Assembly (NCBI GenBank): GCA_038255915.1
Contig: JBBSKY010000003.1
Coordinates: 10,577-74,576 of the forward strand
Direction of reading: 5' to 3'
Source: Acidimicrobiales bacterium
GTDB taxonomy: Bacteria; Actinomycetota; Acidimicrobiia; Acidimicrobiales; JAUJNH01
Length of the DNA stretch: 64,000 nucleotides
Shown: piece after piece, positions 1 through 64,000 of the stretch
Numbering within the stretch: position 1 is the first letter of the stretch
Layout: each line of letters opens with the position of its first letter
Notes under the pieces: model-generated
The model's database searches: none
The model's input: the letters and a program-made list of their open reading frames with translations, nothing else
What the model was told of the DNA's origin: nothing
Translations under genes and position numbers: made by a program

Positions 1-560
1 ACGATCCCCCCGGTGCTGCCGTAGCCACCGGCGTCGCCGAAGGGGAAGATCCCGCCGTCGCTGGCCACGAGCCAGTAGCCGTTGCCCGTCTTGGTGGCCG
101 CCATCCCCACCACCGGCTTGTTCAGCACGATGCCGCCCGTCGAGCCGTACCCGCCGGCGTCACCGAACGGGAAGATCCCCCCGTCGCTCGCCACCAGCCA
201 GTAGCCGTTGCCCGTCGGGGTCGCGGCCATCCCCACCACCGGCTTGTTCAGCACGATGCCGCCGGTCGAGCCGTACCCGCCGGCGTCACCGAACGGGAAG
301 ATCCCCCCGTCGCTGGCCACCAGCCAGTACCCCCGGCCCGTCGGCGACGCCGCCATCCCGACGATCGGCTTGTTCAGCCGGATGGCGCCCGTCGAGCCGT
401 ACCCGCCGGCGTCACCGAACGGGAAGATCCCCCCGTCGCTGGCCACCAGCCAGTACCCCCGGCCCGAGGGCGAGGCGGCCATCCCGACCAGCGGGAAGTT
501 GAGGGGCTTGCCGGCGGTGGAGCCCAGGTCGGGGGCGTCACCGAAGGCGAACACCTCCTT
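1..560. repeat. 126-bp tandem repeat (coding, at least 4.4 units) encoding the 42-aa protein repeat
   Basis: The anchor word caccgaacgggaagatcccc or a close variant starts at 35, 161, 287, 413 and 539, giving a period of 126. By eye I count about 10-15 mismatches per 126-bp unit between neighbouring units. Confidence 0.85.
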
Positions 561-1154
561 GGCGGGGGCCGAGGTGGGGGCGGCGGGCAGGCAGGGGGCG
601 CTGTGGGTCGCCGTGCGGTTGTCAGTGCGGCTGGTGGTGGTGCACGCCGGGCTCCACACCCACGGCGGCGTGCACAGGGCGATGCGGCAGACCACGGGCC
701 CGGCGCAGGCGATCTGGGTGTTGCACTGGCCGTAGCGGAACTGGTTGCAGCACACCCTGCGCTCGTCGCAGGTGCCCGAGGCGCACCGGCAGCTGCACTG
801 GGTGGGGCAGGTGGCGTTGCAGTCGACGATGTAGCGGGCTGCACCGCTGCAGAAGGGCGAGGCGTCGATCTTCCACCAGCCCGCCGCGAACGAGCCGGGC
901 GGGCAGGTGTTGGAGCCGTGAACGGTGCAGCAGAACGCCGTCCACCCCTCGCTGCAGGTGGCGCCGTCGCCGCACACCGAGGCGTAGGCCGTGCCGGGGC
1001 GCAGGATGTAGCCGACCCCTCCGGTGGCCAGGGCCGAGCCGACGACGGCGGCGGCCTGAAGGACGCTGCGTCGGTCGGTCCCCCGGTCGAGGGCGATGGC
1101 GGCCCGCTCGACGAGGCGCTCGGTCAGGGGTCGCCGGGTCGCCTCCGCGGCCAT
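1..1154 (-). CDS. Tat-signal secreted protein: 20-Cys domain followed by tandem 42-aa beta-propeller-like repeats (C-terminus beyond window edge)
   Basis: Own minus-strand translation from ATG 1154..1152 (ATGA overlap with the stop of ORF 1154..1645). It is open to the window edge, so it is absent from the ORF track. N-terminus is MAAEATRRPLTERLVERAAIALDRGTDRRSVLQAAAVVGSALATGG (RR motif plus hydrophobic region). About 105 aa follow with 20 Cys (VCGDGATCSEGWTAFCCTVHGSNTCPPGS...RVCCNQFRYGQCN...). Then come at least 5 units of GYWLVASDGGIFPFGDAGGYGSTG.I.LNKP.VGMAA. Confidence 0.8.
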   Translation of the reverse strand, partial: MAAEATRRPLTERLVERAAIALDRGTDRRSVLQAAAVVGSALATGGVGYILRPGTAYASVCGDGATCSEGWTAFCCTVHGSNTCPPGSFAAGWWKIDASPFCSGAARYIVDCNATCPTQCSCRCASGTCDERRVCCNQFRYGQCNTQIACAGPVVCRIALCTPPWVWSPACTTTSRTDNRTATHSAPCLPAAPTSAPAKEVFAFGDAPDLGSTAGKPLNFPLVGMAASPSGRGYWLVASDGGIFPFGDAGGYGSTGAIRLNKPIVGMAASPTGRGYWLVASDGGIFPFGDAGGYGSTGGIVLNKPVVGMAATPTGNGYWLVASDGGIFPFGDAGGYGSTGGIVLNKPVVGMAATKTGNGYWLVASDGGIFPFGDAGGYGSTGGI

Positions 1155-1645
1155 CAGGAACCCACCTGCACGCTGGCGAGCACCTCGTTGGCCCGGGGCA
1201 CCAGCTTGCGGGCCAGGCCGTGGGAGCCGAGGACCACGTAGAGGCCGAGCGCCCGGCCGTTGATCGTATACCACGACTGGTGGCCGGCCTGGCCGAGGAG
1301 GGTGCGCTGGAGGCCGTTGCGGGCGAACCTCGACGGCTCCAGCCGGGGGAGGCGGTCGCCGGCGAACAGGGCCGTGCCGGCGCACTCGGGCCCGAACTCG
1401 AGCAGGGCCACGAACACGTCGTCGGGTCCCATCACCTCGACGGCCCCGCTGCCGAAGTCGCCCCGGTCGCCCGGCAGCCCGAAGGTGGCCAGGTGGGCCA
1501 CCGGCAGGACCTGCTCCTCGGGGAGGGGCGTGGCCCCGTACTGGGCGCCGGCGACGCGGGCCTGCACCCGGTCGAGGCGGCGGGAGATGGCCCCTTCCCA
1601 CCCCCTCGGGAGGTCGACGCTGAGGCCGTGGGCGGCGAGGTGCAT
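1154..1645 (-). CDS. Hypothetical cytoplasmic protein, translationally coupled to the Cys-rich repeat protein
   Basis: ORF track, 163 aa with ordinary (not Arg/Pro-shadow) composition. ATG at 1645. Its stop overlaps the downstream start (ATGA at 1151-1156). I recognise no family motif. Confidence 0.6.
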   Translation of the reverse strand: MHLAAHGLSVDLPRGWEGAISRRLDRVQARVAGAQYGATPLPEEQVLPVAHLATFGLPGDRGDFGSGAVEVMGPDDVFVALLEFGPECAGTALFAGDRLPRLEPSRFARNGLQRTLLGQAGHQSWYTINGRALGLYVVLGSHGLARKLVPRANEVLASVQVGS

Positions 1646-1711
1646 GGCGGTGCTCCGATGTCGTGCGGCGGGTTGGGGTGCCGAAGGTGGGTGCGGGGGG
1701 AGGTCAACGGA

Positions 1712-2320
1712 TCAGGCGGCGGGCAGGACCAGCAGGAGGGCCAGGGCGGCGACCCCGGCCTGGGACGAGCGGACGGCGCGGTCGGCGGGTCGGGCCCACG
1801 ACGAGAGGCGCAGGTGGAGGCGGCGGAGGCCCTCCGGCGTCGAGGTGCGGGCGGTGAGCAGCAGGGGCATGGCCCGAACCGACCCGAAGGCCAGGCCGAC
1901 GACGGCGCCTCCGGCCACCGACTGGGAGGCCAGGGCGGCGACGAGGGCGGCCCAGGTGGCCGACGCCGTCACGATGGTGACGACGCCGAGCCCGAGCTGG
2001 AAGCCGAAGCCGACGCCCACCACCCAGCCCCGGTAGCGCCCGATCCACCCCTCGTCGACCTGGCGGCGCAGCGTGGGCAGGCGCAGGCCGAGGAGCCGGG
2101 CGTCGGCGGCGAGGCCGAGGAGGGCGGCGACGGCCACCACCAGCAGGGCGCCTTTCGGCGGCAGGTCGAGCCCGGCGGCCCCCAGGCCGGCGCCGACCAG
2201 GCCGGCGGCGGCGCCCACGACCAGCCCCCCGAGCCCGCACGCGACCGCGTAGGACCCCGCGGTAAGCCACCACCGGCTGCCGCGCCCCTGCTCGCCGAGC
2301 GGGGTGATGCTGCCCAGCAT
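1712..2320 (-). CDS. Polytopic membrane protein of unknown function
   Basis: ORF track, 202 aa. ATG at 2320 is preceded by GAGGCGAG. It has several Gly/Ala/Leu/Val-rich hydrophobic spans (GLGGLVVGAAAGLVGAGLGAAG, ALLVVAVAALLGLAA, VVGVGFGFQLGLGVVTIVTA, AGVAALALLLVLPAA). Confidence 0.6.
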   Translation of the reverse strand: MLGSITPLGEQGRGSRWWLTAGSYAVACGLGGLVVGAAAGLVGAGLGAAGLDLPPKGALLVVAVAALLGLAADARLLGLRLPTLRRQVDEGWIGRYRGWVVGVGFGFQLGLGVVTIVTASATWAALVAALASQSVAGGAVVGLAFGSVRAMPLLLTARTSTPEGLRRLHLRLSSWARPADRAVRSSQAGVAALALLLVLPAA

Positions 2321-2397
2321 CGACTCGCCTCAGGGCGACCAGGTCGAGCGGACCGCGGCCAGGGCGGCGAGGAGGACCCCGAGGGTCACCACGGGGG

Positions 2398-3168
2398 TCA
2401 TGACGGGGCCACCGGGGCGGGCCCGTCGTCGGCGGCGTCGAGGGGGCGGTAGAGGCTCGGGTCGCCGGGGCGGAGCCCGGCCCGGATCAGCGTGTCGTCG
2501 ATCTCACCCTCCCGCTCGGCGTCGGCCCGGGCCTTGTCGCCCCGGCGGGCGGCCAGTCGGGTCCGGTGGGCGGCGTCGTCGACCGATCGACCGAGCAGCG
2601 ACAGGACCTGGGCGAAGGTGGGCGCCGTTCCTTCGCCCGCCACCTTGCCCGAGGCCCCGTCGACCAGCACCACGTAGGGCGAGCCGGGGACGGCGTAGTC
2701 CTGCCAGGCCTGGGTGGACAGGACTGTGGGCAGGTGACGGGGCGCCAGCTCGGCCAGCAGCGAGACGTGCTCGCGGTCGGCGGCCTGAGCCACCACGACC
2801 AGGCGGGTGCCCTGGGGCAGGGCGAGGTCGGGGTCGGCCATCGCCTCCCAGAAGGCGCCGCAGGTCGAGCACCCACTCGAGAGGAAGGCCAGGATCGTGT
2901 CGTGCTCGACCTCGGTGACCCGGATGGCCAGGGCGCTGTCGTCGAGGCCGAGGCCGCTGACGTCGTGAGCCGGCAGCGAGGCCGGGCGGCCGGCCGTGGG
3001 GCCGGGCAGCTCGGTGCGGGGGCGGCGCGTCGGGGTGGGTCGCTCGGCTGAGTCGACCCCGAGCTCGTGGAAGCGGCGCAGGATGGTGGCGTGGCTGCGG
3101 AGCAGGCCGCTGACCAGGACGACCAACACGGCGAGCACCACCGTCTCGAGCACGACGAGGACGGTCAC
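2398..3168 (-). CDS. Membrane-anchored thioredoxin-like protein (TlpA/MauD-like)
   Basis: This is the C-terminal 256 codons of track ORF 2398..4104. GTG at 3168 overlaps the stop of the upstream gene (GTGA). N-terminal TM is VTVLVVLETVVLAVLVVLVSGLL. The CxxC motif lies in AFLSSGCSTCGAFWE. The upstream 300 aa of the track ORF are an Arg/Pro/Gly shadow overlapping other genes. Confidence 0.75.
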   Translation of the reverse strand: MTVLVVLETVVLAVLVVLVSGLLRSHATILRRFHELGVDSAERPTPTRRPRTELPGPTAGRPASLPAHDVSGLGLDDSALAIRVTEVEHDTILAFLSSGCSTCGAFWEAMADPDLALPQGTRLVVVAQAADREHVSLLAELAPRHLPTVLSTQAWQDYAVPGSPYVVLVDGASGKVAGEGTAPTFAQVLSLLGRSVDDAAHRTRLAARRGDKARADAEREGEIDDTLIRAGLRPGDPSLYRPLDAADDGPAPVAPS

Positions 3169-3692
3169 CGGCTCAGCTGGCGTTGGGCCGCCAGCAGGGC
3201 CGGCAGCGAGGTGAGGCACAGGCCCATGGCCCAGGCCCCGACCACCGCCGCGGCGACGTAGGGCAGGCCGAGGACGGGCTGGTCGGCGAGCACCGTGGGC
3301 AGCGCGGGGACCGAGTCGACCAGGGCGACGGCCACGAGCCCGCCGGCGAGGAGGTTCACCACGACGTGGAGCAGGTCGGCCGGCGCCTCGGCGCCCCCGA
3401 AGCAGCCGCAGCTGGCCTTGGCCCCGGCCGCCCGGCGCAGCTGGGCGATGAAACCGGCGAAGCCGAGGTGGAGGAGCCCCAGGGCGACGGCGGGGACGAG
3501 ACCTCCGACGAGCAGGACGGCGCCGGCCACCGCGACCTCGACCAGGGCCAGGAGGCGCACCACCTGCGGGCCGCCGGGCAGGCCGGCCTGGCCCAGGGCG
3601 ACCGAGGCCGACGTCGGGTCCCCCAGCTTGGCCGCCGCCGCCACCAGGAGAAGGAGAGCGAGGGCGTGCACCACACCGACGAACATCACCAT
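3165..3692 (-). CDS. MauE/DoxX-family membrane protein
   Basis: In-frame ATG at 3692 (MVMFVGVVHALALLLLVAAA...). Four hydrophobic spans and the family-typical CGCFG motif (AKASCGCFGGAE). The first 79 codons of the track ORF overlap the rlmI-like gene end and are Arg/Pro-rich. Confidence 0.75.
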   Translation of the reverse strand: MVMFVGVVHALALLLLVAAAAKLGDPTSASVALGQAGLPGGPQVVRLLALVEVAVAGAVLLVGGLVPAVALGLLHLGFAGFIAQLRRAAGAKASCGCFGGAEAPADLLHVVVNLLAGGLVAVALVDSVPALPTVLADQPVLGLPYVAAAVVGAWAMGLCLTSLPALLAAQRQLSR

Positions 3693-3748
3693 GACAGTAC
3701 CGAGAGACGGCCCGATTCGACGTGCATCGCGAAGCGGTGGGCAGGCCG

Positions 3749-4996
3749 CTACGGAGGGGACCGGTGGACGCGGGCGAAGAGCGCCTTGAGGTAGGCGCCC
3801 TGGGGGAAGCCGACGGGATGGTCGACGGGATGCCCCGTGTGGCGGATCTCCTCCAGCCGGCAGCCGGCCCCCGCGGCACCAGCGAGCACCTCGGCGAAGA
3901 AGTCGTCGGCACCGATCCGGCTGGAGCACGAGGCCTGGACCAGCAGCCCGCCGCCCTCGACGAGCCGCACGGCCAGGTCGGTGAGGCGCCGGTAGGCCCG
4001 CCGCGCCCCCGCCACCCCGGCCTGGGTGTGGGCGAACGAGGGAGGGTCGACGACGACCACGTCGTAGCGCTCGCCGGCGGCGCCCAGAGCGGCCATGACG
4101 GCAAAGGCGTCGCCGACGGTGCTGTCCAGGCGGCAGCCCCGGACCGCCGACAGGGCCTTGTTGTGGCCGAAGTTTGCCCGGGCCGTGTCCAGCGCCCCGG
4201 CGCTCAGGTCCACGCAGCGCACCGACCGGGCCCCGCCCGCGGCAGCGGACAGCGAGAAGCCCCCGGTGCAGGCGAACACGTCGAGCACCCGGGCATCGGC
4301 GGCCTGGTCGCCCACCAGCCGGCGGTTCTCGCGCTGGTCCAGGAAGTGGCCCGTCTTCTGCCCGACGACGATGTCGGCCTCCAGCACCAGGCCGTTCTCC
4401 CGGAACAGCACCGGCCCGCCCGGGTCCTCACCCACCAGGACGGTGCCGTCGGCCAGGCCGGGGAGATCGTCGCCCAGGGCCCGGCTCAGGCGCAGGACCA
4501 CGACCTCCGGAGCCAGCAGCTGCCCGAGCACCGCCACCACGGTGCGCAGGTGGGGCACCCAGGCCGCCGAGTAGAGCTTGACGACCAACGCCGGGCCGTA
4601 GCGGTCGACCACCAGACCGGGAAGGCCGTCGTTCTCGCCGTGCACGCAGCGGAACCCGGTGGTCTCGGTCGAGGCGAGGAGCCCGGCGCGGCGGTCCAGG
4701 GCGTCGGCGAACCGCTGGCGCCACCAGGCGTCGTCGATCGGCACGGGCGGGCCGTGGTGCAGCATCCGCACCCGGATCGGCGAGGCTGGGTCGTACAGGC
4801 CGATGCCCTGGAAGCGGCGCTCACCATCGAAGATGACGGCGAGGTCGCCGGCCCGGCCGCCGTCGGGGCACGACGTGATCGACGACTCGAACACCCACGG
4901 GTGGCCGCCCCGGATCTGGCGCAGGGCGTCCTTGGTCACCCGCACGGCCAGCCGCCGCTCCCCCGGCAGCGGCAGCCGGGCCAGGGCGTCGTCCAC
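3749..4996 (-). CDS. Class I SAM-dependent rRNA methyltransferase, RlmI/RlmK-like (PUA-like N-terminus)
   Basis: 415 aa. GHPWVF near the N-terminus, QKTGHFLDQRENR, the SAM-binding stretch VLDVFACTGGFS, and VVVVDPPSF. Confidence 0.85.
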   Translation of the reverse strand: MDDALARLPLPGERRLAVRVTKDALRQIRGGHPWVFESSITSCPDGGRAGDLAVIFDGERRFQGIGLYDPASPIRVRMLHHGPPVPIDDAWWRQRFADALDRRAGLLASTETTGFRCVHGENDGLPGLVVDRYGPALVVKLYSAAWVPHLRTVVAVLGQLLAPEVVVLRLSRALGDDLPGLADGTVLVGEDPGGPVLFRENGLVLEADIVVGQKTGHFLDQRENRRLVGDQAADARVLDVFACTGGFSLSAAAGGARSVRCVDLSAGALDTARANFGHNKALSAVRGCRLDSTVGDAFAVMAALGAAGERYDVVVVDPPSFAHTQAGVAGARRAYRRLTDLAVRLVEGGGLLVQASCSSRIGADDFFAEVLAGAAGAGCRLEEIRHTGHPVDHPVGFPQGAYLKALFARVHRSPP

Positions 4997-5048
4997 CCCG
5001 ACAGGCTCGCGCCGCAGCGAGGGCCCCGTGGGGCCCGGCCCCGTTGGC

Positions 5049-5840
5049 TCAGCCGCTCTCGCTGCGGCCGGTCTTCCAGTACCCCCGCACGTGGACCGAC
5101 GAGCGGGTCAGACCCCGCTCCTCGAACAGGTGGCGGCGGATGCGCTGGACCGCCGCCGCCTCACCGGCCACCCAGACCTTTTCCTCGGCGGTCGGCTGGG
5201 CGGCTCGCACCGCGACGACCAGGGCATCGCCCGGGGTGGCGCCGGCGGCCAGGTCGCACCACTCGATCTGGGCCCCCGGGTGCTGGGGCAGCTCGAGCCG
5301 GCCGGTGGGCGCCGCCACCTCGATCCGCACCCGCACCGACACCTCGGCGTCGAGGACCTCGAGCAGCTGGCTGATGGCGGGGATGGCCGTCTCGTCTCCG
5401 GCCAGGAGGAACGAGGAGGCGTCAGGATCGACGCCGTACCCCCGCCCCGGACCGGAGACCGCAACCTCGGCACCGGAGGTGGCCGCTTCGGCCCACGCCG
5501 AGGCCGGCCCGCCGCCGTGGATCACGACCTCGAGATCCAGCTCCAGCGCCTCGGCGTCGAACCGCCGGGGGGTGAGGGTGCGGATGAGCGGCCGCCGCCC
5601 GTCGGGCAGGAGGAACTCGTTGCCGTTCCAGGTGAGCTGCGCCGGTTGCCGCCCGCCCGGCTCCGGCAGCAGCAGCCGCACGCTGGCCGCCGGCTCGTCG
5701 AGGACGAAGCCCTCCAGCTCAGGACCGGCCACGGTGACCCCGACCAGGCGGGGGCTGCGGCGCTCAAGCCGCCGCACCGCCACCGGCCGGAACCGTGGCG
5801 GCTCCCGGCGAACCCGGCTGGCCGGCTCCACGAGCTCCAC
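5049..5840 (-). CDS. Siderophore-interacting protein (ViuB/SIP-type FAD-binding reductase)
   Basis: C-terminal part of track ORF 5049..6200. GTG at 5840 lies just after the mscS stop. Motifs: RLLLPEP, RTLTPRRFD, GPGRGY, FLLAGDETAIPAI, VWVAGEAAAVQRIRRHL. Confidence 0.75.
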   Translation of the reverse strand: MELVEPASRVRREPPRFRPVAVRRLERRSPRLVGVTVAGPELEGFVLDEPAASVRLLLPEPGGRQPAQLTWNGNEFLLPDGRRPLIRTLTPRRFDAEALELDLEVVIHGGGPASAWAEAATSGAEVAVSGPGRGYGVDPDASSFLLAGDETAIPAISQLLEVLDAEVSVRVRIEVAAPTGRLELPQHPGAQIEWCDLAAGATPGDALVVAVRAAQPTAEEKVWVAGEAAAVQRIRRHLFEERGLTRSSVHVRGYWKTGRSESG

Positions 5841-5842
5841 TG

Positions 5843-6880
5843 CTACCTCTCCGACGAGACGCCGCTGCCGACCGGCTCCCGATCCTCCTCGTTGCGGTGC
5901 CAGATGGTCCGTTGCGGGAACGGGATCTCGATGCCCTCGGCGTCGAACTCCCGCTTGATGCGGGCCCGCAGCTCGCGGGCCACCTTCCACTGGGTCAGGG
6001 GCTGGGTCTGGACCACCAGACGGATGGTCACGCCGTCGGCGGCAAGCTCCTCTACGCCCCACACCTCGGGTGTCGACAGGATGCACGCCGACCACTCGGG
6101 GTCGTCGTGCAGGCCCTCGGCCACCCGTTCGATGACCCGGACGGCGTCGTCGGTCGGGGTCTGGTAGGAGACCTGGATGTCGAGCAGGGCCCGCGACCAC
6201 TCCTGGGACTTGTTGGCCACCCGGGCGATCTCACCGTTCGGGATGTGCCACACGTTGCCCTCCACGTCGCGCAGGCGGGTGGCGCGCAGGCTGATGCCCT
6301 CCACCGTGCCCGTGGCCGGGCCCACGTCGATGACGTCGCCGACGCCGTACTGGTCCTCGATCAGGATGAAGAAGCCGGAGAAGAAGTCGCGCACCAGGTT
6401 CTGGGCGCCGAAGCCCAAGGCGATGCCGGCGATGCCGGCACCGGCGACCAGCGGGCCCAGGTTCACGCCGAGCTCGCCCAGCACCATCAGGCCCGCCATA
6501 CCCCAGACCATGAAGCCGGCGGCGCTGACCAGGAGGGTGCCGATGGTCTCGGCCCGCTGGACGGTGCGGACGCTGGTCCGACCGCCGGTGCGCAGCAGCG
6601 CGCCAGGCGAGCGGTCGCCCACGTTCGCAGCGCCTTCGGCGGTGACCGACTTGAGGCCCCGCGTGAAGCGGCGGATCCCCCGGCGCAGGAGCCAGGTGGC
6701 CACCATCGCCAGGACGACGATGAGGGCGATCTTGATCGGCTTGGCCAGGAAGATGTCGGCGGCCTGGGCCAGCGACTCCCTGTTGGTCACCTTGAAGACC
6801 CCGGTGCAGAGCTTGCCGGCCTGTCCGGCCTCGCCGCAGGCGGTGATCACCGTCTCAGCGTGTCCCAGGAGCGGGCTCAC
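5843..6880 (-). CDS. Mechanosensitive ion channel, MscS family
   Basis: GAGIAGIALGFGAQNLVRDFFSGFFILIEDQYGVGDVIDV is the MscS signature region. The start is uncertain: in-frame GTG at 6880 is preferred, while the track start at 6982 would add an Arg-rich extension. Confidence 0.85.
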   Translation of the reverse strand: MSPLLGHAETVITACGEAGQAGKLCTGVFKVTNRESLAQAADIFLAKPIKIALIVVLAMVATWLLRRGIRRFTRGLKSVTAEGAANVGDRSPGALLRTGGRTSVRTVQRAETIGTLLVSAAGFMVWGMAGLMVLGELGVNLGPLVAGAGIAGIALGFGAQNLVRDFFSGFFILIEDQYGVGDVIDVGPATGTVEGISLRATRLRDVEGNVWHIPNGEIARVANKSQEWSRALLDIQVSYQTPTDDAVRVIERVAEGLHDDPEWSACILSTPEVWGVEELAADGVTIRLVVQTQPLTQWKVARELRARIKREFDAEGIEIPFPQRTIWHRNEEDREPVGSGVSSER

Positions 6881-7039
6881 GAGAGCAGGCCCCAGGTCTG
6901 GATGTCGGGCATCAGCATCTCCCCTTCGCGGCCGACGTGCGGCCACCCAGTCACAACGGCCTCGCCGAGCCGCACCCGTCATCCTTCCCAGCCGCCCCTC
7001 CTCCGAACCGCGCTCGGAGGATCGGCGCTACCGGGAGGT

Positions 7040-7537
7040 TCAGGAGACGGCCGCCGACCGGCGAGCGGCGAGGTCGGTGCACTCGGCGCAGACCTCGGCC
7101 GGGATGACACCGGCCCGCATCGCAAGCCCGAAGACCTTGCACCCGATGCAGAAGCCGAGGACGGCCTCCAACGTCGCCGCCACCAGGATCATCCCCACGA
7201 GCACATCGGCGACACCGGCCGCCCCGAACCCGAAGTGGGCGACGACGGCGGTCGCCGAGATCGTCGCCCCGATCCCCTGGGCGAACCGCTTCGGAGGACC
7301 AGCCACCAAACGGGGCGCGATCCCGAGGCGAGGCGTCACCACCCGGGTGACGAGCTGGCCGAGAGGGCTGAGCGTCGGCCCGGTCAGCACCCGAGCGAGG
7401 AAACCGTAGGCCAGCGGAAGCAGCAGCCACGGCTGATCAAGCCCCAGCGCAAGCGCACCGAGCAGCACCACCCCCGCCGCCACCAGCCGCGCCGACACCT
7501 CGTTCACCGGGTTCGGAAAGCCGAGGATGTCCCGCAC
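7040..7537 (-). CDS. DUF4395-like membrane protein
   Basis: 165 aa with a GTG start. It has hydrophobic spans plus a C-terminal GFCIGCK...CAEC pattern that I associate with DUF4395. Confidence 0.65.
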   Translation of the reverse strand: MRDILGFPNPVNEVSARLVAAGVVLLGALALGLDQPWLLLPLAYGFLARVLTGPTLSPLGQLVTRVVTPRLGIAPRLVAGPPKRFAQGIGATISATAVVAHFGFGAAGVADVLVGMILVAATLEAVLGFCIGCKVFGLAMRAGVIPAEVCAECTDLAARRSAAVS

Positions 7538-7645
7538 ACCGGAAATCCTACCTCTCTGGTCAGGTTTTCGGGCTCACACCGCCCGGCACGCTGCCGCGGA
7601 CGCGGGCAGGTGGCGCCGGCCGGCCCGCCGGGTAGACCAGCAGCC

Positions 7646-11897
<4,252 letters not shown>

Positions 11898-11912
11898 TCG
11901 AACGCGTTGGGT

Positions 11913-11944
11913 CTGGTGACCGGTTCAGGCGAACCGGTCACCAG
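11913..11944 (+). terminator. Hairpin after katG (14-bp perfect stem, 4-nt loop)
   Basis: ctggtgaccggttc-aggc-gaaccggtcaccag, 16 nt after the katG stop. There is no U-tract, as is common in actinobacteria. Confidence 0.6.
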
Positions 11945-12065
11945 GCCACCAAAGAGGTTCTGGTCCGCCGCCGCCGCTACCGGGGAGGGCAGTCATGGTG
12001 TCCGGTGCTGGTGCGCTCGCAAGATCTGACCCCGAGACGCGACGGGCCCCCGAGCCGTGTAAATC

Positions 12066-12695
12066 GTGTACAGTGCCCACATGGCTCTCCGCCCAACTAC
12101 TGCGCCAAGTCTGAATACCGACAACACGGCATCGAAGTCCGCGAAGACGGTAAAGCGATCGACGAGGACCGGCTCGGTCAAAGTCCGGAGGGGCGTCTCG
12201 GTGGTGGACAAGATCGCAGCGCGAGCGGCCACGGACGTCGACTTCCGCCGCGTGCTCGATCTCGTCGCAGACCTCCCCGCGCGGCCCGCAGACGAGCCCG
12301 TCGCCTACGCTGCGCGAGCCGTGAACGGTGCTCGTCGTCGGGTCATGCACGACGAATTCAGGGCGCAGGCGCTGACGACCGAGGCGGCCCGTCAACTGTT
12401 GGGTGTGGCCCGTGCACAGAACCTCCACACCGCCCGCCAGCGAGGGCGCCTCATCGGCCAGACCTTCGGGAACGTCACCTACTACCCAGCTTGGCAGTTC
12501 GACGACGGCGCAATCCGTACTGACCTGGCACAGATCCTGCAGGCTCTCGGCCGGTACGCCGCTGACGCAGTCATCGCTGACAGGGTGATGCGTCTTCCCA
12601 GAGAAGACCTGGACGGGCGGAGCATCATCGATGCCCTCGACGACGGCCACCTCGCGCCGACCGCCTGGATCGTGCTGGCCGACTCGTCGCACTGA
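12066..12695 (+). CDS. Xre/MbcA/ParS-like antitoxin (HTH plus toxin-binding C-terminal domain)
   Basis: 209 aa, immediately upstream of a RES-domain gene. It has an HTH-like LTTEAARQLLGVARAQNLHTARQRGRL and a C-terminal VIADRVMRLPREDLDGRSIIDALDDGHL resembling the DUF2384-type domain. Start could be GTG 12066 or ATG 12081. Confidence 0.7.
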   Translation: MYSAHMALRPTTAPSLNTDNTASKSAKTVKRSTRTGSVKVRRGVSVVDKIAARAATDVDFRRVLDLVADLPARPADEPVAYAARAVNGARRRVMHDEFRAQALTTEAARQLLGVARAQNLHTARQRGRLIGQTFGNVTYYPAWQFDDGAIRTDLAQILQALGRYAADAVIADRVMRLPREDLDGRSIIDALDDGHLAPTAWIVLADSSH

Positions 12696-12708
12696 AGGCA
12701 ACGGCGGC

Positions 12709-13296
12709 ATGATCATGTTTCCTGCGGAGCGCCCAGCAGGGCTGCAACGCCGTTCGATCCGGGCCGGTACGGATCTGTGGCGCATCGACGGATCCGAACC
12801 CGCCACTTGGACCTGGGCAGGATTCGCGACACCTCGCTACCGCTTCGATCCGACCTCGGGCGCGTTCCGGACCCGCTACGCCGGCACGCGACGCCATGGC
12901 GCAGCGCGGGAGCGCTACGCCGGCACCGGCCGGGTCATCCCTGCCGCACATGCTGACGATCACCTCGTGCACCTACGTACCACCCGCTCGCTTCGGGTCC
13001 TGGACCTGCGCGGAGAACGCACCCAAGACCTCCTCGGCGTCGACGACCAGATCAACACGAGCCGCTCAGCCGACCACTTCGCCGCCTGCCAGAATCTGGC
13101 CGATGCCGCTCCCCGCTGGTGGGACGACCTCGACGGCATCCTCTACCGATCACGGACCACAGCTCAGGACTCACCGAACCTGGCGTTCTGGGCCCTCGAC
13201 GGATTCGACGTCGATACCACGCGCCTCGGCGACGCAACGGAGTTCCTCGCCGAGCTTGTGCTCCACCGTCGCTTCACCGTCGACTTCGCCTTCTAG
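12709..13296 (+). CDS. RES-domain toxin
   Basis: ATG at 12709 (MIMFPAERP), 13 nt after the antitoxin stop. R...E...S pattern: PRYRFDP, AARERYAG, ILYRSR. Confidence 0.8.
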   Translation: MIMFPAERPAGLQRRSIRAGTDLWRIDGSEPATWTWAGFATPRYRFDPTSGAFRTRYAGTRRHGAARERYAGTGRVIPAAHADDHLVHLRTTRSLRVLDLRGERTQDLLGVDDQINTSRSADHFAACQNLADAAPRWWDDLDGILYRSRTTAQDSPNLAFWALDGFDVDTTRLGDATEFLAELVLHRRFTVDFAF

Positions 13297-13504
13297 CGAG
13301 AGCATCCGAGCGAAACGCCGCGCCACCGGATCCCACGCCGGCCCGCAACGGTCGCCGCCGACCAAGGCCGGACCCCGCAAGGCAAGACGCTCAGCAACCC
13401 GCAGCAATCAGAGCGTGGATCACCGCGGCCGCGAGCGTGATGCGATCGGTTGCGTCGGTGGCCGGGCCGTTGACGCTGGCCTGCAGCACTGCCAGCCAAT
13501 TTTG

Positions 13505-13591
13505 CTACTCGATCCGCATCCCCGACAGCGCCCTGGCGATGACCAGCTGCTGGATCTGCTCAGTGCCCTCGAAGAGGTCGTAGGTGTGGCA
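13505..13591 (-). pseudogene. Displaced 3'-end fragment of the acyl-CoA dehydrogenase gene (left direct repeat, attL side)
   Basis: 13505..13591 aligns to 18002..18088 with 8 mismatches in 87 nt (5 in the first 79). It reverse-translates to ...TYDLFEGTEQIQQLVIARALSGMRIE*, against ...IYDIFEGTEQIQQLVIARALSGMRIE* in the intact gene. There is no coding continuation upstream. Confidence 0.75.
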
Positions 13592-13737
13592 AAGGGGTCC
13601 AGCCCGTCGAGAATCCCAGCAAACCAAAGGCTTTCTGTGCATCCGTTCCGCCCGGATCCGGCCGTTGGCGGGGGGTACTAGTCCCGAACTAGTCCCGCGA
13701 GGCTCCGAAGCGCTTCCAGCGGGACGCCCACAGCGCG

Positions 13738-14016
13738 CTACTGCGGGAGGAGGTGAGCGTGCCGCAGCTCATCGATGGCCTGATCCGGCACCCCGACGAC
13801 GTCGAGGTGCACGATCGGGTCATCGTCCGGCCCCTCGATCACCTCGACGACACGGGCCAGGAACGGCTCGACGGGGTCACCAGCGACGATCAACGCTCCA
13901 GGTCGCACCCGGTTCGGTTCCGCCGCCTCGCTGAGGAACGCCCAGACGTAGCCGGTCTCGTCCACCTGGTTCACGTCAGCGTTCAGGGTGACCGCAACGC
14001 TGTTCTGCTCGGTCAC
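13738..14016 (-). CDS. Hypothetical protein (orf92), island cargo
   Basis: ORF track, 92 aa with normal composition. Its start overlaps the stop of orf142 by 4 nt (ATGA). No motif recognised. Confidence 0.55.
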   Translation of the reverse strand: MTEQNSVAVTLNADVNQVDETGYVWAFLSEAAEPNRVRPGALIVAGDPVEPFLARVVEVIEGPDDDPIVHLDVVGVPDQAIDELRHAHLLPQ

Positions 14017-14441
14017 TGGTCCCTCCTGACGTAGTGCGGGTTACCACGAATCTCGCCCAGCACGTCGAGCAGGCGCTGGGCGACCTCTTCAGTGTACGCA
14101 GGCAGCACCACGCTGTAGTGGGGCGCCTGGAACGTGGGGAGCAACGTGAAGCCCACGTCCGCCAAGGAGCCAACGAGAGCCGCTGCGTAGCTCCGTCGGA
14201 CTCGCAGGCGCGGCCCAGAGAGGATCGTGTCGACATTCCATCCGGTCACCGTGACCTCCGCCGAGATGGCCACAAGCGGCTTCCCGGCAAGGGAGTACCG
14301 GCGACGCGTGGCGTCGGCATTTCGGAGGACCCCATCAATGGTCAAGGGCCAACCGCGCACGACGAGCTGTGCCCTAGGTTCGAGCTCTTCCGCGGTCCTC
14401 ACGTAGAGCTCGATAGGAGTCATCCGACCTGTCCGCGACAC
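14013..14441 (-). CDS. Hypothetical protein (orf142), island cargo
   Basis: ORF track, 142 aa. GTG at 14441 lies 3 nt after the tetR stop; an alternative ATG is at 14423 (MTPIELYV). No motif recognised. Confidence 0.55.
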   Translation of the reverse strand: MSRTGRMTPIELYVRTAEELEPRAQLVVRGWPLTIDGVLRNADATRRRYSLAGKPLVAISAEVTVTGWNVDTILSGPRLRVRRSYAAALVGSLADVGFTLLPTFQAPHYSVVLPAYTEEVAQRLLDVLGEIRGNPHYVRRDQ

Positions 14442-14444
14442 CCG

Positions 14445-15074
14445 CTAGCCGATCCCCGCGTCGGTGAGCGCACCGTCCAGGATCCACCGCGCCGTCGTGA
14501 CCATGACCTCGAGCGCGGGGTTGGGCTCGAGGTGCACGACGTCGGTCAGGCTGATCGCGGCCTCGGTCCCGACGGCGATCGCGAGCGCGTTGACGAGCTG
14601 GTCCATCTGCTCGTCGGTCATCCTCCCGTCGAGCGGGATGAGCGCGTGGCGCGCCAGTGCGGTTCGGCGACCCTCGCGCACCGGGACCCGCTCGTCGGGG
14701 GGGAGCTGCTGCTGGGCGAACCACGTGTCCCAGCCCACACGGGCGGCGGTTCGGAACGGAGCCTGGTTGTGGAGGATGAGCTTGCCGAGCTTGCGGGCGA
14801 GCGCCTCGACCCGGGCATGGACGTCGCCGCCGGCGCGGTCGATGGCGGCGGTGACCTCCTCGAGGCTCAGGAGGTACACGATGGTGTGGAGCGAGGCCTC
14901 CTCCGCCAGGGCGTCAGATGAGGGGAAGTACCGGTAGGCCGTGGCGACGGAGACCTGGGCTCGCTCGGCCACGTCGGGGACGGTGACGGCCTTCCCGTCA
15001 CCCAGGAGCTTCACCGCGGCGTCGAGGATCGCCTTGCGGGTGCGGGCCTTCTGGTTCGTCCGGCCGTCAGTCAT
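14445..15074 (-). CDS. TetR-family transcriptional regulator
   Basis: ATG at 15074 preceded by GAGGGAGG. N-terminal HTH is RTRKAILDAAVKLLGDGKAVTVPDVAERAQVSVATAYRYFPS. The track ORF extension to 15302 overlaps the divergent gene. Confidence 0.85.
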   Translation of the reverse strand: MTDGRTNQKARTRKAILDAAVKLLGDGKAVTVPDVAERAQVSVATAYRYFPSSDALAEEASLHTIVYLLSLEEVTAAIDRAGGDVHARVEALARKLGKLILHNQAPFRTAARVGWDTWFAQQQLPPDERVPVREGRRTALARHALIPLDGRMTDEQMDQLVNALAIAVGTEAAISLTDVVHLEPNPALEVMVTTARWILDGALTDAGIG

Positions 15075-15086
15075 AAAACCTCCCTC

Positions 15087-15116
15087 TTGACATGCGAGCA
15101 CCGTCGCATGATGATA
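15087..15116 (+). promoter_or_regulatory. Candidate promoter with embedded TetR operator palindrome
   Basis: TTGACA at 15087-15092. Perfect inverted repeat catgcga-N6-tcgcatg at 15091-15110. ATGATA at 15111-15116. It lies between the divergent tetR and SnoaL-like genes. Confidence 0.45.
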
Positions 15117-15147
15117 CCAGCATACCAACACGAGAGCGAGGACGGAC

Positions 15148-15564
15148 ATGCAGACGGACGAGAAGCTGGCCCTGATCCACAAGCACCTCGATGCCGAGGG
15201 TGCCGGCGATATCGAGATGGCCTGCTCGGTGTACGCCGAGGGCATCGAGCACCATGCGGTTGGGTTCCCCGGTGCGCCGTGCTTCGGCATCGAGGCCGCC
15301 AAGGCGTTCTACGGGTACCTGACGGCGAACGTCCGGACGACCGGCGAGCGCCCGTTGCACCAGTACGTGACCGCTGAAGGCGCGATCGTGCTGGAGGCGG
15401 AGATGTCCGCCGACGTGATCGGCGAGTTCATGGGGATCCCGGGCAACGGGCGGAACATCACCTTCCGGATCCTCCACGTGTTTGAGTTCGACGACTCGCT
15501 AATCACCCGGGAGCAGGTCTGGCTCGACACCGGAGCCATCGTCGCCCAGCTCACCGCCGCCTGA
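15148..15564 (+). CDS. SnoaL-like / ester-cyclase-like NTF2-fold protein
   Basis: 138 aa. N-terminal KLALIHKHLDAEGAGDIE..., ...FRILHVFEFDDSLITREQVWLD. Its size and pattern are typical of SnoaL-like polyketide-cyclase-fold proteins. It is divergent from tetR. Confidence 0.65.
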   Translation: MQTDEKLALIHKHLDAEGAGDIEMACSVYAEGIEHHAVGFPGAPCFGIEAAKAFYGYLTANVRTTGERPLHQYVTAEGAIVLEAEMSADVIGEFMGIPGNGRNITFRILHVFEFDDSLITREQVWLDTGAIVAQLTAA

Positions 15565-16482
15565 CCGGAATGCTGCAGGTGTTCTCCGCTCGATGCTCCC
15601 GGCGATGAACCCCGACGAGCGCACGGCCCTGACGAGGGCCAGGCCAGGTCGTTGCCCATTGAGCGGCAGTCCATGACGATGTAGGCGCCCGCAGCCCTGC
15701 GCAGGATGACCGACACTCGGGGGCACGGTGACCCGGGCGGTAGGCCAGCTGGCCGCCGTGGCGGAACATTCCTTGCCACCCATGTCCCTGCCGGGGAACA
15801 AGCCGGGGTGACGAGCAGGGTGAGCAGCCGCACGTCGAAGACCTCGCACAGGTCGACGAAGCGGGCCCCCAGGTCGTGCTAGGTCGCCCTGGCCAGCCTG
15901 CTGTCCAGCCTCGACGGCGTCGTCCTGGTGGCCGAGGACGGCGGCAGCCTGACCGCCTCCGACGTCACGTCGTCCTCGGCGTCCCGTCAATCGCCACCCG
16001 CCCTGCCGTGGCCCGCACCATCGACGCCGGTCTTCTCATCACCAGCGCCTCCACCGGCTGCCACAGCTCTGCCACCTCCGCACCCTCGCCCTCACCCCTG
16101 ACCGCGCCCCGAACGGCAGCCCGACCAAAGACACAGACTTGCCATTGCCGAAAATCGGCAATGACCGTGTCCTGTTCGGTCGTGGTGCGCACCTAGCCAG
16201 GGGTGTGGGACCTGTGGCGCTAGTGGACGTCGGTGGGGTCGGTTTCGCCCTCTGCGGGGAGAGAACCGAGCGTGTGGGCCTCGGGCCCCTGCGCCCGGTC
16301 GAAGTACTGGCAGGGCAGTCGAATCAGGCTGAGCGGCGTCATCCTCGACCCGTCCGGAAGCCATGTCGACGGCCAGGTGCTCCTCGGCGGCAGCGGCCGC
16401 AGCGGCGCTGCCCTTCTCGACCGGCGCCAGCACGGCGAAGGGCGCTCGTGCCGCCTACGCATCCCGTCCATGGAGGCCGGGC

Positions 16483-16746
16483 ATGACAGACCAGATGGCC
16501 AGGACGGGCTCCGGCATCGGCCAGGTTCCAGCGGCGCCGGCAACGCTGGAGGGGCTGCCGCTGATGCTGACCATCGCCGAGGCGGCTGAGGTGCTTCGGA
16601 TCAGCCGGAGCTCGGCCTACAAGCTGGCGGAGGAGCACCGGACGAGCGGGGGCGCCTCCGGGTTGCCGACGGTCAGGCTCGGGGGGCGGCTGCTGGTGCG
16701 GCTCGTCGATCTCGCAGCCATCGTCGGCCTCGAACCGTTCCGGTGA
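16483..16746 (+). CDS. Excisionase-family HTH DNA-binding protein
   Basis: ATG at 16483 with GGAGG 6 nt upstream. LTIAEAAEVLRISRSSAYKLAEE...LPTVRLGGRLLV is typical of the excisionase/HTH_17 class. It is convergent with the integrase gene (8-nt gap). Confidence 0.75.
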   Translation: MTDQMARTGSGIGQVPAAPATLEGLPLMLTIAEAAEVLRISRSSAYKLAEEHRTSGGASGLPTVRLGGRLLVRLVDLAAIVGLEPFR

Positions 16747-16754
16747 CCGCCACC

Positions 16755-17867
16755 TCAGGTCGGTGGGCCGTCGATGCGGGCGGCGAGGGAGGCGGCGACG
16801 CCGACCTGGCCCTTCTCGATCTCCTGGGCGTAGATCCGGAGGAGGGTGTCGGGCGAGTGACCGAGGCGGGCGGCCACGGTGACCGGGTCGTGACCGTCGC
16901 GCAGGGCGGTGCTGGCGGCCCAGTGGCGGAGGTCATGGAGGACGATGCCGGCGCCTCGGCCGTAGGGGATGCCGGCCCGCTTGGACGCCCGCTTGAAGAC
17001 CTCGTAGAGCCAGCGGGGCGAGGGTGGGTCGGCGGCGCCGGGCTCGGACAGTATCCATGCGGTCGGGGCGCCGACCAGCTCCTCGACCTCGGCCTTCCAG
17101 GTCAGGATCGCGGTCACCGTGCCAGCGTCGAGGAGGACGCTTCGGTCACGCCCGGTCTTGGTCCGGTCACGAAGGAGGACCTGACCGTCCATGGAGTGGC
17201 GCTGGCGGCCGATGCGGAGCACGGTGGCGGTCAGGTCGCTCCAAGCCAAAGCGACGATTTCGGCCTCTCGGGCGCCGGTGACCGCAGCGATGCGGAGGCC
17301 GAGGCCGGCACGGGCGTCCTCTGCCTCGGCTGCCTGGAGGAGGGCGACGACCTGCTCGGGGGTCGGGGTGACGGAGCGGCGGCCTGTCGAGAGCCGGGGG
17401 GCGGCGTCGGCGACCGGGTTCGACCTGAGCATCCGGCGGGACACACCCCAGGAGCACGCCGCCTTGAGGGCGGACACCCGGCTGCGGATGGCGCCGTCGC
17501 CCACACCCCGCCGGCGCATCTGGGCGAGCCAGGCGTCGATTCGGAGCGGGTCGAGGTCGAGCAGGCGGACGGTTCCGAGGTCTGCGGCGATGAGCGACGC
17601 GCGGCTTCGGTGGTCACGGGCGGTCAGGGGTTGCCAGTCGTGAGCCCGAGCCTCCTGCCACATGGTCAACAGGTCGGTCACCGTGAAGCCGACGCTCGAG
17701 GGTGCGTGACCACGGATCTCGGCTTCCCAGACCGCCACCTCGAGCCTGACCACCTTCTTGGTCCCGTGGAAGATCTTCCCAACCTGTCGACCGGGGGAGC
17801 CGGTCGGCGGCGGCACGAAGACGCGGGCGTACCAGACACCCGGTCGGCGCTCGATCAGGGTGGCCAC
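16755..17867 (-). CDS. Tyrosine recombinase / phage-type integrase
   Basis: The last 370 codons of the 826-aa track ORF, from GTG at 17867. Motifs: AVTGAREAEIVALAWSDL (Arg I region), HDLRHWAAS, and LGHSPDTLLRIYAQ (His-X-X-Arg ... Tyr). Confidence 0.9.
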   Translation of the reverse strand: MATLIERRPGVWYARVFVPPPTGSPGRQVGKIFHGTKKVVRLEVAVWEAEIRGHAPSSVGFTVTDLLTMWQEARAHDWQPLTARDHRSRASLIAADLGTVRLLDLDPLRIDAWLAQMRRRGVGDGAIRSRVSALKAACSWGVSRRMLRSNPVADAAPRLSTGRRSVTPTPEQVVALLQAAEAEDARAGLGLRIAAVTGAREAEIVALAWSDLTATVLRIGRQRHSMDGQVLLRDRTKTGRDRSVLLDAGTVTAILTWKAEVEELVGAPTAWILSEPGAADPPSPRWLYEVFKRASKRAGIPYGRGAGIVLHDLRHWAASTALRDGHDPVTVAARLGHSPDTLLRIYAQEIEKGQVGVAASLAARIDGPPT

Positions 17868-18001
17868 GGGACTACAGGGTAGGACTAGTGGAGCCCTCTT
17901 GACTAGTCCTGCACTAGATCTGCTCGACCCGAAAGGGGTCCCGACGACCTCCAGAGGCGAGCGCCGATCGGCCGCCAAAGGGCGAGAATCCCGCCTGGTT
18001 A

Positions 18002-18088
18002 CTACTCGATCCGCATCCCTGACAGCGCCCGGGCGATGACCAACTGCTGGATCTGCTCGGTGCCCTCGAAGATGTCGTAGATCTTGGC
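18002..18088. repeat. Right direct repeat (attR side), forming the functional 3' end of the acyl-CoA dehydrogenase gene
   Basis: See the alignment with 13505..13591. Confidence 0.75.
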
Positions 18089-19222
18089 GTCGCGGTGCAT
18101 GCGCTCCACCGGGTACTCCCTCGTGTAGCCGTAGCCGGCCAGGATCTGCATGGCTCGTTCGGTGACCCAGACGGCGGTGCGGCCGGCCTTCAGCTTGGAC
18201 TGGCTGCCTTCGGCGTTGGTGTAGCCGCCGTTGCGGGCCATCCACGCCGCCCGCCACACGAGCAGGCGGGAGGCGTCGATCTCGGTGATCATGTCGGCGA
18301 GCATGAAGGCGATGGCCTGGTTCTGGATGATGGGCTTGCCGAAGGCCTTGCGCTCCTTGGCGTAGTCGCGGGCCTCCTCCCAGGCGGCGCGGGCGATGCC
18401 CACAGCCATGGCGCCTACGGAGGGGCGGGTGGCCTCGAAGGTGGCCATGGCCGGCTGCTTGGCGCCGGTGACGCCGGCCTCTCGGGCCCGGGCCAGCTTC
18501 AGGTCCAGCTTGTCCCTGCCGCCCAGGAGGCAGGCGCCGGGGATGCGGACGTCGTCGAGGACGACCTCGGCGGTGTGGCTGGCCCGGATGCCGTGCTTCT
18601 TGTACTTCTGGCCCTGGCTGAGGCCCGGGGTGTTGGGCCCGATGACGAAGGTGGCCTGACCCCGGCTCTTCAGGGCGGGCTCGACGGTGGCGACCACCAC
18701 GTGGACATCGGCGATGCCGCCGTTGGTGATCCACGCCTTGGTGCCGTTCAGCACCCACTCGTCGGTGGCCTGGTCGTACACGGCCCGGGTGCGCAGGCTC
18801 GACACGTCCGATCCGGCGTCGGGCTCGCTGACGCAGAAGGCGGCCAAGCGCAGCTTCTCGCCACCGCCGCCGCCGAAGCACTGCGGGGCCCACTCCATCG
18901 TCTGCTCGGGCTTGCCCGCTGCCGCGATGCCGGCGGCGGCCAGGCCCGAGCCGAAGATGGAAAGGCCGATGCCGGCGTCGCCCCAGAACAGCTCCTCCAA
19001 TGCGATGGGCAAGGTGAGGCCGGTCTCGTCGGCCATGGCGTTGGCGAAGAAGTCGAAGGAGTACAGGCCGATCTCGGCCGCCTGCTCGACGATCGGGTAC
19101 GGGTACTCCTCCCGCTCGTCCCACTCGTGAGCGGCGGGGCGCACCACCTCCTCGGCGAAGTCGTGCACCCACTTCTGGATGGTCTGCTGGTCCTCGCTGA
19201 GGGAGAGGGAGAAGTCGGTCAC
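18002..19222 (-). CDS. Acyl-CoA dehydrogenase
   Basis: 406 aa. Motifs: AFCVSEPDAGSD, WITNGG, KAFGKPIIQNQAIAFMLADM, YDIFEGTEQIQQLVIARAL. Confidence 0.93.
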   Translation of the reverse strand: MTDFSLSLSEDQQTIQKWVHDFAEEVVRPAAHEWDEREEYPYPIVEQAAEIGLYSFDFFANAMADETGLTLPIALEELFWGDAGIGLSIFGSGLAAAGIAAAGKPEQTMEWAPQCFGGGGGEKLRLAAFCVSEPDAGSDVSSLRTRAVYDQATDEWVLNGTKAWITNGGIADVHVVVATVEPALKSRGQATFVIGPNTPGLSQGQKYKKHGIRASHTAEVVLDDVRIPGACLLGGRDKLDLKLARAREAGVTGAKQPAMATFEATRPSVGAMAVGIARAAWEEARDYAKERKAFGKPIIQNQAIAFMLADMITEIDASRLLVWRAAWMARNGGYTNAEGSQSKLKAGRTAVWVTERAMQILAGYGYTREYPVERMHRDAKIYDIFEGTEQIQQLVIARALSGMRIE

Positions 19223-19261
19223 CAGGGCACCTCACTGCAGGTCACGCCGCCGGACGGCTCA

Positions 19262-19277
19262 GTTACCGAACGGTAAC
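19262..19277. promoter_or_regulatory. Inverted repeat GTTACCG-aa-CGGTAAC upstream of the acyl-CoA dehydrogenase gene (candidate operator)
   Basis: 7-bp perfect arms located 40-55 nt upstream of the ATG at 19222. Confidence 0.3.
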
Positions 19278-19407
19278 ATGCCTCCCGGGCTCACCAATTC
19301 ACCAAGGACAGCCTCCGCCCGCACAGCCGTTCGCCGGGGAGCAGCAGCCGGAAAGGGGCCGTCAAACCGGAAGAGGCGCCGGGCACGTCGCGGATCCGCA
19401 ATGAAGA

Positions 19408-20775
19408 TCAGCGCCGAAGGCGTGTGCCCTGTGGCGTGTCCTCCACCGCCCAGCCCCGCTCGACCAGCTCGGCTCGCAGGCGGTCGGCGGCCGCCCAGTC
19501 CTTGGCTTCGCGGGCCTGGTCGCGGGCCGAGGCCAGGTCGAGGGCGGCGGGATCGATCTCCCCGGTCTTGCCGGCCAGGTCGAGGCCCACGGCCCCGGTC
19601 GCCTCCCGCACCAGGCGCACCAGCCGGGCGGCGTCGTCGGGGCGGTCGGCGTCGAGGGCGGCGTTGGCCTCCCGGGCCCAGTCGAACACCAGGGCCAGGG
19701 CCCGCACGGTGTTGAGGTCGTCCTCCATGGCCGCCACCCACGGCTCGAGCGCCGCCCGGTCGAGCGGCGCCTCCGGGTCGAGGTCGGCTTCGATGGCCCG
19801 GCGGTCGAGGCGGTCGAGGGTGCCCAGGCTGCGCTCGGCGGCGCCGATCGAGGCGGTGTCGACCAGCAGCGGCGAGCGGTAGTGGGCCTGGAGGAGGAGC
19901 AGGCGGTAGGCCCGGTGGTCGACCCGCTCCAGCAGGTCGGTGAGCGAGGTGAAGTTTCCCAGGCTCTTCGACATCTTCTCGCCGGCGGCGTCGACCACAA
20001 AGGCGTGGTGCATCCAGTGCCGGGCGAAGGCGCGCCCAAGGACCAGGGCGTGGGCCCGCTCGTTCTCGTGGTGGGGGAACTTGAGGTCGAGCCCGCCGGT
20101 GTGCAGGTCGAAGCCGTCGCCCAGGAGGTCGAGGCTCATGGCCACGCACTCGGTGTGCCAGCCCGGCCGGCCGTCGCCCCACGGCGAGGCCCACGTGGGC
20201 TCGCCCGGCTTGGCCAGCTTCCAGAGCACGAAGTCGAGCGGGTTGCGCTTCTCCTCCTGGCGACCCTCGTCGACCCGCTCGGTGGTGCGCAGCTGGCGCA
20301 GGTCCTGTTGGGCCAGCAGGCCGTAGCCCTCGACCTCCTCGACGGCCAGGTACACCCCGTCGGAGGTCGGGTACGCGGCGCCGCGCTCGACCAGCTCGGC
20401 GATCACCTCGATCATCCGCGTCACGAAGTCGGTGGCCTTGGGGGCGTCGGTCGGGCGCAGGGCGCCGAGGCGGTCGACCGCCGCCCACCACTCGGCCTCG
20501 TAGCGCCGGGCCACTTCGGCGGGGTCCTCGCCCAGAGCCTGGCCACGCTTGATGATGTTGTCGTCGATGTCGGTGACGTTGGAGACGTGGCGGACCTCGA
20601 GACCCGACCACTCGAGGAAGCGGCGCAGGATGTCGTAGGTCAGGATCGAGCGGCCGTGCCCGATGTGGGGCAGGTCATAGACGGTGGGGCCGCACACGTA
20701 CAGCGACACCCGCCCGGGGTCGCGCTGGGCCAGCTGGCGCACCATCCCTGTGGCCGTGTCGTGCAGCCGGAGCAT
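19408..20775 (-). CDS. cysS: Cysteine--tRNA ligase
   Basis: 455 aa. CGPTVYDLPHIGHGR (HIGH), WHTECV, KMSKSLGN, and a C-terminal KDWAAADRLRAEL...GW. Confidence 0.95.
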   Translation of the reverse strand: MLRLHDTATGMVRQLAQRDPGRVSLYVCGPTVYDLPHIGHGRSILTYDILRRFLEWSGLEVRHVSNVTDIDDNIIKRGQALGEDPAEVARRYEAEWWAAVDRLGALRPTDAPKATDFVTRMIEVIAELVERGAAYPTSDGVYLAVEEVEGYGLLAQQDLRQLRTTERVDEGRQEEKRNPLDFVLWKLAKPGEPTWASPWGDGRPGWHTECVAMSLDLLGDGFDLHTGGLDLKFPHHENERAHALVLGRAFARHWMHHAFVVDAAGEKMSKSLGNFTSLTDLLERVDHRAYRLLLLQAHYRSPLLVDTASIGAAERSLGTLDRLDRRAIEADLDPEAPLDRAALEPWVAAMEDDLNTVRALALVFDWAREANAALDADRPDDAARLVRLVREATGAVGLDLAGKTGEIDPAALDLASARDQAREAKDWAAADRLRAELVERGWAVEDTPQGTRLRR

Positions 20776-20957
20776 GGCCGCAGGATAGAGGTGGCGACGC
20801 GGCAGGCCGGTAGGGATTGGGCGGCTGCTAGGGTCGTTCTTCGGTCAGGCGTGCCTCAGCCTGGCCTCTCCCCCCGGTGCATCGTGCGTTGAGGCTCGCA
20901 GCGACCCGCTCCTGAAGCTGGCCCGCCACCTCGTCGCAACAGATCCTGGAGATCAAC

Positions 20958-22229
20958 GTGCCTTCCTTCGCCGACCTTGGCGTGCCGTCCGACCTGCTCG
21001 CCGCGCTCACCGCCGCCGGTGTCACCGAGCCCTTCCCCATCCAGGCCGCCACGCTGCCTGACGCCCTCGCCGGCCGTGACGTCTGCGGCCGGGCCCCCAC
21101 CGGCTCGGGCAAGACCCTGGCCTACGGCCTGGCCGCCATCGCCCGCATCAGCTCGTCCTCCCCCCGCCGGCCTACCGGCCTGGTGCTGGTCCCCACCCGC
21201 GAGCTGGCCGCCCAGGTCCAAAAGGCCCTGATGCCCTTCGCCCAGGCCCGGCGCCGCTGGGTGTCCGCCTTCTACGGCGGCATGCCCTTCGGCCCCCAGT
21301 TCAAGGCCCTCGAGCGGGGTGTCGACATCGCCGTGGCCTGCCCCGGCCGCCTGCGTGACCTGGTCGAGCGGGGTGCGATCGACCTGTCCGGCGTCGAGGT
21401 GGCCGTGGTCGACGAGGCCGACCGCATGGCCGACCTCGGCTTCCTGGGCGAGGTGCAGTGGCTCCTCGACCAGTGCGGCCCCAAGCGCCAGGTGCTGCTG
21501 TTCTCGGCCACCCTCGACGGCGCCGTCGCCGTGCTGGTGAAGGGGTACCAGAACAACCCGGCCCGCCACGAGCTGCCCGAGGAGCAGACGGTCCCCGCCA
21601 CCCACCTGGCCTGGCGCACCGCCCGCCACGGCAAGCTCGGCCTGGTGGCCGACGCCGCCCGGGCCTGCGGCCCCACCATCGTGTTCTGCCGCACCCGCCT
21701 GGGCGCCGAGGGCGTGGCTGAGCGCCTCGTCGAGCGGGGCACCTCGGCCGTGGCCATCCACGGCGACAAGAACCAGTCGGCCCGTGCCCGTGCCCTGTCC
21801 GACTTCACCTACGGCCGGGCCCAGGTGCTGGTGGCCACCGACGTCGCCGCCCGCGGCATCCACGTCGACAACGTGGCCTGTGTCATCCACCTCGACCTGC
21901 CCGACGACCCGAAGGACCACGTGCACCGCTCGGGCCGCACCGCCCGGGCCGGCAAGGAAGGCGTGGTCATCACCCTGGTCGCCCCCGGCGAGGAGCGCCG
22001 CGTGAAGCGCCTGCTGTTCGCCGCCGGCGCCGCCAGCGCCGTCACCAACCCGGACATGGCCATCCTCGAGGCCCTCGACCTCCCGGTCTTCGTGGCCCCC
22101 ACCGAGCCCGAGCGCCGCCCCCGGCCCGACCGCCCCAGCCGCCCCGGCTACCAGGGCCGCAACCACGACAACCGCCCTCCCCGCCGCAGCAGCGGCGACT
22201 ACAGCTCGGCCCGGGCCGCCCGCAGCTGA
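20958..22229 (+). CDS. DEAD-box ATP-dependent RNA helicase
   Basis: GTG start. F..LG Q-motif region, APTGSGKT, VVDEADRM, SAT, HGDKNQSAR, HRSGRTARAG, and an Arg/Pro-rich tail. Confidence 0.93.
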   Translation: MPSFADLGVPSDLLAALTAAGVTEPFPIQAATLPDALAGRDVCGRAPTGSGKTLAYGLAAIARISSSSPRRPTGLVLVPTRELAAQVQKALMPFAQARRRWVSAFYGGMPFGPQFKALERGVDIAVACPGRLRDLVERGAIDLSGVEVAVVDEADRMADLGFLGEVQWLLDQCGPKRQVLLFSATLDGAVAVLVKGYQNNPARHELPEEQTVPATHLAWRTARHGKLGLVADAARACGPTIVFCRTRLGAEGVAERLVERGTSAVAIHGDKNQSARARALSDFTYGRAQVLVATDVAARGIHVDNVACVIHLDLPDDPKDHVHRSGRTARAGKEGVVITLVAPGEERRVKRLLFAAGAASAVTNPDMAILEALDLPVFVAPTEPERRPRPDRPSRPGYQGRNHDNRPPRRSSGDYSSARAARS

Positions 22230-22242
22230 GTGAGCGGAGAAA

Positions 22243-22266
22243 GGGCCGCCGGGCGACCGGCGGCCC
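22243..22266 (+). terminator. Hairpin after the helicase gene (10-bp stem gggccgccgg/ccggcggccc, loop gcga)
   Basis: Perfect GC-rich stem 14 nt after the stop. Confidence 0.55.
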
Positions 22267-22284
22267 ACCCGTAGGCTGGCCCGG

Positions 22285-24834
22285 GTGACACGGAGCGTTC
22301 CCGACAAGCCCAGCCTCGACGGGATCGAGGAGGCCTTGGCGGCCCGGTGGGAGGCCGAGGGGACCTATGCCTTTGACCGCGGCGCCGAGCGTGCGGAGGT
22401 GTACTCCATCGACACGCCGCCGCCCACTGTGTCGGGGTCGCTGCACGTCGGCCACGTGTTCAGCTACACCCACACCGACGCCGTCGCCCGCTACCAGCGG
22501 ATGCGGGGCAAGACCGTCTTCTACCCGATGGGGTGGGACGACAACGGGCTGCCCACCGAGCGGCGGGTCGAGAACCACTTCGGGGTGCGCTGCGACCCGA
22601 ACGTGCCCTACGACCCCGGCTTCGCGCCGCCGGCCAAGCCCGACGACAAGCGCAAGGTGGCCATCAGCCGCCGCAGCTTCGTGGAGCTGTGCCAGCAGCT
22701 GACGGTCGAGGACGAGAAGGTCTTCGAGTCGCTGTGGCGGCGGCTGGGGCTGTCGGTCGACTGGGCCATGACCTACGCCACCATCGGCGAGACGGCCCGG
22801 CGGGCCAGCCAGCGCATGTTCCTGCGCAACCTGGCCCGGGGTGAGGCCTACTCGGCCGAGGCGCCCACCATCTGGGACGTCACCTTCCAGACGGCGGTGG
22901 CCCAGGCCGAGCTTGAGGACCGGGAGCGGCCGGGCGCCTACCACCGCTTCGGCTTCGCCCGGGCCGACGGCCAGGGTGCGGTGGAGATCGAGACCACCCG
23001 ACCCGAGCTGCTGGCCGCCTGCTGTGCCCTGGTGGCCCACCCCGACGACGAGCGCTACAAGCCGCTGTTCGGCACCATCGTCACCACGCCCCTGTTCGAG
23101 GTCGAGGTGCCGGTGCTGGCCCACGAGCTGGCCCAGCCCGACAAGGGCTCGGGCATCGCCATGATCTGCACGTTCGGCGACACCACCGATGTCACCTGGT
23201 GGCGCGAGCTGCAGCTGCCCACCCGGTCGATCCTCGAGCGCAACGGGCGCACCAAGGCCGACTGCCCCGAGTGGATCACCACCGGCGCCGGCCGGGCCGC
23301 CTACGAGCGGCTGGCGGGCAAGACGGTGTTCTCAGCTCAGGCCGCCGTGGTCGAGCATCTGCGCGAGACCGGGGCGCTGATCGGCGAGCCCCGGGCCATC
23401 ACCCACCCGGTGAAGTTCTACGAGAAGGGCGACCGGCCGCTCGAGATCGTCACCAGCCGCCAGTGGTACATCCGCAACGGCGGCCGTGACGCCGAGCTGC
23501 GGGCGGCCCTGGCCGCCAGGGGCGCAGAGGTCGACTGGCACCCGCCCTTCATGCGCCACCGCTACGAGAGCTGGGTGCAAGGCCTGAACGGCGACTGGCT
23601 CATCTCCCGCCAGCGCTACTTCGGCATTCCCTTCCCCGTCTGGTACCCGGTGGAGGCCGACGGCACGGTGGCCAACGACCGCCCGATCCTCCCGCCCGAG
23701 GACGCCCTTCCCATCGACCCCTCCTCCGACTGCCCGCCCGGCTACGACGAGGCCCAGCGGGGCCAGCCCGGCGGCTTCGTGGCCGACCCCGACGTGATGG
23801 ACACCTGGGCCACCTCCTCGCTCAGCCCCCAGATCGCCTGCGGCTGGGAGGACGACCCCGACCTGTTCGCCCGCACCTTCCCGATGGACCTTCGCCCCCA
23901 GGGCCACGACATCATCCGCACCTGGCTGTTCTCCACCATGGTCCGCTCCCACTTCGAGCACGGCGTGGCCCCGTGGCGCAACGCCGGCATCAGCGGGTGG
24001 ATCCTCGACCCCGACCGCAAGAAGATGTCGAAGTCGAAGGGCAACGTGGTCACCCCGCTCGGCCTGCTCGAGGAGCACGGCACCGACGGCGTGCGCTACT
24101 GGGCGGCCAGCGGGCGGCCCGGCACCGACACCGCCTTCGACCCCAACCAGATGAACGTGGGCCGGCGGCTGGCCAAGAAGCTGCTGAACGCCTCGCGCTT
24201 CGCCCTCAACCTGGGCGAGGCGCCGCCCGGCGCCGTCCCCACCGCCGCGGTCGACTTGTCGCTGCTGGCCGCCCTGGCCCGGCTGGTCACCGAGGCCACC
24301 AACGCCTTTGAGAGCTACGACTACGCCCGGGCCCTCGAGCGCACAGAATCGTTCTTCTGGTCGTTCTGCGACGACCACCTCGAGCTGGTCAAGCAGCGGT
24401 CCTACGGCGACGGCGGCGACGAGGGGGCGGCATCGGCCCGGGCCACCCTCGAGCTCACCCTGTCAGTGCTGCAGCGCCTGTTCGCCCCGTTCCTGTGCTT
24501 CGTCACCGAGGAGGTGTGGTCGTGGTGGCAGGAGGGCTCGATCCACCGGGCCGCCTGGCCGTCGGTGGCCGAGATCCCCGGCGACGGCGACCCGCTGGTG
24601 GCGGCGGTGGCCGCCCCCGCCCTGGCCGCAGTGCGTCGGGCCAAGAGCGAGCAGAAGCGTTCCCTGCTGTGGCCGGTCGAGCGCCTGGTCGTCACCGAGA
24701 AGCCCGAGCGCCTGGCCGCGCTGCGCCTGGCCGAGGGCGACCTGATCGCCGCCGGCACCCTCGCCGCAATCGAGTACGTCGAGCTGACCGGCGACGGCGT
24801 GGCCACCTACGACGTCACCCTCGGACCCGCCTGA
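22285..24834 (+). CDS. valS: Valine--tRNA ligase
   Basis: 849 aa. PPPTVSGSLHVGH, GWDDNGLPTE, WLISRQRYFGIPFP, and KMSKSKGN. Confidence 0.95.
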   Translation: MTRSVPDKPSLDGIEEALAARWEAEGTYAFDRGAERAEVYSIDTPPPTVSGSLHVGHVFSYTHTDAVARYQRMRGKTVFYPMGWDDNGLPTERRVENHFGVRCDPNVPYDPGFAPPAKPDDKRKVAISRRSFVELCQQLTVEDEKVFESLWRRLGLSVDWAMTYATIGETARRASQRMFLRNLARGEAYSAEAPTIWDVTFQTAVAQAELEDRERPGAYHRFGFARADGQGAVEIETTRPELLAACCALVAHPDDERYKPLFGTIVTTPLFEVEVPVLAHELAQPDKGSGIAMICTFGDTTDVTWWRELQLPTRSILERNGRTKADCPEWITTGAGRAAYERLAGKTVFSAQAAVVEHLRETGALIGEPRAITHPVKFYEKGDRPLEIVTSRQWYIRNGGRDAELRAALAARGAEVDWHPPFMRHRYESWVQGLNGDWLISRQRYFGIPFPVWYPVEADGTVANDRPILPPEDALPIDPSSDCPPGYDEAQRGQPGGFVADPDVMDTWATSSLSPQIACGWEDDPDLFARTFPMDLRPQGHDIIRTWLFSTMVRSHFEHGVAPWRNAGISGWILDPDRKKMSKSKGNVVTPLGLLEEHGTDGVRYWAASGRPGTDTAFDPNQMNVGRRLAKKLLNASRFALNLGEAPPGAVPTAAVDLSLLAALARLVTEATNAFESYDYARALERTESFFWSFCDDHLELVKQRSYGDGGDEGAASARATLELTLSVLQRLFAPFLCFVTEEVWSWWQEGSIHRAAWPSVAEIPGDGDPLVAAVAAPALAAVRRAKSEQKRSLLWPVERLVVTEKPERLAALRLAEGDLIAAGTLAAIEYVELTGDGVATYDVTLGPA

Positions 24835-24853
24835 CGCAAGGCCGCGTCGGGTG

Positions 24854-26365
24854 TCAGCAGGTGAGCTGACCGGGCGGCAGCTCCAGGGTGAGCAGGTAGG
24901 TGTCGCCGATGGCGGTGGTGCAGGAGTTCAGGCCGTAGGCGGTGTGCCCCTCGCCCTCGTGACGGAGGAGGCGGCCCTGGGGGAGCTGGCGGGCCAGCGC
25001 CTCGGCCCACACGAACGGGGTGGCCGGGTCGTTGGTGGTGCCCACCACCAGGATGGGGGGGGTGCCAGGGGCGTTGGCCGGCGCCACCGTGCCGGTGGAA
25101 GGCACCGGCCACAGGCCGCAGATCAGACCGCTCCAGGCCAGCGCCGGCCCGAAGGCCGGGGCGGTGCGGGCGGCGTCGGCGGCCGCCCGCTCGTAGGTGG
25201 CCGGGTCGCGCGGCGCCGGCCGGTCGAGGCAGTTGACCGCGGCGTTGGCCTCCTGGTCGTTGGAGAACGAGCCGTCCGGCCTGCGGCCGGTGAGGGCGTC
25301 GAACCCGCCCAGCACGATGGTGCCGCTGCCGGCTTCGATCTGGGCCAGGCCTCGGGCCAGGGGGGGCCAGGTGTCGCGGCTGTAGAGGAAGGCGGCCACC
25401 CCGAGCTGCAGCTCCGACGATCCCACCCGGCGGCTGCCGGCGGCGATGGGCCGGGCGTCGACCTGAGCGATGAGGGCCAGGAACGCCGCCTTGGTGACGC
25501 CACCCTTCGGCCTCCAGGCACAGGTCGGGCGCTGCCGGCAGTCGTCGACGAAGGCGTCGAAGGACCGCTCGAAGCCCTCGCCCTGCACCCGGTTCAGCGT
25601 CGGCCCGTCCAGCGAGGGGTCGATGGCGCCGTCGAGCACGAGGGCGCGGACCCGGTCCGGGAACAGCTCGGCGTAGGCGGTGCCGAGGGCGGTGCCGTAG
25701 GAGAAGCCGACGTAGGTCAGCTTGTCGTCGCCCACCGCGATGCGGATGCGGTCGAGGTCGCGGGCGGCGTCCACGGTGCCGACGTGGGCCAGGAGATCGC
25801 CGCTGCGCTCCTGGCACCCGGCCACGAGGTGCTCGGTGCTCCGCAGCAGGGCAGCCGTCTCGGCCGGGTCGTCGGGGGTGGGATCGATGGCGAAGTAGGC
25901 GTCGAGCTCGGCGCTCGGCAGACAGCGAACCGGGGCGCTGCGGCCCACTCCCCGGGGGTCGAAGCCGATGACGTCGAACCGGGTCTTCACCTTCTCCGAG
26001 AGGCGGGCGAGCAGGCCCGGGAGGCCGTCCACCCCCGACGCTCCCGGTCCCCCGGGGTTGACCAGCAGCGACCCGATCCGCCGGTCCGGTTCGGTGGCCC
26101 GCCGGCGGTTCAGGGCGATCCCGATCTGGCGGCCCCCGAGGTCGGCGGCGTCTAGCGGCACCTGCAGCGTGGCGCACTCGAACGGCCCGCACGGCTGCCA
26201 GTCGAGCGGCGGGACCGGCGGCGCCGTGCTCGGCCCAGCGGTGACCGACGGCCCGGGTGCGGACCCATCCGTCGCCGGCCGCTCCCCATCCCGCAGACGG
26301 CCCGCCGACGCACATCCTGCGGCCACCAGCAGCGTCGCCAGGAGCGGGAGAATGGTGCGGCGCAC
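24854..26365 (-). CDS. Secreted lipoprotein, alpha/beta hydrolase of the tripeptidyl-aminopeptidase type
   Basis: Lipobox LLVAAGC, NPGGPG, nucleophile elbow GFSYGT, and a C-terminal GEGHTAY. Confidence 0.85.
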   Translation of the reverse strand: MRRTILPLLATLLVAAGCASAGRLRDGERPATDGSAPGPSVTAGPSTAPPVPPLDWQPCGPFECATLQVPLDAADLGGRQIGIALNRRRATEPDRRIGSLLVNPGGPGASGVDGLPGLLARLSEKVKTRFDVIGFDPRGVGRSAPVRCLPSAELDAYFAIDPTPDDPAETAALLRSTEHLVAGCQERSGDLLAHVGTVDAARDLDRIRIAVGDDKLTYVGFSYGTALGTAYAELFPDRVRALVLDGAIDPSLDGPTLNRVQGEGFERSFDAFVDDCRQRPTCAWRPKGGVTKAAFLALIAQVDARPIAAGSRRVGSSELQLGVAAFLYSRDTWPPLARGLAQIEAGSGTIVLGGFDALTGRRPDGSFSNDQEANAAVNCLDRPAPRDPATYERAAADAARTAPAFGPALAWSGLICGLWPVPSTGTVAPANAPGTPPILVVGTTNDPATPFVWAEALARQLPQGRLLRHEGEGHTAYGLNSCTTAIGDTYLLTLELPPGQLTC

Positions 26366-26484
26366 GGCGAGAACGAGCGTACCGGCGGCCCCGCCGCTGC
26401 CGGCCGCAGGCCCGTGCCCGGGTGCCCGACGGGACCGGTTTGATTTCCGGCGCGACCACGGCCGAACTTGGCGAAGATGGGGCC

Positions 26485-27264
26485 ATGGCCACCACCGTCC
26501 ACCCCAGCCCCGCCGGCCCGGCCCTGGGTCGTGACGCCGTCGCCGCCTGGACCGTGGCCGCCACCAAGGTCTACGGCACCTACGGGCAGGACAACGCCGT
26601 CATCGCCCTCGACCAGGTCTCCACCGCCTTCGGGCGGGGGCGGTTCACCGCCATCATGGGTCCGTCGGGCTCGGGCAAGTCCACCCTGCTGCACTGCCTG
26701 GCCGGCCTCGACTCACTCACCTCCGGGCAGGTGTTCATCGCCGGCCAGGACCTGTCGAAGATGTCCGACAAGCAGCTGACCCAGCTGCGCCGCGACCGCA
26801 TCGGGTTCATCTTCCAGGCCTACAACCTGGTGCCCACCCTGACGGCCCTGGAGAACATCGTGCTGCCGGCCTCCCTGGCCGGCCGCAAGCCCGACAAGGC
26901 CTGGCTCGACCAGGTGGTCGAGGCCGTCAGCCTCGGCCCGCGCCTCAGCCACAAGCCGAACCAGCTGTCCGGCGGCCAGCAGCAGCGGGTGGCCTGCGCC
27001 CGGGCTCTGGCCGGCCGGCCCGACATCGTGTTCGCCGACGAGCCGTCGGGGAACCTCGACAGCCGGTCGTCGGCCGAGCTGCTGGCCTTCCTGCGCCGGG
27101 CCGTCACCGAGCTGGGCCAGACCATCGTGATGGTGACCCACGACCCGACCGCCGCCGCCTACGCCGACCGGGTCCTGTTCCTGGCCGACGGCCGGGTCGT
27201 GGGCTACCTCGACGACCCGACGGCCGAGACGATCCTGAGCCGCATGGCCGGGCTGGGGGGCTGA
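26485..27264 (+). CDS. ABC transporter ATP-binding protein (MacB/LolD-like)
   Basis: ATG at 26485. GPSGSGKST, LSGGQQQRVACARAL, and IVFADEPSGNLD. Confidence 0.9.
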   Translation: MATTVHPSPAGPALGRDAVAAWTVAATKVYGTYGQDNAVIALDQVSTAFGRGRFTAIMGPSGSGKSTLLHCLAGLDSLTSGQVFIAGQDLSKMSDKQLTQLRRDRIGFIFQAYNLVPTLTALENIVLPASLAGRKPDKAWLDQVVEAVSLGPRLSHKPNQLSGGQQQRVACARALAGRPDIVFADEPSGNLDSRSSAELLAFLRRAVTELGQTIVMVTHDPTAAAYADRVLFLADGRVVGYLDDPTAETILSRMAGLGG

Positions 27265-27265
27265 G

Positions 27266-29776
27266 ATGCTGATGGCCACCCTGGCCAGCCTCTTCGCCCG
27301 CAAGCTGCGGCTGGCCCTGACCGCCACCGCCATCGTCATCGGCGTGGCCTTCATGACCGGCGCCTTCGTCCTCAGCGACACCCTGACTGCCACCTTCGAC
27401 GACCTGTTCCAGGAGGTCAACGAGTCCAAGGACGTCGTCGTGGTGCCCAGGCCGGCCTTCGGCGACGCCACCGAGGGCACGGGCGAGCCGATTCCCGAGG
27501 CCACGCTCGGCACCGTGCGCAGGGTCCCGGGCGTCGCCGCCGCCGAGGGCTCGGTGCTGGGCCTGGGCCAGCTGCTGGACGAGAAGGGCAAGCAGGTCAC
27601 CGGAGCCGGCCCCACCCTCGTGGGCAACCCAGCCGAGGACGAGCAGCTGAGCACCACCACCTACGCCCAGGGCGAGCGGCCCACCAAGGCCGACCAGGTG
27701 GCCCTCGACAAGGGCACGGCAAAGCGCATCGACGCCACCCTGGGCGACCGGCTGGCCCTCATCACCCCCAACGGCCGGGTCGAAGTGATCGTCACCGGCA
27801 TCTTCACCTTCGGCTCCTCGAACAGCCTGGCCGGCGCCACTCTGGTCGAGGTGCCGACCCGCCAGGCCCAGGAGCTGTTCGACCGCGTCGGCCTCTACGA
27901 CCAGATCGACGTGCGGGGCTCGGGCGACCTCACCCAGGAGCAGCTGCGTGACCGGATCGCCGCCGTGCTGCCGCCTACGGCCCAGGCCGAGACGGCCGAG
28001 GACAACGCCGCCGCCCAGTCGGAGAGCGTGGGCGAGTTCGTCGGCTACCTGCGCATCGGCCTCACGGGCTTCGCCCTGGTCGCGCTGTTCGTGGGGTCCT
28101 TCATCATCGTCAACACCTTCTCCATCCTGGTGACCCAGCGCACCCGAGAGCTGGGCCTGCTCCGGGCCCTCGGGGCCAGCCGGCGCCAGGTACTCGGCTC
28201 GATCCTGGGCGAGTCGGTGGCCGTGGGCATCCTCGGCTCCGTGCTGGGCGTGGCCGGTGGGGTGGGCCTGGCCTTCGTGCTGAACCTGGCCCTCGGCTCG
28301 TTCCTCGGCAGCTCCTCCGCCACGCCAGTCGTCAAGCCGCTGGCCCTAGCCGTGCCCCTGGTCCTGGGCACGGTCATCACCGTGCTCGCTGCCCTTTACC
28401 CCGGCATCAGGGGCTCACGGGTCACCCCGCTCGCCGCCATGCGCGAGGACGAAGGCGGTGGTGATCTCGGCCTGGCGAAGCGGGGCATCGTCGGTGGCAT
28501 CACCACCGCGGCCGGTGCCGCTCTCTTCGTGGTCGCCCTCACTGGCGGGCCTGCGCCCCTCCTCGGCGCCGGGGCCGTTCTGCTCTTCGTGGGGCTGTCG
28601 CTGCTGCTGGCCCTGGCCGCCCGCCCGCTGGTGGCGGCCTTCGGCCTGCCCCTCTCCCGCACCGGCGCCGCCGGCAAGCTGGGGCTGGCCAACGCCAAGC
28701 GCAACCCCCGCCGCACGGCGTCCACCGCCTCGGCGCTCATGATCGGGCTCGCCCTGATCGGAGGGGTGTCCACCTTCGCCGCCTCGGTGAGCGCCTCGAT
28801 CTCCGAGGTGATCGACCGGTCGGTGCGGGCCGACCTGGTGGTGCAGCCCAACGGCTTCAGCCCCGGCTTCGGCACCGACATCACCGACCAGATCGCCGCT
28901 CTCCCCGCCGCCGACCGCAGCACCCCGATCCGGACCGGCGAGATCCAGGTGGCCGGCGGCACCAAGAGCCTGACCGCCCTCGACGCCGCCGACGGCGACC
29001 TGCTGGGCCTGCAGGTCACCGCCGGGTCGGTGGGCACCATCCTCGGCGGCCAGGTGCTGGTCGACGAGGACCTGGCCAAGGAGCAGGGCTGGCGGGTGGA
29101 CCAGTCGATCGACGTGGTGTTCGCCCGCACCGGGCCGGCGAGGCTGCGGATCGGCGGGATCTTCGGCAAGAACGAGCTGGCCGGTTCGTTCATCTCCTCC
29201 CTGGCCACCTACGACCGCAACTTCACCAGCAACGTCGACACCGTCGCCCTGGTCAACGCCAAGCCGGGCCGGCTGGCCGAGCTGCGCACCCAGGTGCGGG
29301 CCGTCACCCAGGACAACCCCACCATCAAGGTCCAGACCCGCAACGAGTTCCAGGACGAGCTGCGCAGCCAGGTCGACACCGCCACCCAGGTCGTCTACGT
29401 CCTCCTGGCCCTGTCGGTGCTGATCGCCGTGATCGGCATCATCAACACCCTGGCCCTGTCGGTGCTCGAGCGCACCCGAGAGCTGGGCCTGCTGCGGGCC
29501 GTGGGCATGCAGCGCAAGCAGGTGCGGCGGATGGTGCGCACCGAGGCGGTGGTCGTGTCGGTGCTCGGCGGCGTCGTCGGCCTGGCCGTCGGGGTGGCGC
29601 TTGGGGCGGCGTTCGTGCTGTCGCTGGCCGACGACGGCATCGACAAGCTGGGCCTGCCCGTGGGCCAGCTGATCGCGGCGGTGATCTTCGCAGGCCTGGC
29701 CGGCGTGGTGGCCGCCCTCTACCCGGCCCGCAAGGCCGCCAAGATGGACGTGCTGCGGGCGATCACGGTGGAGTGA
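27266..29776 (+). CDS. ABC transporter permease with two FtsX-like domains
   Basis: 836 aa, starting 1 nt after the ATPase stop. The TRELGLLRA(L/V)G motif occurs twice (near aa 294 and 735), and multiple TM spans are present. Confidence 0.9.
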   Translation: MLMATLASLFARKLRLALTATAIVIGVAFMTGAFVLSDTLTATFDDLFQEVNESKDVVVVPRPAFGDATEGTGEPIPEATLGTVRRVPGVAAAEGSVLGLGQLLDEKGKQVTGAGPTLVGNPAEDEQLSTTTYAQGERPTKADQVALDKGTAKRIDATLGDRLALITPNGRVEVIVTGIFTFGSSNSLAGATLVEVPTRQAQELFDRVGLYDQIDVRGSGDLTQEQLRDRIAAVLPPTAQAETAEDNAAAQSESVGEFVGYLRIGLTGFALVALFVGSFIIVNTFSILVTQRTRELGLLRALGASRRQVLGSILGESVAVGILGSVLGVAGGVGLAFVLNLALGSFLGSSSATPVVKPLALAVPLVLGTVITVLAALYPGIRGSRVTPLAAMREDEGGGDLGLAKRGIVGGITTAAGAALFVVALTGGPAPLLGAGAVLLFVGLSLLLALAARPLVAAFGLPLSRTGAAGKLGLANAKRNPRRTASTASALMIGLALIGGVSTFAASVSASISEVIDRSVRADLVVQPNGFSPGFGTDITDQIAALPAADRSTPIRTGEIQVAGGTKSLTALDAADGDLLGLQVTAGSVGTILGGQVLVDEDLAKEQGWRVDQSIDVVFARTGPARLRIGGIFGKNELAGSFISSLATYDRNFTSNVDTVALVNAKPGRLAELRTQVRAVTQDNPTIKVQTRNEFQDELRSQVDTATQVVYVLLALSVLIAVIGIINTLALSVLERTRELGLLRAVGMQRKQVRRMVRTEAVVVSVLGGVVGLAVGVALGAAFVLSLADDGIDKLGLPVGQLIAAVIFAGLAGVVAALYPARKAAKMDVLRAITVE

Positions 29777-30941
29777 GCGACACCGCCTCGTCGTCCTCCG
29801 GTGACGCCGCCCCCACCCGCACGGCGCCATCGAGGCGGTAGCCCCGGCCCCGGACGGTGACGAGGTGGGAGCCCACGGGGCCGAGCCGGCCTCGCAGGCG
29901 GTTGACCGCCACCTCGACGGCGTGGGGGTCGCTGCCCGGCCCCCACAGGCGGTTGGCCAGGGTGGACTTGCCCACCACGGCGCCGGGCCGCTCGGCCAGG
30001 GTGCCCAGGACCGCAGCCTCTCGAGGCGGCAGCTCGACGGCCACGCCATCGATCACGGCGATGGTGCTCTTCAGGACCACGACGTGGCCGCCGAGGTGCA
30101 GCTCGACGCAGCGCGAGGCCAGCGCCTCGGAGACGACGCGGACCAGCAGGCCGAGCCGGCCGACCCCGGGGAACAGCGGCGCCTCGACCCCCTCGTCGGA
30201 GGCAGCGCCGGCGCAGACCGAGCCCACGCACCCGGCCACCACCCGGCCGCTGTTGAACGCCGAGCGCAGGGCGGCGCCATTGCCGTTGAGGTCGGCCAGG
30301 GTGAACAGGTTGGTGACCGCCGGGGCGCTGGTGAAGGTGATGGCGTCGACCTCGCCGCCGAGGGTGGCGTCGACCAGCCGGAGGGCGGGCGCCGGGTCAT
30401 CGGGCAGGCGCCAGCGGTAGACGGGCACAGGCACCACCTCGGCGCCAGCCAGCTTGAGGTCGACCGCGGCGGCGCCCGTGGGCTGGCCGTGCTCCTGCAC
30501 CACGACCCGCAGGCCGGCGACGCCGCCCTCGAGGAGCAGGGCGACGGCGTCGTCGAGCCGCTCCGAGGGCGGCTGCAGGGCCACCTCCAGCCCCCACTGG
30601 CGGGCCGCCGCCGCGGCCTTGACGCCCCGGGCCACCAGGCGGGCCGGGCGCAGCGAGGCCAGCAGGGCGTCGCCCAGGCCCCACCCCTGGGCGGCCTCGA
30701 ACCAGGCCCGCAACCCGATGCCGGTGGTGATGATCACGATGTCCGGCGGCGCCTTCAGCACCTCGTCGGTGGCCCGGCGCAGAGCCGCCTCGTCGTCGAG
30801 GTACTGGGTGGCCATCGTCGGGGCGTGCAGCACCCTGGCCCCCCGGCGGGTGAACAGCTCGATCTGCTCGGCGCTGCGCCGGTCGGCGGTGACGGCCACC
30901 GTGAAGCCCTGGAGGGGGCGCACGTCGAGGGGTGTCGTCAT
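29763..30941 (-). CDS. nnaR: HemD-like (uroporphyrinogen-III synthase fold) domain fused to OmpR/PhoB-type winged-helix domain; NnaR-like nitrate/nitrite assimilation regulator
   Basis: ATG at 30941 (MTTPLDVRPLQGF). The N-terminal ~250 aa are HemD-like. The C-terminus is ELPPREAAVLGTLAERPGAVVGKSTLANRLWG...VEVAVNRLRGRLG...VTVRGRGYRL. It is divergent from narK-nirBD. Confidence 0.8.
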   Translation of the reverse strand: MTTPLDVRPLQGFTVAVTADRRSAEQIELFTRRGARVLHAPTMATQYLDDEAALRRATDEVLKAPPDIVIITTGIGLRAWFEAAQGWGLGDALLASLRPARLVARGVKAAAAARQWGLEVALQPPSERLDDAVALLLEGGVAGLRVVVQEHGQPTGAAAVDLKLAGAEVVPVPVYRWRLPDDPAPALRLVDATLGGEVDAITFTSAPAVTNLFTLADLNGNGAALRSAFNSGRVVAGCVGSVCAGAASDEGVEAPLFPGVGRLGLLVRVVSEALASRCVELHLGGHVVVLKSTIAVIDGVAVELPPREAAVLGTLAERPGAVVGKSTLANRLWGPGSDPHAVEVAVNRLRGRLGPVGSHLVTVRGRGYRLDGAVRVGAASPEDDEAVSLTPP

Positions 30942-31123
30942 GCTGCCATTCGAGCAGTGTCCCGTCTCCTCGGGGTTTCTCGCGTGCCACCGGGGCGTTC
31001 CAGCACCCTGACGGCTTCCTTCCACCTGTGTTACCGCCTCGTTGCCATCACCTCACGTCGCCGGGGCAAGCCGGTGTGCCAACCGACGTAGGGACGTGAC
31101 ACACGAGCAAAGTCCCGGGAACA

Positions 31124-32353
31124 GTGGCCTGGTGGCATGGGGGCATGTCCCTCTCGAAGCTGCGCGGGGCCGGTCACACCCCGAGCCTCGTCGCCGCCCT
31201 GCTGCACTTCGACATCTCGTTCATGGTCTGGGTGCTCCTCGGGGCCCTGGGCGCCACCATCGGGGCCGACCTCGGGCTCTCGGGCTTCCAGAAGGGGCTG
31301 ATGATCGCCGTGCCGCCGCTCAGCGGCTCGGCGTTCCGCCTGATCCTGGGCCCGCTGGTCGACCGCTTCGGGGCCCGGCGCACAGGACTTGCCTCCCTGG
31401 CCCTGACCTTTTTGCCCCTGGCGTGGGGCTGGCTGGCGGCGGGGACCTACGTCCAGGTGCTCGGCCTCGGCCTGCTCCTCGGCATCGCCGGCAGCAGCTT
31501 CGTCATCGCCCTGCCCCTGGCCAGCCGCTGGTACCCGCCGGAGCAGCAGGGCCTGGCCATGGGCATCGCCGGCGCCGGCAACTCCGGCACCCTGATCGCC
31601 GCCCTGGCCGCTCCCCGGGTGGCGGCGCAGGTTGGCTGGCACGCCACGTTCGGCCTGGCCATCATCCCCGTGGCCCTGGTCTGGGTGCTCTTCGCGGTGA
31701 TGGCCAAGGAACCCCCGCCGCTCGCCGCCAGTGCCGACGGCCAGGCGGCTGCGGGCCGGCGAGGCCTGCTCGCCGAGGTCGACGCCCGCTGGCTGTGCGG
31801 TCTCTACATGGTCACCTTCGGCGGGTTCGTCGGCCTGGCCAGCTACCTCCCGGTGTTCTTCGTCGACCGCTTCGGCCTGACCCTGGTGACCGCCGGGGCC
31901 TTCACCGCCCTGTGCGCCTCGGCCGGCTCATTCCTGCGGCCGCTCGGCGGCCTGCTGGCCGACCGGGCCGGCGGCGCCCGCGTCCTCGGCATCGTCCTCG
32001 GCTCGGTGGCCACCCTGGCCCTGATCCTGGGCTTCCTGCCCGGACTGGCCGTCACCGTCGTCCTGCTGTGGGCCACCCTCGGCGCCTTCGGGATCGGCAA
32101 CGGCGCGGTGTTCCAGCTGGTCGGGCGCCGCTTCCCGTCCCGGGTCGGCTCGATGACCGGCCTGGTCGGCGCCGCCGGCGGGCTGGGCGGCTTTCTCCTG
32201 CCCTTCGGCTTCGGGGCGCTCGAGGGCGGCACCGGCACCTTCGCCTACGGCTTTTTGGTCGTGGCCTTCATCACCGCCGGCGGGGCCCTGGTGGTCACCC
32301 GGCGCACCTCGATCGCCATCCCCCACCTCACCCCCATCCCGGTCCCGGCATGA
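31124..32353 (+). CDS. narK: MFS nitrate/nitrite transporter (NarK/NasA-type)
   Basis: About 12 hydrophobic spans. G.LVDRFGARR and LADRAGG motifs. Start is either GTG 31124 or ATG 31145. Confidence 0.85.
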   Translation: MAWWHGGMSLSKLRGAGHTPSLVAALLHFDISFMVWVLLGALGATIGADLGLSGFQKGLMIAVPPLSGSAFRLILGPLVDRFGARRTGLASLALTFLPLAWGWLAAGTYVQVLGLGLLLGIAGSSFVIALPLASRWYPPEQQGLAMGIAGAGNSGTLIAALAAPRVAAQVGWHATFGLAIIPVALVWVLFAVMAKEPPPLAASADGQAAAGRRGLLAEVDARWLCGLYMVTFGGFVGLASYLPVFFVDRFGLTLVTAGAFTALCASAGSFLRPLGGLLADRAGGARVLGIVLGSVATLALILGFLPGLAVTVVLLWATLGAFGIGNGAVFQLVGRRFPSRVGSMTGLVGAAGGLGGFLLPFGFGALEGGTGTFAYGFLVVAFITAGGALVVTRRTSIAIPHLTPIPVPA

Positions 32354-32373
32354 CCATGAACGGAGGCAACACC

Positions 32374-34794
32374 ATGGCTCGTCAGCTGGTCGTCGCAGGG
32401 CACGGGATGGTCGGGCACCGCCTGGTCGAGGAGCTGGTCGAGGCCGGCGCCCTCGGCGGACCGGACGGCTGGGAGGTGACGGTCGTCGGCGAGGAGACCC
32501 GCCCGGCCTACGACCGGGTGGCCCTGTCCTCCGCCTTCGGCGGGGCCGGCGAGGACCAGCTCACCCTGGTGGCCGACGGCTTCTTCGACACGCCGGGCCT
32601 GCGCCTGCTGGTGGACGAGGTGGTGACCACGGTCGACCGCGAGGCCCGCACGGCCACCACGTCCAAGGCCCGGGTGCTGGCCTATGACCACCTCGTCCTG
32701 GCCACCGGCTCCCGGCCGTTCGTCCCGCCCCTGCCCGGCAAGGACCTTCCCGGGGTCTTCACCTACCGCACCCTCGACGACGTCGAGGCCATCACGGCCT
32801 GGTGCGCCGGCCGCCGCACCGGTGTGGTGCTGGGCGGCGGGCTGCTCGGGCTGGAGGCGGCCAACGCCCTGCGCCTCCTCGGCCTCGACACCCACGTCGT
32901 CGAGATGGCCCCCCGCCTCATGCCCGTGCAGCTGGACGACGGCGGGGCGGCGGCGCTGCGCACCCGCATCGAGAGCCTGGGTGTGCACGTCCACCTCGCC
33001 GCCTCGTCCCAGGAGATCGAGGCCGGCCCCGACGGCAACGTCACCGGGCTGCGCCTGGCCGACGGCACCACCCTGGCCGCCGACGTCGTGGTCATCTCGG
33101 CCGGCATCCGCCCCCGCGACGAGCTGGCCCGCAGCTTCGGCGTGGACCTCCACGAGCGGGGCGGCATCCTGGTCGACGCCGCCTGCCGCACCAGCGACCC
33201 GGCCATCTCGGCCATCGGCGAGTGCGCCGTCGCCGCCGGCCGGGTGTGGGGCCTGGTGGCCCCCGGCTACAAGATGGCGGCGGCGGTGGCCGACCAGCTG
33301 ACCGGCGGCGACTCGCTCTTCGAGGGCGCCGACCTGTCCACCAAGCTGAAGCTGCTGGGCATCGACGTGGCCAGCGTGGGCGAGCCCCACGGCCCGGGGG
33401 CCGTCCTCGACGACCCGGGCCGCGCCACCTACAAGAAGGTGCGCCTCGACGCCGACGGCCGCCTGATCGGCGCCGTGCTGGTGGGCGACGCCGCCTCCTT
33501 CGGCGAGCTGGTCCAGCTCCACCGCTCGGGGGCGCCCACCCCGAACGTGGTCACCCTCCTGGCCGGCACCGCCCCCGAGGCCACCGGGCCCTCGGCCCTG
33601 GTCTGCAGCTGCAACAGCGTCACGACCGGCGACCTGGTCACCGCCATCGAGGCCGACGGCATCTGCGACCTGGCCACCCTGAAGGCCTGCACCAAGGCCG
33701 GCACAGGCTGCGGCGGCTGCCTGCCGACGGTGAAGGTGGTGCTGGAGCGCCAGCTGGCCGCCCAGGGCGTGGAGGTGCGCCGGGGCCTGTGCGAGCACTT
33801 CCCCGACCGCACCCGCCAGGACCTCTACGACATCTGCCGGATCGACCGGGTCGACACCTTCTCCGACCTGCTGGCCCGCTACGGCACGGGGCGCCGGGGA
33901 TGTGAGATCTGCAAGCCGACCGTGGCCTCGGTCCTCGCCTCCCTCGGCGGCGGCTACGTCCTCGACGGCGAGCAGGCCGCCCTGCAGGACACCAACGACT
34001 TCGCCCTGGCCAACCTGCAGCGCAACGGCACCTACTCGGTGGTGCCTCGCATGCCCGCCGGCGAGGTGACGCCCCGCCAGCTGATCGCCTGCGCCGAGGT
34101 GGCCGAGGACTACGACCTGTACGTGAAGATCACCGGCGGCCAGCGCCTCGACCTGTTCGGGGCGAAGCTCGACGACCTGCCCGCCATCTGGGCCCGCCTG
34201 GGCGACGCCGGCCTCGAGTCGGGCCACGCCTACGGCAAGGCGCTGCGCACGGTGAAGAGCTGCGTGGGCACCAGCTGGTGCCGCTACGGCGTGCAGGACT
34301 CGACGGCCATGGCCAAGCTGCTGGAGCTGCGCTACCGGGGCCTGCGGGCCCCCCACAAGCTGAAGCTGGCAGTGTCGGGCTGCGCCCGCGAGTGCGCCGA
34401 GGCCCAGTCCAAGGACGTGGGCATCATCGCCACCGAGATGGGCTGGAACCTGTACGTCGGCGGCAACGGCGGCTTCAAGCCCCGCCACGGCGACCTGCTG
34501 GCCGAGGGCCTGAGCGACGCCGAGCTCGTGCGCTCGATCGACCGGTTCCTGCAGCTCTACGTGCGCACCGGCGAGCGGCTGGAGCGCACGGCGGCCTGGA
34601 TCGAGCGCATCGAGGGCGGCGTCGACCACGTCCGCCGGGTGGTCATCGAGGACAGCCTGGGCCTGGGCGCCGAGCTCGAGGCCCAGATGACGGCGCACGT
34701 CGAGGGCTACGAGTGCGAGTGGGCCGCCACCCTCCGCCAGCCCGAGCGCCTGGCCAAGTTCCGCACCTACGTGAACGAAGGGGCATCGACATGA
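32374..34794 (+). CDS. nirB: NAD(P)H-dependent nitrite reductase, large subunit
   Basis: ATG at 32374 with GGAGG 7 nt upstream (alternatives at 32350 and 32356). VVAGHGMVGH, CSCNSVT..., CTKAGTGCGGC, and the sirohaem/4Fe-4S motifs SCVG.SWCRYG and SGCARECAEA. Confidence 0.93.
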   Translation: MARQLVVAGHGMVGHRLVEELVEAGALGGPDGWEVTVVGEETRPAYDRVALSSAFGGAGEDQLTLVADGFFDTPGLRLLVDEVVTTVDREARTATTSKARVLAYDHLVLATGSRPFVPPLPGKDLPGVFTYRTLDDVEAITAWCAGRRTGVVLGGGLLGLEAANALRLLGLDTHVVEMAPRLMPVQLDDGGAAALRTRIESLGVHVHLAASSQEIEAGPDGNVTGLRLADGTTLAADVVVISAGIRPRDELARSFGVDLHERGGILVDAACRTSDPAISAIGECAVAAGRVWGLVAPGYKMAAAVADQLTGGDSLFEGADLSTKLKLLGIDVASVGEPHGPGAVLDDPGRATYKKVRLDADGRLIGAVLVGDAASFGELVQLHRSGAPTPNVVTLLAGTAPEATGPSALVCSCNSVTTGDLVTAIEADGICDLATLKACTKAGTGCGGCLPTVKVVLERQLAAQGVEVRRGLCEHFPDRTRQDLYDICRIDRVDTFSDLLARYGTGRRGCEICKPTVASVLASLGGGYVLDGEQAALQDTNDFALANLQRNGTYSVVPRMPAGEVTPRQLIACAEVAEDYDLYVKITGGQRLDLFGAKLDDLPAIWARLGDAGLESGHAYGKALRTVKSCVGTSWCRYGVQDSTAMAKLLELRYRGLRAPHKLKLAVSGCARECAEAQSKDVGIIATEMGWNLYVGGNGGFKPRHGDLLAEGLSDAELVRSIDRFLQLYVRTGERLERTAAWIERIEGGVDHVRRVVIEDSLGLGAELEAQMTAHVEGYECEWAATLRQPERLAKFRTYVNEGAST

Positions 34795-35207
34795 CCATCC
34801 TCGACCCGACCACCGCCGCTTCTGCCGGGAGTACGGCTGCGCCCTGCGACACCTACCCCCGGCAGAACCCTTGGCAGGACGTGTGCGGGCTGGACGCCCT
34901 GACCGTCGAGCGGGGGGCGGCGGCGCTGGTCGCCGGGCGAGCCGTGGCCCTGTTCCGCCTGGACGATGACGAGGTGCTGGCCGTCGACGACATCGATCCG
35001 TTCTGGGGCGTGTCGGTGCTGTCGCGTGGCCTGGTCGGGAACTTCGGCGGCCGGGACACCGTGGCCTCGCCCCTGCACAAGCAGCGCTTCGACCTGCGCA
35101 CCGGCTACTGCATCGAGGACCCCTCGGTGGCAGTGACCACCTGGCCGGTCCGGGTGCACGCGGGCAGGGTCGAGGTGGGCCAGCCCGCCTCCTTGCCATC
35201 GCCGTGA
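34791..35207 (+). CDS. nirD: Nitrite reductase small subunit (Rieske-like NirD) with N-terminal extension
   Basis: The ATG overlaps the nirB stop (ATGA). The core is WQDVCGLDALTVERGAAALV...ASPLHKQRFDLRTG. The roughly 25-aa extension contains one copy of the 48-nt palindromic element. Confidence 0.85.
   Translation: MTILDPTTAASAGSTAAPCDTYPRQNPWQDVCGLDALTVERGAAALVAGRAVALFRLDDDEVLAVDDIDPFWGVSVLSRGLVGNFGGRDTVASPLHKQRFDLRTGYCIEDPSVAVTTWPVRVHAGRVEVGQPASLPSP
34820..34867 (+). repeat. 48-nt imperfect palindromic element, copy 1
   Basis: ttctgccgggagtacggctgcgccctgcgacacctacccccggcagaa. Arms are TTCTGCCGGG / CCCGGCAGAA and the internal core is GCGACAC. Confidence 0.7.
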
Positions 35208-36601
35208 GCCGGCTCGACCCCACGCTCCTGCCGCTGCTCGAGGCCGAGCTGCGCAACGCCCACGAGCTGACTGCGGTGGAGAGGTTCAGCCAGCACGAGC
35301 ACGAGGGCGCCGGCCGCTACGTCGACCTGCTCCCCGCCACCCCGCCGGAGAAGGGCCAGCAGTACGCCTTCCTCGTCGACCTCGACGCCTGCACGGGCTG
35401 CAAGGCGTGCGTCACCGGGTGCCACAGCCTCAACGGGCTCGACGCCAGCAGTGCCGAGGTGTGGCGCCAGGTCGGCAACCTGGGCCCCCAGGCCGTCACC
35501 AGCGCCTGCCACCACTGCGCCGATCCGGCCTGCCTGAAGGGGTGCCCGGCCGAGGCCTACGAGAAGGACGCCCTGACCGGGGCGGTGATCCACCTCGACG
35601 ACGCCTGCATCGGCTGCAGCTACTGCACCATGACCTGCGCCTACGAGGTACCGTCGTTCTCCGACCGTCTCGGCATCGTCCGCAAGTGCGACCTGTGCCA
35701 CGGCCGCCTGTCGGCCGGCGAGGCGCCGGCCTGCGTGCAGGCCTGCCCCACCGAGGCCATCCGCATCCAGGTCGTCGAGGTGGCCACGGCCGGCGCCGAC
35801 TGGGGCCTGGCCGCCGGCCCCGACCCCAAGCTCTCCCGGCCCACCACCACCTACATCGGCACCCGGCCCCCGGCTGACCGCCCCTCCCCCGCCGACGTGC
35901 GCCCGGCGCCGGCCCACGGCCACCCGGCCCTGGCCGGCCTTCTCGTGCTGTCCCAGTGGGCCCTGGGCGCCGCCCTGGTCGGCGACCCCGAGCTGTCGCT
36001 GGCGCTCATCACCGCGGCGTCAACGGCCAGCGTGGTCCACCTCGGCCGGCCCCTGCTGGCCTGGCGGGCCGTGCTCGGCTGGCGCCACTCTTGGCTGTCG
36101 CGCGAGGTGCTGGCCGTCGCCGCCTTCACCGTGCTGGCCCTGGCCACCATCCTCACCGGGTCGTGGCTCCCCCTGCGGGTGGCCACCGTGGCCACCGGCC
36201 TGGTGGTGGTCGGCTGCTCGGCCGGCGTCTACGCCGTGACCGGTCGGCGCTGGTGGCGGCTGCCCCGGCTCCTCGCCCTGTTCGGCGCCACCGCCGTGCT
36301 CGCGGTGGTCGCCCTCGCCGGTGCCCCCGTCGGGGCGGTGGCCGCCGCCGCGGTGGCCAAGCTGGTGATCGAGGGCGGGGTGGTGCGCCACCGCCGGGTC
36401 GAGCGGGGCGAGCGGGCCCGCACCGCCCGCCTCCTGCTCGGGCCCCTGCAGGCCCAGGTGGGTCGCCGCCTAGCCCTCCTCGTCCTGGGGCTGGCGGCGC
36501 TCACCACCGCCCCGGCCGTGGGGATCGCCCTGCTCCTGGCCGGCGACCTCGTCGAGCGGGGGCTCCTGTTCCGGGCGGCCAGCCCCGAGCGGATGCCATG
36601 A
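35204..36601 (+). CDS. 4Fe-4S dicluster (DmsB-like) domain fused to a polytopic DmsC-like membrane domain
   Basis: GTG at 35204 overlaps the nirD stop (GTGA). Cys clusters are [31 protein letters not shown] and CDLCHGR...CVQACP. The C-terminal ~230 aa contain 6 or more hydrophobic spans. Confidence 0.75.
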
Positions 36602-38781
36602 CCACGCCCATGCAGGCCCTGGGGCTGGGCTCCTGCGCCGGCGAGCTGGACCGCACCACCGGGCCTTTCGGGCTGGGCCAGGTCCCGTCGCGGCTGCACC
36701 CCGACGCCACCACCCGCCTGGTGTGCGGCTACTGCTCGACCGGCTGCTCGATGGACGCCCACCTGAAGGAGGGCCAGGCCGTCAACCTCACCCCCACCCG
36801 GGGCTACTCGGTGAACCAGGGGTCGGCCTGCCCGAAGGGGTGGGAGGCGCTGACCCCGGTGGCCGCCCCCGACCGGGCCACCACCCCGCTCCTCCACGGC
36901 CGTCCCGTCGGCTGGGACGAGGCCCTCACCGCCTTCGTCGACGGCTTCGGCAGCATCATCGCCGAGCACGGCCCCGAGAGCGTGGCCTTCCTCTCCACCG
37001 GCCAGATCACCAGCGAGGAGATGGCCCTGCTCGGGGCGGTGGCCAAGGTCGGCATGGGCTTCGCCCACGGCGACGGCAACACCCGCCAGTGCATGGCCAC
37101 CAGCGTCGCCGCCCACAAGCAGTCCTACGGCTTCGACGCCCCGCCCTACACCTACAGCGACCTCGAGGCCTCCGACGTAGTCGTGCTGGTCGGGTCGAAC
37201 CTGGCCGTCGCCCACCCCATCTTGTGGGAGCGGCTGCAGCGCAACCCGAACCGGCCGGAGATCGTGGTCATCGACCCCCGCCGCACCGAGACCGCCGCCG
37301 GCGCCACCTGGCACGTGCCCATCGCCCCCAAGGGCGACCTCGCCCTCGTCCTCGGTCTTCTGCACGTGGTGATCCGCGACGGGCTGGTGGACCAGGCCTG
37401 GGTGGCCGAGCACTGCTCGGGCTACGACGAGCTGGCCGAGGCCGCCCGCCGGTGGCCGCCCGAGCGGGCCGCCGAGGTGGCCGGCGTCCCCATAGCCACG
37501 ATCGAGGACCTCGCCCGGCGCATCGGGGCCGGGAAGGCCGTCAGCTTCTGGTGGACGATGGGGGTGAACCAGGGCCACCAGGCCGTGCGCACGGCCCAGG
37601 CCATCATCGACCTGGCCCTGGTCACCGGCAACATGGGCCGGCCCGGCACCGGGGCCAACTCCATCACCGGCCAGTGCAACGCCATGGGCAGCCGCCTGTG
37701 GTCGATGACCGCCAGCCTCTTCGCCGGCCGGGCCTTTGAGAGCGAGGCTGACCGGGCCGAGGTGGCGGCCATCTGCGGCTGGCCGGCCGAGGCCGTCCCG
37801 TCCAAGCCGTCGCTGGCCTACGACCAGATCATCGAGGGGATCCGCACCGGCCAGATCAAGGGCCTGTGGGTGCTGGCCACCAACACCGCCCACAGCTGGG
37901 GCGACCGGGGCGAGCTGGCCGGGCTCCTCGACAGCCTCGACTTCTTCGTCGTCCAGGACCTGTACGCCGACACCGACACCGCCCGCCACGCCCACGTCTT
38001 CCTCCCCGCCGCCGGCTGGGGCGAGAAGGACGGGACGATGATCAACTCCGAGCGGCGCATCGGGCTGGTGAAGCAGGTGCGCCGCCCGCCCGGCGACGCC
38101 CTGCCCGACTTCTCCATCCTGCGCCTGCTGGCCCACGCCTGGGGCTGCGGCGAGCTGTTCGAGGCCTGGTCGACACCCGAGGAGGTGTTCCGCATCCTGG
38201 GCCGGCTGTCGGCCGGGAGGCCGTGCGACCACTCGGGGATCGACAGCTACCGCCAGCTGGACGACGCCGGCGGGATCCAGTGGCCGGCGCCGGCCGGCAG
38301 CGGCCCGTGGGCCAGCGAGCGGCGGCTGTTCGAGGACGGCCGGTCCTACCACCCCGACGGCCGCTTCCGGCTGTTCGTGGCCGAGCCCGAGCCCACCCCG
38401 AGCCCGGTGAGCGAGTCGTTCCCGCTGGTCCTTCTGACCGGGCGGGGCAGCACGGCGTCGTGGCACACCGAGACCCGGACCGGGCGCTCGGCCCTGCTGC
38501 GCCGCCTGCAGCCGGCCTGCCTGCTGGTCGACCTCCACAGCGACGACGCCGCCGCCCTCGGGGTGGGCGACGACGCCGAGGTCGAGGTGACCTCGGCCCA
38601 CGGGTCGGTGCGGTGCCGGGCCCGGGTGGGCGACGTCGTGCAGCGGGGCCAGGTGTTCCTGCCCATGCACAACGCCGCCACCAACGTGCTGACCCACCCC
38701 GTGGTGGACCCGATCTCCCGCCAGCCGTCCTACAAGGACACGCCGGTGGCGGTGCGCCGGGTCCGCCCGTCGCGCCGCTAG
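36598..38781 (+). CDS. Molybdopterin oxidoreductase, assimilatory nitrate reductase-like catalytic subunit
   Basis: The ATG overlaps the upstream stop (ATGA). N-terminal [13 protein letters not shown]...ACPKG is a 4Fe-4S motif. ITGQCNAMG is present. There is no Tat RR signal. 727 aa. Confidence 0.88.
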
Positions 38782-39284
38782 CCCTTCTGCCTGCGGACCG
38801 CCCTGGTCGCCTCGAGCGCCCGGTCGACCTCGACCACCTCCTGCTTGGCCTCGACGGCGTCTCGCTCCTCGGCCAGCGCCTGCGACTCCTCCTGGAGCCG
38901 GATGGTGCGGGCCTGCCGCTCCTGGGCGCCCACGACCTTGTAGCGGGCCTCCTCGGCGGCCTGGGCGGCCTCCTGCCTCTTGCGGGCCTTGGCCTCGGCC
39001 GCCTCCTCCCGTCGGGCCTGCTCGGCGGCCAGCTCCCGACGGGCCACGGCGTTCTCCGCCTCGGCCGCGGTGACCTCGGCCTCCTCGCGCTCCCGGTCGG
39101 CCCGAGCCTCCTGCGCCCCGGCCTCCTCGGCCGCCGCCGCCTTGTCCTGGTGCAGCTGGCCCTCCTGGCGCAGGGCGGGGTCGCCCAGCACCGAGCCGGC
39201 GGTCTCCTTCACCTTCCCCACCACCTTGTCCTTGAAGCTGCCGGGGCCCTTGAAGCTGCCGGATTGCTCGGGTGCATCAGCCAT
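38778..39284 (-). CDS. CsbD-like stress protein with long charged Ala/Glu/Arg-rich helical tail
   Basis: ATG at 39284 with GAGGAG upstream. N-terminus is [31 protein letters not shown]. The rest of the track ORF (to 39890) is shadow. Confidence 0.7.
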
Positions 39285-39423
39285 CTGATCTCCTCGGGGG
39301 GTTGACGACCCGCTCGCAGGTCGTTCGAAGGTCGTTATCCCGCGGTAACCGCCGGTGCACGTGACATCGGTCACAGCGCCGGCCCGGCCGGGCGGTGCAC
39401 GGGACGCCGGGCGTTGCGCCATC

Positions 39424-41034
39424 ATGGGACCCATGCGGCGCCTGGCTGTTCGTCGCGCCGTTCTGGCCGTGGTCGTCCTCGGGTCGGTGCTGGCCTGGCC
39501 GTCGCCGGCCCGGGCCGCCGGCTTCAGCGTCCGCAACCGCTTCGAGCCGCTGCCCGGCGTGGAGGTGCGGGCGCTGCGCACCGACTCCCTCCTCGTGGAC
39601 GTGGGCCGGGTGGCCAAGGGCGCCCCTGTCCGCGTCGAGGTGGTGACCGCCGGGGCGGTGGCCGGCGGGGTGGAGACCACCAGCTCGGTGTGCCGGCGGG
39701 TGGGCGGCATCTTGTGCATCAACGGCGACTTCACCGAGTGCCGCACCTGCACCACCGCCTTCGGGGGGATCGTCCACGACAACGTGCTGCAGCGCTCGCC
39801 GGTGGGGGGCCACGAGCAGCTGACGCTGAGCCCGGCCGGCACCGCCGCCGGCCCCCTGGGCTGGGGCGGTTTCCTTGAGGCCACCCTCACCTATGTGACG
39901 ACGCCGCCGCCGGTCCTCGGCGGCCTCCTGCCCTCAGGGCCGCCCGTTGAGCGGGTCGAGACGGTCCGGTTGGGGCTCGACGCCGTCAACCGGGGCCGCG
40001 GCCCCAACCAGGTTGTGCTGTTCACACCGCCGTGGGGTGGCTCGACCTCAACTCGTGGCGGCGACGAGATCGTGCTGGGCGGCGGGCCCGCCCCGCTCGG
40101 CGCCGACCTGCCCGTCACCGCTCGGTCGTACACCCCGGACCGAGGATCCAGCGCCATCCCCGGCGACGGCATGGTGGTGTCGTCCGAGGGGGCGGGCACC
40201 TCCCGCCTGCGGGACTTCCTGGCCAGGGCCTCCGACCCGGCCGCCGCCCGGCGGTCGGTGGTGCTGAAGACCAGCGTCGACCGGCCGGCCGAGGAGTCGG
40301 TGGGCGGCCACCCGGTGCTCCTGGCCGGTGGCCGGACGGTCATCGGGACGACCGGGCCGGCCTTCGTCAGCGGGCGCAACCCCCGCACCCTGGTGGGCTG
40401 GAACCCGGCCGGCGACCTGATCCTGGCCACCGTCGACGGCCGCCAGCCCGGCAGCGTGGGCGTCAGCCTGGCCGAGGGCGCCGACGTGCTGCGCCAGCTC
40501 GGGGCCACCGACGGCTTCAACCTCGACGGCGGCGGCTCGTCGACCTTCGTGTCGCTGGCCCCGGGGTCGGGGCGCGGGGCTCAGGTGCTGAACCGCCCCA
40601 GCGACGGCAGCGAGCGCCGGGTGACCAACGTGCTGGCCGTCGTGCCCGTCGACGGCGGCGCCGTGCGCACCCTGGCCGCCGGCCCGGTCGTCCCCCGGCC
40701 GCCGCCCGCTCCGCCCGGCCCGCCGCCCCCCGACCCGGCCTCGTCCGATGGGCTCCCGGCCAAGCCGAAGCCGGCGCCCACCACCACGACCGCGCCGCCC
40801 ACCGCCGAGGCCCCCACCACCACGACCGAGCCGCCGCCGCCTGAGACCGTTCCGCCCGAGGTGGTCGACATCGAGCTGGCCGCTTCCCCGCCGGCGCCGC
40901 CACCCGCCCGATCCGCCCGCTCCTCCACCGGCACCCCGGCTGCGGTCGCCGCCCTCGCCCTGCTCGTCACCTCGGCGGCCACGCTGCTCGTCGGCCGGTC
41001 CCGTCGCCGGCGTCCCGTCACCCCTCCCTCGTAG
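39424..41034 (+). CDS. Secreted phosphodiester glycosidase-family (NAGPA-like) protein with Pro/Thr-rich linker and C-terminal TM anchor
   Basis: Signal peptide MRRLAVRRAVLAVVVLGSVLAWPSPARA, FNLDGGGSSTF, a PPPAPPGPPPP/TTTT linker, and AAVAALALLVTSAATLLVGRSRRRR. Confidence 0.75.
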   Translation: MGPMRRLAVRRAVLAVVVLGSVLAWPSPARAAGFSVRNRFEPLPGVEVRALRTDSLLVDVGRVAKGAPVRVEVVTAGAVAGGVETTSSVCRRVGGILCINGDFTECRTCTTAFGGIVHDNVLQRSPVGGHEQLTLSPAGTAAGPLGWGGFLEATLTYVTTPPPVLGGLLPSGPPVERVETVRLGLDAVNRGRGPNQVVLFTPPWGGSTSTRGGDEIVLGGGPAPLGADLPVTARSYTPDRGSSAIPGDGMVVSSEGAGTSRLRDFLARASDPAAARRSVVLKTSVDRPAEESVGGHPVLLAGGRTVIGTTGPAFVSGRNPRTLVGWNPAGDLILATVDGRQPGSVGVSLAEGADVLRQLGATDGFNLDGGGSSTFVSLAPGSGRGAQVLNRPSDGSERRVTNVLAVVPVDGGAVRTLAAGPVVPRPPPAPPGPPPPDPASSDGLPAKPKPAPTTTTAPPTAEAPTTTTEPPPPETVPPEVVDIELAASPPAPPPARSARSSTGTPAAVAALALLVTSAATLLVGRSRRRRPVTPPS

Positions 41035-41105
41035 GGGAAGCCCTCGACCGGCAGAGGGCTGCCGCCGGCGTCGGGCGTAGCGTCAGAGGTCCGAAGGGAG
41101 GCGGC

Positions 41106-41312
41106 ATGGCTGATCTGGCGCCGGAGGTGGCATCGCCCGAGGTGGACGACGGTCCGGACGACCTGGCTCACTACGCCCGCAACGACGAGCTTGACCAGGC
41201 CCGTCGCCAGGGCCGGCCAGTGAAGGCGCTGTGCGGCACGCTGTTCCTGCCCCACCTCGACCCGCACCGCCTGCCGGTCTGCGTGGTCTGCCGGGACCTG
41301 GCCGGCGCCTGA
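41106..41312 (+). CDS. DUF3039-like small protein
   Basis: 68 aa. LAHYARNDELDQARRQGRPVKALCGTLFLPHLDPHRLPVCVVCRDL matches my memory of the actinobacterial DUF3039 pattern. Confidence 0.75.
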   Translation: MADLAPEVASPEVDDGPDDLAHYARNDELDQARRQGRPVKALCGTLFLPHLDPHRLPVCVVCRDLAGA

Positions 41313-41330
41313 GCCGACGGTCCTGCCCGC

Positions 41331-41759
41331 TCAGCCTGCTCCCAGCACCCGCTCCCGGGTGGGCACCCGCCGGAGGATGTAGAGCGTCCCAGCCAGGCCC
41401 AGGGCCACGATCACGGCGACGATCGGCCACCGCTCACGCAGGGCCAGCCCGCTGACCACGATGGCGGCCCACATCATGGACAGGGCGATCACCTTGGCCC
41501 GCCGGGGCATGCCCAGCCCTGCCCGGTGGTCGGCCACCAGGGGCCCGATGCCGGGAAGGCCGAGAACCCATGCCTCGAAGCGGGGACTGGACCGGGCGAA
41601 GCAGGAGGCGGCGATGATGAAGAAGACGGTGGTGGGCAGACCCGGCACCACGATGCCGATGCTGCCGAGGGCCACGGCGACCATCCCGGCCACCAGCCAC
41701 ACCACCCGCGACACCCCGCTGCGCACCACCGGGGCGGGCGGCGGGGTCGGCCGGCTCAT
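41331..41759 (-). CDS. YbaN/DUF454-family inner membrane protein
   Basis: ATG at 41759 overlaps the upstream stop (ATGA). GIVVPGLPTTVFFIIAASCFARSSPRFEAWV is the family signature. Confidence 0.8.
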   Translation of the reverse strand: MSRPTPPPAPVVRSGVSRVVWLVAGMVAVALGSIGIVVPGLPTTVFFIIAASCFARSSPRFEAWVLGLPGIGPLVADHRAGLGMPRRAKVIALSMMWAAIVVSGLALRERWPIVAVIVALGLAGTLYILRRVPTRERVLGAG

Positions 41760-42271
41760 CGCAGCAGGTGGAGGATGTCCTGCACCCACAGCACCGACAG
41801 CAGGCAGATGACGGAGAGGGCGATCGCCGAGACGGGCCACCGCCACTTGTGGTCGACGGCGAAGAAGCGGCGGATGGTGAACACGTCGCAGACCATGGCG
41901 AACGAGCCGATGAGCAGGCCGAGCACCGGCCCCACCCCGGTGGCCAGGCCGACGGCCGGGGCGACGAAGGGCAGGACGACGTAGGTGAGGGTGCACCGGA
42001 CGGCCGAGATCAGCATCGACCGCTGGAACGAGCCGTAGGCCGACCCCGTCGTCATCCCCACGGGGCGCTCGCGGATGCGCAGCACCCTGCGCACCACCAG
42101 ATCGGCCCTGGAGCGCCGCACGACGACCGGCTGATGGGCGACGGGGCAGCCGCTGGGCGGCGCGGCGGCGGGCGCCGGGCCGTGCTTCATCGGGCAGCGC
42201 CCTGCGGTCGCCTCGGTGGTCACCGCGGAGGCCGGCGCCGTGAGCGCATCCTCCGTCGGGGCCGGTTGCAT
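41756..42271 (-). CDS. Membrane protein with N-terminal tandem CP..H motifs
   Basis: ATG at 42271 (MQPAPTEDAL). GRCPMKHG and SGCPVAHQ are followed by 3-4 hydrophobic spans. Confidence 0.6.
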   Translation of the reverse strand: MQPAPTEDALTAPASAVTTEATAGRCPMKHGPAPAAAPPSGCPVAHQPVVVRRSRADLVVRRVLRIRERPVGMTTGSAYGSFQRSMLISAVRCTLTYVVLPFVAPAVGLATGVGPVLGLLIGSFAMVCDVFTIRRFFAVDHKWRWPVSAIALSVICLLSVLWVQDILHLLR

Positions 42272-42313
42272 CGCAGGCAGCCTACGACCTCCAGACCCCG
42301 AACCCCCCTCCGC

Positions 42314-42361
42314 TTCTGCCGGGAGTAGGTGTCGCCTGACGCACCCCTTGTCCCGGCAGAA
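42314..42361 (-). repeat. 48-nt imperfect palindromic element, copy 2
   Basis: Plus strand reads ttctgccgggagtaggtgtcgcctgacgcaccccttgtcccggcagaa. Its reverse complement aligns with copy 1 at 40 of 48 positions by my count. Confidence 0.7.
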
Positions 42362-42374
42362 CGGGAGGGGTGGG

Positions 42375-43331
42375 CTAGCTGCAGGCCTCCTTGAGGTCGA
42401 GGCCCGCCGGGGTGCCCACCGACCACTCGGTGATGGCACCCTGGCTGACGGTGAACAGGTAGCCGGCGCCGCCCGTGGTCACCGTGACGTTGGTCCCGGC
42501 CCCGTAGGGCTCGGGCTGCTCGGACCGGGTGCCGGGGACGCTGGCGATCATCGACGAGGGCGAACCGACGCTGATCCCCTGTGGGGTGCTGAGGCGGCTC
42601 GACGCCGTCACGTAGAAGCGGACGAGCTTGTTGTCCACGAACAGGCCGGTGAAGTCGCCGCTCCGGTAGCTCCCCGCGGGCGGCGCCGTCCCGCAGCTGC
42701 CGGGTGAGGTGGGATCGGCGTCGCGGTAGCGGCCCATGGCCCCGGTGGCGGCCGCCTGCTGGGGGCTCATCCCCAGGCGCAGCGGCCCGACACCGGCGGG
42801 CGACAGGGTGAGGCTGCCCGACCGGGTCGTGGTGGTCGAGCGGGGAACGGTGGTCGGCGACACCGACGGCTTGCTCGTACCCGGCGCCACCGGGACCGTG
42901 GACGCAGTGGGCGCTGTCGAGGGCACCGAGGTCGGCTCCGGGGGTGCCACCGAGGTCGTGGGAGTGGTCGTCTCGACGGGGGCGACCGGGGCGGCCGGCG
43001 TTGTCTCGAGCTTGGTGTCGTCGCTCCGGGTGATGGACGCGATGCCCGCCACGACGAGCAGGGCGGCGGCGGCCGCCAGCAGCCAGCGACCCCGCCCCCA
43101 TCTGGCGAGCGGTACCACCTCGGCCAGCGGCGGCTCAGCCGGCGGCTCCGGCGGCAGCGCGGCCGGCGGCGGAGGTGGGGGGGTCTCGGTGACCTCCTCG
43201 GCGGCGAGGCGGGCATCGAGCATGGCCCAGAAGCCGTAGCCGTGGGCGGGCGGCGCCATCGTCCGAAGGGCGCTGGTGATCTCGGGGTCGGCCTCGTCCG
43301 GTTCGTTCGCCGGGTTCCAGGGATCTGTCAT
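42375..43331 (-). CDS. Putative anti-sigma factor / single-pass membrane protein co-transcribed with the ECF sigma
   Basis: ATG at 43331 overlaps the sigma gene stop (ATGA). It has a TM span WLLAAAAALLVVAGIASI, a Pro/Thr-rich linker and an extracytoplasmic C-terminal domain. There is no zf-HC2 motif, so the role is inferred from position only. Confidence 0.5.
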   Translation of the reverse strand: MTDPWNPANEPDEADPEITSALRTMAPPAHGYGFWAMLDARLAAEEVTETPPPPPPAALPPEPPAEPPLAEVVPLARWGRGRWLLAAAAALLVVAGIASITRSDDTKLETTPAAPVAPVETTTPTTSVAPPEPTSVPSTAPTASTVPVAPGTSKPSVSPTTVPRSTTTTRSGSLTLSPAGVGPLRLGMSPQQAAATGAMGRYRDADPTSPGSCGTAPPAGSYRSGDFTGLFVDNKLVRFYVTASSRLSTPQGISVGSPSSMIASVPGTRSEQPEPYGAGTNVTVTTGGAGYLFTVSQGAITEWSVGTPAGLDLKEACS

Positions 43332-43879
43332 CGGGTCTCCTCCCCGCGGGCGGCCCGCAACGTGGCCCGGGCCCGGGACAGGCGCGAGGCGATGGTGCCG
43401 ACGGCCACGCCGAGGATCTCGGCGGCAGCCTGGTTGTCGAAGCCCTCGCCGTCGACCAGCACCACGGCGGCCCGCTGGTCGGCGGGCAGGGTGGCCAGCA
43501 GGCGGCTCAGCCAGTCCGAGGCGACGACGCTGCCCTCGGGCCCGCTGCCGTTGACAGCCGGTTGCTGGCCGGTATCGGTCCAGTCGTAGAGGACGGTCGG
43601 CTTGGTGCGGCGCAGCTCGTCCATGCACGCGTTGTAGGTGATGCGGTACAGCCAGGTCCCGAAGTCGGCGTCCTCGCGGAAGCCGCCGAGCGACCGCCAC
43701 GCCTTCACGTACGCCTCTTGCAGGGCGTCGTCCATGCGGTCCCGGTCACCGAGCAGCTTCCACGCCAGGACCCGCATGCGCTCGTCGTGCTGGCGCAGGA
43801 GCAGGCTGAAGGCGTGCTGGTCGCCGCCGCGCGCCTTCCCGAGGGTCTCCACCTTCGACGGCGCCGTCGCCACAGCCAT
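43328..43879 (-). CDS. ECF-type RNA polymerase sigma factor
   Basis: 183 aa. Region 2 is DDALQEAYVKAWRSL...TWLYRITYNACMDELRR. Region 4 is LPADQRAAVVLVDGEGFDNQAAAEILGVAVGTIASRLSRAR. Confidence 0.9.
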   Translation of the reverse strand: MAVATAPSKVETLGKARGGDQHAFSLLLRQHDERMRVLAWKLLGDRDRMDDALQEAYVKAWRSLGGFREDADFGTWLYRITYNACMDELRRTKPTVLYDWTDTGQQPAVNGSGPEGSVVASDWLSRLLATLPADQRAAVVLVDGEGFDNQAAAEILGVAVGTIASRLSRARATLRAARGEETR

Positions 43880-44555
43880 CAGTCAACCTGATCTCGGCGG
43901 GAGGAGGCTGACACACCTGTTATGACGGGCCCGGCAGCCAGAACCTTCCCTGATTCCGGGACATTCTTCTCGGGTCGCTGTCGGCGCCGGGCCGGCGAGC
44001 AGCTGCCCCGCGGCCCATCCGGCCTGCCGACGGGTGAGGGAGACCTGGAGGTCGTCCGCTGGGCCCGGTTCTGGTCGCGAACCCGGAGGGCTGGCAGGAG
44101 AGCCGAGCCCCCGGGCTTCGTCCCCTCCGTCGACGTCGGCTGGCTGATTCCCTTCGTTGGCCGCCCGGCGTCGATGACAGCCCGCTTTGGCCGTGGGGAT
44201 GGACATACGTACTCGTCGGTGCTCGAGGCCCGACCCACGATCCGGTACTGAACCGGTGACGGTGCCCGGAATGAAGGCCCTTACGGACATAGAGGGCCTC
44301 GATGCCTCGGCCTCGGATGGCATGATCCGTTGCCTCATCGTCGTCTTGCTCATCCGCGAGATGGCGACTCCTAACTAATGCTCTTGACGCGGCGAACGAG
44401 GAGGAATAGACTCGAACATGTGTTCGTATCAACCGATGACCTTTCGACAGTGGACGACGATGAGCTGTCGGCACTGCTGCGTGCGATATCGGTGGAGGTA
44501 GACCGGGCCGAGGCCCGAGCTCGGCGAGGAGGATCTTCCCCGACGCTTCGAGCAG

Positions 44556-45140
44556 TTGTGGGCCAAGCAGCTCAGCGCCGACAGGTTCGAGATCTGCTGC
44601 ATCCCATTCTTCCTTTTCGACGTGGCCTTGGGCGATGTGGTCGAGACTTCCCCTCAAGGAGAGCGCAAGTACGTGCTCCATCGAGTGGTGGAGTCGTCCG
44701 GTCGCTACGTGTTCCGGGTGTGGTTCGGCGAGTCGTTCCACCCTCGTGACGAGGTGGCCGAGCAGCTCGGCGACCTCGGGGCGTTGCTCGAGTGGTCGTC
44801 GGTGAATCTCCTCGCGATCGACGCGGCCGATGAGGCACGCGCCCAGGAGGTGGCTGACTTCCTTTACAACCGGGAGCAGCTCGGTCAGCTTCTCTACGAG
44901 ACCGGCAAGTCGGCAAGAGTTGTGGCGGTTCAGCGATCCTCGCGACGACTGGTACACGCGTGCCGGTTGGCGCGGGGCTCAGACCGACGGCAGCGCGGGG
45001 ACGTTGCTCCGCAGCAGCGTCACGTCAGGGTCGGCCGCAGCCGTCGCTCATCGCGTGAATTTCATCAGGCCAGCGGCCTGGGCCGAGGAAGCTCCGACGG
45101 AGTTGCGTGGCGGGCCGCTACCCGGCGCAGCGGTGGGTGA
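44556..45140 (+). CDS. DUF4265-like protein, possibly a decaying gene (N-terminally truncated, Arg-rich read-through tail)
   Basis: EQLWAKQLSADRFEICCIPFFLFDVALGDVVE...SGRYVFRVWF...LLAIDA...LLYETG fits my memory of DUF4265. The only possible start is TTG, an in-frame TAG lies 55 nt upstream, and the last ~55 aa are Arg-rich and overlap the convergent gene. Confidence 0.5.
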   Translation: MWAKQLSADRFEICCIPFFLFDVALGDVVETSPQGERKYVLHRVVESSGRYVFRVWFGESFHPRDEVAEQLGDLGALLEWSSVNLLAIDAADEARAQEVADFLYNREQLGQLLYETGKSARVVAVQRSSRRLVHACRLARGSDRRQRGDVAPQQRHVRVGRSRRSSREFHQASGLGRGSSDGVAWRAATRRSGG

Positions 45141-45348
45141 CGATGGGCAGGAACAGGCCCTGGGCCAGCAGCTCCACGGTGCCGTCGCCGGCTACCTGCA
45201 CCGACAGGGGTGGGGTGTCGGGGGGTCCCGCCGCCTTGCGGCGCTGGGAGCGCTCCTCGAAGGGCTGGCCGCACCTCGGGCAGGTGGCTCGGGCGGTGAC
45301 GTGGAACCAGGTCCCCTCCTCCTGCACGTCCCAGGATGGATCGGTCAC
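45118..45348 (-). CDS. Small Cys-containing hypothetical protein
   Basis: 76 aa. GTG is preceded by AGGAGG at a 5-nt spacing. Contains CPRCG ... HRC. Confidence 0.55.
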   Translation of the reverse strand: MTDPSWDVQEEGTWFHVTARATCPRCGQPFEERSQRRKAAGPPDTPPLSVQVAGDGTVELLAQGLFLPIVTHRCAG

Positions 45349-45405
45349 ACGGGCCTCCTAGGTCGAGGGGGTCAGGTCGAGGCGGCAGGCTAGCGAAGGA
45401 CCCTC

Positions 45406-46680
45406 TCAGGACACGTGGTGGCGGACGGCGCGGCGCAGGGCGGCCTCGAGGTCGACGCCGCCGGCGGCCAGGCGGCGGACGGCCTCGAGCAGCTGCTCGC
45501 CGGCCTCCTCCTCGGTGGCCGTCGCCTTGGGGCCCAGCTCGCCGGCCCGGCGCAGGACCTTGGCCGCCAGCTGCAGGGCCGGCAGCCCCGGAGGGATCCC
45601 GTCGAGCGGGCCCTTCCGCTCGGGGCGCTCGATGGCCTTCTGGGCATCCCACCTGCGCACCACCTCGTCGGCGTCGGCCACCTCGAGGCCGGCGAAGACG
45701 TGGGGGTGGCGGCGCACCAGCTTGGCGTCGACGCCCGCCGCCACCTCGGCCAGGGTGAACCAGCCGGCCTGCTCGGCGATGGCGGCGTGCAGGACGACCT
45801 GGAACAGCAGGTCGCCCAGCTCGTCGCACAGGGCGTCGACCTCGGCGTCACCGGGGTCGGCGCCGAGGGCGTCGATGGCCTCGACCACCTCGTGGGCCTC
45901 CTCGACGGCGTAGCGGGTGAGACTCTGGTGGGTCTGCTCGCGGTCCCAGGGGCAGCGCTCTCGGAGGGCCCGCACGGTGGCGGTGAGGCGCTGGACCTCG
46001 GCGCCGACGGGGGCGGCCAGACGGGGTATCCACAGGGTGGTGAGGTGGTCGGCGTCGACCTCGCGATCCAGGTCGGCCCAGGCCACCTCGGCCACGCGCT
46101 CGTCGGCCAGCCCGAGGCGCTGCAGGACGGTGACCATCGGCCCGTCGCCCTCCTCCAGCGCCAGCTTCACCTCGGAGAGGGTGAAGGTCGAGTCGGTCTG
46201 GGCCACCAGCAGCGGACCCCGCTCGCCGGCCGCCTCGATGGCGAAGCGGTGGCCGTCGACCAGCCGCACCCCGGCGGCCACCGGGTCGACCCCGAGGCGG
46301 GCCCAGGCCAGGTCGAGGAAGCTGAGGGCCGGCACCACCTCCAGGGTCACCTCGCCGGCGGCGGCCCGCTCCCGCAGCAGCTCGACGGTGCGTTCGGCCA
46401 CCAGCGGCGAGCCGGGCACCCCGTACACCACCCGCCCATGGGTGGCGGCGCCGGCCATCAGGTCGGCCACGATGCTCTCGTAGACCTCGTCCATCGTCAC
46501 CGCCGACTCGTAGCGGTGGTCGAACGTGCCCGCCGCCTCGACCGCGGCGGCGGCGGGGTGGCGGGCCGTGCGCAGCCACCGGGCCTCGGGGGCGACGGCG
46601 GCGAAGGAGGCCAGCGCCGCCGGGGCGAGCAGGTCGGGCCCCGCCGGTCCCAGCCCGACCACCACCACCGTCCCGCTCAT
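45406..46680 (-). CDS. mazG: Tetrapyrrole-methylase-like domain fused to MazG nucleoside triphosphate pyrophosphohydrolase (YabN-like architecture)
   Basis: ATG at 46680 overlaps the mfd stop (ATGA). N-terminus is VVVVGLGPAGPDLL...GVPGSPLVAE. The MazG core is CPWDREQTHQSL..Y..EEAHEVVEAI...ELGDLLFQVV. Confidence 0.88.
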   Translation of the reverse strand: MSGTVVVVGLGPAGPDLLAPAALASFAAVAPEARWLRTARHPAAAAVEAAGTFDHRYESAVTMDEVYESIVADLMAGAATHGRVVYGVPGSPLVAERTVELLRERAAAGEVTLEVVPALSFLDLAWARLGVDPVAAGVRLVDGHRFAIEAAGERGPLLVAQTDSTFTLSEVKLALEEGDGPMVTVLQRLGLADERVAEVAWADLDREVDADHLTTLWIPRLAAPVGAEVQRLTATVRALRERCPWDREQTHQSLTRYAVEEAHEVVEAIDALGADPGDAEVDALCDELGDLLFQVVLHAAIAEQAGWFTLAEVAAGVDAKLVRRHPHVFAGLEVADADEVVRRWDAQKAIERPERKGPLDGIPPGLPALQLAAKVLRRAGELGPKATATEEEAGEQLLEAVRRLAAGGVDLEAALRRAVRHHVS

Positions 46681-49600
46681 GAGGGAACGGGAACGGCGAC
46701 CTCGACGGGCACCAGGGTGCGCAGCAGGTCGAGGATCCAGGTGACCAGCTCCAGGCCCTCCACCTTCTTCGGGATGGGAACGACCATCTGGCCGGTCTCC
46801 TCCTTCCACACCGCCTTGGGGTGGAGGCGGCGCAGGCGCAGCTGCTGGCTGGTGCGCAGCTGGATGGGTGTGATGCGCACCGTCGGGCCGACGATCCCGC
46901 CGGCCGCGCCCCGGGCCACCACCACCTCGCGCACCCCGGTGCGGAAGCAGTCGCCCCGCAGGCGGCCCACCGCGATCAGGCCCTCGGCGGCGGCCGGCAG
47001 CGGCCCGAACCGGTCCTCCCACTCGCTGCGGATGTCGTCGACCTCGGCGTCTGTGGTGATTCCGGCCAGGCGCCGGTAGGCCTCGAGGCGGACGTCGTCG
47101 CGGGCCACGTAATCGGTGGGGAGGTTGGCATCGACCGGAACCTCAAGCTTCACCTCGGCCGGCACCTTGGGCACCTCGCCCTTCAGCTCGGCCACGGCCT
47201 CGCTCACCATCTGCACGTACAGGTCGTAGCCCACCGCGGCGATGTGGCCGCTCTGGCTGCCGCCCAGCAGGTTGCCCGCCCCCCGGATCTCCAGGTCGCG
47301 CATGGCGATCTTGAAGCCGCTACCCAGCTCGGTGTGCTCGCCGATGGTCTTGAGCCGCTCGTAGGCCTCCTCGGTGAGCACCTTGTCGCGGGGGTGGAAC
47401 AGGTAGGCGTAGGCCCGCTGGCCCGACCGCCCGACCCGGCCCCGGATCTGGTGCAGCTGGCCCAGGCCGAGGAGGTCGGCTCGGTCGACGACCAGGGTGT
47501 TCACCGTCGGCATGTCGATGCCCGACTCGATGATCGTGGTGCACACGAGCACGTCGGCCTTGCCCTCGGAGAAGTCGAAGACGACCTGCTCCAGGCTGCC
47601 CTCGTCCATCTGGCCGTGGGCCACCAGGATCCGGGCCTCGGGCACCAGCTCGCGCAGCGACACCGCCACCCGCTGGATGTCCTGCACCCGGTTGTGCACG
47701 AAGAACACCTGGCCCTCGCGCAGCAGCTCGCGCCGGATGGCCTCGGCCACGGCCCGGGCGTCGGTCTCGCCCACGTAGGTGAGGATCGGCTTGCGTTCGG
47801 CCGGCGGGGTGTTCAGCAGGGTGAGGTCGCGGATCCCGGTGAGGCTCATCTCCAGGGTGCGGGGGATGGGCGTGGCCGACAGGGTGAGCACGTCGACGTT
47901 GGCCCGCAGCTGCTTGATCTGCTCCTTGGAGGTGACCCCGAAGCGCTGCTCCTCGTCGATCACCAGCAGGCCCAGGTCCTTGAACTCCACCTCCTTGGCC
48001 AGCAGCTTGTGGGTGCCGATCACGATGTCGACCTGGCCAGCGGCCACGGCCTGCTGCACCTTGCGGGCCTGGGCCGCGGTGAGGAAGCGGGAAAACACCT
48101 CCACCCGCACCGGGAACCCGGCGAAGCGGTCGGAGAACGTGGCGTGGTGCTGGTTGGCCAGGAGCGTGGTGGGCACCAGGATGCACACCTGCTTGCCGTC
48201 CTGCACCGCCTTCATGGCCGCCCGGATGGCCACCTCGGTCTTGCCGAAGCCCACGTCGCCGCAGACCAGCCGGTCCATGGGCCGGGGCTCCTCCATGTCG
48301 GCCTTCACCTCGGTGATGGCCTTCAGCTGGTCAGCCGTCTCGGTGAAGGGGAAGGCGTCCTCCAGCTCGTGCTGCCAGGGGGTGTCGGGGCCGAAGGCGA
48401 AGCCGGGGCTCTGCAGCCGGCGCTGGTAGAGCACCACCAGCTCCTGGGCGATCTCCCTGGCGGCCGAGCGGACCCGGGCCTTGGTCTTGGACCAGTCGGT
48501 GCCGCCCATCCGGTTCAGCGAGGGCTGCTCGCCGCCCGAGTAGGGGCGCACCAGGTCGATCTGATCGGACGGCAGGTGGAGGCTGCCGTCGCGGTACTCG
48601 ATGAGGAGGTAGTCGCGCTCCGGCCCGCCCATGAGGGCCCGGCGCACCATGCCCTTGTACCGGCCGACGCCGTGGTGGTGGTGCACGACGTGGTCGCCGG
48701 GCTCGAGGGCGTCGAAGAAGCCCTCGGTGGCCCGGGGCCGGGGGCGGGCCTTGCGGTGGGCCCGCTTGCGGCCGGTGAGGTCGGGTTCGGCCAGGATGGC
48801 CAGCTTGAGGTCGGCCAGCACCACCCCCCGGTCGAGCGGCTCGACCACCACGCTGACGCCGGGGACGTCGAGGGCAGGGTCGTCGGGCCGGCGCAGCGGG
48901 GCGATGATCCCGGCGTCGGCCAGGCTGCGGGCCAGGCGGGCCGCGCTCCCGGCGCCGTCGGCGGCCACCACGATGCGGTAGCGGTCGGCCAGCAGGCGCT
49001 GCACGTGCCGGGTGACGGCGTCGGGATCGCCGGCCACCGGCTCCCACGCGGTGGCGTGGAAGGCGGTCACCTCGGCGGCGCCGGGGGTGGGCACCGACGT
49101 GATGGTCCACGCCGGCGCCGTGGTGTGGGCCAGCAGCCGCTCGAACGACAGGTGGAGCCGGGGCAGGTCGCCGCCGGGCACCCCCCACGTGGTGGCCAGC
49201 GACGCGGCCAGCGCCTGCTCCTCGTCGAGGACCTCGGCCGCCCGGTCGCGCAGGCGCCCGGGCTCGAACAGCAGCACCAGGCTGTCGTGGGGCAGCAGGT
49301 CGGGCAGCACGTGCTGGGCCACCCCGGAGCCGGGGGGTTGGGTGAGCCACGGCAGCCACGACTCCATGCCCTCGAACAGCAGGCCTTCCGACAGCCGCTC
49401 CCACTGCTCGCGGCCCCAGGGCTCGGCGGCGATCAGCTCCTTGGCCCGGGCCCGCACCTCCTCGGTGGGCACCAGCTCTCGGGCCCCGAAGATGCAGGCC
49501 TCGGCCAGGTCGTCCTTCGAGCGTTGGTCGGCCACGTCGAAGCCGGTGAGCCGCTCGACCTCGTCGCCCCACAGGTCGATGCGCACGGGCCCGTCGCCGG

Positions 49601-50147
49601 TGGAGGGGTAGACATCGACGATCGAGCCCCGCACCGCCACCTCGCCCCGGTGCTCGACCTGGTGCTCGCGCCGGTAGCCCATGCGCACCAGGCGGCCCAG
49701 GAGCTCATCGAGGTCGACCCGCTCGCCGGGTCTGACCAGGATCGGCTCTGCGTCCTCGACGTGGGGACCGAGGCGCTGCACCAGGGCCCGCACCGCCGCC
49801 ACCAGCACCTTCGGCGGGTCGTGGCGCAGCCTCCACACCGCCTCGAGCCGCCGGCCCATGGTGTCGACGGCGGGGCTGACCCGCTCGAAGGGCAGGGTCT
49901 CCCAGGCCGGGAACGTGGCCACCGCCTGGCGCCCGAGGTAGGCGGCCACGTCGTGGGCCAGGTGCTCGGCGTCGGCCTGGGTCGGGGTGACGGCCACCAC
50001 CGGGCGGCCGTGGCCCAGGTTGGCCAGCGCCGCCACCACGTACGGCCGGGCCACATCGGGCACCGACAGCACGGCGGACCGCGCCCCACCAGGCGGCAGG
50101 AGGGGTGCCAGGACGCGCCCCGACGAGAGCAGCCGGTCGAGCGCCAC
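46677..50147 (-). CDS. mfd: Transcription-repair coupling factor
   Basis: 1156 aa. DRLVCGDVGFGKTEVA, LVIDEEQRFGV, HGQM, LHQIRGRVGRS. Confidence 0.97.
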   Translation of the reverse strand: MALDRLLSSGRVLAPLLPPGGARSAVLSVPDVARPYVVAALANLGHGRPVVAVTPTQADAEHLAHDVAAYLGRQAVATFPAWETLPFERVSPAVDTMGRRLEAVWRLRHDPPKVLVAAVRALVQRLGPHVEDAEPILVRPGERVDLDELLGRLVRMGYRREHQVEHRGEVAVRGSIVDVYPSTGDGPVRIDLWGDEVERLTGFDVADQRSKDDLAEACIFGARELVPTEEVRARAKELIAAEPWGREQWERLSEGLLFEGMESWLPWLTQPPGSGVAQHVLPDLLPHDSLVLLFEPGRLRDRAAEVLDEEQALAASLATTWGVPGGDLPRLHLSFERLLAHTTAPAWTITSVPTPGAAEVTAFHATAWEPVAGDPDAVTRHVQRLLADRYRIVVAADGAGSAARLARSLADAGIIAPLRRPDDPALDVPGVSVVVEPLDRGVVLADLKLAILAEPDLTGRKRAHRKARPRPRATEGFFDALEPGDHVVHHHHGVGRYKGMVRRALMGGPERDYLLIEYRDGSLHLPSDQIDLVRPYSGGEQPSLNRMGGTDWSKTKARVRSAAREIAQELVVLYQRRLQSPGFAFGPDTPWQHELEDAFPFTETADQLKAITEVKADMEEPRPMDRLVCGDVGFGKTEVAIRAAMKAVQDGKQVCILVPTTLLANQHHATFSDRFAGFPVRVEVFSRFLTAAQARKVQQAVAAGQVDIVIGTHKLLAKEVEFKDLGLLVIDEEQRFGVTSKEQIKQLRANVDVLTLSATPIPRTLEMSLTGIRDLTLLNTPPAERKPILTYVGETDARAVAEAIRRELLREGQVFFVHNRVQDIQRVAVSLRELVPEARILVAHGQMDEGSLEQVVFDFSEGKADVLVCTTIIESGIDMPTVNTLVVDRADLLGLGQLHQIRGRVGRSGQRAYAYLFHPRDKVLTEEAYERLKTIGEHTELGSGFKIAMRDLEIRGAGNLLGGSQSGHIAAVGYDLYVQMVSEAVAELKGEVPKVPAEVKLEVPVDANLPTDYVARDDVRLEAYRRLAGITTDAEVDDIRSEWEDRFGPLPAAAEGLIAVGRLRGDCFRTGVREVVVARGAAGGIVGPTVRITPIQLRTSQQLRLRRLHPKAVWKEETGQMVVPIPKKVEGLELVTWILDLLRTLVPVEVAVPVPS

Positions 50148-50177
50148 GAGGCCGGCGAGGCTACCGGGCGGTGATGT

Positions 50178-51323
50178 CTAGGCGGGTACCTCTGGAACGG
50201 GCGCCACCGCATCCGGGAGCACGAACTCATAGCCGTCGGCTCGTAGCCGGTCGATCACCTCGGGCAGGGCGGCCAGGGTGGCGCTGCGGTCCCCTCCCCC
50301 GTCGTGCATCAGCACCACACCGCCCGGCTTCACCTGGCCCAGCACCGAGCCGACGATGGCCTCGGGCGGGGGCTTGGTGAAGTCCTTGGTGTCCACGGTC
50401 CACATCAGCACCTGCTGGCCCTGGGCCTTGGCCGTGGCGATCACCTTCGGCCCTAGCTTGCCTCCCGGGGGGCGGAAGTAGGCCGGCTTGATCCCGAGGC
50501 GGTCCTGCAGGTGGGTGTTGGCGCCGATGATCTCCTCGTCGACGGCCTGCTGCGACTTGCCGGGGAGCGACTGGTCATGGTCGACGGTGTGGTTGCAGAG
50601 GCGGTGGCCTTCGGCCAGGGCGGCCTTGGCCAGGTCCAGACCGGCGCCCTTCAGCTGCCGGGTGACCACGCAGAAGGTGGCCTTCACGTCCTTCTCCCGA
50701 AGGATGCGGAGGAACTCCGACGTCCCGGCCCACGGCCCGTCGTCGAAGGTCAGCGCCACCATCTTCTCGGTGACGGGGGTGGGCGGCAGCGGGGCCACCA
50801 GCTGGTCGAGGCTGACGACCTCGTCGCTCACCGCACCCGTACGGCTCAGCGCCCGCCCGGGCCGGCCCGGGTGCCACAGGCCCTTGACGACGTCGGGCAT
50901 GGGCGGGGCCGGGACGTCGATCTCGGCTTCGACCACTCCCTCGGTCTGGTCCGGCGGCTCGACCACCTCGATGGTGACGCCGGCCAGCAGGGGCGCGTCG
51001 AGCCCGACCAGCAGCCCGTTGACCGTCAGCGTCACCGGCCGGAGGGCGGGGTCCAGCACCTTGGCGGTGCCGATCGACAGCAGCCGGCCGGGGCGGGGCG
51101 CCACCTCGACCTCCTCCAGGGCGTCGGCAACCGTCGCCGCCGTGGCCACCTTGGCGATGTGAGGCGTGCCGCCCGCCACGACGATCACGCTGATCCTTTC
51201 GGTCCGCCCGGCAACCCGAAGAAGGGCAGCCCCCGACGCCGCCGTGACCGCGAGCGCCGCCACCAGCACCAGGAGCACCGCGCCGGGTCGTCGCCGAAGG
51301 TGGCGGGCGACGGCGAGGCCCAT
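50178..51323 (-). CDS. Membrane-anchored polysaccharide deacetylase (NodB homology domain)
   Basis: N-terminal TM. VALTFDDGP, ATFCVV, LCNHTVDH, YFRPPGG. Its start overlaps the pth stop. Confidence 0.85.
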   Translation of the reverse strand: MGLAVARHLRRRPGAVLLVLVAALAVTAASGAALLRVAGRTERISVIVVAGGTPHIAKVATAATVADALEEVEVAPRPGRLLSIGTAKVLDPALRPVTLTVNGLLVGLDAPLLAGVTIEVVEPPDQTEGVVEAEIDVPAPPMPDVVKGLWHPGRPGRALSRTGAVSDEVVSLDQLVAPLPPTPVTEKMVALTFDDGPWAGTSEFLRILREKDVKATFCVVTRQLKGAGLDLAKAALAEGHRLCNHTVDHDQSLPGKSQQAVDEEIIGANTHLQDRLGIKPAYFRPPGGKLGPKVIATAKAQGQQVLMWTVDTKDFTKPPPEAIVGSVLGQVKPGGVVLMHDGGGDRSATLAALPEVIDRLRADGYEFVLPDAVAPVPEVPA

Positions 51324-51898
51324 CAGGTCGTCCCGTTGGTGCGGGCCATGGCCACATCGACGCCCTCGGCCAGGATGAGCTCGACGGCGTCGGCGGCCTG
51401 CTCGACGGCGATGTCGAGCTCGGTCCGCTCGGTCTTGCCGGGGCGGCTCAGCACGTAGTCGGCCCCGTTCAGGCGCCCCGGCGGTCGGCCAATCCCGATC
51501 CGCACCCGCATGAAGCCATCGTCGCGCAGATGGGCCTTCAGGCTCTTGAGGCCGTTGTGGCCGGCCAGGCCGCCACCCACCTTCACCTTCACCTTCCCGG
51601 TCGGCAGGTCCAGCTCGTCGTGGACGACCACCAGCCGCTCGACCCCCACGTCGTGGCGGCGGACGAGGGCCTGGGCCGACTGGCCCGACTCGTTCATCCA
51701 GGTCTGGGGGAAGGCCACGGCCAGGCGCCGGCCCCCGAGGCGGATCTCGGCCACCAGGGCCAGCTCCCTGCCCCGCTTGAGCCGCTCGCCGCCGCGGGCC
51801 GCCAGGAGGGCGACGACCTCGGCGCCCACGTTGTGGCGGGTGCCCTCGTACTCAGCCCCAGGGTTGCCGAGGCCGACCGCCAGCAGGTCGGCGGCCAG
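51323..51898 (-). CDS. pth: Peptidyl-tRNA hydrolase (start must be non-canonical, probably CTG)
   Basis: The track ORF starts at GTG 51829. The in-frame upstream sequence encodes LAADLLAVGLGNPGAEYEGTRHNVGAEVV, the conserved Pth N-terminus with the catalytic His. The only in-frame candidates are CTG at 51898, 51886 and 51883. The exact start is uncertain. Confidence 0.85.
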   Translation of the reverse strand: MAADLLAVGLGNPGAEYEGTRHNVGAEVVALLAARGGERLKRGRELALVAEIRLGGRRLAVAFPQTWMNESGQSAQALVRRHDVGVERLVVVHDELDLPTGKVKVKVGGGLAGHNGLKSLKAHLRDDGFMRVRIGIGRPPGRLNGADYVLSRPGKTERTELDIAVEQAADAVELILAEGVDVAMARTNGTT

Positions 51899-51903
51899 CG
51901 GGC

Positions 51904-52572
51904 TTAGGCCCCTTCGCCCTCGGCGGCACCCTCGGCGGCTTCGCCCTCGGCACCGGCCTCGCCCTCGCCCGCCTCGGCCGCCGCCTCGGCGGCCTCCTCG
52001 TCGATGGCCTCGAGCTCGGCGGTGGCGTCGGCGACCAGGACCCGCACGACGACCTCGTCGGGGTCCACGTCGGTGGTGACGCCCTCGGGCAGCGCCAGGT
52101 CCTTGACCAGCACCTGGCTGCCCAGCTTGAGCGCCGACTGGTCGACCTCGATGGAGGCGGGGATGGCCTCGGGCTTGGCGTTGATGGTGAGGTAGGACAC
52201 GACCACGTCGACCATGGCCGAGCCGCCCAGGTCGGCCTCACCGATCAGGTTGATCGGCACGTCGGCGCTGACCGAGACGTTGCGGTCGACGACCAGGAAG
52301 TCGACGTGGGAGACGGTGCCGCGGGTGACGTGGCGCTGGATGTCCCGGGCCATGGCCACGTGCTCGGTGCCATCGACGTCGAGGGTGAGCACGGCGTTCG
52401 TGCCGTGGTCGCCCCGCAGGGCGGCCCGCAGCTCGCGGGCGTCGACGGCCAGCGGCGTCGGGGTGACGCCCAGCCCGTACAGCACGCCGGGGATCTTCCC
52501 GGTGGCCCGCAACCGCCGGGTTGAGCGGGACCCAAGGGTCCGGCCGGTCTCGGTGACGAGGCGGGACGACAT
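51904..52572 (-). CDS. rplY: 50S ribosomal protein L25/Ctc
   Basis: ATG at 52572. RRLRATGKIPGVLYG, HGTNAVLTLDVDG, VSHVDFL, and an acidic Ala/Glu/Gly tail. Confidence 0.9.
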   Translation of the reverse strand: MSSRLVTETGRTLGSRSTRRLRATGKIPGVLYGLGVTPTPLAVDARELRAALRGDHGTNAVLTLDVDGTEHVAMARDIQRHVTRGTVSHVDFLVVDRNVSVSADVPINLIGEADLGGSAMVDVVVSYLTINAKPEAIPASIEVDQSALKLGSQVLVKDLALPEGVTTDVDPDEVVVRVLVADATAELEAIDEEAAEAAAEAGEGEAGAEGEAAEGAAEGEGA

Positions 52573-52815
52573 GGCGGAGCAGCTCCTGGGGGGACGGTTG
52601 AGCGCGCCGCAACGGCGCAGAGGACCCGCCGACGCTACCACCAGTCCTCCGGACCGGCATCACCCGCGCCCTGGCTCCACGGCCCGTCACACCGCAGCTC
52701 AAATCCTGCGAGCCACGGCCAAGCGGCGACGGAGGAGCTGCGCTTGGTCGAACAGAAGGCAGCCGGCCGAAGGCCGTCCAGGCCCTGCCCGCCGCAGGCC
52801 AGCGCCGAGCGCAGC

Positions 52816-53811
52816 TCAGCTCTGGTTGTTGCCGCCGAAGATCTCGCTGACCGAGCGGTCCTCGAACACCGCGTCGATGGCCGCCGCCAGCAGCGGGGCG
52901 ATCGACACCACCTCAAGGGTCTCGAGCTGCTTCTCGCTCGGGATCGGCAGGGTGTCGGTGACCACCAGCCGCGAGATCTGGGAGTTCTTCAGGCGGTCGA
53001 CCGCCGGCCCGGACAGCACGCCGTGGGTGGCCATGGCCCACACCTCGGTGGCACCGCTGGCTAGCAGCACGTCGGCGGCGGCGCAGATGGTGGCGGCGGT
53101 GTCGATCATGTCGTCGATCACCACGCACAGCTTGCCGGCCACCGCCTCCTCGCCCATCACGCCGCGGGCCTCGACCGACCCGAGGACGTCCTTGCTGCGG
53201 CGCTTGTAGACCGCGGCCATGTCGACGCCGACCCGCTTGGCCGCCTGCTCGGCCACCTTGGTGCGGCCGGTGTCGGGGGCCACGATCACGAAGTCGCCCT
53301 TGGCGTTGGCGCTGAGGTGGTCGAGCAGCACGGTGGAGGCGGTGAGGTGGTCGACCGGGCCGTCGAAGAAGCCCTGGATCTGGCTGGAGTGCAGATCGAC
53401 CGACATGAGCCGGTCGGCACCGGCCGCGGTGAACAGGTCGGCCACCAGCTTGGCCGTGATCGGCTCCCGGCCCTTGGACTTGCGGTCCTGGCGGGCGTAG
53501 CCGTAGTAGGGCATGACCGCGGTGATCCGCTTGGCCGAGGCCCGCTTCGCCGCGTCGATCATGATCAGCTGCTCCATGATCGCGTCATTGACCGACTGGT
53601 CCGGCGCATCGGCGTGGGTCTGCAGGATGAAGACGTCAGCGCCCCGCACGTTCTCCCCCAGGCGGCAGCGCAGCTCGCCGCTCTGGAAGTCGACCAGGTT
53701 GGCCTCGCCGAGCTCAATGCCGAGGTCCTCCACGACCCGCTGGGCCAGCGGCAGGTGGGCTCGGCCCGAGTAGACCTGCAGCGTCCGCTTGGGGGTGATC
53801 TCCATCGGCAC
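52816..53811 (-). CDS. prs: Ribose-phosphate pyrophosphokinase
   Basis: 331 aa. VFILQTH, YYGYARQDRK, DLHS.QIQGFF, and VVIDDMIDTAATI. Confidence 0.95.
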   Translation of the reverse strand: MPMEITPKRTLQVYSGRAHLPLAQRVVEDLGIELGEANLVDFQSGELRCRLGENVRGADVFILQTHADAPDQSVNDAIMEQLIMIDAAKRASAKRITAVMPYYGYARQDRKSKGREPITAKLVADLFTAAGADRLMSVDLHSSQIQGFFDGPVDHLTASTVLLDHLSANAKGDFVIVAPDTGRTKVAEQAAKRVGVDMAAVYKRRSKDVLGSVEARGVMGEEAVAGKLCVVIDDMIDTAATICAAADVLLASGATEVWAMATHGVLSGPAVDRLKNSQISRLVVTDTLPIPSEKQLETLEVVSIAPLLAAAIDAVFEDRSVSEIFGGNNQS

Positions 53812-53829
53812 GGGCGGGCTCCCGGGGGG

Positions 53830-54936
53830 TCAGGTGTCGGGGGTGACGACCAAGTGTGACCCGGTGGTCGCATCAACCGCCACCGCGCTGCCGGGCTGCA
53901 GCACCACGAAGGGCCCGACCGTGGCCCCCGCCCCCACCGTGGCTTGGCGACCGACGACGTGGTCGACCAGGGCCCCCGGGCCGACGATGCAGTCGACCAG
54001 CCGGGTGTCGGGTCCGATCTCGGCTCCGGCCTCGATGCGCGTCCGCCCCTGCAGGATGGTGCCGGGGTACAGGCAGACGTCGGGGGCCAGCTCCACAGTG
54101 GTCTCGAGGTAGGTGCGGGCCGGGTCGATCATCGTGACGCCACGCCGCATCCAGCGGGCGTTGATCCGGGCCCGCAGCTCGGCCTCGGCCACGGCCAGCT
54201 GCACCCGGTCGTTGACGCCGGCGCCCTCCATCGGGTCGTCCATCACCACCGTCCCCACCTTGTAGCCGGCCCGGGCCAGCACCTCGACGGTGTCGGTCAG
54301 GTAGTACTCGCCCTGGGCGTTCACCGGGTTGAGCCGACGCAGCGTGGGGGCCACCAGACCCCGACGGAAGACGTAGATGCCGACGTTCACCTCGTCGATC
54401 AGCGCCTCCTCCTCGGTGGCGTCACGCTGCTCAACGATGCGGGCCACGCCTCCGCTGCGGCCGCGGACCACCCGCCCGTAGCCGGTGGGATCGGGCAGGC
54501 GGGCGGTGAGGACGGTGGCCGAGCTGCCCTCGGCCCGATGGCGCTTGACCAGGGCGGCCAGGGTCTCGGGGCGCAGCAGGGGGGTGTCGCCCGGCAAGAC
54601 GATCAGGTCAGCCTCGTGTTCGGGTTCGGCGTCGTCGTCGGCGCCGGCGAAAGCGGTCATGGCCACGCTGAGGGCGTCACCGGTGCCGGCCTGCACCTGC
54701 TGCTCGACCAGTTCGAGGGTGAGCCCCGGCGGAGCCTGCTCGATCAGCGCCTTTGCGACCCGGTCGGCGGCGTGGCCCACGACGACCACGGCCCGGTCGA
54801 CCTCGAGCTCGGCCAGGGCGTCGAGGACGTGCAGCACCATGGGGCGCCCGCACAGGCGGTGCAGGGGCTTGGGGCGGGCCGAGCGCATCCTGGTGCCCTC
54901 GCCTGCGGCGAGCACGACGGCTGACAGGGGGTGCAT
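53830..54936 (-). CDS. glmU: GlmU-like N-acetylglucosamine-1-phosphate uridyltransferase with truncated left-handed beta-helix (acetyltransferase) domain
   Basis: ATG at 54936 (the track ORF extension runs across the tRNA). LAAGEGTRMRS..PKPLH, GTGDA, and EYYLTD. The LbH region ends at GPFVVLQPGSAVAVDATTGSHLVVTPDT*, and prs starts 18 nt later. 368 aa. Confidence 0.85.
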   Translation of the reverse strand: MHPLSAVVLAAGEGTRMRSARPKPLHRLCGRPMVLHVLDALAELEVDRAVVVVGHAADRVAKALIEQAPPGLTLELVEQQVQAGTGDALSVAMTAFAGADDDAEPEHEADLIVLPGDTPLLRPETLAALVKRHRAEGSSATVLTARLPDPTGYGRVVRGRSGGVARIVEQRDATEEEALIDEVNVGIYVFRRGLVAPTLRRLNPVNAQGEYYLTDTVEVLARAGYKVGTVVMDDPMEGAGVNDRVQLAVAEAELRARINARWMRRGVTMIDPARTYLETTVELAPDVCLYPGTILQGRTRIEAGAEIGPDTRLVDCIVGPGALVDHVVGRQATVGAGATVGPFVVLQPGSAVAVDATTGSHLVVTPDT

Positions 54937-54977
54937 GCCCCTAGGTCTACTCCCGGGGGTGGGGACCGGCGCGGGCA

Positions 54978-55052
54978 TGGCTCGGGGGCAGCGGATCGAA
55001 CGCTGATAACGAGATCCAAAATCTCGGGTCCTGCCATTTGGACGACCCCCGA
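54978..55052 (-). tRNA. tRNA-Gln (anticodon UUG)
   Basis: Manual cloverleaf on the minus strand. Acceptor is TCGGGGG/CCCCCGA (U1-A72). D-arm is GTCC-AAATGGCA-GGAC. Anticodon arm is CGAGA-TTTTGGA-TCTCG. Variable region is TTAT. T-arm is CAGCG-TTCGATC-CGCTG. Discriminator is G, and CCA is encoded. 75 nt. Confidence 0.9.
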
Positions 55053-55161
55053 AGGCGCCGGATGAGCGTACCGGCCGCCCTGTCTTCCCCGCTCTGCGGG
55101 GCCGCTCGGGCCCTGGCCACTTCGCCGCCCTTGCGCCGGGGCCACTACCCTGCTCTTCCTC

Positions 55162-55263
55162 ATGGGTTCGTTGATCAAGAAGCGCCGCAAGCGCATGCGG
55201 AAGAAGAAGCACAAGAAGATGCTGAAGAAGACGCGCTGGCAGCGTCGCGCCGCCGGCAAGTAG
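55162..55263 (+). CDS. 30S ribosomal protein bS22 (33-aa actinobacterial mini-protein)
   Basis: Own translation gives MGSLIKKRRKRMRKKKHKKMLKKTRWQRRAAGK*. This matches my memory of the conserved MGSVIKKRRKRM.KKKHRK... protein. It is below the ORF-track size cut-off. Confidence 0.85.
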   Translation: MGSLIKKRRKRMRKKKHKKMLKKTRWQRRAAGK

Positions 55264-55267
55264 CCGG

Positions 55268-55990
55268 CTAGCTCCCGAACCCTTCAGGCCTCACGACCAC
55301 GAGGCCCTCGCCCTCGAAGGCCCCCTCGACGAACCAGGTGCCGCCGCTCCCGGCCAGCACCGGCTCGACGCCGGTGGCCTCCTGCAGGCGGTCCCGCCAC
55401 CGGGCCAGCTCGGGGGCGACCACCAGCGCCGCCGGCTCCAGGTCGTTGGGGCCGTCGGCCCTCGGCCCGCCCAGCGCGTCCCACGCCCGGTAGACCGCCG
55501 GGGTGGACACCGCTACCGGCGGGGTGAGCAGCGTCCACGCCCGACCGGCCAGGGCGGCTGTGGCCAGGGGTTCGACCAACTCGCCGACGCCCCGCACCCG
55601 GGCCCGGCTCCCGACCAGGCAGAACGGCACGTCGGCCCCGAGCGACGCGGCCAGCCCCAGGTCGCCGACCCCCGCCCAGCGCAGCACGCAGGCGGCATCG
55701 GCCGAGCCGCCGCCCAGGCCGGCGCCGCTCGGGATGCGCTTGTCCAGCCGCACGTGGGCGGTCCGGCCCACGGCCCGCAGCGCCTGTGACACCAGGTTGT
55801 CGGGGCCGGCGGGAACGTCGGGGGCGGCGCCGACCAGCTCGATGCCGTCGCCGTCGCTGAAGGTCAGCAGGTCGGCCAGGTCGAGGGTCACCATCTCCGC
55901 GTCGAGCAGGTGGTAGCCGTCCCCACGCAGGCCCGTGATGCGCAGCGTCAGCGTCAGCTTGGCTGGCGCCGCGAGGGTGACGCTCCTCAC
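55268..55990 (-). CDS. ispE: 4-diphosphocytidyl-2-C-methyl-D-erythritol kinase
   Basis: GTG at 55990 overlaps the rsmA stop (GTGA). APAKLTLTLRI, RGDGYH, PSGAGLGGGSADAA, and AGSGGTWF. Confidence 0.88.
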   Translation of the reverse strand: MRSVTLAAPAKLTLTLRITGLRGDGYHLLDAEMVTLDLADLLTFSDGDGIELVGAAPDVPAGPDNLVSQALRAVGRTAHVRLDKRIPSGAGLGGGSADAACVLRWAGVGDLGLAASLGADVPFCLVGSRARVRGVGELVEPLATAALAGRAWTLLTPPVAVSTPAVYRAWDALGGPRADGPNDLEPAALVVAPELARWRDRLQEATGVEPVLAGSGGTWFVEGAFEGEGLVVVRPEGFGS

Positions 55991-56847
55991 GGGGCGAAGG
56001 AGGCCAGGCGGCCCCAGGCGTCGACGTCCAGCTCCTCGGCTCGGGCCGTCTCGGGCACGTCGGAGGCGGCGTAGGCGGCAGGGTGGACCACGCCGGCCAG
56101 GGTGCCGCGAAGCATCTTGCGGCGGTGGGCGAAGCCGGCCCGAACCACCTGGAAGAGGCGGTCGGCGCTGACCAGGGCCGGGTCGACGGAGGGGCCGCCG
56201 GGGTGGCGGACGATGCGCACCAGGACCGACTCGACGTTGGGCCTGGGCACGAACACCGAGGCCGGCACCTTGCCCACCACTCGGGCCGACCCCCAGTAGC
56301 GCACCTTCACCGAGACGGCCCCGTAGGCGGCGCTGCCGGGGCCGGCGGCCAGGCGATCGCCCACCTCCCGCTGCACCATCACCAGCAGGTCGCTGATGAC
56401 GGGCACGCCGTCGAGGAGGTCGCACACCAGCGGGGTGGCCACGTTGTACGGCAGGTTGGCCACCAGGTGCCAGGGCCCGAGCGGCCCCTCAGAGCGGGAA
56501 GCGGAGCGCCCCTCGTCGGCACCGAGGAGGGCGGCCCAGTCGAGGGTGAGGGCGTTGCCGCCGACCACCCGGACGCCTGCCGGTTCGGCCACCTCGACAA
56601 GGAGGGGCAGGAGGTGGCGGTCGACCTCGATCGCCGTCACCGCTGCCCCCGTCTCGGCCAGGGCCAGGGTGAGGCTTCCAAGGCCGGCGCCCACCTCGAC
56701 CACCCGGTCGCCGGGGCCGACCTCGGCCAGGCGGGCGATGCGCCGCACCGTGTTCGGGTCGACCACGAAGTTCTGGCCCAGGGCCCGGCTCGGCCGCAGC
56801 CCGTTGGCCTCGAGCAGCCCGAGCACCCGACCTCGGCTCAGGGTCAC
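55987..56847 (-). CDS. rsmA: 16S rRNA (adenine1518/1519-N6)-dimethyltransferase
   Basis: LGQNFVVD, VEVGAGLGSLT, VANLPYNVATP. Confidence 0.93.
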   Translation of the reverse strand: MTLSRGRVLGLLEANGLRPSRALGQNFVVDPNTVRRIARLAEVGPGDRVVEVGAGLGSLTLALAETGAAVTAIEVDRHLLPLLVEVAEPAGVRVVGGNALTLDWAALLGADEGRSASRSEGPLGPWHLVANLPYNVATPLVCDLLDGVPVISDLLVMVQREVGDRLAAGPGSAAYGAVSVKVRYWGSARVVGKVPASVFVPRPNVESVLVRIVRHPGGPSVDPALVSADRLFQVVRAGFAHRRKMLRGTLAGVVHPAAYAASDVPETARAEELDVDAWGRLASFAP

Positions 56848-56881
56848 CTGTCCATGTTGGCCGAGCTGAGCCCGGTCCCCG

Positions 56882-57679
56882 CTACAGGAGGCCGAGGGAG
56901 CGGGCGCACCCGGGCCACGGGCTCCACCCGCTCATGGCCTGCAACCGCTTCGCCACCACCAGCTGCTGCTCACGGGTGTGGTCGCTGGGCAGGCCGACCT
57001 GGCCCAGGCCGAGCCAGGTGGCCTCACTGAACTGCCAGTAGCCGTAGTAGGGAGCGCCAAGGTCGTTGGTGTTGCCCGACTCGCACTGGGCCAGGCGGTC
57101 CCACACCGCGTCGCTGCTGGAGGTCGGCGCGGGGGCCGCCAACCGGGCGGCCGGCGGACGGGTCGTCGCCGTCGTGGGCCGGGGCGGGGGGGCGGCAGTG
57201 GTGGCGGGAGCCTTCTTGGCCGTGGTCGCCGTGGGCTGGGCGCTGGGCGGGGACGAGGTCGTGGTGCGCATCGTCGCCGCTCGGGCCGTCAGCAGCCGAG
57301 GCCGAGCGGTCGTCGCCGTGCCAGCGGCAGGACGGGGGCTGCTGTTCCGCTCGGAAACCTCCGCGGCCTGCACCTCGACGCTGACGGCGCTGCTCTCGGC
57401 CTGGGCGGCGACCCCGGCCTCGACCACGATGCCGAGGAGCTCGTCGTCGTCACCCGTCGCCTCCAGCTCGAAGCCATCGGTTGACCCGGAGGCCAGCACC
57501 ACCTCCGCTCCGGGAGCACCGGGCGAACCGCCCAGGCGGGAGAGGGCCACGGGGACCAGCAGCATCGCCCCGCTCAGGGCGAGGGCGAGGACCGGCTTGC
57601 GGAGGTTGGGTGCAGGTGAACTGAGCAGGGGGCGCGCCTCTTGTCTCGGGGACAGGTCAACTGCCAGCAAGCGCGACAC
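56882..57679 (-). CDS. Resuscitation-promoting-factor (Rpf) domain protein
   Basis: The C-terminal WDRLAQCESGNTNDLGAPYYGYWQFSEATW...PWPGC is an Rpf transglycosylase-like domain. The protein has an N-terminal TM/signal and an Ala/Thr/Pro-rich linker. Its position upstream of rsmA-ispE matches mycobacterial rpfB. Confidence 0.85.
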   Translation of the reverse strand: MSRLLAVDLSPRQEARPLLSSPAPNLRKPVLALALSGAMLLVPVALSRLGGSPGAPGAEVVLASGSTDGFELEATGDDDELLGIVVEAGVAAQAESSAVSVEVQAAEVSERNSSPRPAAGTATTARPRLLTARAATMRTTTSSPPSAQPTATTAKKAPATTAAPPPRPTTATTRPPAARLAAPAPTSSSDAVWDRLAQCESGNTNDLGAPYYGYWQFSEATWLGLGQVGLPSDHTREQQLVVAKRLQAMSGWSPWPGCARSLGLL

Positions 57680-57712
57680 AAGGGCCAGGCGCTCGGGCGG
57701 TGACTGGAGAAC

Positions 57713-58504
57713 CTACCGAGACAGGGGCGAAGGGGGCAAGACGGGCGGGGGCAGCCGGAACACCCGGCGGGTGTTCGCCGCCGTCGCCTCCTCAACCAGC
57801 GCCACCGCCTCGCCCCGGGCCGCGGCCACCGCCGCGCCCACCACCGGCACCCACGCCGGAGTGTTCGAGCGCCCTCGGTGGGGCACCGGTGCCAGGTAGG
57901 GGGCGTCGGTCTCGACCAGCAGCCGGTCGACCGGGCACAGGGCGGCGGCGGCCCGGACCTCGGGCGCTCCCGGGAAGGTGACGATGCCGCTGAAGCTGAG
58001 GTGGCCGCCGATGTCGAGGGCCCGCCGGGCCTCGTCCGGCCCGCCCGTGAAGCAGTGGAAGACGGTGCGCTCGGGCACGCCCACCTCGGCCAGCACGTCG
58101 AAGGTGTCGTCCCACGCCGAGCGGGTGTGAATGACGAGAGCCAGATCGGCCTCCAGGGCCCAGCCGATCTGCTCGGCGAAGGCGGTGCGCTGGAGGTCGC
58201 GGGGCGAGTGGTCGTAGTGGTAGTCGAGCCCGCACTCGCCCACCGCCACCACCCGGGGCCGGTCGAGGAGGTCGGCGACCGTGGCTGTCCCCTCGCTGGC
58301 GTCGTGGGGGTGGAGCCCGACGGTGGCCCACACGTCGGGGTGGCGGCCGGCCACCTCGATGCCGGCCAGCGACTGGGCCCGGTCCGTGCCGACGGTGACG
58401 AACCCGCTCACGCCCTCGGCCCGGGCCTGGGCGAGCACGTCCTCCTCCACCGTAAAGCGGCCCTCGTGGTACGGCACGTGGCAGTGCGAGTCGATCCAGC
58501 CCAC
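57713..58504 (-). CDS. tatD: TatD-family metal-dependent hydrolase
   Basis: GTG at 58504. IDSHCH, GLHPHD, GECGLDYHY, VIHTR, HCFTG, and ETDAPYL. Confidence 0.9.
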   Translation of the reverse strand: MGWIDSHCHVPYHEGRFTVEEDVLAQARAEGVSGFVTVGTDRAQSLAGIEVAGRHPDVWATVGLHPHDASEGTATVADLLDRPRVVAVGECGLDYHYDHSPRDLQRTAFAEQIGWALEADLALVIHTRSAWDDTFDVLAEVGVPERTVFHCFTGGPDEARRALDIGGHLSFSGIVTFPGAPEVRAAAALCPVDRLLVETDAPYLAPVPHRGRSNTPAWVPVVGAAVAAARGEAVALVEEATAANTRRVFRLPPPVLPPSPLSR

Positions 58505-58512
58505 GGCGGGCC

Positions 58513-60309
58513 TCAGCCCGCCTCGTCGGCCAGGCGGGCGAGCTCCTCGTCGATGACCGACGGCTCGAGCTTGGCGAAGACGGGGGTGGGCGGGCTGAGC
58601 GGGGTGCCGGGCACGATCGGCACCCGGCCCCAGGTGGCCGACGCCGCCGCGTGGTCGCCGGTGAGGATGGGGTAGGACGGGCCGCCCTCCTCGTCGGCCT
58701 CGACCAGCTCGGGCATCGACGACCAGGTCCCCTGGCCGCCCAGCTGCTCGTGCACCTTCTGGGCCGAGTGGGGCAGGAACGGGGTGAGCAGGGCCTTGGC
58801 GTCGTCGACCACCTGCAGGGCCACGTGCAGCACCGTGGCCATGCGGGCCGGCTCCGCGGTGCGCAGCTTCCACGGCTCGGTGTCGGAGAGGTACTTGTTG
58901 GCCGCGAAGACAACCTCCATGGCCTTCGCGATGGCGGCCTTCTGGCGGCTCTTGGCCAACAGGGCGCCGACCTCGTCGAAGGCGGCCTCGGCGGTGGCCA
59001 GCACGGCGTGGTCGATGTCGGAAAGGTCGCCGGGCTCGGGGATGGCGCCCAGGTTCTTGGCCGTCATCGCCACCGTGCGGTTGACCAGGTTCCCCCAGGC
59101 CGCCACCAGCTCCTCGTTGTTGCGGCGCACGAACTCGGACCAGGTGAAGTCGGTGTCCTGGTTCTCGGGCCCAGCGATGGCCAGGTGGTAGCGCAGCGGG
59201 TCGGGCCCGTAGCGGGCCAGCACGTCGCGCACGTAGATGACCACGCCCTTGGACGAGCTGAACTTGCGGCCCTCCATGGTGAGGAACTCACTGGAGACCA
59301 CCTCGGTGGGCAGGCCCAGCTCGCCCAGCCGGCCGGGGCTGCCGCCCCGGCTTCCGTGGCCGCCGTAGCCGAGCAGCAGCGACGGCCAGATGACCGTGTG
59401 GAACACAACGTTGTCCTTGCCCATGAAGTAGTAGGCGCTGGCCTCGGGGTCCTGCCAGAACGCCCGCCAGGCGTCGGGCTCGCCCTTGCGCCGCGCCCAC
59501 TCGATCGACGCCGACAGGTAGCCGATCACCGCGTCGAACCACACGTAGAGGCGCTTGCCGGGCTGCTCACGCCAGCCGTCGAGCGGGATCGGGACGCCCC
59601 AGTCGATGTCGCGGCTGATGGCCCGGGGCCTGAGGTCGGGCAGCAAGTTGGAGGAGAAGGCCAGGACGTTCGGGCGCCAGTCGACCCGGCTCGCCAGCCA
59701 TCCGCCGAGCGCGTCGGAAAAGGCGGGCAGGTCAAGGAACAGGTGCTCGGTCTCGACGAACACCGGCACCTCACCGTTGATCTTCGACCGGGGGTTGATC
59801 AGGTCGGCGGGGTCGAGCTGGCGGCCGCAGCTGTCGCACTGGTCGCCCCGGGCCCCGTCGTAGCCGCAGTGGGGGCAGGTTCCCTCGATGTAGCGGTCGG
59901 GCAGGGTGCGGCCGGTAGAGGGCGAGATGGCGCCCTTGGTGGGCCGGGCCTGGATGTAGCCGTTGCGGTGCAGGCCGGAGAACAGCTCCTGCACCACCGC
60001 CTCGTGGTTGCGGGTGGTGGTGCGGGTGAACAGGTCGTAGGACAGGCCCAGCCCCTGCAGGTCCTCGGCGATCACCCGGTTGTAGCGGTCGGCCAGCTCC
60101 CGGGGGCCGACACCCTCCTGGTCGGCCTGCACCAGGATCGGGGTGCCGTGCTCGTCGGTGCCGCTGACCATGAGCACCTCGTCGCCGGCCATCCGATGGT
60201 ACCGGCTGAACACGTCGGACGGCACCCCGAAGCCGGCGACGTGGCCGATGTGGCGGGGCCCGTTGGCGTAGGGCCAGGCCACGGCCGTGAGGATGCGCCT
60301 GGAGGCCAT
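58513..60309 (-). CDS. metG: Methionine--tRNA ligase
   Basis: 598 aa. [11 protein letters not shown], the zinc knuckle CPHCG...CDSCG, and KFSSSKG. Confidence 0.95.
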
Positions 60310-60318
60310 CGCCCGACC

Positions 60319-61173
60319 CTAGCGACGGCGTTCGGAAGGCTCCGCCCGGGTGGCGGCGTAAACCCGGTTGCGGGGCACCCCGAGGCGTTCGGCCACCTCT
60401 CTGGCGGTGTCACGAGCCGAGAGGCCGGCGGCGCGCGCCTCGGCCACCGCGGCGGCGACCTCCTCATCCCCCACCTCGGGCGGCGGAGCGCCGCCGACGA
60501 CCACGACGTGCTCGCCACGGGGAGGCTGCCCCACAGCCCGCTGGGCGGCGGCGCCGAGCGTGCCCCGCCACACCTCCTCGTGCAGCTTGGTCAGCTCGCG
60601 GGCCAACGAGCACGGCCGGTCGGGCCCGCAGGCCTCGGCCAGCTCGGCCAGGGTGGCCGCCAGGCGGTGGGGGGCCTCGAACAGCACGGTGGTGCGCTCC
60701 TCTACGGCCACGACGGCCAGGCGCCGCCCCCGCTCGGAGCCCTTGCGGGGTAGGAACCCCTCGAAGCAGAAGCGATCGGTGGGCAGGCCCGAGACCACCA
60801 GCCCCGCCACCGCCGCCGACGGCCCCGGCACCACCTCGACGATGTGGCCGGCGTCGGCCGCGGCCCGCACCAGCCGTTCGCCGGGATCGGAGATGCCCGG
60901 CAGCCCGGCGTCGGTGACCACGGCCACGACCTTCCCCTCGTCTAGCCAGTGGATCACCTTCACCGCCTGCTCCTGCTCGTTGTGCTCGTGCACCGCCACC
61001 AGCCGCTCGGCCCGCACCCCGGCGTGGGTCAGCAGCCGGCGGCTGTGCCGGGTGTCCTCACAGCAGATGACGTCAGCTCGGGTCAGCACCTGGACCGCTC
61101 GCGGGGTGAGGTCACCCAGGTTCCCGATGGGAGTGCCCACCAGCACCAGCCGCGGGGAGCCGCCGTCTCTCAT
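60319..61173 (-). CDS. rsmI: 16S rRNA (cytidine1402-2'-O)-methyltransferase
   Basis: LVLVGTPIGNLGDLT.RA, CCEDTRHSRRLL, SDPG, and FEAPHR. Coordinates are from the ORF track; my manual base count near 61140-61260 disagreed locally by 1 nt. Confidence 0.92.
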   Translation of the reverse strand: MRDGGSPRLVLVGTPIGNLGDLTPRAVQVLTRADVICCEDTRHSRRLLTHAGVRAERLVAVHEHNEQEQAVKVIHWLDEGKVVAVVTDAGLPGISDPGERLVRAAADAGHIVEVVPGPSAAVAGLVVSGLPTDRFCFEGFLPRKGSERGRRLAVVAVEERTTVLFEAPHRLAATLAELAEACGPDRPCSLARELTKLHEEVWRGTLGAAAQRAVGQPPRGEHVVVVGGAPPPEVGDEEVAAAVAEARAAGLSARDTAREVAERLGVPRNRVYAATRAEPSERRR

Positions 61174-61499
61174 CGGACCTCGAGGACGTCGCCGGAGGCG
61201 AGGTTCCAGCGGGCGAAGGTGCCGGCCTCGGCCTCGACGATCTGGTGGGCGCGCCAGCGGGCCCGGCCCAGGCGCCAGCGCCGCATCGGGGTGACGAGGG
61301 CGACCACCCGGCCCCGCCGGTCGAGGAAGGCGACGTCGATGGCGAAGCGCATGCCGAGGGTGTGGACGCTGCGGCAGCCGGTCAGGAGCAGCGCCCCCTC
61401 GATCCCGTCGCGCCCGAGGAGGCCCTTCAGCCGGGTCGCCGGATCGTCCGCCACCTCGACCGGGCCCAGAACCTCCTCACCCCGCACCAGCGACGCCAC
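61170..61499 (-). CDS. DUF192-like protein
   Basis: 109 aa. TRLKGLLGR...GALLLTGCRSVHTLGMRFAIDVAFLD...V is the DUF192 pattern as I remember it. Its stop overlaps the rsmI start. Confidence 0.7.
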   Translation of the reverse strand: MASLVRGEEVLGPVEVADDPATRLKGLLGRDGIEGALLLTGCRSVHTLGMRFAIDVAFLDRRGRVVALVTPMRRWRLGRARWRAHQIVEAEAGTFARWNLASGDVLEVR

Positions 61500-61538
61500 G
61501 GCTGGACGCTAACCGCCGCCCACCGGGCACCCCCGGGC

Positions 61539-61585
61539 TTCTGCCGGGAGCACGTGTCGCTGGAACACCGGTACTCCCGGCAGAA
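61539..61585 (-). repeat. 47-nt imperfect palindromic element, copy 3
   Basis: Plus strand reads ttctgccgggagcacgtgtcgctggaacaccggtactcccggcagaa, with perfect 12-nt arms TTCTGCCGGGAG / CTCCCGGCAGAA. Confidence 0.7.
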
Positions 61586-61604
61586 CGGTGGGGAGGATGG
61601 TGCG

Positions 61605-62954
61605 ATGCCGACCATCGTGCTCTGGTTCCGGCGCGACCTCCGTCTGGCCGACCATCCGGCCCTGATCGAGGCGGCGGCGGGGGGTGGCGCCGTGGTCGCC
61701 CTGTTCGTGGCCGACCCCCGACTCCGGGGCCCGTCGGGCGCACCTCGTCTGGCCTTTCTGTCCCGGTGCCTGGAGGCGCTGGACGCTTCGACCGGCGGCC
61801 ACCTCGTGGTGCGGGCCGGTGATCCCGCCGGGGCGGTCGCCACCGTGGCCGCCGAGGCGGACGCCGAGGCGGTGCACGTCACCGCCGACTTCGGCCCCTA
61901 CGGCACCGAACGCGATGACGGGGTGGAGCGGGTCCTGGCTGCCGCCGGGCGCCGGCTGGTGCGGGTCGCCTCGCCCTATACCGCCGACCCGGGCACCGTG
62001 CGCAAGGGCGACGGCGAGCCCTTCCAGGTGTTCACCCCGTTCTACCGGGCCTGGAGGGCCCAGGGCTGGCCGGCTCCCCTGCCGGCCCCAGGCGAGGTGG
62101 TGTGGGCCGAGGGCCTGCGCTCCGACGGCGTGCCCGAGGCGCCGGCCACCACCGCCTCGCTGCCGGCGGCCGGTGAGGCGGCCGCCCTCGAGCGGCTCGA
62201 AGCCTTCCTGGCCGGCCCCGCCCCGAACTACGACACCCGCCGCGACCAGCCGGCCGCCGACGCCACGACCCGGCTCTCCCCCTACCTCAAGTACGGCTGC
62301 ATCCACCCCCGCCAGATCCTCGACCGGCTCGATCGGTCCAAGCCCCACGAGAAGCTGCGCAGCGAGCTGGCATGGCGCGACTTCTACGCCGACGTCCTGT
62401 GGCACCAGCCGGCCACGGCCCGCCGGTCGCTGCAGCCCCGCATGGCCACCATGGCGGTCGACGCCGGCCGGCGGGCCGACGAGCGCTTCGAGGCCTGGGC
62501 GGCCGGCGGCACCGGCTATCCGCTGGTCGACGCCGGCATGCGCCAGCTGGCCGCCGAGGCGTGGATGCCCAACCGGGTCCGCATGGTGGCCGCCAGCTTC
62601 CTGGTCAAGGACCTGCACCTCGACTGGACGCGCGGTGCCCGCTTCTTCCTGCAGCACCTGGTGGACGGCGACCTCGCCTCGAACAACCACGGCTGGCAGT
62701 GGGTGGCCGGAACCGGCACCGACCCGGCGCCCTACTTCCGGATCTTCAACCCGACCACCCAGGCGAGGGAGCACGACGCCGACGGGACCTACATCCGACG
62801 CTGGGTGCCCGAGCTGGCCGGCCTGTCACCGCCCCGAGTGTTCGAGCCGTGGAAGGTCCCCGGCGGTCCCCCGGGCGGCTACCCGACCCCGATCGTCGAC
62901 CACGCCGCCGAGCGGGCCGACGCCCTTGGTCGCTACGCCGAGACCCGCGCCTGA
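61605..62954 (+). CDS. phr: Deoxyribodipyrimidine photolyase (class I CPD-type)
   Basis: ATG at 61605 with GGGGAGG upstream. VLWFRRDLRLADHPAL, TRLSPYLKYG, LAWRDFY, GYPLVDAGMRQL...GWMPNRVRM, and NNHGWQWVAGTG.D..PYFRIFNP. Confidence 0.93.
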   Translation: MPTIVLWFRRDLRLADHPALIEAAAGGGAVVALFVADPRLRGPSGAPRLAFLSRCLEALDASTGGHLVVRAGDPAGAVATVAAEADAEAVHVTADFGPYGTERDDGVERVLAAAGRRLVRVASPYTADPGTVRKGDGEPFQVFTPFYRAWRAQGWPAPLPAPGEVVWAEGLRSDGVPEAPATTASLPAAGEAAALERLEAFLAGPAPNYDTRRDQPAADATTRLSPYLKYGCIHPRQILDRLDRSKPHEKLRSELAWRDFYADVLWHQPATARRSLQPRMATMAVDAGRRADERFEAWAAGGTGYPLVDAGMRQLAAEAWMPNRVRMVAASFLVKDLHLDWTRGARFFLQHLVDGDLASNNHGWQWVAGTGTDPAPYFRIFNPTTQAREHDADGTYIRRWVPELAGLSPPRVFEPWKVPGGPPGGYPTPIVDHAAERADALGRYAETRA

Positions 62955-62976
62955 CCACCTCCTCCGACCCCCCGGC

Positions 62977-63645
62977 TCAGCCCGGGCCGGGGCCCTCCTC
63001 CGGGGGACGCTGCAGGTAGGCCAGGACGGCCAGGACCCGGCGGTGGTCGTCAGGCTCCTGGAGGAGGCCCAGCTTGGTGAACACGTTGCGGACGTGGGAG
63101 TCGACGGTCTTGGCGTTGAGGAAGAGGCGGGCGCTGATGGCCTGGTTGGAGCGTCCCTCGGCCATGAGGCCCAGCACCTCGCGCTCCCGGGCCGACAGGG
63201 CCTCGAGCGGGCTGCGGCGACGGGGCCGCCCCAGGAGCCGGCTGACCACCTCCGGGTCGATGGCCGAGCCGCCGTTGGCGACCCGTCGGACGGCCTCGGC
63301 GAAGTCGTGCACGTCGCCGACCCGCTCCTTCAGCAGGTAGCCGACGCCCCTCCCGCCCTGCAGCAGCTCGACGGCGTAGCGGGACTCGAGGTGCTGAGAT
63401 AAGACCAGCACCCCCATCGCCGGGTGGCGGCGCCGGATCTCGTGGGCGGCGCGGAGGCCCTCGACGGTGTGGGTCGGCGGCATCCGGATGTCGACCACGG
63501 CGACGTCGGGCCGCTCGTGCTCCACGGCGGCGAGCAGCGCCTCGGCGTCGCCGACCTGGGCCACCACCTCGAAGCCCTCGGCGGTCAGCAGCCCGGCCAC
63601 GCCCTCGCGCAGCAGGACCGAGTCGTCGGCCAGCACTACCCGCAC
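62977..63645 (-). CDS. NarL/FixJ (LuxR-type) response regulator
   Basis: GTG at 63645 (alternative at 63636). [18 protein letters not shown], and the C-terminal [39 protein letters not shown]. Confidence 0.88.
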
Positions 63646-64000
63646 GGAAGCTCCACCCTCAGGCGGGTCCCGCCGCCGTCGCCGCACCCGACCTCGATCT
63701 GCCCGTCCAGCGCCGCCACCCGGTCGGTCAGGCCCTCCAGCCCCGAACCGGGCCGGGTCGCCGCCCCGCCCACCCCGTCGTCGCAGACCTCTACGTGCAG
63801 CCGGTCGTCGCGCCGGTCGATGTGCACCTCGACCACCGAAGCCTGGGCGTGCTTGGCCACGTTGGCCAGCGCCTCGGAGACCACGAAGTAGGCGGCCGAT
63901 TCCACCGGGGCGGGCAGCCGCCCCTCGACGGTGACGGCAACAACGACGGGGACCGCCGACAGCTCGGCCAGCGACTCCACCGCCGCAGCCAGCCCTTCCT
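63636..64000 (-). CDS. Sensor histidine kinase, C-terminal HATPase domain only (N-terminus beyond window)
   Basis: [19 protein letters not shown] (N-box), DDGVGGA, and [16 protein letters not shown]. The frame is open to the window edge. Confidence 0.8.

Follow-up and report, generated by a model that had tools for sequence, protein, structure and literature searches.

Gene set at the locus and its recurrence

ORF calls over positions 1–3692 of the window (the whole stretch of 64,000 nucleotides that was analysed) gave five co-directional genes on the minus strand, just as many as the sequence-only reading had described. Their features are the following:

3165..3692, minus strand: MauE-family membrane protein, 175 aa (Pfam PF07291, 51.8 bits; cut-off 27)
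2398..3168, minus strand: MauD-like thioredoxin-fold protein, 256 aa; GTG start, GTGA overlap with the MauE stop
1712..2401, minus strand: MauF-like polytopic membrane protein, 229 aa including the putatively recoded residue; ATG at 2401, ATGA overlap with the stop of the thioredoxin-like gene
2330..2332, minus strand: in-frame TGA, predicted selenocysteine codon (WSP-U-GES), where the MauF family has its sole invariant Cys
2306..2321, minus strand: candidate SECIS stem-loop GAUGCU-NNNN-AGCAUC, beginning 9 nt past the UGA
1154..1645, minus strand: cytoplasmic protein of 163 aa (p163), from an unnamed family, directly upstream of the Cys-rich gene in 59/59 loci
ATG at 1154, running off the left end of the window, minus strand: RR-signal Cys-rich protein, 384 aa visible
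981..1154, minus strand: twin-arginine leader, ~58 aa (TIGR01409, 18.6 bits; cut-off 16.7)
585..980, minus strand: Cys-rich domain, residues ~59–190, with 20 Cys, 16 of them conserved; no Pfam domain
1..560, minus strand: C-terminal array of 42-aa GYWLVASDGGIFPFGDA..YGS repeats, cut by the window edge

The GTGA overlap between the MauE stop and the start of the thioredoxin-like gene was seen again, while the junction of p163 with the RR-signal gene, previously read as ATGA, is in fact TGATG with a 1-nt overlap. Among loci with sufficient upstream flank, p163 and the thioredoxin-like gene accompany the Cys-rich gene in 59/59 cases each, mauE in 58/59 and the mauF-like gene in 40/59, the latter not being found in the available flanks of 16 of the 52 loci having both flanks. 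The neighbours lie on the same strand as the Cys-rich gene, and stop and start codons of adjacent genes frequently overlap. Such loci occur in Acidimicrobiia, Nitriliruptoria, Euzebyales, Frankiales and Mycobacteriales, and the gene set is kept together across these lineages with varying gene order. Recurrence of the set in 58–59 of 59 independent loci is more than chance, and the neighbourhood survey that had been proposed thus bears out the association of MauE and thioredoxin-like genes with the Cys-rich gene. Genes for MauB, MauG, amicyanin, flavoproteins or radical-SAM proteins were found in none of the Cys-rich loci surveyed, so that the lack of a mauG gene, initially remarked on for the window, holds for every locus.

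The Cys-rich precursor, its likeness to MauA and its C-terminal modules

The leader of the Cys-rich protein combines a hydrophobic region with a conserved N-region (ERLV...A...RRS/FL) and a motif of the AYA cleavage type. The domain that follows opens with C-x5-C-x7-CC-x7-CPPG and carries the invariant motifs GWWK and FRYGQC, with W93, W94, K95, D111, D130, R132, R140, Y141, Q143 and R157 being invariant. The number of 20 Cys and their spacings (5, 7, 0, 7, 17 ... 0, 7) are exactly as first read, although the Cys-bearing span, given as ~105 aa, covers residues 61–188 and thus 128 aa. The family comprises 492 clusters at 50% identity (E<=1e-3), with at least 583 relatives of the domain in GTDB species genomes. 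As part of our overall explanation, we consider it probable that the client family is a large, unnamed group of Actinomycetota Tat-signal proteins with an N-terminal domain of ~130 aa containing 16–20 Cys.

The sequence-only reading had proposed a domain resembling the methylamine dehydrogenase (MADH) light chain, MauA, whose Cys pattern it gave in agreement with PDB 1mg2_B. Alignment of whole precursors with MauA precursors by hhalign gave 96.1% (E 3.7e-9), and 96.7% (E 4.1e-10) with an independent 115-sequence profile; the score of 61.6 compares with a mean of 14.6 (sd 2.8, maximum 24.8; z ~17) for 120 column shuffles. The likeness does not extend past CPPG: it takes in the Tat leader and, of the domain, the first Cys cluster only. 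MauA/AauA (PF02975) precursors have in common with the family a Tat leader of ~57–58 aa with the conserved N-region E-R/K-L..R.A..TSRRxFL, as well as the cluster C-x5-C-x6/7-C(x)C-x7-CPPG, and a leader-only HMM run against 10,404 ORFs returned the four MauA/AauA-type precursors as its top four non-family matches. These comparisons support a relationship between the precursor of the Cys-rich protein and those of MauA, and the leader could represent an address tag common to both.

The mature domain yielded far less. Domain-only hhalign around CPPG reached a score of 22.2, higher than all 200 shuffles, and comparison of the mature domain alone with MauA gave P ~0.006. Past CPPG, no alignment to MauA was obtained (score 7.7 versus a shuffle mean of 11.9), so the matches in "Trp after CPPG" and "CC-x7-C" are without statistical weight, and a common origin for the domain in its entirety is unproven. 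The suggested profile search against the light-chain family (PF02975, MADH/AADH) gave no HMM match, PDB sequence searches with the domain were negative, and Foldseek with its AF2 model (pLDDT only 64.5) found no match to MADH/AADH light chains. The proposed light-chain likeness therefore stands for the precursor, that is, leader and first Cys cluster, and is not supported for the mature domain. MauA, moreover, has 12 Cys versus 16–20 in the Cys-rich domain, which is without the second tryptophylquinone (TTQ) Trp, and MauA/AauA hosts are Proteobacteria, those of the Cys-rich system Actinomycetota.

In view of these results, the domain might be unrelated to MauA, having in common with it only the leader, as an address tag for the MauF/E/D machinery, and a short CPPG-type Cys motif; in that case, it would represent a new disulfide-rich fold served by the same folding machine. 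Every domain-only test was weak or negative, and the leader contributes most of the hhalign score (61.5 for the precursor, 22.2 for the domain alone), yet the alignment runs collinearly from the leader through C-x5-C ... CC ... CPPG, the domain-only score in the CPPG region exceeds all 200 shuffles, and three accessory families are common to both systems. On balance, we regard an unrelated domain as rather unlikely.

Conversely, the domain could be a quinoprotein module with a Trp-derived, TTQ- or CTQ-like cross-linked cofactor, built without MauG on the invariant tryptophans of GWWK; the MauF-like (Sec) protein and/or p163 would perform some of the chemistry of this cofactor, and the Cys-rich protein would act as a wall-anchored amine or other oxidoreductase. 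The kinship with MauA precursors would be in line with this idea, as would the invariance of W93, W94, K95 and many polar residues, which is unusual in a purely structural knot; W94 falls on the TTQ residue Trp57 in a permissive alignment, and MauF, a redox protein, is needed for MADH too. Both TTQ tryptophans, however, lie past CPPG, where no likeness is detectable, and an Ala stands opposite the second of them. Genes for MauG, MauB, amicyanin, flavoproteins and radical-SAM proteins are missing from all loci, and the modelled p163 fold appears to be of a binding-protein rather than an enzyme type. A cofactor-bearing domain is thus unlikely in our estimation.

At the C-terminus, TRF detected a period of 126 bp with 3.8 copies at 18..494, corresponding at the protein level to four GYWLVASDGG units, of which the window edge truncates the last, and one degenerate first unit. 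The reported 42-aa/126-bp period is therefore correct and the count of "at least 5" slightly generous; complete homologues (L007, L008, L044, L045, L050 and L052) carry 4–6 units. The array has no Pfam match and no significant PDB match; it is a variable module for binding or anchoring and might be a small beta-propeller. In other family members, it is replaced by LGFP, CWB2, lectin or FG-GAP modules, or by none; among 98 representatives, LGFP is commonest (45), with CWB2 in 6, SLH in 1, and lectins besides. Rather than a built-in heavy chain, the array is one of many interchangeable modules, mostly of wall-binding or lectin type, and the notion of a domain fused "to its own propeller" cannot be generalised, as the module is swappable. 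The LGFP, CWB2, SLH and lectin modules support the view that the client may be displayed at the cell envelope.

The MauF-like protein and its in-frame TGA

What had been noted as a polytopic membrane protein is, judged by sequence comparison, a MauF homologue. A profile built from 53 members of the family matched Paracoccus MauF over its full length (103.5 bits, E 6e-28 at Z=1e6) and Methylobacterium MauF with 86.5 bits, and the motif TWSP[C/U]G.S is common to the family and both MauFs; the N-terminus is shorter than in Paracoccus MauF. CcdA/DsbD-type transporters (DsbD_2, PF13386) are likewise polytopic and have an SPC-type motif within or close to the first hydrophobic segment, but have two conserved Cys instead of a single Cys/Sec, and DsbD_2 matches of the MauF-like proteins all remained below the Pfam cut-off (best 22.9 bits versus 24.9).

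Different from MauF of mau clusters, the codon of the invariant Cys is TGA in roughly three of four loci carrying the gene (40 loci from several orders, versus TGC/TGT in 13) and is associated with a form-specific hairpin. The reading frame is conserved both 5' and 3' of the TGA, including 20–24 upstream codons with synonymous differences, and TGA 2332–2330 is the only protein-like in-frame TGA within the window. A start at 2320 (202-aa ORF) was rejected, the frame opening at ATG 2401 and continuing through the TGA. The candidate SECIS stem is paired at 6/6 positions in 34 of 40 TGA-form loci and at 5/6 or more in 37 of 40, versus 0/13 Cys-form loci, and the Ser codon in its 3'-arm is AGC in 40/40 TGA forms versus 0/13 Cys forms. 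The helix, 95.7% paired, displays no covariation because it is invariant; the element has no match in Rfam, and its folding energy is not unusual. Most likely, then, the TGA encodes selenocysteine, making the MauF-like protein a predicted selenoprotein, of a family for which we found no description as such in the literature.

A true stop at this TGA would imply a split or truncated mauF-like gene restarting at ATG 2320, and no selenoprotein. It is indeed the downstream ORF of 202–203 aa that gene callers annotate, and the hairpin is without covariation, Rfam SECIS match or unusual folding energy. Nevertheless, a TGA located exactly at the codon of the invariant Cys in 40 loci, with TGC/TGT there in 13, is hard to reconcile with this reading, as are the conserved codons with synonymous differences 5' of it and a stem and AGC choice specific to the TGA form; further, Met at 2320 is as conserved in Cys forms as in TGA forms and is therefore no dedicated start. 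Termination at this codon thus seems quite improbable to us. Interchange of Sec and Cys is a mark of redox-active residues in thiol oxidoreductases, and its occurrence at the only invariant Cys leads us to infer a redox role for the MauF-like protein.

A putative mau-type maturation system

The MauE-like protein contains a CGC active-site motif followed by F-G, a conserved Lys in TM1 and a Glu in TM2; K, E and CGCfG are retained in the family consensus. These are the features that define DsbB-like MauE, a generalist oxidase that substitutes for DsbB in other phyla, mostly without MauA, which is present in only ~10% of MauE-bearing species (Gonzalez et al., bioRxiv 10.64898/2026.03.05.709764). 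The thioredoxin-like protein is anchored by an N-terminal TM segment and combines a CSTC motif with a VPGSP loop and a tail conserved at the C-terminus (D.eL.aaGi.PGdpsLy). In NCBIfam, it matches TIGR02661 (MauD) only, with E 2e-4 and 20.9 bits and thus well short of the 188.6-bit cut-off, and its family profile matches MauD of Paracoccus (30.4–30.6 bits) and Methylobacterium (28.9 bits), suggesting MauD as the closest known family. The proposed profile searches of the two upstream genes thus placed the one above the Pfam cut-off for MauE and the other nearest to MauD. As profile matches show, all three accessory membrane genes of the MADH small subunit, MauE, MauD and MauF, have homologues beside the Cys-rich gene.

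The locus resembles the MauE-centred pathway of Gonzalez et al. in its MauE with CXC-FG, Lys and Glu, in the thioredoxin-fold CxxC neighbour and in occurring without MADH, but differs from it in that the pair is tied to one client gene and joined by the MauF-like protein and p163; the preprint makes no mention of Actinomycetota, MauF or selenocysteine. A role of the pair as the general system for disulfide formation in the cell, with its location next to the Cys-rich gene being incidental, would accord with the generalist role and the ~10% MauA co-occurrence of MauE elsewhere, but is highly improbable given linkage in 58–59/59 loci over several classes with overlapping coding ends, two more dedicated genes (p163 and mauF-like) and a gene set persisting despite differing gene order. 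Family matches and near-universal synteny support accessory genes of the mau type dedicated to the Cys-rich protein, and with them the dedicated MauE/MauD-like pair originally proposed; the mau-like interpretation emerges firmer than it was first put forward. In mau clusters, the MauE, MauD and MauF genes adjoin the light-chain gene in the same manner; the Cys-rich loci are without the MauB heavy chain, MauG, amicyanin, MauJ, MauM and MauN, possess p163 in addition, and encode a client fused, unlike MauA, to wall-binding or lectin modules.

p163, which has no counterpart in mau clusters and no family match in Pfam or NCBIfam, has 1400 homologues, every one named hypothetical. It carries no signal peptide, and its AF2 model (pLDDT 90.1) is a globular alpha/beta sandwich with only weak Foldseek matches (E >=0.05; best 0.05–0.1) to PsbP, Tsi3, MucB, EagT6 and MTC28-type folds. 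Cytoplasmic secretion chaperones or adaptors with a PsbP/Mog1/DUF1795-like fold (e.g., EagT6) are known, as are Tat leader-binding chaperones. p163 resembles secretion chaperones in lacking a signal peptide, in its fold neighbours and in its place before a long-leader client, whereas the structural matches are weak (E >=0.05), there is no common sequence family, and a binding role is putative; p163 is a candidate leader-binding chaperone.

Taken together, we think it likely that the locus is a self-contained mau-type maturation operon whose client is not methylamine dehydrogenase but a Tat-signal Cys-rich family with an interchangeable C-terminal module. We infer the directions of electron flow and the roles of the MauF-like protein and p163 as follows. 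p163 would hold on to the long leader, or to the precursor in its unfolded state, up to the moment of export; Tat export is mechanistically awkward for a client needing extracytoplasmic disulfides, though equally so for MauA. After Tat targeting, MauE, as a quinone-linked DsbB-like oxidase (CGC), would re-oxidise the membrane-anchored MauD-like thioredoxin (CSTC), which would put 8–10 disulfides into the Cys-rich domain. The MauF-like protein, whose one invariant redox residue is selenocysteine at this locus and Cys elsewhere in other lineages, may provide a further relay of the thiol/selenol type that would most likely reshuffle disulfides or reduce wrong pairs in a very Cys-dense client, whereupon the C-terminal module would hold the mature domain at the cell envelope.

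The five-gene locus and its conservation in Actinomycetota

The first 10 kb of the window, at a G+C content of 72–78%, begin with five tightly packed minus-strand genes (1..3692), in agreement with the sequence-only reading from which this analysis started. The GTG start of the Trx gene indeed overlaps the stop of the MauE-like gene (GTGA), while two details required correction: the junction between p163 and the RR gene reads TGATG instead of the ATGA overlap that had been proposed, and the limits assigned to the polytopic membrane gene were wrong, as this gene opens at 2401 and reads through an in-frame TGA. Features of the locus and its surroundings are as follows.

Features of the locus and neighbouring genes
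3692..3165, minus strand: MauE-like membrane protein, 175 aa, CGCFG motif
3168..2398, minus strand: thioredoxin-like (Trx-like) protein, 256 aa, N-terminal TM segment, CSTC motif
ATG 2401, end at 1712, minus strand: polytopic membrane protein (MauF-like)
2330-2332, minus strand: in-frame TGA in the MauF-like gene, at the codon for its invariant Cys; equivalents at 3393-3395 in the related locus L004 and in 38 further loci
1645..1154, minus strand: p163, a 163-aa cytoplasmic protein
ATG 1154 to beyond the left window edge, minus strand: RR protein (the client), Cys-rich with a C-terminal repeat array, 384 aa visible
3749-4996: RlmI-like 23S rRNA methyltransferase
5843-6982: MscS
9147-11897: catalase-peroxidase KatG
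19408-20844: CysS
22234-24834: ValS
54978-55052: tRNA-Gln (tRNA scan of the whole window)

With a DEAD-box helicase gene also among its housekeeping neighbours, the locus is chromosomal and not a mobile island. A plus-strand ORF (205-735, GC3 0.98) running antisense to the repeat array was rejected as a gene and attributed to the repeats combined with high G+C.

A search with the first 200 aa of the RR protein retrieved 416 relatives from a 90%-clustered protein collection; the Cys-rich family amounts to 492 clusters at 50% identity (E ≤ 1e-3), and GTDB species genomes contain at least 583 relatives. The closest are from Acidimicrobiales MAGs (85–90%). Of the 80 loci retained, all those with a named record belong to the Actinomycetota, the named hosts falling into Acidimicrobiia, Nitriliruptoria, Euzebyales, Frankiales, Mycobacteriales, Nakamurella and Jatrophihabitans. 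To survey linkage, HMMs of the components were run against six-frame ORFs of all loci, and counts were taken over 59 loci whose upstream sequence extends to 3.2 kb or more. The expected co-occurrence of MauE and Trx genes with the Cys-rich gene was borne out (58/59 and 59/59, respectively), p163 was likewise present in 59/59 loci, and a MauF-like gene in 40/59. The genes occur either in the order mauE-trx-mauF-p163-client, as in the window, or as mauE-trx-p163-client-mauF, and this constancy of the gene set under varying order argues for a functional module. Judged from these neighbourhoods, the linkage of mauE, trx, p163 and the mauF-like gene to the client is dedicated rather than incidental.

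Of the 52 loci that have both flanks, 16 (L008, L012-L017, L019, L027, L030, L045, L050-L052, L066, L082) contain mauE, trx, p163 and the client and show no MauF-like gene in the flanks examined (16 kb or less); it may reside elsewhere in those genomes or may be dispensable there. One of these loci, L012, belongs to a complete Aquihabitans chromosome. Two of the 98 Cys-rich representatives show an additional domain match, one to Pfam MauE (E 3.9e-9) and one to DsbC_N. They may reflect fused genes or wrongly joined gene calls, and either origin is consistent with a functional link.

The Cys-rich client and its relation to MauA precursors

The RR protein contains 20 Cys over residues 61–188, with spacings of 5, 7, 0, 7, 17 ... 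0, 7. The sequence-only reading had likened this pattern to that of MauA, the light chain of methylamine dehydrogenase (MADH), and the MauA pattern it gave is accurate when compared with PDB 1mg2_B. MauA has 12 Cys, in six disulfides, and the Cys-rich family 16 conserved Cys. For the domain alone, however, the proposed profile comparison with the light-chain family gave no significant match. PF02975 was not matched by the window protein at E ≤ 1 or by 59 relatives at E ≤ 10, neither phmmer nor a profile search found a PDB sequence, NCBIfam returned no MauA match, the family HMM missed all four MauA ORFs at a threshold as loose as E ≤ 1000, and hhalign with one MauA sequence as target remained non-significant. 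Against a profile of 121 MauA sequences, domain-only hhalign aligned 12–22 columns at DG..C.CC..G...CPPG (probability 5–6%, P about 0.006), with a score of 22.2 that exceeded all 200 column shuffles (mean 13.7, max 21.4). The region after CPPG scored 7.7, below its shuffle mean of 11.9; since this is no better than shuffles, the Trp following CPPG and the CC-x7-C likeness, both previously counted as resemblances to MauA, were dropped as evidence. In a permissive alignment, W94 falls on MauA Trp57 but an Ala on Trp108 (the TTQ cofactor tryptophans), in line with the earlier statement that the context of the second cofactor Trp is not conserved. AF2 modelled the first 200 aa only weakly (pLDDT 64.5, core about 70–83); Foldseek with this model against the PDB yielded nothing below E = 2.6 and no MADH chain, a result for which the model is too weak to make it a true negative.

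A clearer relation appears at the level of the precursors. MauA precursors and the Cys-rich family have in common an unusually long leader (about 57–58 aa) with a conserved N-region preceding the twin arginines, exemplified by FDDLFEKMSRKVAGHTSRRGFIGR and LDRWTQRLVRGAARGTSRRGLLSR in MauA versus SFTERLVNRLARRTSSRRGFLTA and ALVDRVATALAGRTSRRGFLAR in the Cys-rich family. When the first 192 columns of the family were aligned with MauA precursors, hhalign reported 96.1% probability (E 3.7e-9) for a match of family residues 8–91 to MauA 4–110, collinear from the leader through CPPG; its score of 61.6 compares with 14.6 ± 2.8 (max 24.8) for 120 column shuffles (z about 17). An independent profile built from 115 representatives gave 96.7% (E 4.1e-10), and when an HMM of the leader alone was run on 10,404 ORFs, its top four non-family matches were the four MauA/AauA-type precursors in the set. 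The precursor and leader-only tests indicate that the resemblance is more than a generic Tat motif, and we conclude from these alignments that the client precursor is related to MauA precursors over at least its leader and first Cys cluster. Beyond this, the roughly 100 residues left in the Cys-rich domain have either diverged beyond recognition or are different. The twin RR is nearly invariant across the family and the RR motif of the window protein passes the Tat-signal model TIGR01409 (18.6 bits, cut-off 16.7), in line with the client being a predicted Tat substrate.

Within the Cys-rich domain, GWWK, D130, R132, FRYGQC and R157 are invariant, and with so many invariant polar and aromatic residues the domain could yet be catalytic or bear a cofactor. 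The genes near the client include no enzyme that would form a cofactor. Paracoccus MauB, MauG, MauC, MauJ, MauM and MauN gave 0 tblastn matches in 84 loci and the window, consistent with the earlier statement that the window lacks a mauG-like gene, and neither a MauB heavy chain (PF06433) nor MauG appeared in the neighbourhood gene lists. The client is placed outside PF02975, without heavy chain, MauG or the second TTQ tryptophan.

The sequence-only reading had suggested that the client is fused to its own propeller, which would correspond to a built-in heavy chain. In the window, its 42-aa repeat (126-bp period, 3.8 copies at 18..494) forms four GYWLVASDGG units and one degenerate unit, complete proteins having 4–6 copies of the GYWLV repeat, and the array found no significant Pfam or PDB match. 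Other clients end in entirely different modules: among 98 representatives, Pfam identified LGFP in 45, CW_binding_2 in 6, FG-GAP-type repeats in 4–5, DUF4214 in 3, ricin-B in 2 and SLH in 1, while further clients end in B_lectin or DGRLEVF repeats or have no more than a short tail. Because the C-terminal modules are interchangeable and MauB matches are lacking, we reject the built-in heavy-chain reading; the GYWLV array, which may form a small beta-propeller, is one interchangeable anchoring or binding module and no equivalent of the MADH heavy chain. The X residues that break up the LGFP region in the client of locus L076 stem from masked bases and are a data artefact.

Partner proteins and a predicted selenocysteine codon

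The MauE-like protein matches Pfam MauE (PF07291) with 51.8 bits against a cut-off of 27, and the consensus of 55 relatives keeps a CXC motif followed by F-G (CGCfG) together with a Lys in TM1 and a Glu in TM2. In a 2026 preprint (bioRxiv 10.64898/2026.03.05.709764), these features mark MauE as a DsbB-like, quinone-linked disulfide-forming protein, and its role as generalist oxidase is already described there. The Trx-like protein has no Pfam match; its sole NCBIfam match is MauD (TIGR02661, E 2e-4), and the 20.9 bits obtained, relative to an equivalog cut-off of 188.6, mean that it is no MauD equivalog. A profile of 76 relatives nevertheless matches the authentic MauDs of Paracoccus and Methylobacterium (29–31 bits) and, more weakly (18.7–21.2 bits), Trx-like genes of two other light-chain loci; CxxC, the N-terminal TM anchor and an L.R....L..HE segment after it are common to MauD and the Trx-like protein. 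By these profile matches we regard the latter as a MauD homologue, which need not be its orthologue. Its C-terminal 60 aa (window 2398-2590) hold a tail past the thioredoxin domain, D.eL.aaGi.PGdpsLy, that is conserved in the 76 relatives and appeared to be absent from Paracoccus MauD.

The p163 family comprises 1400 proteins, all named hypothetical. The window member has neither a Pfam domain nor a signal peptide, and its AF2 model is confident (pLDDT 90.1); the nearest structures, at weak E values of 0.05–0.1, are PsbP, Tsi3, MucB, EagT6, MTC28 and LpqN, all of them partner-binding alpha/beta sandwiches. p163 is a reasonable candidate for a leader- or precursor-binding chaperone. Its assignment as MauJ or another mau gene product was rejected for want of a match.

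There being no curated model for MauF, we compared the polytopic membrane protein with the one whose gene stands upstream of mauB in a genuine mauFBEDACJGMN cluster, taken from the surroundings of a Paracoccus MauA; this reference gene carries ...LSTWSPCGYSSISLLRPTGRG... A profile of 53 relatives of the window protein matches Paracoccus MauF with 103.5 bits (E 6e-28 at Z = 1e6) over its full length (profile positions 4–218 of 227) and Methylobacterium MauF with 86.5 bits, and both families have the TWSPCG motif in common, so by homology the window protein is a MauF homologue. Some MauF-like members match Pfam DsbD_2 below threshold (best 22.9 bits, cut-off 24.9), which hints at a distant CcdA/DsbD relationship with one redox residue versus two. 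As a separate observation, MauF is absent from the 6-kb flanks of L088 and L089, proteobacterial light-chain loci with mauB-mauE-mauD-mauA only, so not even every authentic light chain is accompanied by MauF.

From ATG 2401, which overlaps the Trx stop (ATGA), the mauF-like ORF reads MTPVVTLGVLLAALAAVRSTWSP-TGA-GESMLGSITPLGE..., in the same frame as the annotated 202-aa ORF, and homologues carry ...RGTWSPCGLSMLSSITPFGE... in the TGA region. The corresponding codon is TGA in 40 loci (TGA forms) and TGC/TGT in 13 (Cys forms), both authentic MauFs (Paracoccus, Methylobacterium) have Cys there, and no other Cys is conserved throughout the MauF family. The 90%-identical relative L004 keeps the TGA, its upstream differences being synonymous and conservative, and the reading frame is coding-conserved on either side. 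An in-frame TGA at an invariant Cys codon places the gene start at 2401 and makes 2320 wrong; gene callers cut the product short at the TGA (203 aa in L004). Starting 9 nt after the UGA, only TGA forms contain the element GAUGCU-NNNN-AGCAUC, a 6-bp stem with a 4-nt loop, which pairs fully in 34/40 TGA forms versus 0/13 Cys forms. The Ser codon of its 3' arm is AGC in 40/40 TGA forms and 0/13 Cys forms, the latter having TCG, ACG, GCG, TCA or ACC at this position. The position of the gene follows its form: without exception it stands between trx and p163 when it carries TGA, and downstream of the client when it carries a Cys codon.

Neither RNAalifold nor pair counting detected covariation in this candidate SECIS stem, as expected from its invariance, Rfam had no match for it, and the folding energy of the region is ordinary for the local G+C content (z-score 0.26). 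A lower stem (columns 13–17 with 37–41) was dropped, being only 68% paired. Scanning the window revealed no other protein-like in-frame TGA candidate, the tRNA scan of the whole window found tRNA-Gln as the only tRNA and no tRNA-Sec, and none of ten large window ORFs searched against protein families is a sel gene. We consider it highly probable that the TGA at 2332-2330 is a selenocysteine codon. In Sec/Cys pairs, interchange marks the residue as redox-active.

A proposed maturation pathway and its implications

The comparisons establish what the genes are, how tightly they are linked, a relation to MauA on the precursor level and the Sec/Cys interchange; the pathway that follows is inferred. 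In the cytoplasm, p163 would handle the long leader, and Tat would target the precursor; MauE (CGC, quinone-linked) would oxidise the MauD-like thioredoxin, which in turn would introduce the 8–10 disulfides of the client. MauF(Sec) would form another relay, whose most likely task is to reshuffle or reduce disulfides that are wrongly paired, and the C-terminal module would anchor the product to the wall or to glycans. In its working, the module resembles the MauFED-MauA part of the mau cluster. We deem improbable a more far-reaching reading, according to which the clients would be a new cell-wall-anchored actinobacterial class derived from the TTQ-dehydrogenase small subunit, bearing a cross-link or quinone cofactor at GWWK/FRYGQC made without MauG, with MauF as the redox (seleno)enzyme of a step common to both systems, which could be the as yet unassigned early step in maturation of the MADH small subunit.

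Our literature search found no description of the five-gene module, the client family or a Sec-containing MauF, and nothing pertinent on selenoproteins connected with MauE or present in these bacterial classes. The MauF/MauE/MauD trio appears here uncoupled from methylamine metabolism and serving a second, much larger client family, no member of which has a Pfam domain or a name for its Cys-rich part. To our knowledge, MauF has had no function assigned since mau clusters were described; the Sec/Cys interchange marks its single invariant Cys as a catalytic redox residue and thereby offers a direct handle on MauF function, by way of mutants with Cys or Ser in place of Sec and of its dependence on selenium. 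For Acidimicrobiia, Nitriliruptoria, Euzebyales, Frankiales and Mycobacteriales, an unannotated, predicted membrane selenoprotein is added. The module also provides a natural system for the folding of a Tat-targeted protein with 8–10 disulfides, the same puzzle that is posed by MauA.
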